In this document: positions 1-64,000 of the stretch, piece after piece
How positions within the stretch are numbered: position 1 is the first letter of the stretch
How the letters are laid out: each line of letters begins with the position of its first letter
Notes under the pieces: generated by a model
What the model saw: the letters and a program-made list of their open reading frames with translations, nothing else
What the model was told of the DNA's origin: nothing
Database searches by the model: none
Assembly: GCA_004431415.1 (NCBI GenBank)
Contig: QPMI01000036.1
Location: forward strand, 496,001-560,000
Direction of reading: 5' to 3'
Length of the DNA: 64,000 nucleotides
Source of the DNA: Cyanophora paradoxa CCMP329
Taxonomy: Eukaryota > Plantae > Glaucophyta
Program-made: the position numbers and the translations under genes

Positions 1-2333
1 AAGCGAAGGTTCGGATAGCGAATTGCAGGCAGCAGCGATGGTTGCAGAGAGGGAGCCAGTGTTACTGGCAAGTTGGGAAAGTCGGACATACTGGTCAAGG
101 AGAGAGCTTGACACAGTTGAGTCGGGTGTTGCAGGTGATGCTTCAAGCACAGCAGCTTTCTTGAGGGCATCTAGTGCTTCCCCAAACCTAGACATCTTTG
201 TCAGGCAAGTTGCAAGTAGACTGAATCTTCTCGTAAGTTGCAAGTCTGGCAACTCCGCTGTGCTTGAAAGCGTCATGAACAGACGGCAGGCATTTTGCAG
301 AAAATCTGCAGCGCTCTCAAACATTCGCTGATTGAAAAGAGTTGCCCCAGTATTATAGTATCTGGAAAAACTGATAAGATTCGTTTAAGAAAAATTAAAG
401 TCAAAGCACTCACGACACTGCAATATTTCGCAAAACTCCTGAGTCCTTGCTGCAGAAACGATTCCACAGGTCTTCAACCTGGTCCAGTTGGGATACGATA
501 TGTCCACATTTCGGTCCCGATTTGTTGGACTCTGCCGAAATCTGGGTTGCTGCTGAGATGGAAGATAGTATAACTTCAATCCTTCTTTTCCCCAAGATGT
601 CTACTGCTTCTTGGGAGTTCTTGTACTCAGGACATTTCTCCTGCAGAGAAAATATTAAATGGAAGCTTGAGAGGCCAGCAATTCATCGCACCTCAGCAAA
701 CTTGCACGCATCAAGAAAAAGGCTACAGATGATGTCATGGTCACGAAGATTAGGCTTGCTCCGCACTTCCCTGACCACTTGAAAAAGTCCAGACAGGACA
801 ATTTGCACAGCTTTCGAGCCTAAAACAGTCGCCAAGACGGAGCCCACACATAGTTTTAGTCTGGCCACAGTGGCTCTCGAGCTCTGGCTGTCAGAAACAC
901 CTGCAGTGAAACTTGTCAGTGTGATGACACACAGGACAGGACATTTGCCCACCTTCATATCGCAACTGCATGCAAGTGATAACTAACATGAGCACTGATG
1001 ACGTCTGATGAGGCCCGTTCGAAACCGACAGAGATCTCAGGAAGCCGCACGATATTGTCGAAAACCCTGCCTACAAACAGGTTCACACAGGTTTGTAACG
1101 CTCGGTAGATATTATGAGAGAAGAGATTACCTTGTCAAGGGCCATACACGTCTGCTCTAACCAACAGCTCAATTTCATGACGACATCTTGCTCTTGTTCC
1201 CCGCCCTTTAGGAAAGATGTGCATGCTGATGCAATCTGCTGCAGGGTTTCATTGGTCGACCCCTCGTCGTATTCTGTGTGATGTCAGTGGATTTCGAAAG
1301 CAGGCGTTAAATTTGGGCACCGTGAGTCGATGACAACTTTGAAAGTGCGAGAAGGGAGCTGAAACACGATGCAGTCAAGTCGTGGAAGGGCTCATGTCTC
1401 TTCTTCCACAATTCCATCGCACAGATGTTGAGACCGAGGCAGGCACTTGCAATCTGTGCAGCATCCGCAGCCTTCATTGTTTTGGAAAAGCCTGAAGACG
1501 CGAATGCAAAATCATAATTGTGTCTGAGAGCAACAAAATAAAAAATCTTACCCTCCAGTTTAATAGACGCTTTGGTGAAAACTTTAGCTATAGCAGCTGC
1601 AGTTTTTGCTCCGCGCTCCAAGTCGACGTCCATAAGATGCGAAACCCAGCGAACGATACTTGTTGCTTTTTGAGCAATGCGGAGCATAAGTTGACCACAC
1701 TCCACTTCAACAACACACAGGGCGGCATTGTAAAAAGCTCCAGTCACGAGGTTGGCGAGCTCGGCGGGAGCTGAAATGGTGGATGCGCTTTGGTGTTGGG
1801 CGATGAAAGGAACCAGCATAGTCTCGACCTCCGCGAACGCCTCCGATGCCTGTGCAGCGCTCAGCTTTTCGATCCGTTCAAAACCATATCACAGACACGC
1901 ACCCAGCGCAGGTCTGCGCATTTGACGATGAGGTTGAAGCGTAGCTTTTGCGCCACGAATCCCGTAGCCGCGCAGTCTAGCGACTCCACCGAGGCAATGC
2001 ACAGGCGCGCACATTTCAGCAAGTCCCGCTCATGGCCCTTCGTGGCAGCGAGCTCTCGGACGCAGTGCGCCGCCAGTTTTGCCAGTGCGTTGCAGCTAGC
2101 CGCCACGGCATTCCTGGCCGCTTGCTCTCACAAGACATCGTGCACCAAGAGGAGAAGAGTGCGCACCGGGAAGCGCCGCGAGCGGATGCGCCGCTCTTGT
2201 GGCGTTCCGCGAGCCGATCGCACAAAGACTGCACGCGCTGAACGCTCGCTGGACCGACAGGGGACGCTGCAATGTCGCGCGCTGCGCTTTCCAGCTCCTC
2301 CGCCAGCCGGCTATCGGCGTCTTTAGGCGGCAT
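1..2333 (-). CDS. Large multi-exon alpha-helical/TPR-like protein, possibly the N-terminal part of separase; 3' end lies outside the window
   Basis: ATG at 2333 (MPPKDADSRL). Helical exons include LANLVTGAFYNAALC and YNTGATLFNQRMFESAADFLQNACRLF...LLATCLTKMSRFGEALDALKKA, which are TPR-like. The separase resemblance is impressionistic and no C50 peptidase domain is visible here. Confidence 0.4.
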
Positions 2334-2741
2334 CACAGGCTATAGCAATCGAGTTGATTGCGCATGCAGGTGCTCCCAGGCAGGCTCAGCAGAGAGCGCC
2401 TCCTCCCCCGCGGCTGCAAGGCGGTCTCCTTGACTTTGAGGGCACAAGGGGCGTCAAAGCGCGAGCTGCACGTGCTCCGCAGCTATCGTCCGCTCCCAGC
2501 GGCGCTCGCGCTGTCCTGGGAGCTGGTTTGGGCCCCGAGCCGTTCTCCGGAAATGCCGTACCCGCCTAGACGACTTCGACGTCACTTCGTCGGCATTGAC
2601 CAGGAGAAGTCCCGCTGTCAAGAATCCCGCGAATTCAGCGCCGACCGCGTAGCTTCCATTTGGTCGGAGTCGGAGCGTGCGCGTACGCGCGGGGTCCGAG
2701 CGCCCTTGAGCGCTCCGCTTGAGATAACCGCCGTGAGCATC

Positions 2742-3579
2742 ATGGAACCCGCTGGATTGCCTGCCCACGCGCTCCCGGCTGGGGCGCCTGCAGTTTCCGC
2801 GGTGTCTCTCGCCTCTGTCCCGACCGTGCCGATCTTTCAGATGCCGCTTCCTCCGAATATGCCAGCACAGCGCATCGCGGCCGCGTTTATTGCGCACCAG
2901 CAGCAGCAGCAGCAGCGTCCGGAGAACCAGCATATGCAGCTCTTGCTGGACACAAAGCGACTGCACGCCCAGAATGAACAACAGCAGCAGATACAACAGC
3001 ATCAACAGCAGCAGCAACAGCAGCAGCAGCAGCCGCCGCAGCAGCAGCAACCACAGCAGGCTTCGCACGCCCCGCGGGAACGATATGGCGCGATGCGGGG
3101 CGCTGGCGCGCAGTCCAAGAAAAGGTTGTTCGCTAAAGATCGTGCGTCGATGCACACACGGCCTCGTCCCTTCTTCTGAACGCGGTGGCAGTGAAATTTA
3201 TGATGTATGGCTTTGGCGACCAAAATATGCAGCAGGACACTATTGAAATGCTCGAGGACCTCGTGGTGGAGTACATTTGCGTGATGGTCTGATCCTTCGT
3301 TTTTCTTTGAGTTCGTATTCAGAATCTGAAGCCGCACAGACTCAGAAAGCCGTGGAAAGAAGTGGCGCACGCGGGCGGGCATCAGTTGAAGACCTCTGTG
3401 CGCTCGTTCGCAAAGACAGAAAGAAGTATGCGCGTGTCCGAGAGCTTCTGCGCATGTACAAAGAAATCAAGAAGGCCAGGTGCGAGATGTTGTTGACAGG
3501 TCCGAATTCTTGTTCAAACGATGATCGCAGGCAAATCATGGATGATCCTGAGATCAAAATGCCACAATCGAACGATTAG
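2742..3579 (+). CDS. TAF13: TFIID subunit 13 (histone fold) with a polyQ N-terminal extension
   Basis: Spliced exons give KKRLFAKD..MMYGFGD...DTIEMLEDLVVEYI...GRASVEDLCALVRKDRKKYARVRELLRMYKEIKKAR, the TAF13 signature. Confidence 0.92.
2898..3060 (+). repeat. CAG/CAA trinucleotide tracts encoding polyQ
   Basis: Runs of cagcagcag and caacag within TAF13 exon 1. Confidence 0.9.
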
Positions 3580-3963
3580 GGGCATCTTATCGCTTCGCGT
3601 CATGCCATCATCGGGGTTAATTTGAAATACAAATCCAATGCTGGCTGGATGCCATCATGGCTCATTTCCACGGGCATTTGACTGCCTTTTTTGAGCATGC
3701 GCATGTCTGACTGTGAGCATTTGGACACGAATTCAAACCGCAAGTCCGAGCTACAAGCTATAGCTAGTTAGCTATAGCTACATTTTCTCGCGCGGCGGGT
3801 GCTGCATCGCATCTTGTGGCGGTGGGGGTCGTCTCGGGGCGGTGGTGGGAGGATTTGATCTTTCGCTGCTCGTGGTACCGGTATACGTACCCTGCGGCCG
3901 CGTTCGAATTCAGCTAGCGCTCCGCGGGGCCGCATATATACGTTTGCGTTGCCGCTGATCACC

Positions 3964-5382
3964 ATGCAAGCAAAACGACGCGCTTCGCGTCGCGTTCTTG
4001 TTGTCGTCGCTGCAGCCGTGCTGGGGCTCTGCTGCGCGGTGCTCGCGTGGCCCCGATCGCTTCCGAGCCTTTCCCAGTCGACGTCTCGGCAAGTTCTGGC
4101 CGCAAAGTCGTCTGAGCAACGTGTCGTCGACGCAGGACGTGCGCATGCGAGCCCCGCACGCGGGCCCCTGCTGCCCCTCGCGCAGTGCTGCGCGCCGGAC
4201 GGGCTGGATTCCCCGCGGCGCTGAACCACCTGGAGCTTCGCGGAGTTGGTGTCGAGATCGGCGTTCAAGTGCGCGCGCGGAATTCTTAGGTCTGGGCGGC
4301 CCCGCCTTTGCTCATGACTTCCACAGGAGGCCATCCACGCCGAGCACATTCTGCGGCAATGGCCCGCCTTCGCGGGCGTGATCCCTTCCTGCACATTGAT
4401 AAGGGGGTCGGCGCAGGGCGGGTCGGCGCCTCGTGCTCGTCGATCCGTGCGGACGAATTGGTGACCCGCCAGGAGCATTCTCTGACAGCGAGCGACCAGG
4501 TGGGCACATCAAGATAAACGGGTCTACACGGATGGCGCAAACCGCATCCAAGAGGAGCAGGTGCAGCGCGCCCGAAGAGATTTACAAGGTCGCGTCCAGC
4601 GCCGCCCGCCAGGAACGGATCTACGAGACGGCCAGGCAGCGTGTCGCCCCATTTGCAGACCGCGTCTCGATCATGCGAAGATATTCTGTGGTGCGTACGT
4701 GCGAACGCATGCGAGTCTGCTTCCGGCCTCTGACCATTCGCCAGGACGCCGCCAATGAGTTCGAGAACAGCTCGTTGGACTTCATTTACATCGGTGCGGC
4801 CGCGGAGGTCCCCTGCAAGCCGGCGGGGCGCACTTGGAGCTAGCTATCCGCGCAGACGCGAGGCACGACTACGAAGGCGCCCGAGAGGACCTGCAGGCCT
4901 GGTGACTCACCTTGGCCCTCCAGTCCGAGCCTGCACTCTTGTCGCCACTGAAGTCCTGGCTGCAGGTACCCGAAGCTACGCGAGGGCGGTCTCTTTGCCG
5001 GGCACGACTACATAGGTGAGTAGGGACAGGTCTTGCCCCTCTGAATGTCTGGCCTCTGACTGTCCTGGAGACCGTGACCTGCCTGGCCGGCCCCCTTTCT
5101 TCGTGAAGCGCGCAGTCGACGAGTTCGCGCAGCAGGTCCCTCCCCTCCCCTTCCCGTCTCCCCTTGAAAGGTCATCCACGCTCAAGGGATCGATGGCACA
5201 CTCAGGTTGGTCGGGTTGCTCTGCAGACAGAGTGCACGCCTGACTGCCCCGCTGGATGCACCGAGGTAAATCCCCTTATTTGATAATAACGCAAAATCTT
5301 ATCAATACGTAATTTTGAGAACCAGTGCATGGACTCGGGGCTCCCCGGCGTTGGGTACCCGTCGTGGTGGTGGATCAAGTGA
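3964..5382 (+). CDS. Class I SAM-dependent methyltransferase (Methyltransf_24-like) with an N-terminal signal anchor
   Basis: RRVLVVVAAAVLGLCCAVLAW anchor. Downstream exons give LVDP, RVSIMRRYS, DAANEFENSSLDFIYIDARHDYEGAREDLQAW, YPKLREGGLFAGHDY, VKRAVDEFA and PSWWWIK*. Confidence 0.85.
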
Positions 5383-6118
5383 GGGGCTCGGCATGCTGCC
5401 AGAAGCTTTTTCAAGGTCACTGCGCCATACGTCTTTCTCATCTTGAGCTTCTATCTATTCTTCGACCATACCAGTTCTACGGTTGCAAGGCCGCCGCAAA
5501 TAGCATGCGGCTCACAGCTGAAGCCCATCATAATCTAGCTGCGGCATATGCGTGTGGCTTCAAGCTCATCGATCGTTGCGAGGCCGCAGCATGAGGCGTA
5601 CTCGAGCATTTCAAAGCATGCGGGGTATAGCGAATTCAAGATGACGTGATGACGAATGGGGGTATAGCGTTTGCGGCTCATCTGCCTGCCTAGCGTCTGC
5701 GCATGATGCGTGATCCGAGCATAACACTGAGTACAACATGTTCAAGCAGCAGCAGCGGCCCGGCGTCCCCGGCGCCCCCGCCCGGCTCTTAGTAGCACGC
5801 GGCCGTTATCCTATCCGAGACGTACTCGGGTCTCGGGAACGGATCGCGCCCGGGACCGCGCCGGCGCCACCGCGGGCCGCGGCCGGGCCAGGACGTACCG
5901 GCGGCTTCGTAAGTTGATCATTCATCATGATCAGATCTAGATCTACTAGTAGAGGGCGGCTCTGCGCTCAACGAGGCGACACTGCGACAGTTCAGGGCGC
6001 CATAAACAGCTCAGGGCGCCAGAAGCTTAAGCCGCTCCAGGCTCCAGTATATATCAGCAGCGGCACGTACGCGTGAACGTTGCTTTCTAGCTAGACGCTG
6101 CTCTCGCCATAAATCGCC

Positions 6119-7080
6119 ATGGCGTCGCCTTGGACTGGGCAGTGCTCAGCGGTTATGGCCGATACGTTTGGCCGCGTGAAGGTGCGCGACATACTATGAT
6201 ATCAGCAACGTTTCGAACAAAATTCGTGAGCATGCGCGCGCGCCCCCGCGCAGGCTGCCGCGGTTTTCGGCCAGGATGGCGGCGTGTGGTGCACGCAGGG
6301 CATGCTGAGCACGGACCTCACTAGAGCTAGCAAGGAGACCGTTGCTCTCACTCAAGGCATCAACGACATCGCGAAGCTGCAGACCAACGGCATCGTCATC
6401 GACGGGACGAAATACACATATCTTGGAAAAACAGCTAGCGGCGCCGTTTTTGGCAAGAAGCCTCTCTCGACTTCCCACGTTCTGGCCACGCTGTCGAACA
6501 CCGTACGTAATCGCTGTTTCGCTGCGCTTGACCGTCGAACTTCTCTTTCTGTTCCATTGCAAATAATCTGGAATATTTCCGCAGGCTGTCGTAATCGCGT
6601 TGCTAAAAGACGGAATTAGCCCGTCTAGCGTCCCCACCGTTGACTCCGTTGCTGGTAAGCATCCTTGTGGCTAGCTCCCGGGCATTTTTTAGTTGAATTT
6701 AGACCTGCGCATATATCTTCAGAATTCAAGTCTGCGTGGCATTGTTCACTTGAAGATATACCACTTCGATAATTTGCGACTGTGTCGTTTTATGTAATAG
6801 ACTCCAAGGCTCTGTGACTGCGGGATGCCACGTGCACATGCTTTGATCACGAAAGATTGCCGTTTTTATCTGATCCCGTGAACCTGCCGCAGCAACCCTC
6901 AAGAGCTACGGGGTCAAGCTCGACGAGGTGGAGCAGCAGTTGACCGCAGAGGAGGTCGAAGGCCTCACGCTGGAGGCCCTCCCCGCGGAGGAGGGGGCGG
7001 CCCTCGCGGCAGAGGCCGAGGCCGACAGTGAGATCATCTTTGCCGTCGCCGAGGAGGACCCCGAGCTCTCCCTCCTGTAG
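6119..7080 (+). CDS. Profilin with an acidic C-terminal extension
   Basis: MASPW..., AAAVFGQDGGVWCTQG, LQTNGIVIDGTKYTYL, AVFGKK, AVVIALL and VDSVAATLKSYGV match the profilin fold order. There are three canonical GT-AG introns. Confidence 0.85.
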
Positions 7081-7349
7081 TGCCTTGTTTTCAGACTTCA
7101 GCTTGCCACTAACGATATGCATGGGGCCCAGCCTTGAATTCGAAGAGCTTATGAGCGATGATCATGAATATGGAAAAACAACATTCATGATTGCAGCACA
7201 TTCTACAATACGCGTACACAAATATATGATAAAGAACTTGCAAAGAAAACGCCGCACTGCGGTTTAGCGACTCGCGATCGGCGATACTTGCAATTGATCG
7301 AATCGATATGACTCAGTGACTTACCGGCTGCAGAATTCGAATCAATTGG

Positions 7350-9850
7350 CTACTGCTCCTGAGCCTGAGGACTGTTAGATATAGGCGAGGCCTCCTGCGT
7401 CCGTGCAGCTGGGCCATCCGGGGCCTTCGATGCCTCGACGCCGGCCCCCTTCTGCTTGGCGTGGTGTGCACCCCTGTGCTCCCCCCCCTTCTTCCTCCGA
7501 CGCCGGACCTCATGAAGCACCTGTGGCGCCGGGCCGACGTCAGCAGGCGCACTCGCGGTACGCGGCTCCTGGGAGAGGAAGGAGAGGCGGGTACCTCGGC
7601 GAGGCCGCCGCGAAGCTCGGCCCGCAGCTCCTCCAGCTCCCGCCGCAGCTCCGTCGCCCGCTCCCCGCAGGTGCAGCTGCACGCCGCCGCCAGCGAAGAC
7701 GCCGCCGCCGCCGGCGAAGCTGCTTGCTTCCGATCCCGAGACAAGTCGGAACCCGAGCTCGAGGCTTCGGCGGGGGCACGGTTGAGATGGACCCAGTGCT
7801 CCAGCTCGCGGCGGGCGCGGCCCCAGTTCTCCAGTGCGCGCATCTCAGACGCGCCGTATGCCGCCCCGGGGGCCCTCCGTCGCCGCCAGCGCCACAGCCT
7901 CTGGATCGCCAGCGCCGCCGCCTCGCGGTACCGACGTCTGTGCATACACCGTGTTAGCAGACCGCCGGACCCGGGTAGTTAGTGGGCGCGGGCCGGGCGC
8001 AGGGGTACGCTACCGGAGGTTGCCCTCGGTGAGGAGGGAGACCACGGCCGCCTCGGAGCCCAGCAGCTTTGAGCGCTCCAGAACGAGGCCTGGGGGTACA
8101 TGGTCAGGGTCCAGGGGTACGGGGCACTAGGGACTCCGGGAGCGGGGACGGGTACGGGGCGCGCCGGTGAGGAAGGCGAAAACAAGAAGGCCCCAGAGGA
8201 TGGCGATGGAGAGGACGGCCCGGCCCAGGTAGGATTTCGGAACGATGTCGCCGTACCCAACCGCTGTGAGGGACGATAAGAGGGGCCGGGGAGAGAACGG
8301 GGCGAAGGGTGGCCGGGGTACGTGCTCGTCATCGACACGAAGACGTGCCAGACCGCCGTCTACGGCGCGGCGGGGTGAGTCGATATCTTGGGGCGATGAT
8401 GCAGAGGGGAGGGGTGCTGGGTGCGCGTGCCTGGAAGCTGTATCCTTGGCCGACACCAGCAAAGGGTCGCTCGAATATCAATAGCCAATACGAGAAAACG
8501 GCCAGCGATGAGACGGTCATCGCCGAAATCGTAAGGAAGGGCCGCCTAGCCACTGACGCCCGAAACAGGAACGGCAGGCCCACCTACACGCACGATCACA
8601 ATCGTGGGCTGTACCCCCGCCCCGAGGGGGACGCTGGCGCACGTGGAGGCGCTGAGAGTGGCAGAGGAGGCGGCCGCTGCCCGAGTAGACGTACGAGGCG
8701 TCCCGGGCCTGCGGTAGCGGCGGACATCAGCGCGGTGCGCATGCCACCTGCAGCTGGCATAGTTCCGCCGCACGGATCGGAGGAGGAAGAAGAGGCGGAG
8801 AAAGACGAGGGGGCTCAGGACGCTCTCGTTGTAGGACTCGACCGACTCTCGGAAGACCTGCTTGCTCGCCACCTGCGCAGGGCTTAACACCCAGCTGGGT
8901 ACAGGCTGCTCCAGGGAGGAAGGCGGACCTCGAAGCGGACGGCGGGGGGCAGGTGCGCGATTGCGGCTAGGAGCTCGGGCACGAGCCGCCAGAGGGCGCC
9001 AGAGGCCAGGATGCTCCCTGACACCCGTCATGCCCGAGCGCGTGGGCGGCGGGGAGGGATGCCAGCGGACCGTGGCGGTAGAACTGGCTCTGAGCCTTCA
9101 TGGAGCTGTGGTGGAGGGTCGCGCCGTACCCCAGAAGTACACCTGGCCGGCGAAGCGAGGTGAGGCAGGGCGCGTCGGGTCCGAGGGCGGGGGCGGGCCG
9201 CACAGAGGAGGGCGCTGAGGGCCGTGACGGCCGCGCGCAGGCCGAAGCTGCCGGGCGCGTCCCCGTTCCCGTACCTCGTGTAGGTCTCGATCTAATGCAA
9301 GCCAATCGGTGGAGAGAGGGAAGGAGCTCCACGGGGCAGCCGGTCGAAGGCTCACGTCGATGATCTGGAGCACGACGGCAGCGACGGAGACTGCGCTGAC
9401 GGCGCCGTTGAGGGCCCGCCGTCGTGCGGAAAGAGAAGATCCTGCGGCTCCATCACGTAACGCGGGCGATTGCGCCCGTCTTTCGGTCGCACCGATGCCC
9501 GCCGGGCTCAAGATGGATCTCGATGCTAGCCGCCGGGAGAGGATGCGCGAGCCCGAGTGGAGCCAGGATAATCGCCTGCGCAGAAACGCAGAAGCAGCCT
9601 AGCCGTTACGCGTACGCATGGCGGCGAGGTCTGCCCAGGGTGCCGACCTCGAGCTGCCCGAACTCGGAAGGCCTTTGGACAGCGTCTTTTCAGCCGATCC
9701 GGGAGGCGAGGACGGCACCAGAACGGGCGAGGGAAGGTTAACAAGCTGGAGAGGAACGCAGGAATCAAGATCAAGATCGCTCGGGCCACCGACAGCTGCT
9801 GCCGTGTCACGGCTTGCGTGCCCGGGACGAACGAGGCGGCGCTGATCCAT
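7350..9850 (-). CDS. Potassium channel, small-conductance Ca2+-activated (SK/KCNN)-like
   Basis: Pore LTAVGYGDIVPKSYLGRAVLSIAILWGLLVFAFLT. S1-like ALNGAVSAVSVAAVVLQII, S4-like LVFLRLFFLLR and S5-like YWLLIFERP. Post-S6 REAAALAIQRLWR resembles a calmodulin-binding helix, and there is a C-terminal coiled coil. Confidence 0.8.
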
Positions 9851-10137
9851 GCTGTTCCCGCGGCCGTCTCCAAGTTTAGATCTCAGAGCCTGAGCCTGCC
9901 AGCGAGCTATAGCTAGTGTTCGCCGGCACTGCGGCAGTTTGCTGACATGACGCGGGCTCCAGCGTGACGTGCAACCAGTACCCCGCGCGGTTGACACGAA
10001 GTTTCAAGCGAACCTCAACTGGAAGTCTAATTCTCCTGTCACGCTACCGGTACCTGCTACGGGAGCACTCTGTGACCGCAGGAGCTGTGCGCGACTCCGA
10101 CATTAAAAAGCTGCATGTTTTCAAAGAGGACACATCG

Positions 10138-13100
10138 TTAGAGAACATGCAGGAGCTCGCTAACGGTGTCGACATCCAGCCGCGACATGCACGGAGGCGT
10201 CCTCGAGCTGCAAACGAGGGTGCGGTACAGGGACGCCGCCCTGTCTCTCTTCTGCTGGTTCCCAAGGGCATTCTCCACAAGTGCTCGGGCGTGGAGGACC
10301 TCGACCAGCTGCTGTGCACACCCAGCTCCCCTGAGCGAAGTCTCGGCCTGTTCCAGCAGAGACGCGGCTCGGTGAAGTTCGCTGACTCCTGTTTGCAGCG
10401 CGGGTCATCAGAATGTGCAACCGGAGGAGAAAACGAGCTGGCTCACGTTTCTGCACCACATGGGCTGATCTCACGATGTGACAGTTCGCGAGGACCATGA
10501 GTGCCTCCCCACAAAGCTGGGCAGGGCCGCTATCTAGCAACTGCGGGAGAAACACCTGCAAGGGAGCTTCAGAATGCATTAAGAGAAAACGAATAGTCAA
10601 GAGCACTTGCATTGATCATGTTCTGGACATCACGGGCGACCTCCTTGGCGTCCGTATTGCACTGTGCGCCAGCTTGAAGGACCAACGAAGCAAGCTTGAT
10701 GACACATTCTGCACGAATACCCTCGAGTCCATGCTTCTCTGCCATCGAGGTTGCTTTCAGGAGAACACCTATTGCCAGCTCCCAGCATTCCAGGTCCTGA
10801 GCACAGAACATCAAGTCGAATTTGGTGATTGAACATGCAAATCAGCAAACCACAAGCATGGGGGCCATTGTCAAAAGGGCATTTAGTGCGTTTGTGTGCA
10901 AACCGAGAGCTTCACTCTGATCCACGAGGTCCTCCATTTGTGTGATGGCCTGTGTTATAGAGTCAAGCACGGCTGCATAAACGAAGACTCTGAGAGAATG
11001 GCACCTCGTTTGTTCGACCACAGGCAGCAGCAGCACGAATCGAAGCAACAAGTGCATCGATGTAGGGACCAGTATCATGAGAGGGTGTCATTGCGATGGA
11101 TACACGAGCTAAATGCTCTGCATAATGCGGCATCCCCCTGGGCAGGGCAGGTCAAGGTCTAAATGAGAGCAGCAGGGCACTAAGCGTGAACCTGTCAATG
11201 GCACAACCAAACGCGATTGAAGTCAACACCTTCGTGATTGGTAGCTGACTGTGCATTGTCTTGTATCGTGTGGCGGCCTCATTCAGAAGACTGACACCCT
11301 CTTTTACGTCCCCTTGAGACAATTTCTGAGTTATGTCAGAGGCTTTCACGGAATCAGGAAAAGAAAGAGCGGTCACCAAAGATGCAAGATTACACAGTGC
11401 TGAGCATGCCAGAGCTGGGGAGTTGGAGCCAAAGTGCAGCTGGATGCGGTGGTACAGAGCAGCAAGAGATCCACAGCCCACCAGACTCCAGCCCAGAGCT
11501 TGAATTGCATTACCCTGTTACAAAGATCAGTATCAGCTGGTTGCTTACTCTCGGAAAAGGCTTCTCACATGAGGAGCCAGGTGTAGAAGGCGTCCATTCT
11601 CTGCTATCAGCTGAAAAGCGTCTTTCAGAAAGGCATATGCTTCAACTGTTGGCGAGTACTGATTCTGCCGGAAGGCAGCCTGTTGCAATTTATCAGTTGC
11701 GAGATATTGCTGGAGGCGCCAGGCGAACGTTTGAGGCATTGTTTACAGGTGTGAGAAGATCCCGGCGAGCAAGCTCCAGGCTGCACTTTGCTGCAAGCTC
11801 CCAGTGTTCCAGTGCCTGCTTTTGGATGACAATAATCCTCGAACAATATGAGAGAATGCTTTACCTTGGCGCGAGTGATTGCGCGAGACAATGTCGACTC
11901 GTTCAGCAGACATGGCGCAGCCGAAGATGGCATGATTGCCGCAAGTGGGACAAGAGCATGTGCAAGCGATGCATGATCATTGTTCTGATGCGCAATTCGT
12001 ACGGCTTCTTCTGCAGCCTGCACACAATTTCAATCTTCTGCACGGCCAAGTCAGCCAGCATTGAGAGAATGGATATACCTGGAATGCAAGCGCCCAGTGG
12101 CCGAGTTGAAGATGAAGTAGAGCTAGATCGAGAAGGGCGAATTGCAAGGACCCATACATGGTTGAGCCTGAGCTTGTGGCCCCCTGTCCATCTGTCCCCG
12201 GTGCTGCAGATGGCTTCTGGCTAGTGCTCCTAGTTGGGCAACTGTCGAAGTACCGATGAAGAGCATCAAGAGCACCCTCATAGTCTCCAGCACTCGACGC
12301 ATTAAGCAACCTGGGCACAAAATGTAGCTGAGAAAACGCGCCAAGTGTACTAATTATTGCGTAAAAGGTCTCACCTTAGGAATGATGCTTGTGCTGCTGC
12401 AGGCCCGGCTTGCACAAGTTCCCTCGCTTTCAACTCCACTGCAAACGGCGAGGCAATGAGGCCATCATGCTTGAGAAGAAGATCGTTGTCCAGGAACTCA
12501 TCAATCTGGCTGCCGGAGGGCCCAGCAACGGCTGCATCCTCATGGGGAGAATGTTGAGGAGAGCCCCCTTGCATTGACTGCCTAGACCGACCAGCTCGGA
12601 ATCGACGAAGAGCCTCAAATAGGCGAGACACGTCTTCAAAAGACAGCCGGTTGAATTCCAAGATGATGCGTCTGATGAACAAACCGAAGATGCTTCCAAG
12701 CTCCTGGATTGCTTATCAGATGCGCAGGTCTTGACAAGCGTGACCCTTACACACCAAGATCTGCGGATTATCCGGTGTGGAGTCCGCGTGTAAGAGCCTT
12801 GGCAGGTCGACTGCTCGTGTAAGAAGTCAGCTTTAGCGTCATGATTAGACTGCGGGGCCGCAGACGCGCCCGAGAAAAACTCGACGATGTCGTCCGGCCA
12901 TTTGAACGATTTGATCTGCGGTAATGTGATGCGCGGCGGGGGCGCATCCCTCGCCGGCAGGCTGACCTTTTCATCGAGGAAATCAAAAGCCTGCTGTGCA
13001 TTTGATGGCAGCGATTCGCATAGCTCTGCGTACGATCTCTCGTGCGTAGCAGATGTCTGCGCACGCTCGCGGGTTTAGACGATCCTCTGCGTTCGTCCGA

Positions 13101-13291
13101 GCAGCACGGCTGCGGACCTGCACTTGTCGCGACAAGAAGGCGACGAGCGCATTCCGCGACTCAGGCTCAAGCTCTTCATTGGTGAGCGTCTGCGAGTGAC
13201 GTCAGAGCGGCAGCACGCAGCCTCCCGGCGAACAGCACACTTCCTGCACAAGGATCGCCAGCGCAACCTGGAAAGGCGTGGGCCGACCCAT
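10138..13291 (-). CDS. APC5: Anaphase-promoting complex subunit 5
   Basis: MGRPTPFQVALAILVQE; GIFGLFIRRIILEFNRLSFEDVSRLF; GDYEGALDALHRYFD; QFALLDLALLHLQLGH...AAEEAVRIAHQNNDHASLAHAL. Confidence 0.9.
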
Positions 13292-13668
13292 CGCCGCTAC
13301 GCCCAGTAGCTACTCGCAATGCAGCTAGCGGCTGCGGCCTTTGTCGAAGCCGCGGTCACCCACTCATGCTGCAGCTGACCGGCAGCCGCCTCTGAGCCTG
13401 CGCGTCGCACCAGCCGCGATTTCTGAACTGCGGGTGCGTACTGGTGCCTGCAGGCGCGCTTAAGCTTAGGCTTCAAAGGCTTGCGCTGCCGCAGTGCGCG
13501 CTCTCCGTTTGAAAAAAGTCGGCGCTGCCGTTGCCGGCTTGAAGCCTCCGGCTTGGACCAGAGCTTCCGCAGCTTGTGCTCGCGATCTAGATCTGAATTG
13601 ATCATTATGGTATACACGGAGGAAGCACAGGGCTCATGGCATCGCTAGCTATATCTAGCTATATACGC

Positions 13669-15482
13669 TCAGGGCGAGGGTTCGGAGGGTTCTGAGGGCT
13701 CGGCTTCTGGGCCATTTTGCATGGTGGGGGGCCGTGGTGGTGGGGCCTCTAGGGCGAGAGCACCAAGTCGGCCAGTCCTGAAGTCGCCGAGGATCTCCTG
13801 CGTACGGCGAACGCGTAAGAATCTGGGACACATGCGATCTCAAGAGCAGACGCTGGTCTTGCCCGGGCAGTTCGTGGGACATCACCAAGGTGCCTCCGTT
13901 CAGCAAGCTGATTCACGTAGTCCTGCAGCCCAAATGAGCGGGCAGCTGGTATTCAATTACGGAGGATCACAGTTTTACCTCGCCATCGATGCACTCTTCT
14001 GGGTCAAGGCCATACCTGGCCTTCAGCACGCCAGGAGGGTTCAATGTGGGTGCTGATCGCTCGAGTTCCCGCACCACATCAATGAAAGCTGCCGCAACCT
14101 GCCCGGCGTTTCAAAGAAGACGGAGAAATAATCGCTACGAAATGGACCTTCTCGTAGTTGTAGCTTGCTTCGCCGATGTCATCGCAAATTGCAAGCTTGA
14201 CTGCATCAGCTTGCCGCTTTGACATATTCATCGGCAGGATCCCTGGTGCATCCAAGAGCTGAAGCGTGTCTCCAAGGGTATTCCACCTGAACTTTAGACG
14301 TGAGCAAGCAAGAAGGCAATTAGAGTCTTGGGCTCACTTGAGGGACTTGGTTACTCCTGCCCGGCGTGCACTATCCACAACTCTTCTCTTCATCAGTCTG
14401 TTGATGAGCGCCGACTTGCCGACGTTCGGAAATCCAATGACACAAGCTCGAACGGGGCGAGGGAGCATCCCACGTTGGGTTCTTCTTTCATTCACCTTCA
14501 ATTGCAATCAGGGCAGCCAGAGGCAAGGGGGGCCGCAAAGGAGAGCCCACCTGCTGGCTGAGCTTCACGGCGGCCTTTACGACAGCTTCTGTTGCCTCCC
14601 CTGAGCGAGCATTGGTCCAGACTGGCGCAATTCCCTCGCGCTTGAAAAAGTCGTTCCATTGCTTCTTGGCGCTTGGAGATACCATATCGAGGCGATTCAG
14701 TATCATAATTCGTGCTCTTCCTTTGCCTCCGCTGACGAAATCCTCGATATCAGGGTGCGATGTTGACATTGGAATCCTTGCATCTCGAATCTGGTGCAGA
14801 CTCAGCTGTGGAAAGTACTGAGGCTGGATGGGGCAAGGCGGCGTGCCTCGAGAAGCAGATCAACGAGGCTGAGTGACGCCTTGATGTCTCGCTCCGCTTT
14901 TGCGATGTGTCCGGGATACCACTGAATGATCTGGCCCTTGCTTGGCTCGGCTGCGAGAGCAGTCGAATCAAGACGGGCGATTGGATCCAAATGATCGCGA
15001 TCCCGCACCCGTATTTCTCTGCTCCTCTTCCTCATCGCGCAAACGCGCCCGCCGCTGCTGGCGCCTTTGAGCCACATTCACCTTGCGCTGGTCGAGCATC
15101 TTGTCGCGCTTCTCCCGGCGCATACGCGCGGATTTCTCCCGATCCACCTGCTCGCCCCCTGACCTTAGCTAAGCGCGTGACCGCGATCGGCGTCCCCCCG
15201 CGCCTTGATCCGGTACTCCATCGTTGTCGCTGGTTGCCTCGCGATGAAGACCCGCGGCGGTGCACATAGCGAGGTCACACTGTCGCCAAAGAAAGAGGAC
15301 CGCTTGGAGAACAGCCTGCAGGGCGCGGGGATCGCCGGAGCCTTCGCACTGGTCTGCAAGATACTTCTGCGTACGTGCCCGGGTTCGGCGGGGGGCGGGT
15401 CGGGAGCGTGGCATGCTCACCCTTCTGTGCGCGGTTGCGCTCTGCACCACGCAGCCAGCGGGAGCGCAAAGCAAGCGGCCAT
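13669..15482 (-). CDS. rbgA: Ribosome biogenesis GTPase RbgA/YlqF, probably plastid-targeted
   Basis: IQWYPGHIAKAER, IRDARIP, LNRLD (G4), VIGFPNVGKSALINRL (G1), AGVT, LLDAPGI (G3), KLAICDDIGEASY and DFRTGRLG. The N-terminus MAACF is transit-peptide-like. Confidence 0.92.
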
Positions 15483-15713
15483 CGTTGGGGGGTACGACGA
15501 CGAGCACCCCGAAAGAGAAGCATAGACGCCGGCGTCGCCCAGCCTTGAAAGCTAGATAAAACACACTGCAAACCTTAGCTACGAGCATATCTGGGCGTTT
15601 CCAATCCCTTTGTGCCTCACAGCTCGCGCGCGAGCATGAGCTGCGTTGGAAGCCTTCGCTGTTTGTAAGCGAGGCGTCGACTATATATATCTAACGGTTG
15701 GAGATCACTGCGA

Positions 15714-16743
15714 ATGGCTGGGGCGGGCGGCGGCAGAGCTTTTCTGAGCGCCCTGGGTGAGCTCGCTCGGCATGCCATGATGCGCGTCGACAGCATTCTG
15801 ACCGCGAACATGCAGCTAACCTACATGGAAACCAAGACGAAGAAAGACAGAGGAAAGAACGGCAGCGGAACGAGCTGACTGCAAATCTGTGCGGTTTTCA
15901 TCAATAGGCCTGCCGTGCCCTCGCCGCCTGAACGCGCGCTGCCCTGCAGGGATGAGCAGATACGCGAGAAGCAACAACGGAAAGCGGCCGAGAAGCATCG
16001 GCTCGAGGCTCTGGCCGCGGCAGAGGCCGCAGAGCAGAAACAGCCTCAAGTGCGTCGCTTCGAGGAGCTGTCTGAGCCACAGGTGTGCTGTTGCAGTGTC
16101 AATCTAGGAAAGCAATCTCAATCGGTTCTCAGAAGGAGGCCGTGCTCGCAAAGCAGAAGAAAGCCGCAGCTCTGCGAGGCCTCCTTGGTTCCGACCCCAG
16201 GGTGGCTCCTCCGCCACATCCCCCAGCACTGGCGCCAGACGGAGCTTTTGCGGCGCCCGCTCGTGCGGACGACGGCGAGGTTGCACAGCTTCTGCGACAG
16301 CTACTTCAGGAGCAACGTGAAATGCGCAGCATGTTGAAGAAAGAAGGCGAGGCTCGCGAAGCATTCCTGGTGTGTTCGAGCTCACTATCTATATCCCCCC
16401 CTGGCTCATCATCGGGCTCATCATCTACGGATACGTACAGGACCGCTTTGAGAATTTCGTCGAGCGGCTATTGATTGGCAGAGTTATGCCCCGCCAACCA
16501 CAGCCACCAAGGGAGCTGCAGTACCCCCGTGAACCAGCCCAAGCAAGGGCAGGAGGGCTGGCTGGGCCCAGAAAACCGAAAGGGCCTACATTCGGGAAGG
16601 AGCGCGAATCTCGGCTGCCAGCACTTCCAAAGATCCGAGAGCAACAGCGAGCTCAGAGGGCAGTTCCAGAGATGCCCCATTCAAACGTTGCACATACAGA
16701 GGGGGAGCTGCCGGGCCGTTCTGCTTTCATTCGAATAGAATAG
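15714..16743 (+). CDS. Coiled-coil hypothetical protein with a CCDC66/CSPP1-like motif
   Basis: Spliced exons with L.DEQIREKQQRKAAEK and LLRQLLQEQREMR. The family resemblance is weak. Confidence 0.5.
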
Positions 16744-16770
16744 TTTTTTGTAATAATTCATCGCATTAAA

Positions 16771-19707
16771 TTACAATTTCAATGGCTTAATGAAAGCGAC
16801 TACCATGTAAAGTGCAGAGTAATCAAGGTCAGCGTAACCCTTCTCCATCCCCCGCTCCAGCAGCCTCTCCATGGTACCAAGATAGTTGAAGTCCTCCAGT
16901 GCTACCTTCTTGGCCTCTTCCTTGAAAAGCCGCACATCTTTCAGAAGGTGGCGCAGGGGAAAGTTCGGATTCTCAAATCTGTGACGATGTGAGATGCGAA
17001 CACTGAACTAAGGAATCTTAAAAGCTTCAAGTTGGCGCACGATCTTGCTAGCATCTTGTCGAGTTTCTTCTCAAATGTGGGCGCATAGAAAGGAGACTGC
17101 TTGACGATGGAGACAAAGTCCTTTGCATTCACCTCCATGCTCTCTGTGAATCCGAGCGCCTGTGAGAAAGTGAAGGTCTCCGCTGCAATCATGTGGTTGA
17201 GTGCAAGTTTTAGAGCTGCGGCTGTTCCAGGAGGTCCCACATGCATGGGGTTCTTGTCCAGGTCCCCGAACAGAGGCCTCAGTCGCGTGAAAGTGGGCAC
17301 CGAGCTGCCCACCATGACAAGAAGCGTGCCAATCTTTGCTTCAGGAATGCTACCAAGAATGGGTGCTTCCAAGTAATCGACAGCTCCGGCCTTCATGCAG
17401 TCCTTGCCCTGGCATGGAGTCAAGATTCAAACCTTCATGCAGCAGAAAGGTCCAAGGGCTTGCCAGCGCAATAGACTCAGACGGGCCTATCGTTCCCATC
17501 TGGATCACAGTCTTTCCTTTCAAATCCATGCGGGAATCGAAGAGGACCTCGCGAATCGCCTGCCATGCAGTCGGTGAAGGCAGGACCTAGGTGTCTGAAA
17601 ATAAGAAGGTACCTTCGCATCCGACAGGACTGTTATGATTATGCTTGATTGCGCTGTTACTGCAGCTGCATCGCCCAGCACAGGAACGCCAGCCTGCAGG
17701 AAGTGGCACTTAGTATGAAGAATCTAAAAAACTAAACTGTTGCACCTCCTGCAGCTTGCTTGCTCGGGAGACAGTCCGGTTGTAAGCGGTCACCTTCCAT
17801 CCACACTTGTGAAGACGCTCAGCAATCGGTGCACCCATCAGACCGACACCTGCACAGCAAAGGAATCCTTGGAGCGAATCCTGGAAGTCCTGGTGACGAA
17901 ACTGCACGGACCCAGGACGCCAACTGCAGCACTCCGATTACCGCCTTCTGAAGCCTCTCTCACGAGCTCCTTGTACTTCATGAGTGCATACATGCCGGTT
18001 GGTGTGAACTGCTCTGTCTGACTCAATGCCAGGACCTCGTCAATCGTCATCCACCTGCCACTTTCGACCTGAAAAGACACTCAGCCAAATGAGACGAGAA
18101 GCGTTGCATTATTCACCTCTTCTGGCTGCAGTTTAATTTCTCCATCCCATGTGCAGGAGAAGGCAGAACCCCACACTTGGCAGCGATCATTCTTGAACAA
18201 GAAATCGAAAAGGGGGCTGATCGCAAAACACATCGGCACAGGGGCATGACTGAAGGGCAAGAAGCGAACCTTAGTGGAACACCCGAGATGCCCAGCTCTT
18301 CCTCCAGTTCCCGATAAGCTGAGCTGTCAACAGTTTCGCCTTTAGCAACAACACCGCCAGCAGCAACCTCGTAGTAAGAAGGATATATGTCCTGGACACA
18401 TACATGTTCATGCCAGAAAACCAAGCGGCGAAACCTGGCAAAGTTCACCTTCGTGGCTGTGCGCTTGGTGACAAATAGCTTTCCCTCCTTGTTGAAAACA
18501 AAAATGTAAGTTGCCTGATGAAGGAGATTCTGCTGTCGCATCTGCTTCCTCGTCGCAGAACCTATAACCTGAAGGATGAGTCAATTTTGACACGAGTGCA
18601 GCGGGGCAGCCTGGCGAATTGCCTGGTTGTTCTCGTCGACAATGGCAACCTCTTCTTCGGTATTGTTATTGTTATTTGCTGGCTGCTCATGTGCCCCTCG
18701 AGAGATCTTGTCGTATATAGACATGACGTGAGCCTGGCCTGGCAAGCAACATCCATCAGCAGAAGCTGGAAGTCCAAGAACAAACGACTTGCCTGGGCAA
18801 CGCTCATACGCTGCAGCGACGGTCCTTGCGAGAGACATATCGATGCTCATGTACTCGGACTGGTCGAGCAGGCTTCGGATCTCCTGAATCGCAGAGGAGA
18901 CCTTGCATGGGATGCTGAGCTCGGCATCGCTGTGTGCATCCAGCAGCTGGCCGTTTTGCATGATGGCGAGGCATTTCTCGTACGCCGGAGAGTACAGGGC
19001 TGACTGCCTGAGAATAATCATGAACTTCTCTAGAGGCACTCCGTTCAGCTTGCACATTGCCACACTCAGAGCGAAACCCTACGCAACGGTCACATTAGAT
19101 TTGAGATGGATGATAGCGAAGAACTAGATCATACCACAACGTCCGACGCAGCAATGGTAGAGAGAGCCAGGCGAATGCTGGTGGACGTGCCGTTCAGACC
19201 AGTGTTGATCACACTTGCTATGGTCGGCGTTACAAGCGCCCGCAGCCTCTCGAACACGTCGAGGTTCAAGCATCCGACGCATATCGACAGTTTTTCGTCG
19301 TCCTGCTTCGGGGCAAACACCTCGATCTCGGCGTAGCGCCCGCCGTTCAGGACCACCTGCAAGTCGAGCTCCTGCGGCAGCGTGAGCGGGATCGATCGTG
19401 CAGCGCCGCCAAAAGTCTCGCCTGACTCTCTCCGGGCCTCAGGAGCGCTGGGCCAGTGTGCGCGACGACGATCTTGCCCGAGACGGAGCGCGGCGGCGAC
19501 TCGAAGAGCTCCTTGCGCGCGCCGGCGAGCGTGGCGCAGCTTACGAGCACGATCTCCGCATCATCGAAGCTCGTCTGCGCATGCGCGCACGCGCGCGTGG
19601 TCGGTCGAAAGCGCTTCGACGGCCGAAGCAGCGCGCACGGTGGTGGCGCCGCCGAGAGCGGCTACGAGGCGCTTCGGCGGCGTGCCGACGTAGCACAGCT
19701 TCGCCAT
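16771..19707 (-). CDS. Three-domain fusion: degenerate beta-hydroxyacid dehydrogenase + Nudix hydrolase (YfcD-like) + intact beta-hydroxyacid dehydrogenase (3-hydroxyisobutyrate dehydrogenase/glyoxylate reductase family)
   Basis: Nudix box GVVAKGETVDSSAYRELEEELGI. C-terminal domain has GVLGVGLMG, YNRT, YLEAPILGS, ALKLALN and NFPLRHLLKD. The N-terminal domain aligns to the same fold but lacks the motifs. The frame runs without a stop across both domain junctions (ORFs 18581-19063 and 17838-18080). Confidence 0.85.
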
Positions 19708-19858
19708 GGTTTAAGTTGGCGTTTGCCGCGTTCCACTAACGTAACCCTACGCTCTAGATCTAAAGCCGCCAATTGGGCACAATTTGCAACAGAATTGAGG
19801 AGTTCAAGGTGCGGCTGCCTTTGGATTTCTGATCATAAACGAGAATTCTAGTATCATT

Positions 19859-20952
19859 CTAGTACGTCAAGCCGAGGCGGCCGAGCAGGTATTCCCCAGC
19901 CGTGACAGAGGGGTGGGTCTCTGGGGTGCCCTCCGGCCTCGAGATGGTCTCGATGAGGGCGTCGTGATTGGGGTGCACGAAGAAGGCTGCACGCACGTGG
20001 ATAAGAATAAATTTTATATTCGAAATAACATGCAACTCACCAACAGAGTATCGTTCGGGTGTGGGGCTTTGGGGTGCTGCCACGCGATGCAATGTGCTTT
20101 TGAAAAGGCCGCCAGTCCAGCGGCACATAAGATCGCCAGTATTGACAACAAGGGTGCCAGGCAGGCTAGGCACGGAGATCCAGGACCCTGATGCTGTACA
20201 GACCTCCAAACCTGTGGGTGATGTGAGCCTCGGCTCCAGACGGAAGGTGGACCAAAAGCGACCTGGATTGGAGTCTTGGAGGAGCAAAGTCAAGGATCCG
20301 TAGTCAGTGTGCGCTCCGGCTCGATGTTGGCCTGCTTCCAGGTTTCCGTGGGCAGGGTAGTGCAGCAACCGGAGAGTGTGTTCTTGGTGTGTGTGCAGGC
20401 CTGCAAAGTGTTGTTCTGGCCTGCCAAAAGCCAGTGCGAAGCCTTTGAGGATAGCGGCCGAGACTCTTACTCCCTCTTCCCAGTATCTACTGATTGCGCC
20501 CTCGAAACCAGCGACTTCTTTGGGCCACTTGTTCTTCGCTCTGCTCATCCTCTGAAATCGTTCTTCTTCATAAGGATGACAGTCGAAGTTTCCAATGTTG
20601 AAGGCCTGCAGGGCGCATTTAGACTGATCAACCAAACGTTAAATGATCTTACCTCTTTCATATCACGCTTCTTGGCGCTTGGATCCAGCGCCTCCCGCAG
20701 GACGCCAACGTAGCCGCGGTTGCTTTCTGTGCTCTCCCAGGCGTATGCCTCTTTGACCTCCGTCGGGAGCGTGAAAAAATCTGCCGATGACTTGAACAAA
20801 TCTTGCTGGACGTCGTCCGGGATCTGGTGGCCTGAGACCAGGAAAAAGCCGTGCTGAACGCAAGCATTGTAAATCTCGCGCGCGCAGCGGGCTCGCTCGT
20901 CTGCGGAAGATGGCGAGACGAGCGCCGAAACGTCGATGACGGGAAGCGCCAT
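19859..20952 (-). CDS. 2-oxoglutarate/Fe(II)-dependent dioxygenase (isopenicillin N synthase-like family)
   Basis: LPVIDVS, HGFFLVSGH, NRGY, LRLLHYP, AHTDYGSLTLL (HxD), VVNTGDLM, STLHRV and RYS. Confidence 0.93.
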
Positions 20953-21260
20953 CGCGCCGCCACCGAATTACGGAGACGCGGCCGACCTTCAGCGCCCCGC
21001 TTACGCGCTCCGCCCGGCCGCAGCGAGGCACCGGCGAGCGATCCGGCCTCGAGCTAGCAGCTAGCGCGGTAGGGCTGGCGCGTACGCGCTCGCCGGCGGG
21101 CGAACCGATCCGAAGCTAGCAGCTAGCTTAGATCAGGCACGTACGCGCTCAGAGACGGGTCGGGGAGCAGGTAGCTGCACTGCAGCGGGCTGGGCTGGTG
21201 CGCGCTGCAATTGTAAGCGGCTGCGCTCCCTTTTTTTCACCGGCGGGTACAGTCGCAGCA

Positions 21261-22897
21261 ATGTCGGCCTTCGCAACGCCCTTCCCCGTCGCTTCGTATG
21301 CGGTGCCGGCGGTGACGCGGGCCGCAATTCGCTCGGCCCCGTCGACCCCGGCTCGCCGCCTCCGCAGCGAGGCTTCCGGCACCCGCGTCCACGCCGCCGG
21401 CCGTCGGCAGTTCTTCGGCGCGACGCAGGCGCTTCGTCGTCCCTCGTCCAGCGGACTGCGGCTCGCTGGCGTGCCGGTGCGATCGGGCGTCTTTAGGTGC
21501 CCGGCGGCTGTTGAGATTGCGGCGTCCGCGCAGAAGCTGACAGTGGAGGCGAACGCGAGCGTTCCGGCCGCGCTCTCATCGCTGGGTTTCACGAACGACG
21601 AGCGCGTGCAGGTTGGTCGCATCGAAGGGGCAGTGGTGTCCCTTTCGCCGCCGCGGTGACCCCGCGCGTCAGGTTCTCAGCGAGGCGCTCCCATATATCC
21701 TGAAGTTCACGGGCAAGACGATGGTCATCAAGTACGGCGGCGCGGCCATGGTGCAGAGCGACCTCAAGGACTTCGTCATCCGCGACCTCGTCTTCCTGTC
21801 GCTCGTCGGCATAAGGCCCATCTTCGTGCACGGAGGCGGCCCCGAGATCAATCAGTGGCTCAGCAAGGTGCGGGGGCCGGCCGATCGCCCCCGCCCCAAG
21901 CGCCAGCCGCCAACGCGGCGCAGGTGGGCATCGAGAAGCAGTTCCGGAACGGCCTGCGCGTGACCGACGGCCCGACGATGGACGTCGTCGAGATGGTTCT
22001 CACCGGACGCGTGAACAAGGAGGCGAGCGCCATCCGCTTCCCCCAGCTCGAACCGCCTGACGCCTTTCCGCTAGCTCGTGGCGCTGATCAACAAGGCGGG
22101 CGGCCGCGCGGTCGGCATCTGCGGCAAGGACGGCGGCCTGTTCCAGGCCATCCAGCGGGACCCCGAGTACGGCTTTGTCGGTGACGTCGGCAAGGTGCGG
22201 GGGCGGGGGCGTGCAGGGGCCGGGGGGGTCCCGGCGCTGGCTGCTGACGGCCCCGGGGCGCGCGGGCAGGTGGACACCAAGCTGCTGGACACGTTGACGC
22301 AGGCGGGGTACATCCCCGTGGTGGCATCGGTCGCGGCGGACGAGTCGGGCCAGCCGTACAACATCAACGCGGACACGGTGGCCGGGGAGATCGCGGGGGC
22401 GCTCAAGGCCGAGAAGCTCATCCTCCTCACCGACGTCCCTGGCATCCTCAAGGCGCGCCGGGCCCCGGCCCCGCCCCCGCCCCCGCCACCGCCCCCGCTT
22501 CCGCGCCGACCGCCCGCGCAGGACGCCAAGGACCCGGGTACCCTCATCTCCGTGATGAACACGAAGGAGGCGCACGGGTACATCGATTCGGGCGTCATCT
22601 CCGGCGGCATGATCCCGAAGGCGAGCCGCCCCCCGCGCCGCGGCCCCCGTGCCGTCCTCTCAACGCCGCCGCCGGCGCTCAGGTGACCTGCTGTATGGAC
22701 ACCCTCAAGAAGGGCGTCAACGCGACGCACATCATCGACGGCCGCAAGCCCCACTCCCTCCTCCTCGAAGTAAGCTACTGTACCCCCCGGAAAAGCCTCC
22801 CCCTGAGTTGGCACCGCCCCAGATCTTCACTGACGGGGGTATCGGCACCGTCCTGCTCCCCGAGGATGACAGCGACTTCGGCTCGGGCGCCATCTAA
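21261..22897 (+). CDS. argB: N-acetylglutamate kinase, plastid-targeted
   Basis: Transit peptide MSAFATPF... Eight exons give [55 protein letters not shown] and IFTDGGIGT. Confidence 0.97.
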
Positions 22898-23022
22898 GCC
22901 GAGTCTAGGCCACTGCGCCGGCCGGCGCCGGCCCTCGCCCCTGTACTTTTCTCCTTCGTGGTAATTTGGGTGTACGTATACTATGTGCAGTAAAAAGGAC
23001 CAAGGTTTTCTCGTCTATATAG

Positions 23023-23560
23023 CTACAGCGTGAAAGACGATCCAAGGTGCCCCCGGATGACTGCCGGTGGCACCATCTTCACCCTGCACTTGATTGTCTG
23101 CAGACGCATGCGCAGCGATGGCGAGTGTTGGACGCCGCGCGAAGCGATTGCGCGAGCGCGGCGAGGAGACGGACCGGGGCCGCGATGCGAGTGTGGGCCT
23201 CCCACCGGTGGCACCCTCCGAAGCTGTAGTAGAGCCCGGGGTAGCCTTCGACCTCCTGCGGCCGACGTACGCGTAGGTGAGCACGCGGCCGAGATCTCTC
23301 CCAGCTGCCTGGGAGCTAGCGTGTACGCGCACGAGAACGTCGATCGGCGGCACGTCCTCCGGCTTAGATTGCAGGGTTTCCATGAGACTGCAGACCTGCG
23401 AGCGCAGATCGATGGCGGTTCAACGAACGAGCGCTGCGTGCGCTCATCATTACGCGCGGCGCACCTTCTTCTCGTCGAGTATCGGGATGAGGGGGCGACG
23501 GATCTGGCCCATGGGAATCTCGACTACCGGCACATCCAGGAGCTCGCTGTTAGCCGGCAT
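23023..23560 (-). CDS. SRX1: Sulfiredoxin
   Basis: IPMGQIRRPLIPILDEKKV..SLMETL..VPPIDVL..YYSFGGCHRWEAH; the FGGCHR catalytic motif is present. Confidence 0.92.
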
Positions 23561-23953
23561 GGCTGGGCGCGCGTCGCCTGCGCAGCACGCGTCGCGCTAA
23601 TGAGGCTGGAGCTGCAGCGCTTTACGAGCGCTGTAGGTCACAGCGCTATAGCTGATGCTGCGCGCAGCGAAGCTGCGCTGAGTGCGTAAATGACGTCCAA
23701 GGCGTGCGCGTGCCAGGCGCTGTCCGGCCGCTGCGTCGACGAGTTGGAGCGGTGAGCGGCGATTCAGACACAGTTGCGCTGTTGAGCGCGCTGCACGCGC
23801 ACGCTAGCTGGGCCGCGGCTCTCGGTGTCTGAGCAGAAGCGATTCGCGTACCCGGGAAAGCCAGGCGAACTGGAAAGCAGCGGCATCCAAAGCAGCGCCG
23901 AACCGCGATCCACATTCCTCTGAACGCAGAAGAACCGCCCGTACGCCCCCGAG

Positions 23954-24786
23954 ATGGGGGCCTCGACGTCCGGCCTCCTGCCTCAGGACGTCGAGGAGCT
24001 CAGCGAGATGTCAGCACCACCCGCAGAGCCTCGCTCACCTGTGCTGATGTCGGCGCCGCAGCTACGGCCTCGAGCACGGAGAGATCAGGCGCTTGTACAA
24101 GCGGTTTCGCCGCCTAGATAAGAAGTGCCCTGCCCCGCGCGCGCGCGCCTGTGCGAGCTTCGCCTTATTCAGCGTCGCAGCGGCTTCGGCTCGCTCTCGA
24201 GTGAATGCTTCCTGTCCATCCCTGAGCTCGCCATCAACCCGCTCGTGACGCGGTTCATGGAGGTGCGCATACTCCAGTTGGGCGGCGCGAGGGCGCCTCT
24301 TAGCGCTCACTTTGCGGTTCAGCTTCTGGATGAGGTGAATTTCCGGGACTTTGTGAAGCTGGTGTGGGTTTTCAGCCAGAAGGGAACGCGAGAAGAGAAG
24401 GTCAAATGTGAGCCTCGCCTGAACGCGTCCAGCGCATGTGCACGGGGGCGCTTCTCACGCTCGCATGCAGTCGCGTTCCAGTTGTACGACGTCGACCAGG
24501 ACGGCTCGATATCGGAGCAGGACGTATTCCACGTTTTGAGGCTCATGACTGGAAAGTTCCTGTCGGTGCGCCGCGCTCGCGGCTCGCTGCCGGCGAGCTC
24601 GAGTGCGCTCCCGTGACGCGCTCGCGCCCGCCGCAGGACGAGCAGCTGCGGGCGATCGCGAAGCAGACGGTGGAGCGGGCCGACTCGGACGGCGACGGCG
24701 TCCTCAGCAAAGAGGAGTTCGCGAAGAGCCTCGCGGCCGAGGAGGATGACCGGTTCATGAAGATGATGACGATCGACTCGTTCTAG
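23954..24786 (+). CDS. CNB1: Calcineurin B / CHP-type EF-hand protein
   Basis: Myristoylation start MGASTS; EIRRLYKRFRRLD; FLSIPELAINPLV; FAFQLYDVDQDGSIS; ADSDGDGVLSKEEF. Confidence 0.88.
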
Positions 24787-24849
24787 ATCTGTCCGGCCTA
24801 GCTAGGCTCCCTCGGGCGTGGCCTGGCCAGCCCCGCCCTCCTACGCCCG

Positions 24850-26921
24850 CTAGTGTGCAGCGAGTGGCCTGGCGACGTCCTGTAAACTCTGCGACAAGGT
24901 GCTGCTGCTATCTGCTGTGCGCGACGGGATCATGTCTCCATGGGGTCTCCAGCGGGCGTTGGCCGTATCCCCGAGCGGGCAAGGGCGGCGGGGGCGGAGA
25001 GGGCGGGGGCGAGGCCGCCGGACTCGTGGTGGGAGTGGGAGCGGGGCGTGGTCTGCGGCGAGGGCGCGTGGGGCGCCGCGAACATGGCCGCCCCCTCCTC
25101 CAGCACTGTGTCGTAGATGAACCTGGCCCGCCGCCGTCAGCGGGGCGCGCGCGCGGCGGGGGCGGCCGGGGCGGAGGAAGGGGCGGGGGTCGGCGCACTT
25201 GTACTGCTCGCGCTGCTGGACCATGCCGGGGCGTGACTCACGCATGGCGCTGACCGTCTTGTAGATGGTAAAGAGGGCGCCGCTGCCGGCCGGCGGGAGG
25301 GAGGAGGCGGAGGGCGGGCGGGCGGAGGCGGCGGAGGCGGAGGCGGCGGAGAGGAGGGGGGCGTTGGAGTGGTTGGCGAGGCTGCGCTGGCGGTGGAGAT
25401 CCAAGTACTGCCGCAGCTGCACCCCGCCCCGCCCCGTCGGCCCCCGCCGCATAGGGCGCGGAGCGGCGGCCGGGCACCTTGCGGAGTTCGTGGTGGATCG
25501 CGATGAAGGCCCCGGTGCGACCGACGCCGGCGCTGCCGCCCCGCGATCGGCCCGTGCCGCGGCGGCCCTGCCGGGCAGTGGCGCACCTGCAGTGCACGGT
25601 GATGGGCGCGGATGCGTCCTCGGCTCGCGAGGCGTTGAGGCGAGCCACATCCACGCCGGCCCGCCACGCTTCGTCCACGAGCCTGCTGCCGGCGTCAGCG
25701 CGGCGGGCGCGCCGCGGGCGGGGCGGGCCAGCGCACCGGACGAGCTGGCGGATGGCCTGCGTCCCCGTGGGCCCGCTGGGCACCGAGTGGTCCGGCCAGC
25801 CGATGAACTGCGCGCGGGGCGCCCGTCTGGGGTCGACCGGTGGCCCGCGGGGCGGGGGGGCGGGGGCGGACCTGGTACTGGACCACTTCACGCTCCGCCT
25901 CGTCCCTGTCGTTCATCATCTCCGGGCGCGGCGTGCTAACCTGTCGCGCGCGAGCCGGCCGAACGTCAGCCGCGGGAGCGGGCGCGAGCCGGCGGCGCCG
26001 GGCGGCGGTACCTTGGAGCGCGAGATCTTGAACACGCGCTTGTGCAGGCCCGGCACGTTCGCCATCACACCGCTCTCGATGCAGCGTACTACAATTGTGC
26101 CGTACGTGTGCGGAGGCTGGTTCGGCTCGGGCCAGTACCGATCACACTTGGTCTGCGCACGGCATCAGCTCCGGACTCAGCGGCCGGAGGTGCGCTCCGA
26201 GTCGCACCCGATCGTTCTCCGTTTCGCGCGTTAGCATAACGATCACACGGGTGTGTCTGATCACGTGCTGGTTAGCCATTGCAGCGTGGCGCAGGCTGGC
26301 ATTGACGTCTTTGACGCACTGCTCCCATATCATGCGCCAAAACTGCGGGAAAGTGGAGGGAAGGGGTGCCTGAGTGGCGATATACGTTTTCTCGTTGTTG
26401 GAGAGCTGTGCTGCGGAGTCAGCGATGGCCAGTGCCCGACTTGCAACTGGGCAGTCGGACCTTGATGTAGTTAGCGTTGATGTAATCTGTGCCCTCCTCG
26501 TCGCCAATAACCTTCAGTTTGACCCGCGTGTGCTCATCTGCTCGGCCAGGGCAGCAACCGCGGAATGCGGATGGTAAGCCAAGCTCCGATGAGGGCTTCA
26601 AAGGCTGGGGTGCTGTGCTAGCCGGGCGAATACACGCACAGGGCAAGATGTTGGCATATCTGTTCGCCGAAGTCTGCTGCCGTGCGTACTGCAAGTCGCC
26701 CTTCTTCTCCTCCCTTTGCAGTCGCTGCGAGGGGAGGGCCCGTGTCAGTTCCACGTGTATAGCTATAGCGGGCTGAGATCAGCAAGCGGGCTTGCATCGA
26801 ACTCGTCGTCGAACCCATCGCCTCGCCGGCTAGGAAGAACTTGCCGGAGGGAGGCGACGTGGTTTTGGAATTCGTGCAGCGGGTCTGTGATTGAAACCGC
26901 CGAGCCGGCGGCGGGCCTCAT
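24850..26921 (-). CDS. PTP1: Classical protein-tyrosine phosphatase
   Basis: NRYANILP, DYINANYI, YIATQAPL, FWRMIWEQ, KCDRYWP, WPDHSVP, VHCSAGVGRTG and RPGMVQQREQY. The 3' end is uncertain because of a possible homopolymer frameshift near 25090. Confidence 0.93.
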
Positions 26922-27117
26922 CCCCAAACCACCGCGCAGCGAAACCAGGGTCTGAATGGGGGGTACGCGTGTCTTCCACCCTTCCGCAACTCGAATTCGA
27001 GCTTGCAGCAGGGCACGGGTGTCTCTACATTCATCTCAGGGGACACTGAGGCTGAGTCTTCCTACAGGGTGCCACGGTGCAGCTGGGTGCACATACAACA
27101 ACGGCCGAGACCGCGCT

Positions 27118-30109
27118 TCAGGGGCGAAGGCCGCGCATCATCTTCGCCGTCGCGCGGTCCTGAGGCGAGGGAGAGTCGGTCGAACGCAGGCGCAGGGGAC
27201 CGCGTCGAAGGGGCCCGGCACCTTGCGGTGGTGGTTCGCGACTGCCGCCTTGTTGCGGTCCTTCCAGGCCCGCTCCCGCAGCGACGGTTCCGCCTTCTGC
27301 TCCCCCTCGCCCCCCTCGCCGCCGCCGCCGCCCCCTGCCCCGCGCCCCGCGCCGCCGCTTCCCCCCCGGCCGCCGCCCCCCGGCCCCGCGGCCCGCGCCC
27401 CGCGGCGGCCTCCTCCCCCGCTCCGGCTCCGCGGCCGCCCCTGCCCGGGCCGCTCGGGCGCCGGCGGGGCCGCCGCGCCCCGCCTGCGCCCCCGCCGGAC
27501 CGGCGCCGGCGGCCCCCGAAGCGGGGCCCGGGGCGCCCTCGCCGCCCTCCTCGCCCTCCCCCTCCTCCTCCTCCTCCTCGTACTCCCAGGCAGGCCTCCT
27601 CCGCGCCTCGGGCTTGGCGTTCAGCCTCCGCACATCCCCGCGGACTGCGCCCGCCCCAGGCCCCGGGCCGTCCGTCAGGCCCCCGCAGCCGCCCCAGACT
27701 CGCACGCGCGCGGGGGGGTACGGACTCTTGAACGGGTCCTCTTCCTCCTCCTCCTCCTCGCCGGGGACGCCCGGCCTGGCGCCCGGCTTGGAGCCGCCGG
27801 GCTTGGCCGGCTTCACGATCTTGGCCGTGTCCTCCGTGACCTCGCCCGCGTCCAGCACCGCGACGCCGTACCCGTCCATCGTGTCGTCGTACTCGTCCTG
27901 CGGGGCGCGGAGGGCTCAGCGGGGCCCTGTACCCCCCTCCAACCTTCCCAGGCCGCGCGCCTCGTACTCGTCGGCCTCGATGCGGGAGGCGGCGGCGATG
28001 ACGAGGGCCTTGGGCGCAGGCTCGTCCCGCGCCGCGCGGTTGTCCCCGCCCCTGCGTAGAATCCTCGGACCCGGCGGGGCCAGCCAAGAGCAGAGCCGAG
28101 CAGGGGAAGCGGAGGGGCGCACCACTTGCCCGTGTGGACGCGGGCGGCGTCCACACTGTCGCGCGAGAAGACGTCGAACTCGTCCCCCGCAAACACGTTC
28201 CGCCGGCTCTCCAGCAGGCTCCCGCCCCCGCTCCCACTCCCGCTCCCGCTCCCGCCGGCGCTCGGGCCAGCCTGGAAAATGATGAGGGACGGGGCGGGAT
28301 GGGGGCGGAAGCGTGCTTCGCGCACCGAGGGCTGGGCGGGGGCGGAGGAGGGCCCAGAAGGGCCGCCCACCAGGCGGGACACCGCGGCGCGCTGCAGAGG
28401 GGGGGGGGATGAGAGGCGGCGGGGGTACGCGAAAGAGCGCAGCAGCGGAGGCGGGCCTCGGGCCCCGTGAGGCAGTCGAAGGTGGCGATGGCGTCAGCGG
28501 CGCGGAGTCCGAACTCGGAGGCTATGGCGGGGGACGCCTCGTGGAGGGCCCCCACCGCCTCCGCGAAGGCCTGCGGGGGGTACCGGAGGTTAGGGGCGGG
28601 GGATGGAGCGGTGGGGGGTACGTGCGCGCGCGCGCGCGCGCCTCGCCGAGGAGCTCGCGTGGCACGCTGAGGCAGGGGCTGCACTCGGGGATGGCGCCGG
28701 GGGCGAGTGCCCCCCGCTCGAAGAACGCGTGCCGGCACGCTGCGCGGCGGGCGTGGCGCGCGTGAGCGCCGGACGGGATCGGCGCGGCTCGGGCCGGGTC
28801 GGATCGCACCGGCGACGGCGGCGCGGACGACGGCGCGGCGGAGCGGGGCGGAGGCGGGCGAGGAGGGGGGGAAGAGGGCGTCGGCGCAGGCGGCGAGGGG
28901 GGGGAGCGAGGCGAGGAGCGCGTGTGCGGCCGGCGGGTGCGCCTTCGTCAGCTGCTGCAGGCTGAAGGCGATGTCCGCGACGTACGCGCGCGCCTCGGCC
29001 AGCTCGCCGGCCGGCAGGCCCGCGCCGCCCCCGCAGCGCCGCCTCAGCTCGCCCAGGACGCCCGCGACGCAGCCGGCGGCCTCCTCCAGGTCCGACTCGT
29101 ACGCCGGCTGCTGCTTGAAGAGCCGGCGGCAGAAGTCGGCGACCAGGGCCGGCCGCCCCGGGCCGTACAGGGCGCAGACGTCCAGGACCTTCGGAATGTC
29201 CTGCGAGAGCGAGAGGCTCGCCCGAAGCAACGGAGGAAGCAGAGGCCGGGCTGGGGAAGGGGCGCGGGGCGCACGAGGGCCCACGAGTCGTAGACGGCGG
29301 CGGCCCAGAATTTCGGTGCCAGGAAGGCCCCCGGTCCCTCCTCCGTGCGCGACATGCGGAGCAGCACGCGCAGGACGCGGTCCTGAAGCGTGTACTCCAG
29401 CGCCTCCGTCCGGTCGTCCTCCGCAGCGGCGCCGTCTGCCCCGTCCTCCCCGTCGAATGGCCGCCGGCGGTACCGAAGGTACGTGTCCAGGAAGGCCGCG
29501 CAGGATTTGTTGAAGAGCACTGCGCGGCGCCTCAGGCGGCGCGATCGCTCTCCTCCCGCAGGGCCCCGCGGACCGTGCGACCAGAAGACAGAGTGGGAGC
29601 AGCGGAGGAGCTTGCTGACGTCCTCGATGTGCAGCTCGAGCACGTCGGCACGGCTCACGCCGGTCGGAAGCTGACCCTTTCCTCCTGCCGCGAGAGTTAG
29701 CCGCGCGCCGGCGGTCATGTGGGGCGGCTCAGAAGGCGCGGACCCTGGTCGGGCAGGTACGGGGCGAAGGCGATCTCCACCTCGCGCGTCCAGTGCTGCG
29801 CAAGCGCGCGCGAACGTGAGCGTTCTGAAACCGCGCCACCGCGTCCCCGGACTGCGGTGTGAACGCGCTCACCGGGTCAATCGCCTTCACCTCCCGCTGC
29901 CCGATGACGACCGTGCGCTGGTCGGCTGGCAATGATGCCGAAGCGGCATCCTTCCGCGCTCGCTCCTGCGCGACTTGCTCGGCTCTGAGGGCGTCCTGGC
30001 CGGCTTGGATGTCTCTCCGCGAAGGACCGGGCGGAGCGGGCGCTCCGCCTCGGCCGCCCCGTCCACCACGGAATCCTCCGCCGCGCTGCTGCCTCTCGCC
30101 GGGCGGCAT
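27118..30109 (-). CDS. ASCC2: Activating signal cointegrator 1 complex subunit 2-like protein
   Basis: LLRCSHSVFWSH, FLDTYLRY, VLLRMSRTEE, DIPKVLDVCALYG, RRNVFAGDEFDVF, EYEDEYDDT and C-terminal NKAAVANHHRKDRATAKM. Confidence 0.85.
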
Positions 30110-30241
30110 CGCCAGAGGCCCAGGGGCCAGAGCGCTTGCTGGGGTACAGTGAGAACCTCGCGCTTAGTCCGTCGCTCGAGCTCGTCTTCGCCGCCGAGCC
30201 CTGCGGGCCCCGAGATCGCTCCGATCATTCGATATCGCAAA

Positions 30242-33200
30242 ATGGCTTGCGGAGGCTGCTTCCCATGCCTGCCGAACGGTTTCACTGTTGACTCGCCTCC
30301 CGTGCGCTCTCGGCTCGCCGAGATCTACGAGCCGAACGTGGCCGATGCTCGGTGCGGCCCTTTCCCGCGCGTACGTGTATCGGCACGCCGTGGACGCCCG
30401 CCCGCAGGTACGGCGGCCTCATCCTCAAGTTTCAGGAGGAGTTCGGCAAGCGGCCGACGTACTTTGTCCGGGCGCCGGGCCGCGTCAACCTGATCGGCGA
30501 GCACGTCGACTACAGCGGCTACTCCGTCCTGCCGTGCGCCATCTCGCAGGACGTCGTCATGGCCTGCAGCGTCGAGCCGGACGAGCGCCTCGTCCTCACG
30601 AACGTCGACGACGCGTACCCGACGAAGCAGATCGAGCTGACGGAGGACATCGTGATCGACAGCAAGGCGCACCACTGGACGAACTACTTCCTTTGCGGCT
30701 ACAAGGCGAGCCGGCCCGGCCTCGCCGCCCCCGCGCCCCCTCGTCGACGCGACGCGGCCGCCGGCAGGGCATCCTGGAGCACGTGAAGGAGGGCCCGAAG
30801 CCGGCCGTCTTCGGCATGCGCGTCGCAGTCGACGGGACCGTCCCCGCCGTGCGTCCCCGCGCGCTCCCCGCCGCCCCGCCCCGCACGCGTTCGCGGGCTC
30901 GAGCCGCCGCTTTCGAATACAGGGCTCCGGCCTCTCGAGCTCTTCGGCGATGGTGTGCGCCTCGGCGCTCGCTGCGCTGCACGGCGCCAAGAAGCAGCTC
31001 GACAAGGTCACCCCCTCCCGCCCCCTCCCGCCCCGCCCGCCCGGCCGCCCGACGCGGGCGACCGGCGCAGAGCAAGATCGCGACGATCGCCGCGAAGAGC
31101 GAGCAGTACATGGGCGTCATGAGCGGCGGGTGCGCGCGCCCCAGCCAGCCGGCCGGCAAGCTAGCTCGCTGTCGCCTGCGCCGCTCTAGCTCCCCTGCAG
31201 GATGGACCAGGCGATCTCTAGCTAGCCGGCTAACTCGCTCCCGTCCGCGCCGCCGCTCTGACGCCCCCGCCATCGCCCAGGATGGACCAGGCCATCTCGA
31301 TGACGGCGCGCGCCGGCTTCGCGAAGCACATCCACTTCGACCCGCTGACGACGGAGGACGTGAAGCTCCCCGCCGGCTGCTCCATCGTCGTCGCCAACAC
31401 CCTCGTCGAGGCCAACAAGTGCGCGCGCGCCCGCCCGCCGCCCCCCGGAAACGAGAGCAGAAGATGAAAATCCGCACCCGTCTCCGACCCGACTCTCTTA
31501 GAAATCCGCCCCCTCCTCCGACCCGCCCCGCTTCGAACATAGAACCGGAGACGAAGATGTTAAATCCAGCCCGCGCTCGGCCCTCCGCCCCCTTTCCTGA
31601 CACGCCCCGCCCCGCCTCTTTCCTGACCGGCCGCTCCGAGCATCGAACCGCCCCCTTTCCTGACCGGCCCTCCGCTCCGAGTGTAGAGCCGCCCCTTTCT
31701 GACGGGCGCCGCCCCGCCCGAAGGTACGCGACGGCGGACACGTGCTACAACCGGCGCGTCGTCGAGTGCATCCTGGCGGCGAAGCTCCTGGCGAGCAAGC
31801 TCGGCCTCGACTGGCGCTCCGTCCGCCGCCTCCGCGACGTCGAGGAGAAGTCCGAGAAGGTAGTGCCCTCTTCAGGTTTCTTAGGTCTCGGCTAGAAGAT
31901 TCTAGCGGTTTCTCTCTTAGGTTATCTTAGGTCTAGGTTAGCCGTCGCGACCTCCAGGAGAAGTCCGAGAAGGTGCTAGCACTCTTGGCCCCGCGGTTCC
32001 TCAGGTCTAGGTTAGAAGATTCTAGCCTCAGGAGAGAAGGTCCCAGCCGCCGCGCGACCTATCTCCCGCCCCGCCACCCCTCCACTTGCCCCTCCATCCA
32101 TCCATTCCGCGCCGCGCCGGCCTGACGTCCCTCCAGGGCGTGGCGGCGCTGGCGGAGGCGGTGGATGCGCACCTGCAGCGCGCCCCCTACTCCATCGAGG
32201 AGGTCGCCCAGGCCCTCGGCGTCCCCGTGCGTCCGCGCCCCAGGCTGAGGAAAGTGCTTTAGACGGTTGAAAGCTCAAAGAGTAAAGTGAAGCTTGAGCT
32301 CAAAGCTTAAAGACTTAGCTCGACATCGAGAGCTCAACTTAGAATCTAGAAATCTAATGGCGTAAGATGGTATAGCTTAGGCCCTCGGCGTCCCCGTGCG
32401 GCCGCCCCTCCCCCTAGATACTTGTTAGATTCTAGAAAATAAAGAATCTAGAGCGCTCGAAACCGCATAAGCTCAAAGATTGAACGTAAGCGTAAGATGG
32501 TATAGCTTAGGCCCTCGGCGTCCCCGTGCGGCCCCTCCCTCCCCCTAGATATCCAAAATTCTAAGCTAGCATCTAGGAATGCAACCTAGGAATCTGATCT
32601 TCGGGGCGGGCGGGCGGGGCCGCAGGCGTCGGAGCTGCAGGCGAGCTGCGTGGCGGGGCAGCCAAACGCGCGGTTCGAGTTCCCCGCCGGCAAGGTCCTC
32701 CACCTCCACGCCCGGTCCGCCCCGGCCCCGACCCCGCCCCTCTAGCTAAGGATAACTATCAACTATCTAGATCTGAGTTAACTGTAGTCATCTGTAGTCA
32801 TCTACGCTTTAGCTAGCCCGGTCCGCCCCTGTGCCCTCCCCGGCCGCCGCCGTCCCCGCCCGCCGCTTTCCTAGCAGCGTCTTCCCGCTCCTCCCCCCTC
32901 CTCCTCCCCCTCCCCCCCCTCTGACGCCCGCGGGGCGGGGGCAGGGCGTACCACGTGTACACGGAGGCCGGCCGCGTCGCCGCCTTCGACGCCACCTGCC
33001 GCCGCTCGCCCTTCCCCGACCAGGTCCGCGCGCCGGGGCGGGGCGGGGCGGGCCGGGCCGGGCCAGTCTAGGAGTAGCAGACGCGCTGGATGGGGGAATA
33101 GTTGCTTCGCGTGGCGGGGCGGGCTGGATGATAGCGGAGCAGGGGCCGGGAACGCGGAGAGGGGGCCTGGTCTAGGAATAGCAGACGCGCCGCGCCCTGC

Positions 33201-33863
33201 GCTGCCGCGCACCAGGCGCAGGGCGGGGGGCGGGATGCTTCAGGGGGGAACTAGACTTCACGCTGAGCGCTGTCTTAGCCCCCGCGCCCTCCGAGCCTCA
33301 CGCCCGTCCCTGCAGCTGGCCGAGCTGGGGCGCCTGATGGACGGGAGCCACGCCTCGTGCCGCGACTACTTCGACTGCTCCTGCCCCGAGCTCGACCAGG
33401 TCCGATGCGATTCTTATTTTAAGAACCTATCTAACTAGAGTAGTCTGCATTAGTAAGCAGTCTACAAGAGTGGTGAGAACTTATCCAACAAGAGTACACA
33501 AGCACCTTATTCTAAGAACCTATCTAACGAGAGTAGTCTTCGTGATGCTAAAGCTAACCGGAGTCATCTGAACAGCTGACGGCCATCTGCCGCGAGGCCG
33601 GCGCACTCGGCTCCCGCCTCACCGGCGCCGGCTGGGGCGGCTGCACCGTCTCCCTCGTCCCCGACGCCAAGCTCGCCTCCTTCCTCTCCGACGCACGTAC
33701 CCCCGCCCCGCTCCTCCCCCCCCGGACTCCTCTCTGAACCGGTACCCCGGCCGTGCAGGTGACGGGCAAGTACTTCCGGGGGGCGCGGAGGTACAACGGC
33801 GAGATCTCCAAGGTCCTGTTCGCATGCAAGCCCGGCAACGGCGCGGCCGTCTACATCCCCTAG
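30242..33863 (+). CDS. GALK: Galactokinase / N-acetylgalactosamine kinase (GHMP family)
   Basis: [70 protein letters not shown] and [12 protein letters not shown]. Confidence 0.95.
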
Positions 33864-34182
33864 GCCCAGCCGCTACGTATACAGCTAGTAGCCGCCGGTC
33901 TCGAACCTCTTCCAGTTTTCGCCTGCAGGCTGCACGCTCTATCTCTCTCTCTCTCTCTCTCCCGCTGTCGATCCCGGTCGCTTGGCATTTTCTTGTATTG
34001 TCATCGTCAAAACACTCCTACAAAGTTGTTTACTGATCACAGAGCACTGCGTTTTCCTGCCAGTAGATGGGTACTGTACAACGGGCACACTGCTTATGGT
34101 ACACGGAAAGCTTAAGCTTGAGTCGCCGGGTCCTCGCTCCGCTCCGCGGGGTGAAAATTAAAAGAAACGGAACGGAACGAGA

Positions 34183-35951
34183 TCAGTCCCGCCGGCCGTC
34201 GATCTGCGCTATGATCTTCCGGACCGTCTCCGCGTCCTCCGCGAGCGGCAGCCTGAACGCAAAGAAAGGCCTGAGCGGGGGGGAAGAACCGGGGGGGGCC
34301 ATCCGAGGGGGGGTACCGCTCCAGGTACGCCGCGAGGTCGGCGCGGGCGTCGGGGAGTCGGCCTTCGAAGAAGTGGCAGAAGCCGCGGTCGCGGATCTCC
34401 GCGGGGGCCCCCGGCGTCACGCACAGGATCATCTGGCGGCCATTTTCAGGGCCCGGGGGGTACAGGGGAGGAGCGCGGGGCGGGGGAGCGGGTGGGGGTC
34501 ACGGGGGTACCTGGACGGCCGAGAAGGTGTGCGCCACGTTGGACTGCTCGAGGTACGCCGTCTTGAGCGTCTGGAGGAGCCTGCGAACGAAGAAGGTTAG
34601 AATAAACGGGCCGGGGGTACGATGCAGGAAATCGGGGTACGGGGCGCACCGGCCGACGAAGCGGCGGCGCCAGGGGACCTGCCCCCTGCTCTTCAGCGCC
34701 TCCCCAAGCTTGAGCTTGTACCCGTACGCCTCGCTCAGGCGCTCTTCGCAGTCCTGCTGGAAGATGACGTCACCCCGGCCTGCCGGACGCGTGACGTCAC
34801 GTCAGCGCGCCGCGTCGTACCCCCCGAAGCCGCTGAGCGGCGAGCACGCACGGAAGGGATCGATGAAGAAGTCGAGCTCGGGGTCCACTGGGCGCAGAAG
34901 GCCGGTCACAACGAGCCCTGCCGGCCGGCCGGCCAGGTCAGGGGGATACAGGAGCAGACGCGGGGCGAGGCGGGGGAGGGGTACGCACCCGGGAGGTTCA
35001 GCGCCTCGAGCTCGAGGCCGAGCCGGGAGGCGACGGCGTAGTACAGCAGTGAGAGGGAGATGGGAATGCCCGCGCGGCGATCCATGACGCGGTGCATGAG
35101 CGAGTTGCGCCTGCGCGGGAGGAGCTTCGGGGTGAGCGCAGGGGAGACGGCGGAGGGCGGAAGGAGAGTCGGGCGGTGCCGTACGGGTCGAGGATGTTGA
35201 TGTCGCCGGTGAATCCCTCCTCGTCGAAGAGAACCTTGTTGATCGCCTGCGCGGCCGGGCGGGCGTCACGCAGCGCACAGTGAACGGGGCCGCGGCCGTC
35301 CAGTCACTGAGCTGGCATTCTGGTTTGGGGTCGCTCCGCGCGGCCCGCCGGCTCTCTTTGCTCAGTTCTAGAGCGGCGAACCTTTATCCGCTTGAGAACG
35401 GGCGCGTCGGCGTTGCCGTCGAGTTCGGCGAGGGCCCGCAGCGCGTACGCCTCGACGCGGCCGAGGTACTCGTCGACGTCCACCTGCGGCCGCGTTCGAA
35501 TTCGCGCTTTGCAAAGCGCGAATTGCGTGCTGGCGGGGCTCGTACGTCGGCGTCCGCGTCCAGAAGCTGCGCCACGACGAACGCCGCCCTGCAGACCAAC
35601 CGACTCGGCGGCCGAAGGCCGCGCAGGCTGGAGATAGTCATACCGGACAAGGTCAATCTGAGAGTCTTCGGAAACCGACAGGAGCCCCTGGAAGGCCGCG
35701 GTGTTGAGCGGCGCCGGGACCCGCTCCTTGCCAGCCGTATCCGCCGCGGCCCGCGGCGGCGTCCAGACGGACGGCACGGATCTCGAATGGAAGCGACGAG
35801 TCTGGACCGGCTGCGCGGCGGCCCATCGCGAACGGCCGAGGGCCGTCGGGTGCGAATTCGTCTGCGGCGCCTGTACGCAGACGCGCTGCGGCGCCGGCTG
35901 GACGACGGATGCGCCGGGCCGGCTGGAGAGCGGCGCGAGCCCCACGAACAT
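34183..35951 (-). CDS. SirB1/YchA family (Transglut_core2 + TPR) protein, possibly plastid-targeted
   Basis: AINKVLFDEEGFTG, NSLMHRVMDRRAGIPISLSLLYYAVASRLGL...LNLPG, FFIDPF and EIRDRGFC. There is a long Ser/Ala/Arg-rich N-terminus starting MF. Confidence 0.88.
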
Positions 35952-36391
35952 GTTGCTACTGCCCAAAAAAGGCTGGGGGCCGCGGGAAGCAGAAAAAGCA
36001 AACGCTGTACGCCCCCCACGGGGGAAGGAGCGCGGGGGGAAGGAGCGCGTTGGGGGGGAAAGAGCGGGGCGTACGCCGGCGTGCGCGCCTCTCCAGTTCG
36101 CGGTCCAGTTCGTTCAGTCGGCGGCACCGCTCCCTCGCGCTCCCTCGCGCTCCGCACGTCCGTCACACACCAATGTTCGGTGCGTCAGCCGCGGATTCTC
36201 TCTGCGCGCGTACCGATTCGCGACCTGACGTCCGGTCCGAAGCCGGTTCAGCGCTCAGCGCGGCCTCGAGCGCTCCTGCAAGGCTTGAGCATCCTCGGTG
36301 AGCGATTTAGCATGCAATGACGCGCCCGCGCGCGAAGCGCGGGGCGGGGAGAGCAAGATTCCTTCGACTCTGACCGGTTCACACGGACAGA

Positions 36392-37104
36392 ATGTCGGGG
36401 GAGACGCGCGGGGCGCTCGGTAACCTCATCAACGTCGCGTACAAGCACAATCCCACGTCAGGACCCGCGGATCGCACCTGCAACGGTGACCGCTCCGCCT
36501 GCGGATGTCCTGAGCTCCCTGGCACCAGTCCGCTTCCGGAAGCGTTCGCAGAAGGTTCGCGCGCTCGCAGCGCACATGCGTCATCCGCTTGACACGCATT
36601 CCCTCGCGCGCAGACTGCATCCTCTTCGACCTGGAGCTCGAATCGTTTTCCCTGGAATCGACCACCGCTGACTGGTCTGAGTGCATGCTGACGCCGCGCA
36701 AGCACGGTGCGGGCTCTGCGATGCTCCAGCACGTGCTTATCTCACGCCGCTCGCTCGCTCGCGCAGGGTCCGGCACCGCCGGAGACCAGAAGGCGCCAGG
36801 GGAGGGCGGGCGGTCATCGGCCGCAGGCGCGGGCGCGCTCAAGGCTAGACCGACGCGTGCGGCGCCGCTGGGAGACCGCGAGCGACAGCTGATGGAGAGC
36901 CCGCTGGCGGACGACGACCGCGACTCCGACTGCTCGGACTTGGACCGCTCGGCCGGCGCCTTCGACTGGGCGCCCTTGGGGCCTGGGCCCCTCGCGCTCG
37001 CGCCCCACGGCCACGTCCGCCGCTCGCGCCCGATTCCCATCCCCAGGAACCCGATCCGCCCCGCCGTTTGGCGCGCGCGCTCCAGTTTTACGCCTTCCGG
37101 ATGA
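36392..37104 (+). CDS. Small disordered hypothetical protein
   Basis: ATG plus GT-AG introns joining MSGETRGALGNL..., DCILFDLELES and ...RSRPIPIPRNP...*. No recognisable domain. Confidence 0.5.
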
Positions 37105-38532
37105 TCGTTCCCTCCCGCGAGGGTTTTTCTCCCCAAGACTGGGGCCTTTTTTGCCAGTCTGGTTTCTTTTTCAATGGCCAGGTTCTCGTTGATAGTGATC
37201 AAGAGTTGTGTGCCTGGGTTTTCTTTGCTTTCCTTGCGTGTTGCGATTCTGATCGTGATGCTAGTGACAGATACAGTGTGGCCCGTTTAGTGAGCAGTAA
37301 CTTATGCAGTTTACTTATGTAGCAACTTCAGTATCGGGGCTTGATGTAGGATTTTTCCCGTCCGATGGTCGGCACTGTATAGGAGCCTTGACAGTCTATA
37401 TGATCAGCTGCCTTGACAATCACTCAATCACTTCAATTTTTCGAAAGGCTGGCCAGCGGCCTCTTCGCCTCATTTGCAAATGTGATTCGACCATCATCTG
37501 GCATATTGGCTTGCTTGTTTCAAACTCCATGATTTTGATCATGGCCCGTGGGCCTCCGCCGGGCCGAAGTGTGGAGTCGAAGCTTTTTCGTTCGACTCGG
37601 CAACTTTCGTTCGAATGATCTGCAGCTGTAACCCATATGCATATCTTAACTTGTACTTGAGCTTAGTCTAGTCGTGTTTGAAAACACGGATCTGAATCCA
37701 GTCATCATGCATATGGCATCGTATGATCAATTATCCTAACACTTAAGCTTCACCAAGTACTAGTCAAGGCTGTACTGGTCAGTACTGGTGGGCCGGTGCC
37801 GCAGTGCCCGCCCCTGGCCATGGGGCCCATATGCATATATATGCATGCGGCTCGCACTTAAGCATGCCGCAGTGCGCATATGGCACTCAGTGACTGCAGC
37901 ACCGTGGCACTGCAGCCCCTGGGATCATCATGCATGCGCAAATGGCACCATGGCACTGCGGCATGATCCGATGACCATGATCCCGAGTCCCATGGCCAGG
38001 ATCGATATCGGCTTAAATTTAAAAGCTTGGAACTTCGGAATCCCACTGGCCACGCCTTCAACAGCAGACCCCCGGGCCCGCTCCCCCGGCCCGGCGTCCC
38101 CGAGAACCGGTACTACGGTACGACGGTACCGGTATGTAGAGATTTCCACAGGTATGAATAGAATCGAAGTATCTAGATCTAAGCTAACAGCTATATGGTA
38201 GATCGGTTCATGTGAAGGTAAACAAGCAGCCGGACGACTAACGGCTGGCGGACTCGGGAACGAGACAACACTGTTTGCAAGCAGCCGAAACACTACGGCT
38301 AGCTATAGCCATCTGATCATACTCTGCAGTTGAAAACATGCAAAAGAAACACAAGCATATGCAGTTGAAACGCCATTGAGATCGCGGAAATTGAAAGGAA
38401 GACTGCGCTGTGTACGTGAAACGCTGTACACATGAAAGCCCGAGGCTCACAGAACATATAGAACTGCACATCGATATCTAGTGATTCAGTACCCGCCGGA
38501 GCTGAAGCTGCTGTACGCGAAAGAAACGAGAA

Positions 38533-41500
38533 CTACTGTGCGAAAAGACAAGTCTGCTGCTGCGAAAACTGATGTGAAGGGAGGGTTGGGGCGGGGGCCG
38601 GCCGCCTCACTCCGCCGAGGCGGCGGGCGCATTCGCAACCGACTCCGAGCGGGGCTGGAGGGGGCCCACGGCCGAGCGCGAGGCCGGGGCGGGACCGCCG
38701 CCCTTGGAGGAGGCCGCGGCGGGTGCGGCGGGTGCGGCCGGCCCGGCGTTCTCCTTGTCGAGCGAGGGTCCGAGCGGCTGTCGGCGGGGCGGCGGGCGCC
38801 CGCGCTTCGATGGCGCCGGCGCGGCGGCGGAGTCCCCGGCCTTGCGCTTCATGGGCACGTCCTTGAGCCCCTTGAGTGCACCGGTGACGGCGGCGTTGGT
38901 AGCGGCGCGCTTGTTGACGGTTGCAAGCCGTTCGTTGGCTTCGGCCTTGGCGATGGCGGCGGCGGAGTCCTGCTCGTTGGCTGCGGCGGCGGCGGCAGCG
39001 GCGGCGGCCTTGGCAGCAGCGGTGGCGGAGGCCCGCTCGGCGGCGGCGGCCGCAGCGGCGGCGGCGGCGCTCTGCTCGGAGGCGATGGCCTTGCCCTCCT
39101 CGTCCACGGCGGCGAGCCTCCCCGCCAGGGCCTCCCGCAGCGCGCCCACTTCCTCCTCCGCCTCGGCGACGCGGGCCTGCAGCAGCGCGGCCCTCTCCTG
39201 CGGGGCGGTCACGGGCCGTGGCGAGGGGGCCGGGCGCCGCCCCGCCCGCCCGCACCTTCTCGGCGGCGCCGGCCGCCTCGAGCTTGGCGAGCTCCTGCTT
39301 CTTGCTCTCGAGGGTGGAGCAGGCGGCGAGGATGACGGCCTCCAGCCCGAGGTCCGCCGCGGCACCGTCGCCGCCGACGCTGGCGGCCAGCTCCCCCATC
39401 AGGCCGCGCAGGCGCCCCATCAGGTGGTCGAAGCGAGCAACGCTGTCGCCCTGCGGGACCCGTGAGGCGCGCGTCAAGCCCGCGGCCTGCGCGCCGGCGG
39501 CAGCGCACCGCCGAGCTCGAGCTCGACGGGGCCGCGCCCGCGTCGCCGCCGGTCGCGCTTGCGCCGGGCTGCTGCTTCTCGATAAGCTCTGAGATCTACC
39601 GCGCGAGGCCGCGTGGGCGGAGGAAACGGCGGGCGGGGAGAGGCGGCGCGCGGCGCACCGCCAGGAGGTAGCTGATGGACTGCCGCTCGAGCTGGTCGAT
39701 GCGAGCGCTGGCGACCTGGTCGGACTGGACTTGCTGCTCCTGCGCGCCACGTCATGCGCGAAAAAGGCGCCGCGGCGGCTCCCGGGGCTCACCTCGAGCT
39801 CCTTGACGCGAGCGCTGAGGACCCCGATCTCCTCCTGCAGAGGCGGAGGCGTCGAACGCAACCTCGAAGGGCACGGGGCGGGCCGCGGCATACCCGCAGA
39901 GAGGCGGCAGCCTCGGCCTCGGCGGTCGCTCGCGCGAGCTGCTCCCCCACGTGAGCAAAGCACTAAAGGCTGCTGCGCGAGGCGCCTGGCCACGCACCTC
40001 GGCTTCGAGAGCGGTGAGCTTGGCTCCGAGAGGGCGTGTCAACGTCTGAAACGGTTCCGCCGCACGCGCGCCCCCGTACCGTGTGTGCCTGCTGCAGAGC
40101 CGAGACCTGCGGAGGGGAGCCGTCAGCAGCGTCCGGAGCCGGGCCGCCGGCGCGAGCGGGCGGACCTGGGCGACGAGAGCGGGGCGGCGCGGGCCGGCGC
40201 AAGCGTCCGTGGGCGGCGAGACGGCGGGGAGCCCGAGGCGCTGAATCTCTTCCATCTGTGCGCCGCGCGGGGCCGCGTGGGCGGGCGGAGGGGGCGCGGC
40301 GGCCCGCCGGCGGGGCGCGGCGGGGCGGCGCGCACGGTGACGCGGTGCGCGTCGAGCTCGCCGTCGGCGGTCGTGAGCTCGGCCTGAAGCCCGGCGATCT
40401 TCTCGTTGGCGGTTTTGAGCTCCTCCACCCCGGCCTCGAGCTGGGCGATGCGGGCATTGGACTCGGCGACACCGGCCACCTGGCCGTCACGCTCGCGCTT
40501 GAAGTCGTCGCGCTCGCGCTGCGGCGCCGTCAGACGCCCACGTGAGTGCAGAGCCGCGGCGGGGCGGGAACCGCACCTCGGCCTCCGCGAGGCGAGCGGC
40601 GAGGTCCCCCTTCTCCCTCTGCAAAAGTCGAGGCGTGAGAGGGCGCGGACGCGGTGGGGCGGACCGCAGACCTCGAGCTCGGCCACGCGGGCCGCCGGGG
40701 CGCCAGCTGCAGCGGCCGGCTGGGCGGAAGGGTGAGGCGCGAGAGAGCTAGCGCGGATCCGGAGAGGGCGGCGGCCTCACCCCCTCCGCCTCCGCCTCTG
40801 CGGGCTGGACCGACGCGGCGGGCGCGCTGGGTGCCGGCGACTGGGGTGCGGAGAGGGTCGCCGGGGCGCGGGGGCCGTTGTCCTCGGGCGTGCGCGGCTG
40901 GGGCGCGACGGGCGAAGCGGAGGAGCCACCGGAGGAGCCGGGGCCGCGGAAGGGGGTCCCGGGGAGGCCGCCCGCCGAGCTGCCCGCAGCCGCCGCAGCC
41001 CCGGCAGCCGCCTGTGCGCGGCATGATGCCGCGTGGGCGGCGGCCCGCTGCCCCGCGCGGCGGGGCGGCGCGCACGGTAACGCGGTACGCGACGAGGTCG
41101 GCCTTGGCGGTCTTGAGCTCGGCCTCGAGCTCGTTGATCTTGTCGTTGGCGGTTGTGAGCTGGGCCGACTTGATGCTTCCGATCTTAAGCGCGCGCTTGC
41201 GCTTGAGCTCGTCGCGCTCGCGCTGCGGCGCGGTCAGGCGCTCGCACGGGCGGGGGCGGGGGCCGCGGCGGGGCGGAAACCGCACCTCGACCTTCACGAG
41301 GCGATCGGCGAGGTCCACGTTCTCCTTCTGCAGAAGGCGGGGCGTCAGCCGGCGCGGAAGCGACGGGGCGGACCGCGGACCTCGAGCTGGGTCACGCGGG
41401 CCGACAGGGCGCCGGCTGCAGCGGCCGGCTGGGCGGAAGGGTGAGGCGCGAGAGCTAGCGCGGATCAGAGGAGGGTGGCGGCCGCACCACCTCCGCCTCC

Positions 41501-44420
41501 GCCTCCGCGGGCTGGACCGACGCGGCGGGCGCGCTGGATGCCGGCGACTGGGGTGCGGAGAGGGTCGCCGGGGCGCGGGGACCGTCGCCCTCGGAGGTGC
41601 GCGGCTGGGGCGCGGCGGGCGAAGCGGAGGAGCCGCCGGAGGAGCCGGCGCCCGAGCTGCCCGCAGCCGCCGCAGCCCCGGCAGCCGCCATGTTGTCCAC
41701 GGACGACGAGGCGGCGGGGAGCCCGGGCGGCGAGGCGGCGGGGAGCTCGAGGAGGCGAACGTTGTCGCGCTCGCGCTGCGGTGCCGTCAGGCGCGTGCGC
41801 AGCCGCGTACTCAAAGGGGCGGCGGCGAGGTCGGAAGCACACCTCGAACTCCGCGACGCGCTTGCAAAGGGTCCCCTTCTCGCTCTGAGGAAAGCGGGCG
41901 CTTGAGGCGTGGCCGCTGCGCGCGGGCCGGAGGCCGCGGCGGGGTGGGTACCGCACCTCGAGCTCCGCGACGCGCATGTCGAGCGCCACCTTCTCGCTCT
42001 GCGGGAGCGGGGGCGTCAGGCGCGGCCGCAGCGCAGCGCGGGCCGGGGCTCGTGGCAGAGCCGGGCGTACCTGGAACTGAGCCTGGCGCTCGCGCAAGGT
42101 CCCGCAAACCTCCTGCGGAAACCGTGGAGTCAGGCGCGGCCGCTATCGCGCAGAGGAGAGCGCCGCCGCGGGGCACACATGGAGCTCCGCCAGCTGCTTG
42201 TCGCGGATCCGGATGACTTCCTGCGGGAGCGGCCGGGGGTGAGGTTCGACCGTGAAGCCGCGACCGGCGGCGCAGCGGACCTTGGGGTCGGGAAGCCGGC
42301 CGGCGCCGGGACGGGCGGAGCCGGTTGAGCTGGAGCTTGGATAGACTTGCAGGGCTTGGACCGCGGCCTGATATCGAGGTCTCAAGCTGGCGATACTGAG
42401 GGGGCGGCAAGACACGAACCGCCACAGGAGGGTGGCCTCCGATCGCTGTGGCTATGGGAGGCGAGCTGGCCGCGGGCACGACAGTGCTGGGCAGCTGCAA
42501 GGCGTGCTGCTGCGCCAGGGCGTGCTGCCCCGCCGGGGACCCAGCCTGCCTCTGATGTCAACGTCTGGATTCAGCACACTCTAAGCGGCGCACCGGTTTG
42601 CCAGTGCAATACACGGAGACGATTCGCCTCACGTCAAGGGCGCAAATCACATTGAAGCTCTGCAAGGAGTGAGGAAGTAGAGGGCACGGAGGCGTGACCG
42701 TCGGACTTACAAGGGAAGCTGTCAGGCACTCGACTGGGGCGCAGTTGCTGCGGTCGATCGTGTGAATCGAGTTTCCGACTCCCGCAAAGTTTGTATCCCT
42801 GAGACGCCTGTGCACGGGCATGAAGCGTACTGACGACTCGCCCCCGAACGTGAAAATGAGGCCGCCACCTCGCTGAAGGAAAGGATCAAGGAGTTCGCGA
42901 GAAATGAAAAATGAAATAGGAGGCTTACCGGGGGGAGATACAGGGACGTGATGTTCTTTCCGGGCCCTTTCAAGTTGGCGGCTGTGAGGATGTGAGTCTC
43001 CGGTTTCGTGCGTGCCACTCCCTTCTCCGAGTAGTAAAGCTTGAGCCGGCGGTCTGCCAGCGCGATGGCGACAAGGGCGTCACTCTGGAGGAGAGTCAGA
43101 GTGTGGGTGGTATGGGGATCATGGTCATCGCTTGGGAAGGTGAACTCGCGATTGCGAAATCGTTGACCGAGACGCCCTGACAGACGACTTCTTTCTTGTC
43201 TTCGTCCACGAGCACAACTGTGTCCTCAGACTCGTAGGCGAAGCGATAGTGTCCCTAAACAATTGACTTGAACATCAATGATGAAACAGATGAAGGAAAC
43301 AAGAAAGAAAGAAAAAAAGAACCTTCTCGCCTCCGGAGCCCTGCATCATGACGAGCTTCTTGGCATTCAGAGCGTCGGATGCGAATTCGGAGGGCAACGT
43401 CGACAGTTGCCGTACGTCCTCGTGAACAGCCTTGGGCTCAATGCGGTACTTGTTCTCTTTTTTATCTAACTTGATTATGAGGGAGAATTCATGGCCGCTG
43501 CCGGTCCAGATTCTGACTTCGTTGTGGTCGATGGACCTGCATGCATGGCATGATCATATGGGCAAGCGAGAACCACGTCTCGCGGCGCCTGGGCAAACCA
43601 AAGCGTCTTGATGTTGACGAACTCGCGAGAGAGCTCATAAGTGGTCATTATCATGGCCATGGCGCCTTCAAAGGGAACGAAGTAGACGGTGTTTTCTGTC
43701 CAACAGACAAAGTAATGCATTTTCTGCCCGGAGGTCGTCAAGAAGCAAGAACCGTTCTAAGCAAAACCCGTATACGTAGCGTACATTCGTGAAGCACGTG
43801 CCCCGCACATCTCCACGAATCGGCAGACACTGTTCGAAATCAGCAGGCGCACCGCCGTCGTGGCAATTCCAGGTCTCAGCGGTCCCAGTCTGAGGAAGGC
43901 TAGCATGATTCCACATCACTGTCAGCCGCCGAGAGGCGTGGACGAAGCCGCCTGCAGAACAACAACAGATCAAATCAGCACGAAAAAGGCAGCATTGACC
44001 TCTTGGAGCGACGAAAGTTAAAGGAGATGCTCCGGAGTGCGTGTGGCACGCACAGACGCGCAGAGCAGCGCTCTTGCGATCAAAAACGTCTTCGAAGATC
44101 TGCGGTGCTTCAAAGACCAAGAACTGCGCGACTATTCGCAATAAAAATAACGACGGAGGCCGTTCTTCTCGCGTACGCACCGTCGCTTCGATTCCGCGCT
44201 TCCCAGAGTCTCCTCGAGCGCGTTCCTCACACCCGCTTCCTCGAGCGCGAGCGCAGGCACTGCGAATCCGGCGATCGCCTGCTTCCTCCGGCAGCTGCAG
44301 GCACTGCGACTCCGCTGGTCGCCTGCTTGTGCCGCCGATCAGCCGGTCGAAGTCTACCCCTGGGTGCAGCGGGGGGGGGGGGGGTGAGCGCTGGTAGGCG
44401 CGAGCGCCCGGATCGTACAT
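38533..44420 (-). CDS. Multi-exon protein: beta-propeller-like N-terminus, Pro-rich linker, long modular coiled coil
   Basis: Contiguous GT-AG-linked exons from MYDPGAR... through beta-rich exons (VAIALADRRLKLYY, NITSLYLP, LIFTFGGESSVRFM, VICALDVRRIVSVY) into heptad exons (RVAELE repeats). The single-gene model is inferred. Confidence 0.55.
40310..41700. repeat. Intragenic tandem duplication with a ~710-bp period covering both exons and introns
   Basis: 40658-41010 is nearly identical to 41368-41690, and 40315-40620 resembles 41056-41335. Confidence 0.85.
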
Positions 44421-45371
44421 TCGCTGGTAGACGCCGCGGATGCGGCGGATCGGAGCGCTGCGGATGTGCGCCGTGCCGCGCCGCGCTGCGATGGCGGCAC
44501 TGAACGGCGTCGTGGCAACAAGCACTTTCGGCGAACCAGGTATGTGAAGCTTCCGATCTTGCAATTGCAGGCGTTTTAATTGACGATTAATATTGACGAG
44601 CGGTGCACGTGCGCGCGCTGGGAAGGGGTCTCTGGGAAGGGGTTCGACTCGGTCCAGTGAACCAGGTATATACGTAGCTTGCCATGCGCTGATGCTGATG
44701 CTAGCGCGCGCAGCTTCGATCGAGTTGAGTGGAATCCGATTCTGGTGTGCAAGCGCTTTTTTCCATTAGTGCAATGGTTAGCCATACTATGCTATATGTT
44801 AGAAGCAATGGTGTTCAGGGTTTACGGGGAGGGGGTTTAGGGACCTTCACCGACTCTGTCCAGTGAAATGCACATCATGGCATAGCATGCGATCGCGATG
44901 CACGCACTTGATTGGCAGTGATGCTGATACTGATAGCTGATTCTTAGATGCAGCACGATCATGAGTCCAATTTTCATTAAATAAATATTCGTATACATAT
45001 CATCATGGCATATGCATGTGCTATAGGATCTCTGATATATGTGAGAGGCTGCAGCTGTGCATGCGCATGGGATCCGGAGGGCCCGGGGGGATATGGGCCG
45101 CCGAGCCGATCTGATGTACACTGTGACATGTACATGTTCGAATTCATTCAGAGCTCGATCGCGATCGCGAGCTCGAGATGCCATGATCATGACCCATAAA
45201 TAAATGATCCCCATATGCATCCCATCCTCCGGCCGCGGCGCCCACTGGGCCAGTCACTGAGTGCTCATCAGTTGAACACGAATAGTCACTGAGTTCCAAT
45301 TGCAATAAAAATCATGTCACTCCAAAATTAAATGTCACGACAGGTCAATGTCACGACAGGTTCTGATCATG

Positions 45372-46510
45372 AGGCTCCAAAAAAGGACTAAAATGAAAAC
45401 CGGCCTGTTCGAGCCACCCTCCAAAGAAGGGACCCCCAGCGGCCGAAAAGCTTCATAAAAATTATTATGCATGCATGCTGTGGGCAAAGTATGCTCGTCA
45501 GCTCCTGCCGGGCGAGACAAGCCCGGAGGGCGGCCTTCACACGTGGAAATCTGACTTGCACTGCATGCGTGCAGGCTGTGGGCATGCGGGAAACCGGCCT
45601 GTTCGAGCCACCCTCAAAAGAAGGGACCCCCAGCGGCCGAGAACATGCATGCATGCTGTGGGCAAAGTATGCTCGTCAGCTCCTGCCGCGCAAGGCCAGC
45701 CGGGAAGGCGGCCTCACGTGCGGAAATCTGACTTGCACTGCATGCGTGCAGGCTGTGGGCATGCGGGAAACCGGCCTGTTCGAGTCACCCTCAAAAGAAG
45801 GGACCCCCAGCGGCCGAGAACATGCATGCATGCTGTGGGCAAAGTATGCTCGTCAGCTCCTGCCGCGCAAGGCCAGCCGAGAAGGCGGCCTCACGTGCGG
45901 AAATCTGACTTGCACTGCATGCGTGCAGGCTGTGGGCATGCGGGAAACCGGCCTGTTCGAGCCACCCTCCAAAGAAGGGACCCCCAGCGGCCGAAAAGCT
46001 TCAATTAAAATTATGATAGGCTCCAAGGCTCCAAAAAAAGACTGAAATGAAAATCGGCCTGTTCGAGCCACCCTCCAAAGAAGGGACCCCCAGCGGCCGA
46101 AAAGCTTCAATTAAAATTATGATAGGCTCCAAGGCTCCAAAAAAAGACTGAAATGAAAATCGGCCTGTTCGAGCCACCCTCCAAAGAAGGGACCCCCAGC
46201 GGCCGAAAAGCTTCAATTAAAATTATGATAGGCTCCAAGGCTCCAAAAAAAGACTGAAATGAAAATCGGCCTGTTCGAGCCACCCTCCAAAGAAGGGACC
46301 CCCAGCGGCCGAAAAGCTTCAATTAAAATTATGATAGGCTCCAAGGCTCCAAAAAAAGACTGAAATGAAAATCGGCCTGTTCGAGCCACCCTCCAAAGAA
46401 GGGACCCCCAGCGGCCGAAAAGCTTCAATGATGGGCGCCCCAAAGAAAGTTGAAAATGAAAACCGGCCTGTTCGAGCCACACTTCGAAAAGGGGGCGCCC
46501 AGCGGCCGAA
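45372..46510. repeat. Composite tandem array: nine copies of a ~55-bp core in 177-bp and 106-bp units
   Basis: Core AAAYCGGCCTGTTCGAGCCACCCTCCAAAGAAGGGACCCCCAGCGGCCGA starts at 45397, 45591, 45768, 45945, 46051, 46157, 46263, 46369 and 46460 (degenerate). Confidence 0.95.
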
Positions 46511-46725
46511 CACACCTCGTCCTCATCCCCGTCCTGGAAGGCACTTCAGGCAGAGCGGCAAGGCGGCGGGACGGCGAGGCGGACAACAGGAGGAGAGAAA
46601 GCGCCGTACCTCAGAGACGCAGCCATCCTCGTCCTCTCCAAGGATTGTGATCTGTGCTCGAAAACCGTGAAGTAGTCACACGCGCGCGCGCAAGTGGGGG
46701 CTTCCTGGTTCCCGGGGGAGCAGCT

Positions 46726-47968
46726 TCACCCGCCCCGCGCCATCATCAGGGCCGCGGCGATGCACGCGAGCTGCTCCGCCAGCTTGCCCCCGCCGAAGAC
46801 GAAGCCCCTCGCCTCGGCCGCCTCCCGCGAGGCCGGCTTCGGGAGCTTCTTGGGGCTCGTCCGGCGCCAGGACAGAGGCGCGTTGCTCTGTCCCGGGGAC
46901 ATCAGGCCGTAGAGGACGATCTTCTCCTCCTCCGCCGCCACCGGAGCCGGAGCCGCCGCAGTCGCCGCCTCCTCCACAGACGACGCTTCCGCCGGAGCCG
47001 CTGACGTCTCCTCCGCCACGACAGGAGCAGGAGCCGGGGTCGCCGCCTCCTCCGCCGAGACAGACGCCGGAGCCCGAGACGAGACCACCGAGGTCTTCTC
47101 GCAGGTCTTCTCGAACGCCGTCCTCAAGCTGGCGACGCGCGTCATTGCCGTCTTCTCCCCATTCTTCTCCTCCGTGACGGCGACGACAACGGCAACGGCG
47201 GGCTCCGCCTCGGCGTCCTTGGTCTGCCACATCACGGTCTTCTCGGCCGCCGACATGGTCCCGAGGGCCTGCGGGAGCGAACGGGCACGGATCAGCGGCT
47301 ACGCAAAGGAAGGAGCGCGCGTGCGCGAGGCCACGAACCTTCACGTCGGTGGTGCGGAAGGGGCAGACCTCGAACGCAGTCTCGGTGGCAGTCGCCTCGC
47401 TCGCCGGCGTAGACAAAGCCGTGTAGAACGAGTCGTTGGAGCGCGCCGCGTGGAACGGAGCCAGCTCCGTCGCCCGGTACAGGTCGTCGAGGTCAACCGA
47501 AGGAGTGAAGTGCGTCGGGGTCTCCTCCGAGCAGTCCGAGCACATGTCCTCCTGAGAGGAAGCCCGCGTCAGCGCGGAGCGCGCGGGCGCCAGCGAGGCG
47601 CGGCGCGGCGCAGCGGCGCAACGGACCTCGTACGCCGTCTCTGCATCCTCGAAGCTCTCCGCGCCCTCAAAGCTCTCGGACGAATCCTGCGAACGAGGCG
47701 GCAGGCCGGCGTCAGCGCATACAGAGGGGAAAGAGAAACGACGAAAGCAAACCTGGCTCTCGAGGGTGGGGACAGAGGATGCGGAGTCTTCAAGAGACGG
47801 CACCTCGACGACGGGCTTGCGCGCCTCCTCCGACGAGACGACGGCGACGGCTACGATCGACGAGGCCTTCGACAGGGCGATCGGCCGGCGGGGCATCGGC
47901 AGCGGCGCCGCGCTGGCGGCAGCGGCGCGCTGGACCCAAAGCTGAAGCACATTCTGGAACGACGACAT
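46726..47968 (-). CDS. Acidic Ser/Ala/Glu-rich hypothetical protein
   Basis: MSSFQNVLQLW... with clean phase-0 GT-AG introns and GC-biased codons. The C-terminus is uncertain and may extend to ~46510. Confidence 0.6.
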
Positions 47969-48270
47969 GTTGCAGGGTGTCTGGAGCAGGTGGTAGCTGT
48001 AAGATCGCTTTCGTAACTCGGTAAAGAGTGAGGCTCGTGCGGGCTGCAGCTGCTGTGCTGGGGCGCTCCAAGCTCGAAGGAGCCGCGGGCTATTTCTGGC
48101 GCATACGTCATGTCGATTTCGCTTAGCGCTCGCGCGCGAGCGCAAACGAGAGCCGATCGTTACGAGTGAAGGGGCCTCCGCATGCTAGCCTTTTTTTTTG
48201 CGGTTGGTGCGTACCCCCCAACTTCCTCTTCCCCACTAAAAAAAGACACTCTTCCCCCCCACTCGGCCCC

Positions 48271-50513
48271 AAGCCGCACACGCTCGAGCTCAGCCCTGTT
48301 TCGAGCCGTCGGAAGAGCGCCGCTGGAATCGGTCTAGACAAGGCTGCGAGTTCCCCGCAGCGCCTGGCTCGGGATCAGGCAGCCCAGGGAACTTGCCTTC
48401 CACGTTCCAAACATGGCGCTCACGGGGGACATGCAAGGCGGCCTCGAGAAGCAGCTCGTCGAAGCGCTCGCCCGCGCCGAGTCCGCGAACCCGGCCGCGC
48501 TGGTGCGACGTCGGCAGGCGAACGCGCACCCTGCGCGGCCGGATCGCGCGTGCTTCTAATCGGTCGCGGTTGCGCTACGCTCGCGCAGGTGGATGCTTCG
48601 GGGAGCCGCCTGTCGCCGGCGGCGCTGGCTCGCGCGCTGAAGATCCCCGCCCTCGTCGAGCTCGCCGTCTTCGTTGCGGACGGGCGGGTGCGCGCTAAGG
48701 CGGGAAGAGCTCACGCTGGCCACGCCTAAGGGCTGGCCACGCTGGTGCGCTGCGGTTGCGCGAGCTAAGGCCGCCTCCGCCGCCGACTCCTGGCCCAGGC
48801 GTGGGACGTGGCCGAGCCTTTCGAGCCGGTGTGGTACATGAGGAAGAGCCCGCACGACGCGGCGTACGCGATGGAATACGAGGACGAGGAGGAGATGCAG
48901 TCGGACGCTTTCTTCCGCGAAGTGAACGCGCTGCTAAACGGAGGTGCGCCCCGGCCGCGGCGGGCCCCGGAATTCGAATTCGTGCGCGGCGCCCGCCGAC
49001 CGCCCACGGCCGCAGGCGCCCTCGGAGCCGTGGCGGACGTGGTGGAGAAGGAGGAGGCGCCGGCGGAGGTCCGGAGCATGGCGGGCGCGTGCCTCGCCCG
49101 CATCGCGGCCTCGCGCGCGCCCGGACTGCTCTCCCGCCTCCTCGCCGGCCGCCAGCTCTTCGCGCCCCTGCTCCGCCTGCTGGACCACCTCTTCCGCGAC
49201 CGGCCGGGGCGGCCCGCCGGCGCCGGCAAGATGGGGGTACGCCGCGCCGCCCTCCTGGTCGCGCCGCGCGCTCGAGCCTCGGGCTTCGTGCGCAGCGGCA
49301 CCTCGCTGAGCTCATGGAGGCCGTGGTGCTCTACGGGGAGGACGGGCAGGCGCTTTCCGATCCAATTCGATCAATTTGCAATTCGATCTGATTGTGACGG
49401 CCGCCCGCCGCCGCATGCAGGCCGAGCGAGCGACCGCCGAGCCCGCAGCGCTGGCCCCTTCGTCTCCGCCCTCCGCTGCTTCTGCACGGACCCAGTGTGA
49501 GCGCGTAACTTTATGTACCCGTGCGTTGGTTGACGCTGACCCGCCGGCCCAGCGCCGACGTCGTGTACCCCGGCCCTTCCCTCCCGAACACGAGCGGCGT
49601 GCGCGCGTCGCGAATCCTGTAACCCCCTCCTTTTCGATGCCTGTACCCAGTGCGGTTGGCGGCGAGCCTGGCGAAGCTCTCGGAGCTCTTCCTGTGGGCG
49701 ACTCCAACGGGTGGGGGGTACGCGCCCTCCCGCCCCGTACCCCTGACGGGAACCGACCCGTACCCCAGGGGAGCTGCCGACCGAGGAAGGCGTAGCCAGG
49801 CAGGCGAGGGCCCTCGAGGCGTCCGGCGCCCTGCAGGCCATGGGCGGTGCGCGTGCCCCTCTCCGACGGCTTTGTACCCCCTGAAGCGAAGCTGTACCCC
49901 CAGAGGTCGTGGTGGAGATCGCCAAATCGATCCCGCGTATCGCGGAGCGCGTGAGCTACCCCCCGCCCTGCCCTTCTCCGCCCCGCCTCGCCCCCCTCCC
50001 TCCGCCGACCCGAGGGGGTACAGGACATTCACTACGCTTCTCGGGCCCTCTCCGACCTGCTGAAGACCCTGGAGAAGGCTCTCGTCCGCTGCGGGAGCCC
50101 CGCCGCCGTGCGCGCGCGCTGCTGGAACTAGCGAAGACCCTTTCGTCCACTCTCTGAACATGAGCGGCCGCTCGCGTGCAGGCGCGGCGCGCCGCGGACT
50201 AGTGCGCGTCGGCCCTCGCCGCCGCCGAGCGGCACGACCGGCACAACGCGCGCCTCGCCCTCTCAAACCTCCGCCGCTCGCGATCGCTCGCGCCGCCCTC
50301 TGACTCGGGCCGGGCCCACGCAGGCCTTCGGCGGGCTGCGCAACTACAAGAAGACGTTCGACGGCATGGTCGAGGAGCTCCGGCCCTGGCCCGCGGCGCC
50401 GGCCGCCACTCCGTCCCAGCCGCCCGCAGCGAACGGCCTGGCACCAAGGGCCCCCACGGCCGCCCAGGGCGCTGGTGGCTGCCGGTCCGGCCTTGTCCGT
50501 GGATTCTTCAACA
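48271..50513 (+). repeat. Copy 1 of a ~2.3-kb direct segmental duplication
   Basis: Matches 54408-56678 from AAGCCGCACACGCTCGAG to TTCTTCAACA. Confidence 0.95.
48413..50513 (+). pseudogene. Degraded paralogue of the 54550-56683 gene
   Basis: Relative to copy 2 it has deletions near 48497 and 50440, a diverged block at 48697-48790, and GAC-CAC changed to GAC-TAG (stop at 50200-50202). Confidence 0.6.
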
Positions 50514-51523
50514 ATTCCCACCGTGTCGGTGCGCAGCTGGCTGCAGCCCGTCCATGGCGCCGCCGCTGTCGCTCAGCGTGACCAGCGTGAGGTAGGCGGC
50601 TGGCGCGCCGAGCGGCGGCACAAAATGGGCGTCGAGTTGGCGCCTCGGCAACCGGCCTTGTCGCCGGCCATTCCGCAGGAGATTCAGGAGCGTGCGCGTC
50701 AGGGGTTAGCTTCTATGATGTCTCCGGCTCGGCGAGGAGTGCCGCGGGAGCGGCCGCGGCGACGTCGGCTGGCCGCAATGTCGGCCGGCTTGCGTGCAAA
50801 GCCCAGCGCAGCGATGTGTTCCGTCGACACGCGGGCGGCGCCCGGCCCCAGCTCCCTTGCTTGGCAGCTGGGGCTCATCGGCGCTCTCTCATTTCGTTCC
50901 GCTCATCATCTCCTTGCAGTCGAGTCGCTAGATGGCGGTTCTTTTCCACATGCAGGGAAGTTCAGGTCTTTCGGTCGACTTTTGCTTGTCAGGCGTAGTG
51001 CCTTTCCTGCCCTCCGCTACGCGTGGGTCTTCCCTAGGGTGGACTTCCACGTCTGGAGGGTGTTTGCACGCTCTGTTTGCCTTCATCCGTCTGCGTAGGG
51101 CGCTGGGCTTTTTCTGCAGGTGTATCTTTCGGCCTCTCGCCTCGTTTGTTGATATAGGACATAGATAGAACTTCGGAATTTCCCACCACTTAGACAGAGC
51201 ACAGCACTTGACGGTCCTCAGTGTTATCTAGTCGGAGAGATAAATTGGGCAATGTGTGTGCTAATGCAGTAGTTGACTAAATTGGGCAGATAGAGACTAG
51301 TAGTTGTTGTTGTGTGCTAATGCAAATCCAGCCCCTCCGAGGCTCTTCAACAGGTAGCGAACAAACCTTTTCAACGTTAACAGGCCAAGACTTCTACCAC
51401 CCGGTGACCACCTCAGACGTCCCCATCCACATCCATAAGCCACGAATCAACAATCATGAAGCCACAAATTAAAGTCAATATACAATCATGGCAAAATCAT
51501 TGAATTATAATAAAGTAGTAAAG

Positions 51524-54217
51524 CTAAAGCTCAAGAGTGGTCTTTACATCCTCCAGAAAAGGCATCCAATCCTGCTTTCTATCACACAGCTTTTGGAATC
51601 CCTGCTCAAAATGGACTCTATACAACTCCATACTCACATTATCGGTCTTTGGTTGCAAAAGAAAGAGATAATATTTGCTGATACGCTCAGAAATACTTCT
51701 TTCAGAAATGATTTTCTGCTGCAACGCTGTGTTCTTTCGAAGGACAGCAGCCTGAAAAAGGATTTGCGCGAAATAGCTCATTTGTTTCTGACTGGAAGAT
51801 GTTGTTTTCATCTCTATAAGACAAATACAGCCCTCATCATCAATTGCTAAGAAATCAGGCGTGCATGCATAGTTCTCTGCTCATGCCAACATCAAGTCAA
51901 GTCAAAGAAATGACAAGAAAAACACACTTGTTTCGGGCTCTTGCTCATGTTTGAATCGGAATTCAGCCCAAAGCCTTGAGTGTTCAGAGAACCAGGCACG
52001 GTGCAGTGATGTCTTGCCAGGCTGACAAAAAAATACATAGAGACCAGCTTCAAGGAGAAAGTTTACACAACGTAGCCCGACTGCAAGCTGCCACAATTCC
52101 AGATGAATTCTTGCATGAATCGATGCCTCCATTCTTTTTGAAAAGACATTCATCGAGCACCCCCAAACTATTCCACCGACCTTCTGCACCACAGTACGAA
52201 GCAGCTGCAAGGGCCAGGCCAGTCTCACAGAAAATCCCTTGAACTTGGCTTCCTGTGTATTTTTTCTCTCCAAAGCAAAATCGTTCAGCACTCTCCAGTT
52301 GAGTAAAATGCTTGTAAACAGCTTCAAACACCTTTGTAAAATGAGCAGCTGTAGTTGGGATTGCTGTTTCATTTTGAGATGCATCCCAATGCTGAATCAG
52401 CTCAAAAGCTTCAGCAATGTCCAGATTCTTCTCAACTTCGCCTATAAATCGATTTTTCCCAGTTGGAGTGATCATTGTCTTGCAGTCGTTGGACATGTTT
52501 TCGTCTGAATCCGAAAACTCCTTCAAGAAAACCTATAAAGGATCAGAGCATTCGCTTCATCCCTGAAAACAAATTCACAGTACCTTCAACTCAGAGCATA
52601 AGTGCCTTAAAGTCTCTCTGGGGAAATTATCACCTTGCAGCTTCTGGTCCAGACTCTGAGAAAAAATCATAAGAATCTTCATTGTGTAGATGATTATGAT
52701 TGTGCACCTGTAACTCATGGCCCAACCTGTCAGCCAAAGATACACATGAGCCCAACACGGTATGAAATAAGTCGTTTGAAGGGTGCATATTTGATACGAA
52801 CCAGGAAGTCACAGCTTGAATAAAGTCAAGAACATTGAACTTAATTTCGTCAATCTGGAATTCCTCACCAATCGAATTTCGGAATGCAGAAATGAGAAGC
52901 CTGCAAACGTTGAATTTCGGAATGCAGAGATAAAAATCATGACTGGTAAACGATAGGATCATGATTGGTACACTGCACCTGCATTTTTCAAAGTATGTGC
53001 AGTTTCCTGCTTCAATTTATCTGCATGCACCAAGCCGTCTGCATGTATAATGAATGCTTCCGATTGATTATTGCAACTGATCTGGTGCACCTTTTATCAG
53101 TAGTCTCTCGACATAGCAGGTTCTTTCCCAGCAGACTGACATCATAAGCCGGGTTAAACTCATAGGTCGATTGCAGCTGCTCTGCAATTGAGAAAACTCA
53201 CCTCACAAACAGTTCGCAAATCCACTGCTGGAGCTTTTTTCGACTTTCTGTTGTGAACGACTCTACAAACATGTTCTGCATGCATCTGTTCACAACGTCA
53301 AGTAAAATTGTCAATGACAACATGTGCATACAGCTGCAGACGTGTAATGGTCCTACCCTTCAATTGTGGAAGTGCTTGTGCAACCAGAGATGATGTAATC
53401 GATTGTTGAAAAACCTGAGATATTTTTCTCACAAGATATTTTCATACTGGGGTCTCTTACATATAGGGAGCGAACCATTGTTATCACAAGCGTCAAAACA
53501 ATTCAAGAAATGATCCCTTCCATGATTTGATGTGATATCGGTCTGGCACATCTTGATGGCACTTTCCACTGCCTCTCTTATGGCCAACCTGTTGCCAATC
53601 TTTGATAAGCGACTGCGAGAGCATTTGAAAATTTGGGGGGAAAGTCTGAAAGCATACTTTTTGATACGTAAAGCAAGCTCTTTGTTTGCTTCACACATGT
53701 GCATGAGGAGATTTTTACCATCCTTGTCTTGATACTGGATGACAATTCTCCCGCATTCGGAGCAGAAACCCCCAAAAATGCAACCGATGGTCTTCAAGAT
53801 CGAATCACTGCGTGTGAATGATCATTGCATGTACTGAATGATCGGATTGGATCAGTGAGAATGATGTACACACCTTTTCGCAATCGCTGCTTCGACGAGA
53901 TCCATATATTTGACAACCACACAAATTGGAGTGCTGGCGCCATCTTCAGTTTTAGCGCTCTTTATGAAAGTCTTAATGTCAACCCATGGCCCGTCGCCGA
54001 ATGACTGCTTTAACATTTCCCATAGTCCGTCCACCCATCTGCGTGTGCACAGAATGCATTAGCTTATGCTTATGCGCCCCGCAAGGCGACGGCGGCGGAC
54101 TTGCCCTTGCTCCTGCGCTGACAAAGTTGAACCGGGCTCCAATGCCGGCGCCTGGATCATTTCATCGCGCAGCTGGTTCCAGAATGCGATGACAGGTGCG
54201 CCTGCACGCGCAGACAT
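51524..54217 (-). CDS. AT-rich multi-exon hypothetical protein with ankyrin-like fragments
   Basis: MSARAGAPVIAFWNQL... spliced to WVDGLWEMLKQ..., QYQDKDGKNLLMHMC and DACDNNGSLPI. Collinear minus-strand ORFs continue down to 51524, and the 3' end is uncertain. Confidence 0.5.
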
Positions 54218-54407
54218 GCTGCCGCAGTGCAGCTGGCTGCCAGAGTGCTCCTCCGATCCGCACCCAAACCAACCCCCCCCTCCCCCCCCCCCCCCCCCCC
54301 CCCCCCCCGCCCGCCCACCTAGGCCTCAGGGTCCCGACTCCCCGCGGCCGAGTCCGCGCGTGACACGTAAAATCCGTAAAGCGCCGGCGGTAAATCGTCC
54401 GGCTTTG

Positions 54408-56678
54408 AAGCCGCACACGCTCGAGCTCAGCCCTGTTTCGAGCCGTCGGAAGAGCGCCGCTGGAATCGGTCTAGACAAGGCTGCGAGTTCCCCGCAGCGC
54501 CTGGCTCGGGATCAGGCAGCCCAGGGAACTTGCCTTCCACGTTCCAAACATGGCGTTCACGGGGGACATGCAAGGCGGCCTCGAGAAGCAGCTCGTCGAA
54601 GCGCTCGCCCGCGCCGAGTCCGCGAACCCGGCCTCGCTGGTGCGAGTCCGTGCGACGTCCACAGGCGAACGCGCACCCTGCGCGGCCGGATCGCGCGTGC
54701 GTCTAATCGGTCGCGGTTGCGCTACGCTCGCGCAGGTGGATGCTTCGGGGAGCCGCCTGTCGCCGGCGGCGCTGGCTCGCGCGCTGAAGATCCCCGCCCT
54801 CGTGGAGCTCGCGGTCTTCGTTGCGGACGGGCGGGTGCGTGCTTTGGCCGCGCGAGCTAATGCAGGTCCCGCCGCTGACGTCGACCGCGCGTCCTGGGCC
54901 CAGGTGTGGGATGTGGCCGAGCCTTTCGAGCCGGTGTGGTACATGAGGAAGAGCCCGCACGACGCGGCGTACGCGATGGAATACGAGGACGACGAGGAGA
55001 TGCAGTCGGACGCTTTCTTCCGCGAAGTGAACGCGCTGCTAAACGGAGGTGCGCCCCGGCCGCGGCGGGCCCCGGAATTCGAATTCGTGCGCGGCGCCCG
55101 CCGACCGCCCACGGCCGCAGGCGCCCTCGGGGCCGTGGCGGACGTGGTGGAGAAGGAGGAGGCGCCGGAGGAGGTCCGGAGCACGGCGGGGGCGTGCCTC
55201 GCCCGCATCGCGGCCTCGCGCGCGCCCGGACTGCTCTCCCGCCTCCTCGCCGGCCGCCAGCTCTTCGCGCCCCTGCTCCGCCTGCTGGACCACCTCTTCC
55301 GCGACCGGCCGGGGCGGCCCGCCGGCGCCGGCAAGATGGGGGTACGCCGCGCCGCCCTCCTGGTCGCGCCGCGCGCTCGAGCCTCGGGCTTCGTGCGCAG
55401 CGGCACCTCGCTGAGCTCATGGAGGCCGTGGTGCTCTACGGGGAGGACGGGCAGGCGCTTTCCGATCCAATTCGATCAATTTGCAATTCGATCTGATTGT
55501 GACGGCCGCCCGCCGCCGCATGCAGGCCGAGCGAGCGACCGCCGAGCCCGCAGCGCTGGCCCCCTTCGTCTCCGCCCTCCGCTGCTTCTGCACGGACCCA
55601 GTGTGAGCGCGTAACTTTATGTACCCGTGCGTTGGTTGACGCTGACCCGCCGGCCCCAGCGCCGACGTCGTGTACCCCGGCCCCTTCCCTCCCGAACACG
55701 AGCGGCGTGCGCGCGTCGCGAATCCTGTAACCCCCTCCTTTTCCGATGCCTGTACCCCAGTGCGGTTGGCGGCGAGCCTGGCGAAGCTCTCGGAGCTCTT
55801 CCTGTGGGGCGACTCCAACCGGGTGGGGGGTACGCGCCCTCCCGCCCCGTACCCCTGACGGGAACCGACCCCGTACCCCCAGGGGAGCTGCCGACCGAGG
55901 AAGGCGTAGCCAGGCAGGCGAGGGCCCTCGAGGCGTCCGGCGCCCTGCAGGCCATGGGCGGTGCGCGTGCCCCTCTCCGACGGCTTTGTACCCCCTGAAG
56001 CGAAGCTGTACCCCCAGAGGTCGTGGTGGAGATTGCCAAATCGATCCCACGTATCGCGGAGCGCGTGAGCTACTCCCCGCCCTGCCCTTCTCCGCCCCGC
56101 TCCGCCCCCCTCCCTCCGCTCACCCGAGGGGGTACAGGACATTCACTACGCTTCTCGGGCCCTCTTCGACCTGCTGAAGACCCTGGAGAAGGCTCTCGTC
56201 CGCTGCGGGAGCCCCGCCGCCGTGCGCGCGCGCTGCTGAAACTAGCGAAGACCCTTTCGTCCATTCTCTGAACATGAGCGGTCGCTCGCGTGCAGGCGCG
56301 GCGCGCCGCGGACCACTGCGCAGCGGCCCTCGCCGCCGCCCAGCGGCACGACCGGCACAACGCGCGCCGCGCCCTCTCAAACCTCCGCCGCTCGCGATCG
56401 CTCGCGCCGCCCTCTGACTCGGGCCGGGCCCACGCAGGCCTTCGGCGGGCTGCGCAACTACAAGATGACGTTCGACGGCATGGTCGCGGAGCTCCGGCCC
56501 CGGCCCGCGGCCCCCGCCGCCGCTCCGTCCCAGCCGCCCGCAGCGAACGGCCCGGCAAGGCCCAGGCCTCCGCCGGCGGAGGGGCAGGCTCCGGCGCCGG
56601 TGCCGGCGCCGAGGGCCCCCATGGCCGCCCAGGGCGCCGGCGGCCGCGGCTCCGGCCTCGTCCGCGGCTTCTTCAACA
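54408..56678 (+). repeat. Copy 2 of the ~2.3-kb direct segmental duplication
   Basis: Near-identical to 48271-50513. Confidence 0.95.
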
Positions 56679-56683
56679 GGTAG
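54550..56683 (+). CDS. Hypothetical alpha-helical (ARM-like) multi-exon protein
   Basis: MAFTGDMQGGLEKQL..., VRSTAGACLARIAAS, LFAPLLRLLDHLF, ...GLVRGFFNR*. Homopolymer indels at 55560-55880 break the frame. Confidence 0.55.
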
Positions 56684-57489
56684 CGAGCGAAGCTTCTCAA
56701 TTTCTCCTCTGCCTTGCAGTCGCCATCTGCATCCGTCTTTCCTGCCTTTTCCAAATTTCTGAATTGCAATGCCGCAGTGCGGCATGATGATGATATGTCT
56801 GCCAGTTCGATTCTCAGAGAGTGATCGCATTGTTCTGCGGCAAAAACTTGAAATTTGATGATTCATGCCGTGCCGGTGATGTGGTCCTGAACATGCCGCA
56901 GAGCCGCAGTGCAAGCTAGCATGCGCACTGCGGCAGTCTCCGCGAGGCCGCGTTCTAGGGCCCCCCCCCGCGGCGGGGGCAGCAAACCGTTGTATGCTCC
57001 AGGCTTAGCTATAGTACAGTCCTAGCATGCGCAGCCGCCGCCGCTCACTCTCTAGAGACCGCCGGACCCGATCGCGAGCTCAGCTGCAGCGCTCAGCAGC
57101 TAGCGGCTGCGCTGCGGACGCACGCTGGGGACTGTGACACGGTACCGGTGGCCCAGTGGCCCCGGCCCGGCGGCCCGGCGGGGCCTCTGCGGGCACTCGG
57201 GGCGGGGGCGGGCACTTAAGCTTGAGTGCCGTCTTAAGCTTAGAAGTGCTTGCAATTGCACTTGCCGCCAAGTACTAATAATCAACATGACTGCTTAATT
57301 ACATGATTACAGCTACAAGCTTTGAAGCTCAGTGAGAATCAGCCACGACATGCTCTCGAAAAAGTAGAATTGAAGGCCCGCATGGGGCAGGGGCCTTGCC
57401 GGCCCCGCCCCCTGGGCAAAGACGAAAAAATTGAAAAAGAAGTAGAAGAGAGGCTACCAGGCCTAGGTCGAGAGGGCCTGGGCCTAGGT

Positions 57490-59389
57490 CTAGAGGCGGA
57501 CGGGGCGGGGCCGGCGGGAGCGGCGGACGACGATGTACCCCTGCTGGGCGACCGCCAGCTCCTCCAGGGGCCGGGCCCTGTCCAGCACGCGCGCCAGCGA
57601 CGCCTCCGAGGGGCCCGCCTCCCGCTGGCCCCGCGCCTGCACTCCCCGCGTAAGACGTAAAAAATGCAGCTTTTAGGCTAGCTGGTCGGCTACATGCTGG
57701 CTGGGGGATCGTCTAAAGTCAAGGAGCGGCAATAAAATCGTTTCTAAGACAACCGATTCCTTCAAAAACGTGGGCTCCGCACCTGCTGGACGAACTCGTT
57801 GAGGGAATCCATGCTGGCCTTCAGGCGCTCCTCCGCCCTGCGCTCCTCCCCGCGCCCGTCCGTGTCCTCCTGCGGCGGGAGCGCGTGAGCTCGCCGGGCT
57901 CGAGGGGCGGCGCAGACGACGGCGCCCGCTATATATATTATGAGAATCGAAGCTGGCTCTCCGGGACCGGGTGCCTGTGTACCCCTGTACCCCGGGGCGG
58001 GGCGGGAGGGGGTACGGCGCACGTGCTCGACGACGAGGATGTCCTCCACGCACTTCTTCCCGCTGCGAGGGGCGAGGTCATGGGACGGTGGGAGGAGAAG
58101 GGAGGAGGAGGAAGGGGGGGAGGGGGGCAGGGGCAAGGGCGGGCAGGGGCAAGCTTTGATTCTCAAAATATTTATAGCGGGCGGCGGGGGCACCTTGCGA
58201 CGCCGAGGAGCTCGAGCTCGAGGGAGTTGGCCCCCGGCGTGATCAGCCGCAGCACTAGCACGGGCTTCGTCTGATGGGGGAGGGGGGGGAGGTGAGGGGG
58301 TACAGGGGAGGGGAGCTGAGGGGGTAGTGCACGCCTGGCCGATGCGGTGGGCCCGGTCCATCGCCTGGAGGTCGTTCTGCGGGTTCTGCGGCCGAAAGTG
58401 AGGCGAAGAAGAAGCCGGGGGGGAGGAGGGGGGGGGGGGTGGATAAGGGGAGGCAGGGAGGGGTAGGCACACGTAGTCCGAGTCGAAGAGGATGACCGTG
58501 TCCGCCTGTAGGCGCGCCGAGGGGATGAGACTTAAGAGGGGGAGGGGGGGGAGAAGGGAGGGGGGTACGGCACCTGGACGAGGTTGAGGCCGAGGCCGCC
58601 GGTCTTGGTCGTCGAGAGGAGCGCGAAGACGTCGTCACGCTCCTGAAAGTCCTTGATCTGGGGGGGGGAGGGGGGGGGAGGGGAGGGGGTACGTCAGTCA
58701 GGCGTTCGGTCAGCCTGGCAGATAACTCGGGCTTCGAGGGGCCTGGGGCTGGCTCGCTGGCTGCTGGCTAAGGGGCCGCCCGCCCGGCTAGGAAGACGAG
58801 AGGATGAGGGCCCCGGGACAGGCGGGCGGACCTGCTCGTCCTTCTCGCCCATGTTCATGCTCCCGTCGATGTGGCGGAACTCGTACCCCCGGCCCCTCAG
58901 GTACTCCTGCGAAGGGGCGTGAGGCGGGGCGGCCGACTGGGCTCCGTTCTGCTACAGCGCGGACGAGGGGGCGGGGCGGGCGGGGGCTTCTTGCGCGGGC
59001 CGGCGGCCGGCCGGCACGGCGATGCCTAGTCGCTGGGCGCCTCTCGCGGCGGGGTCGGAGGGCCGCCAGGCCTCTAGCTTTTGAACGTGCCCTAAACGCG
59101 GGGCCGGAGGCGTGCCCTCTGCTTCTAGATGGATGCGGCGGGGCGGGACGGGGGGGGGCGGGGCGGGGCGGGGCGCACGGCGAGGACGCCGAGGACCTTC
59201 TAACAGGCTTCTAACAGGCTTCTAGCATGCTCTAATAGCCTCTTAAGCTTCTATTCGTGAACTTCTAGCTTCTAAACAAATTCGGGCGCACGGCGAGGAC
59301 GCCGAGGACCTCGACGTAGCGGGAGAAGAGGAGGACGCGGTGGCCCCGCGCCCGCAGCGCCGGCAGCACCCGCTCCAGCATCGCAAACT

Positions 59390-59430
<41 letters not shown>

Positions 59431-62400
59431 GGTGAGCAGAGCAGGTGGAGAGGGCCCAGGCCCGGGCGGGGCGGGGCGGGAGGGGATGGGAGGGGTCAGC
59501 AAGGGGGGGGGGGGAGGGCTCTTCGAGGCCAGGGGAGCGGGTCGGTCAAGAGCGTGGATGGAGAGTGCGGGCAGGGAGAGGCCCGGGCCCCGCGGGGCGG
59601 GGCGGCGAGTCGGGGGGAGGCGGGGGAGCGCGGCGAGGGAGAACGGCATCGGCGAGCAGAGCGGGTGGAGAGGGGATGAGAGAGTAGCAGAAGCTTAGAA
59701 ATTCTCAGCAAAGCTCATATAAGTCGCTCGCCTTGCCGGAGAGGGAGACCATCTCGTCGGGGGTCGGGTCCTCGCCGCGCCGGATGTGGCCCTCCCACTG
59801 CCCGTCCAGCGCCAGCGGCGTGTCCATCGCCACCTGCCGGGGGGCGGATCAGATCAGACCGGATCGGAGGGGGCCGAATTAGATCCGAGGGGTAGGCGGT
59901 GCCCGACAGGACAGGACAGGGCTAAAGGCTACAGGGCGATGAGCGGCCCTGGCCCTTCCCCGGCCCCGCAGCCCACGAGACGGTGCGGGGGAGGGAAGCG
60001 GGCACCTGCAGCTGCACGTGCCACGCCCGCTGCATCTTCGCCACCACTGCACGCGGCTGAGCGGCGGGGCGGCGGCGCAGAAAGGGGAAAAAGAAAGAAG
60101 GGTGGCCGCCGGCGCACGCTTGGTGGGGACGTGGGCGGAGTAGCCGTCGGGGGCAGAAACCTCCATACCCGCCTCCTCCGGCGACTGCGCCTGCGCGCCG
60201 CCGCTCAGACGCTCGGCTAGTTTCGCTAGTCTGCTAGTCTCGCAGGTTCGCTTAGCTTTCTTTTGCTAGTCTCACAACTGCCGCAGACCCCTGCGCTTTG
60301 GACGCCATATACTGCGCTGCTGGCTCGACTTTGCCGCTTTGCACGGCTCTTCCGAACAACCCGTTCGCTATCTCTCGCTTCGCTAGGCACGCTAAGCTCG
60401 GCAGAGCCTCGACGGGGGGCGGCAGGCTGCGCGGCCGCGCGGCCGCGCGGCTTGATAGCTTCGCTTGTTTCGCGTTCTTTCGCTAGTTTCGCTTTCTTAG
60501 TTTCCTAGAGCGAATTCGAAGGGCGCGGACCTCGGGGGGCGGGAGGCCGGCGTCGGAGCGCTCGCGGGCGCGGGCGGCGCGCGTCCGCGTCCCCTCCTCC
60601 CGCACGTCCACCCTGGCGGGTCGGGGCGGGTCAGATTCCCTATTAGACTCAACGAGATTGAAGGAACGAATAAAGGTTTATGTCAGAGAGGCTAGACTTC
60701 CGAGAGTGGTCAGAGGGGCGAGGATCAAACGCATCGCTCTAGATCCTTTATTAGATTGAATGAATGAATTGAATGGGCGGAGATGCTTGATTCTCTTTGA
60801 TCCGTTTAGAATCTTTCCACTCAGTTTAGATAGATGGGCGGCGGGCGGGCGGGTGGGACGCAGAGGTGATTGGATTCTACTAGGTTGATTCTTCTAGCTT
60901 AGGTTCGGATGGTTAGAAAAGAGATTGGATTGGATTGGATTGGATTCTACTGGCGATCGCTGAGAAGCGAGCGGGCGGGCGGGGCGCACCCGAGGCGGCT
61001 CGCGCGGAACGCCTCCCGCTGCTCCTCAGTCGCCTGCGCCGCCAGCCGCGCCCCGTAGCGCGCCCGCTTCCCCGGCCGCTCTTCCTCCCCCTCCTCGCCC
61101 TCCTCCTCCCCCTCCTCCGCCTTGTGTTGTTGCCGGGCGGGGGGCCGGCCCCGGCCCTTCCCCTTCCCCTTCGCCTTCTGCCGCTCCATCGGCGTGCTCT
61201 CCAGGTCGTGCTTCTGCTCAGATCAGATCAGATCACATCAGATCAAATCACATCGGATCGGATCGGATTTGATCTGACCATGTGCTCGTGGAGGACGGCC
61301 TGAGCGATGGCGGCGAACCAGGCGGCCTGGCGCTCGGTGGGGGGGGCGAGGAGCACGACCTCGCGCCTCTCGGGCAGGTTCAGGTCCGGCACTTGCTCCT
61401 AGGAGCCGGGCGTGAGCGAGGGAATGAGGAGGGGGGGTACGAAAATATCGCCCGCTCGCCTTGAGGCGCCGCAGCATGACGAACTCGCAGAGGCGGTGGA
61501 GCTTCGTAATCACGCCGTCCGAGCGCTCCGCCCTGCGCTCGGATTGACGGGGGCGGGGGGTACAGAGGAGCGGCGGGAAGGGGGGTACGGGCGCACGCGA
61601 CGAGCTCGTCGCGGCCCTGCTTCGAGTGGAGCTGGTCGTGCTTCAGGCTGCGCGGGCGTGCGCGGGGGGCGGCGAGCGTCAGAAAAGGCCAGGAGGCGGC
61701 CAGGAAGAGCCTCCCTCCCGGCGCGCGCACATCTCGGCGAGGGGCGTGGAGCGGGGGAAGAGCTCGGCGTTGACGAAGTTGAGGAGCGTGAAGAGCTCGT
61801 CCACGCTGCTCGAGGGGGAGCGGGCGCCGATAATGTGAGTGAGAGGTAGATAGATGGATAGGTAGATAGATAGATAGATAGATAGATAGACAGGGGATGG
61901 CGCACTTGTTGGAGAGGGGCGTGCCCGTGAGGAGGATGCGCCAGGCGCCCCGCCCCACCACGTTCATGTTCGCGAAGCTGCGCCGGCATGGGAGAGTGAG
62001 CGCGGCAGAGGGCGGGCGGCGATGGAAGGGCGCTGGAGCGCTCGGAGCGCCTCCTTTGGGATCTCTAAGACCTCCTCTAGGATGGTCCGCCGGGGGCGGG
62101 CGTGGCGGACGGGCAGGCGGGCGGCGTCCCTGCGGGCTGCCGGGCGCTGGCTAGAGCGCGGCTGGCGCGGCGCCGCATTCTTCTTCTTCTAGACCCCTCG
62201 TCCATCAGTATTTGCCATAAAGACTCCTTACTGAAGAAATTTCCCCAGAATAGGGAAGTACGGTTTAATTCAACATAGAAATAGTTGTATTATTAGAAGT
62301 AGATTGAATATGTGCGCCTCTCCGCCTCTCGGGACCTCCGGGTCCCCTCTAGCACGGTGTACACGCTAGCCCCTCCCAGGCCCCGCCTGCCCCGCCCCCT

Positions 62401-64000
62401 CCAGAACACCCTCCCCGGCGTACCTGACCTAGGCCTAAACCTAGGCCTTTGCCCCTTCCTGCCTGCCCTGCCCTTTGCCCCTCCCCGCCTGCCTGCCCTG
62501 CCCCTCGAGAAGCCTCTTGGGCGCACCTGACCGACTCTGCGTTTTTCATCGAGTGCGCCTCGTCGTTGACGACCGTCGAGGGGGCCAGCGAGTGCAGGAA
62601 CCACGCCTCGTGCGCGATCTTCACCTGTTCGTTAGATTAGCGGCGGTCAGTTGAGTAGTAGTCGCGTGGGCAGGCAGCTGAGATGAGGAGCGGGCGGCGG
62701 CCGGGCGGGCGGGTGGGCAGGGTAGCAATCGCTTGCCATGGACTGGGTGGTGACGACGAAGAGCGGGCGCGCCGGGCGGTGCGCGAAGCCCGCCTCCCGG
62801 AGCAGCGCTTTCTTCCCCTGAGGACATAAGAGGCGCGGGATCAGATGACATAAGACAGACACCGCAAGGATCGGCGGTTCCCCGCCGCCCCTTTGCTGGC
62901 GCCCACCCACGCACCTCGCCGTCGGCCTTGATGTAGGCGTCCGTGGTCTTGACCGCGTCGCGCGCCCGCTTGGCCGCGTCGAAGGCCCGCCTGCGCTCCT
63001 CCGCCTTCGCCCGCAGCTCCCGCTGCAGCTCCGGCCGCTCGTCCTTGTACCCGTGGTACACGAAGAGCTCCGCCTTGTCGCCGAGCCACCTGCGCGGCGG
63101 CGGCCGCCGTCAAGGGACGACCGATCCCGGCGGGGAGCTCGAGTGCGCACTTCTCGATCTCCTTCTGCCAGTTGCTCTTGAGGGGGCATGGGCACACGAT
63201 GAGGTAGACTCCGTTGGAGACGCCGTTGATGCCCCAGCAGACGTGGTGCAGCCTGCGGCCGCGCCCGCCCGCACGCACGCCCGCTCGGCGGGGCGGCGCG
63301 TGCGGGGCGCGCGGGCGGGCTGCGCACAGCGCGATGGTGGAGATGATCTGCAGGGTCTTGCCCAGACCCATCTCGTCGGCCAAGAGGACGCCGTTGCCGC
63401 TCAGGGAGCGCAGGACCATGAACTGCGCGAGCGGCGGTCGGCGGGGCCGGCGCGCGGGCGGCGCTGCGCGGGGCCGAGCGCGCCTGGATTCCGTCGAGCT
63501 GGTAGCCGCGCACGAGATCGGCGCTCTCAGGCGTCCCGAGGACGCGGCGCAGGGCGAGGCGGAGGAGGTAAGGGAATTGATCCTGCAGCGAGGGAGTCGG
63601 CGGGCGCGGCGCGCGGGGATCGAGAACGTCGCACCTCCTCCTTTAGGCGCTTGAGCTCGGCGTCGAGCTTCGCTTGCGTCAAATCCTGCTTCTTGTTCCC
63701 GGTGCGCTCCAGGAGGAAGCGCCGCAGGGCGTCCATGAAGTAGACCTTCTGCTTCAGTAGCTTGTCCTCGAGCTTGCTCATAATGCCAATGAGCGTGATC
63801 AGCGCGTCGGTGGCCGCCTTGAACTTCTCCTCGTGAGTCCGAGGCCGCCGCACGACTTTCCCGCCAGGAGTCTTGCCGGCCTTCGCCGCGGTCCGGGGCG
63901 TCGACCCGAGCTCCGCATCGTCTTCGATCGCGGCCCCCCAGAGCTCCTTATGCTCGGCGGTGATCTCGTCGTCCGGAGCGGCCACGGGGCCGCCGCAGGC
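57490..64000 (-). CDS. SNF2-family chromatin-remodelling ATPase, divergent DDM1/LSH-like; 5' end probably outside the window
   Basis: LRGYQLDG, VLLADEMGLGKTLQ, DEAHSMKN, LLTGTPLSN, MLRRLK, HRVLLFS, GGLGLNL, ADTVILFDSD and NPQNDLQAMDRAHRIGQTKPV. The DDM1-like ends are KLEDKLLKQ...RFLLER and SEASLARVLDR..GYIVV. Confidence 0.88.
59389..59428. repeat. Poly-G tract (intronic)
   Basis: About 40 consecutive G residues. A similar poly-C tract lies at 54273-54308. Confidence 0.9.
61219..61276. repeat. (CAGAT/CGGAT)n pentamer microsatellite (intronic)
   Basis: cagatcagatcagatcacatcagatcaaatcacatcggatcggatcggat. Confidence 0.85.
61846..61891. repeat. (GATA)n microsatellite (intronic)
   Basis: gtagatagatggataggtagatagatagatagatagatagatagac. 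Confidence 0.9.

Follow-up and report, generated by a model that had tools for sequence, protein, structure and literature searches.

Positions 19707 to 16771 of the minus strand carry a gene of 14 exons whose open frame of 2217 nt, with the ATG at 19707 and the stop codon at 16771 placed exactly, encodes a protein of 738 amino acids composed of a degenerate β-hydroxyacid dehydrogenase (β-HAD) copy, a Nudix domain and a second, intact β-HAD copy. Positions are those of the window, by which we mean the whole 64,000-nucleotide stretch of Cyanophora paradoxa DNA that was analyzed, eukaryotic DNA with short introns. The gene is laid out as follows:

16771..19707, minus strand: whole gene, 14 exons (Cyanophora paradoxa tig00000144_g9167.t1)
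19707-19639, 19574-19422, 19371-19135, 19078-18793, 18738-18623, 18568-18449, 18391-18270, minus strand: exons 1-7
18216-18117, 18068-17912, 17849-17746, 17693-17613, 17559-17464, 17408-17041, 16978-16771, minus strand: exons 8-14

The 13 introns measure 48-64 nt (intron 1 spans 19638-19575), with four of the GC-AG type. Contigs assembled from three RNA-type runs (three studies) show the joints of all 13, and those of genomic run X15 show none; we take the RNA-type runs for cDNA, the run type itself being a guess, because the spliced joints are absent from the DNA run. Run X8 yielded one 2296-nt contig with only the fusion gene and run X1 a contig merging the fusion gene with both its neighbors; assembled contigs are not single molecules and, as the merged three-gene contig illustrates, prove no transcript by themselves. 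In exon 5 (residues 250-287) the dead dehydrogenase copy ends and the Nudix domain starts, and in exon 9 (residues 402-453) the Nudix domain ends and the live copy starts with its first strand, so that separate domain transcripts would need ends inside exons. EukProt record tig00000144_g9167.t1 (738 aa, a singleton cluster) matches all 14 exons exactly, each at its expected position; homology searches were run exon by exon, and whole-protein and domain analyses on this record. An in-frame stop lies two codons upstream of the ATG and the protein begins directly with its first strand, from which we conclude that the fusion protein has no transit peptide. An earlier note on this DNA, made from its letters, had read the locus as a single chain, as opposed to separate transcripts for the domains, and this reading stands: there is one spliced and expressed open frame with every intron seen, both domain borders fall within exons and the run X8 contig spans the fusion gene alone, which together rule out separate genes or an annotation artifact. 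The architecture is real and well supported. Its domains and the sites discussed below are:

18689..19707, minus strand: dead β-HAD copy, residues 1-265, two-domain fold complete, without the cofactor loop and catalytic motifs
19171..19173, minus strand: Arg141 codon, at the catalytic Lys position (alignment with the live copy)
18968..19075, minus strand: conserved helical segment, residues 155-190, putative dimer interface (conservation, pLDDT)
17964..18655, minus strand: YfcD-type (IDI-like) Nudix domain, residues ~277-436 (profile and structure-database matches)
18287..18355, minus strand: Nudix box, canonical, residues 340-362 (motif match)
16771..17927, minus strand: intact β-HAD copy, residues 449-738, with GxGxxG 454-459, NRT 477-479, T538, K614, N618, F676 and D684
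17208..17210, minus strand: catalytic Lys614 codon (alignment)
16774..16782, minus strand: C-terminal tripeptide LKL, possible non-canonical peroxisomal signal (weak)

The C-terminal copy keeps the three glycines of the cofactor loop (G454, G456 and G459, in a loop that is split by intron 9), the Lys and Asn of the long helix (K614, N618) and the F...KD motif (F676, K683, D684), and Pfam recognizes both NAD_binding_2 (99 bits) and NAD_binding_11 (53 bits) above cut-off. It retains 70 of the 81 columns with a conservation of at least 90%, and with its cofactor and catalytic motifs in place the C-terminal copy is an intact and presumably active dehydrogenase, as the earlier note had it. The solved structures nearest to it by sequence are a Geobacter SSA reductase (3PDU) and Arabidopsis GLYR1 (3DOJ), with E values of 1e-31 and 9e-29 and 28-29% identity, and 3PDU is also the best match in both structure searches (Z 33.7 with an rmsd of 1.6 across 283 residues; 3DOJ, Z 33.3). 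Identity to any characterized enzyme is only about 29%, and the NCBIfam equivalog scores fall short of their cut-offs for tartronate semialdehyde reductase (129.5 against 340.75), HIBADH (98 against 291.6), L-threonate dehydrogenase (78.8 against 350) and sulfolactaldehyde reductase (71.8 against 348). The active site of GLYR and SSA reductases comprises T95, S121, K170, N174, F231 and D239. Along the 3DOJ alignment the equivalents of T95, K170, N174, F231 and D239 are kept, and the NRT motif is likewise common to both enzymes and the C copy, whereas the position of Ser121 is occupied by Leu565, as it is by Leu in all 120 of the relatives collected. We rejected the C copy as an orthologue of these reductases on the grounds that it holds only five of the six active-site residues; moreover, GLYR1 and the SSA reductases are stand-alone subunits of ~290 aa that possess neither a dead copy nor a Nudix domain. 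K170, N174 and D239 of GLYR1 are catalytic or flanking residues (PMC7756219). The C copy may work like a GLYR enzyme without being classed as one. It is a member of an uncharacterized cyanobacterial/Nitrospira β-HAD subfamily, with 45-52% identity over its full length to stand-alone proteins from cyanobacteria, Nitrospira and other sources; the best 120 members are, unlike the fusion, single-domain proteins.

A profile of these 120 stand-alone relatives also detects the N-terminal copy, which Pfam does not: residues 22-196 score 80.3 bits (E 8.7e-27), with a maximum of 5.3 bits among 2000 shuffles. Language-model features place the N copy among β-HAD clusters, and an AlphaFold model of the domain (pLDDT 84.5) matches β-HAD crystal chains from end to end (Z ~21, ~250 residues aligned), a fold match that is not independent of the profile result, the model having been built on the family alignment. 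The collinearity of the two copies proposed in the earlier note is thereby confirmed, and the peptides it quoted are all present in the sequence. Two further claims of that note, the loss of the GxGxxG loop and the presence of Arg in place of the catalytic Lys, are also correct, and the cofactor site is damaged further than it had claimed. The loop has been replaced and ~28 residues of the second strand-helix-strand unit of the Rossmann fold are deleted as well, Lys614 of the live copy aligns with Arg141 and the catalytic Asn is Ser145. Missing from the N copy, in all, are the glycine loop, NRT, MGT, the substrate loop, the catalytic Lys and Asn, PNF and KD, and 25 of the 81 conserved columns are kept. 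Judged from these losses, the N copy cannot plausibly be an enzyme or a usual NAD(P) binder.

The losses bear as well on the suggestion, also made in the earlier note, that the dead copy senses a ligand. Spelled out, it would bind a metabolite or NAD(P) and exert allosteric control over the live site or the Nudix domain, a role of the kind suggested for other pseudo-dehydrogenases. The Rossmann core is structurally retained, and a carboxylate could perhaps still be held by Arg141 where the catalytic Lys would be; nevertheless, with the glycine-rich loop, NRT, MGT, the substrate loop and PNF/KD all gone and ~28 residues deleted, so little of the cofactor and substrate sites is left that the suggestion finds no support and we consider it very unlikely.

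The earlier note had seen an intact Nudix box between the two dehydrogenase copies, and the box is indeed canonical. The domain around it belongs with YfcD: it scores 180.8 bits on NCBIfam NF011922, above the cut-off of 152, and is ~47% identical to E. coli YfcD (2FKB, E 1e-37), which shares the canonical box. E. coli YfcD is a stand-alone protein, whereas its Cyanophora counterpart sits between two dehydrogenase folds. Scores on the NudC (21.6 bits, cut-off 158) and NudE (16.8, cut-off 169) profiles lie far below cut-off, as do those on two profiles of type I isopentenyl-diphosphate isomerase (65.7 against 127 and 58.5 against 105.8). NADH pyrophosphatases and ADP-ribose pyrophosphatases are marked by an SQPWPFP motif and by a conserved Pro 15-16 residues after the box, respectively, and neither occurs downstream of the Nudix box in the fusion protein. 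The domain thus passes as a YfcD and not as a NudC or NudE, and the earlier proposal that it clears NAD(P)H or ADP-ribose is not supported. Our literature search found no substrate for YfcD. Very probably, the Nudix domain would act as a metal-dependent pyrophosphatase and as a largely independent house-cleaning domain.

No precedent for the exact layout, characterized or common, came up in our searches, whose sensitivity is limited, in line with the earlier remark that the architecture was unfamiliar. Exon 4, run against 1.8 billion representatives, returned only the fusion protein itself and one spurious match, in a search that missed the stand-alone family also. A full-length word search, limited to 8000 candidates and to proteins of 406-1291 aa, gave, among the matches listed, no protein of the same layout and only KsgA-Nudix fusions. 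The best 120 relatives of the C copy measure 280-313 aa and none comes from the eukaryote set, and neither the dead-copy search in metagenomes nor the ESM Atlas searches turned up a protein with this layout; a literature search likewise gave no description of a dehydrogenase-Nudix-dehydrogenase arrangement. The three-part layout is apparently lineage-specific. In trees the C copy forms a long branch that does not fall firmly inside the cyanobacterial cluster, a quick tree placing it outside that cluster and a smaller, more careful one placing it nearest to cyanobacterial rows. A tree with the N and C copies as sisters is not rejected, nor does the analysis establish them as such (AU p 0.49, with a saturated N branch), and the two copies have no intron position in common. 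In view of the placement, sisterhood and intron results we claim no endosymbiotic origin.

What the dead copy has retained is informative. β-HADs function as dimers or tetramers that are joined via their helical domains, and the equivalent of segment 155-190 presumably lines the active site of the partner in such dimers. A segment lent to the site of the partner would be needed in a dead copy and dispensable in a live one, and a mirrored pattern of conservation is therefore expected. It is primarily through the helical domains that the subunits meet in the dimer (bioRxiv 10.64898/2026.01.21.700892). Conserved positions of the N copy cluster in the helices that follow the catalytic one: at profile positions 182-208 it keeps eight of nine conserved columns and the C copy four of nine, and 118 of 120 ordinary relatives lose at most two. 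When the stretch compared is set by the N copy, the C-copy losses cluster with p ~0.006, a post hoc value for a segment chosen after seeing the data; after correction for scanning, neither copy tested singly reaches significance, both being borderline (p 0.056 for C and 0.13 for N). Over a wider segment, identity to the family is 49% for N and 43% for C, and identity between N and C is only 30%.

The full-length AlphaFold model points in the same direction. Alignment depth is essentially nil for residues 1-440, and pLDDT reaches 63-89 in residues 141-200, as compared to ~30-50 in the other N residues and mostly 30-70 in the Nudix domain, while the pTM of 0.61 exceeds the 0.44-0.49 to be expected, by a rough estimate, from placement of the C copy alone. 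Read most simply, this means that AlphaFold put the N helices into the partner slot implied by the coevolution signal of the C copy; the confidence pattern would then speak for compatibility with this slot, not for necessity, and it is from these model confidence values that we infer docking of N on C. The structure aligners used are sequential, and structure searches with the full model carry no information on pseudo-dimer geometry. Together, the mirrored conservation and the pLDDT of the helical segment now provide indirect evidence for the role of intramolecular dimer partner that the earlier note had offered for the dead copy.

The same observations can be set against a less eventful history, in which a tandem duplicate and an adjacent Nudix gene came to share one reading frame in a gene-dense genome, with the live copy homodimerizing alone and the dead copy being a decaying relic that is either tolerated or of use only for solubility or as a scaffold. 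That the layout is known from one species only, and that the saturated N branch leaves its origin unresolvable in trees, would fit such an incidental fusion. The N copy, however, is complete and confidently foldable, with no frameshift or stop across four introns, and its conservation lies in one segment mirrored by the loss in the C copy, a pattern that neutral decay does not predict. We therefore hold an incidental fusion to be unlikely.

Our preferred reading, to which we give a probability of about 0.55, is that the fusion is a single-chain β-HAD pseudo-dimer with one working site, into which a YfcD Nudix domain has been inserted. The dead copy would pack with its helical half on that of the live copy, either within the chain or swapped between two chains, and would stabilize the live copy and lend it the segment that walls the live site; taken by itself, this packing appears probable from the conservation and model confidence patterns. 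The corresponding segment of the live copy would have drifted because the live copy need no longer complete the site of any partner. The live copy would bind NADPH and, by means of Lys614 and Asn618, reduce a small acid-aldehyde (glyoxylate, succinic semialdehyde or tartronate semialdehyde being the likeliest substrates) in the cytosol or possibly the peroxisome, an assignment that we regard as somewhat likely. Direct hand-over between the reductase and Nudix sites is required by no evidence.

Within the β-HAD superfamily, the principle of an in-chain partner is not new. In class II KARI, the part of the partner subunit is played by a second helical domain, duplicated within the chain. Long-chain 6PGDH arose by in-chain duplication of its helical half (bioRxiv 10.64898/2026.01.21.700892). 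Both thus use a helical duplicate as partner in the manner proposed here for the fusion, but they duplicate the helical half only, behind the live domain, whereas the Cyanophora protein carries a whole subunit in front, with a crippled Rossmann domain and a foreign enzyme in between. Structure matches of the N-domain model include 2UYY and chains FM and FN of 6SGA. These chains, from NPAC/GLYR1 and a Trypanosoma mitoribosome assembly, respectively, we take to be β-HAD folds serving as non-catalytic oligomer modules; they are separate chains, in chromatin and in ribosome assembly, and are not fused to an active copy. Plant proteins of the At1g18270 type (~1370 aa, and so outside the size range of our full-length search) appear to combine two tandem β-HAD units, the first with an imperfect cofactor loop, with a DUF1537 kinase and a class II aldolase. 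If so, they would be the nearest precedent for a dead-plus-live pair, with another β-HAD subfamily, other partners and no Nudix domain. Within the limits of our searches, then, the parts and the in-chain pseudo-dimer principle were already known and the three-part combination is new.

Whether the two activities belong together is a separate matter. Adapting the idea of the earlier note, one may suppose that the same pseudo-dimer was kept as a fusion because both activities serve one task of damage control, for example with the reductase removing a reactive aldehyde such as glyoxylate and the Nudix domain destroying nucleotides or cofactors that this aldehyde has damaged, possibly in the peroxisome during photorespiration. 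Reductase and Nudix sites are both intact on one chain, and DNA as well as proteins can be modified by glyoxylate (PMC2762691). The last three residues of the protein, LKL, form a non-canonical plant PTS1 that has been verified by experiment (PMC8886021). The only parallel found, a lead and no more, is a bacterial cluster of 123 ketopantoate reductase-Nudix fusions, which indicates that reductases of the same superfamily do fuse to Nudix domains. On the other hand, there were no β-HAD genes near YfcD-like genes in ~78 loci (those labelled human-gut metagenome left out) and no Nudix genes near relatives of the C copy in nine, and the gene neighborhoods of both sets held no clue to a substrate. 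With this lack of linkage, too, the cofactor-clearing role first proposed for the Nudix domain finds no support, and the low NudC and NudE scores given above weigh against coupling in turn. Relatives of the Nudix domain occur in fusions with partners of other kinds, KsgA among them, a eukaryotic contig with an intron-containing YfcD gene has no β-HAD in the locus, and our literature search found no paper linking Nudix with β-HAD. As to the peroxisome, the C-terminal tail does not extend beyond that of the bacterial relatives, and of the proteins that bear non-canonical tripeptides only a few reside in peroxisomes (PMC3427985). We consider coupled damage control rather doubtful. Its most specific form, an obligate dead-live pair that clears a reactive aldehyde and is tethered to a YfcD Nudix that breaks down the adducts of this aldehyde with nucleotides or cofactors, perhaps in the peroxisome, we find improbable, and a "metabolite repair" function of the fusion is a guess.

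The single-chain pseudo-dimer, as we read it, displays the division of labor that can follow duplication of a symmetric dimeric enzyme, one copy performing catalysis and the other apparently providing only the surface that completes its partner, and the mirrored sequence decay between the copies fits such a division. It recalls what has been suggested for the origin of long-chain 6PGDH, at a stage where the dead subunit is still present in full. The presence on one chain of two enzymes that have no assigned substrate, YfcD and a β-HAD common in cyanobacteria, is a weak lead as long as it is known from one species. If the most specific form of the damage-control reading were true, the fusion would be a Rosetta stone that gives a first function to two widespread and uncharacterized families, YfcD and the cyanobacterial/Nitrospira β-HAD subfamily.

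The gene that encodes the fused dehydrogenase–Nudix–dehydrogenase protein (window 16771–19707, minus strand) lies between a dioxygenase gene and a convergently oriented gene, and these and two further features of the window are as follows.

Genes and gene-like features around the fusion gene
14488–15077, minus strand: fragments that look by eye like a circularly permuted GTPase of the YlqF/RbgA type
16085–16743, plus strand: convergent expressed gene without a Pfam match
19859–20952, minus strand: 2-oxoglutarate/Fe(II) dioxygenase gene (Pfam DIOX_N and 2OG-FeII_Oxy)
21198–22897, plus strand: amino-acid kinase family gene

The dioxygenase gene is located directly upstream of the fusion gene on the same strand, its stop codon lying about 150 nt above the fusion-gene ATG, and its contig is separate in runs X2 and X8 and joined to the fusion gene in X1. 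On the other side, the stop codons of the convergent pair are only 28 nt apart, and the 3′ ends of the two genes therefore probably overlap. Within the fusion gene, 4 of the 13 introns have GC donors, and the GC fraction at third codon positions, 0.91 in exon 1, is down to roughly 0.6 or lower from exon 5 onward.

The kinase looks like an acetylglutamate kinase, carries an N-terminal extension rich in Ala and Ser and is likely plastid-targeted. A Pfam search on the GTPase-like pieces gave no match. Elsewhere, the window holds a tandem repeat of about 150 nt (~45470–46050) and a multi-kilobase copy pair (~48100–50500 versus ~54100–56900), near-identical as judged by matching ORF translations.

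Other fusions were seen in the ESM Atlas, comprising a ketopantoate reductase–Nudix cluster (443 aa, 123 members, mainly Deferribacterota) and a metallo-β-lactamase–β-hydroxyacid dehydrogenase cluster (576 aa, Verrucomicrobiota). KsgA/RsmA rRNA methylase–Nudix fusions of about 450 aa recur among the loci (L020, L023, L033, L034, L037, L038 and L045) and protein records (P0009 and P0010) examined; locus L002 has a YfcD-like Nudix doubled in tandem, adjoining ftsY and metK. Finally, a eukaryotic metagenome contig (L048:2200–3400) carries an intron-containing, apparently stand-alone YfcD-type Nudix gene with about 54% identity in its best segment; YfcD is thus present in other eukaryotes without the dehydrogenases.
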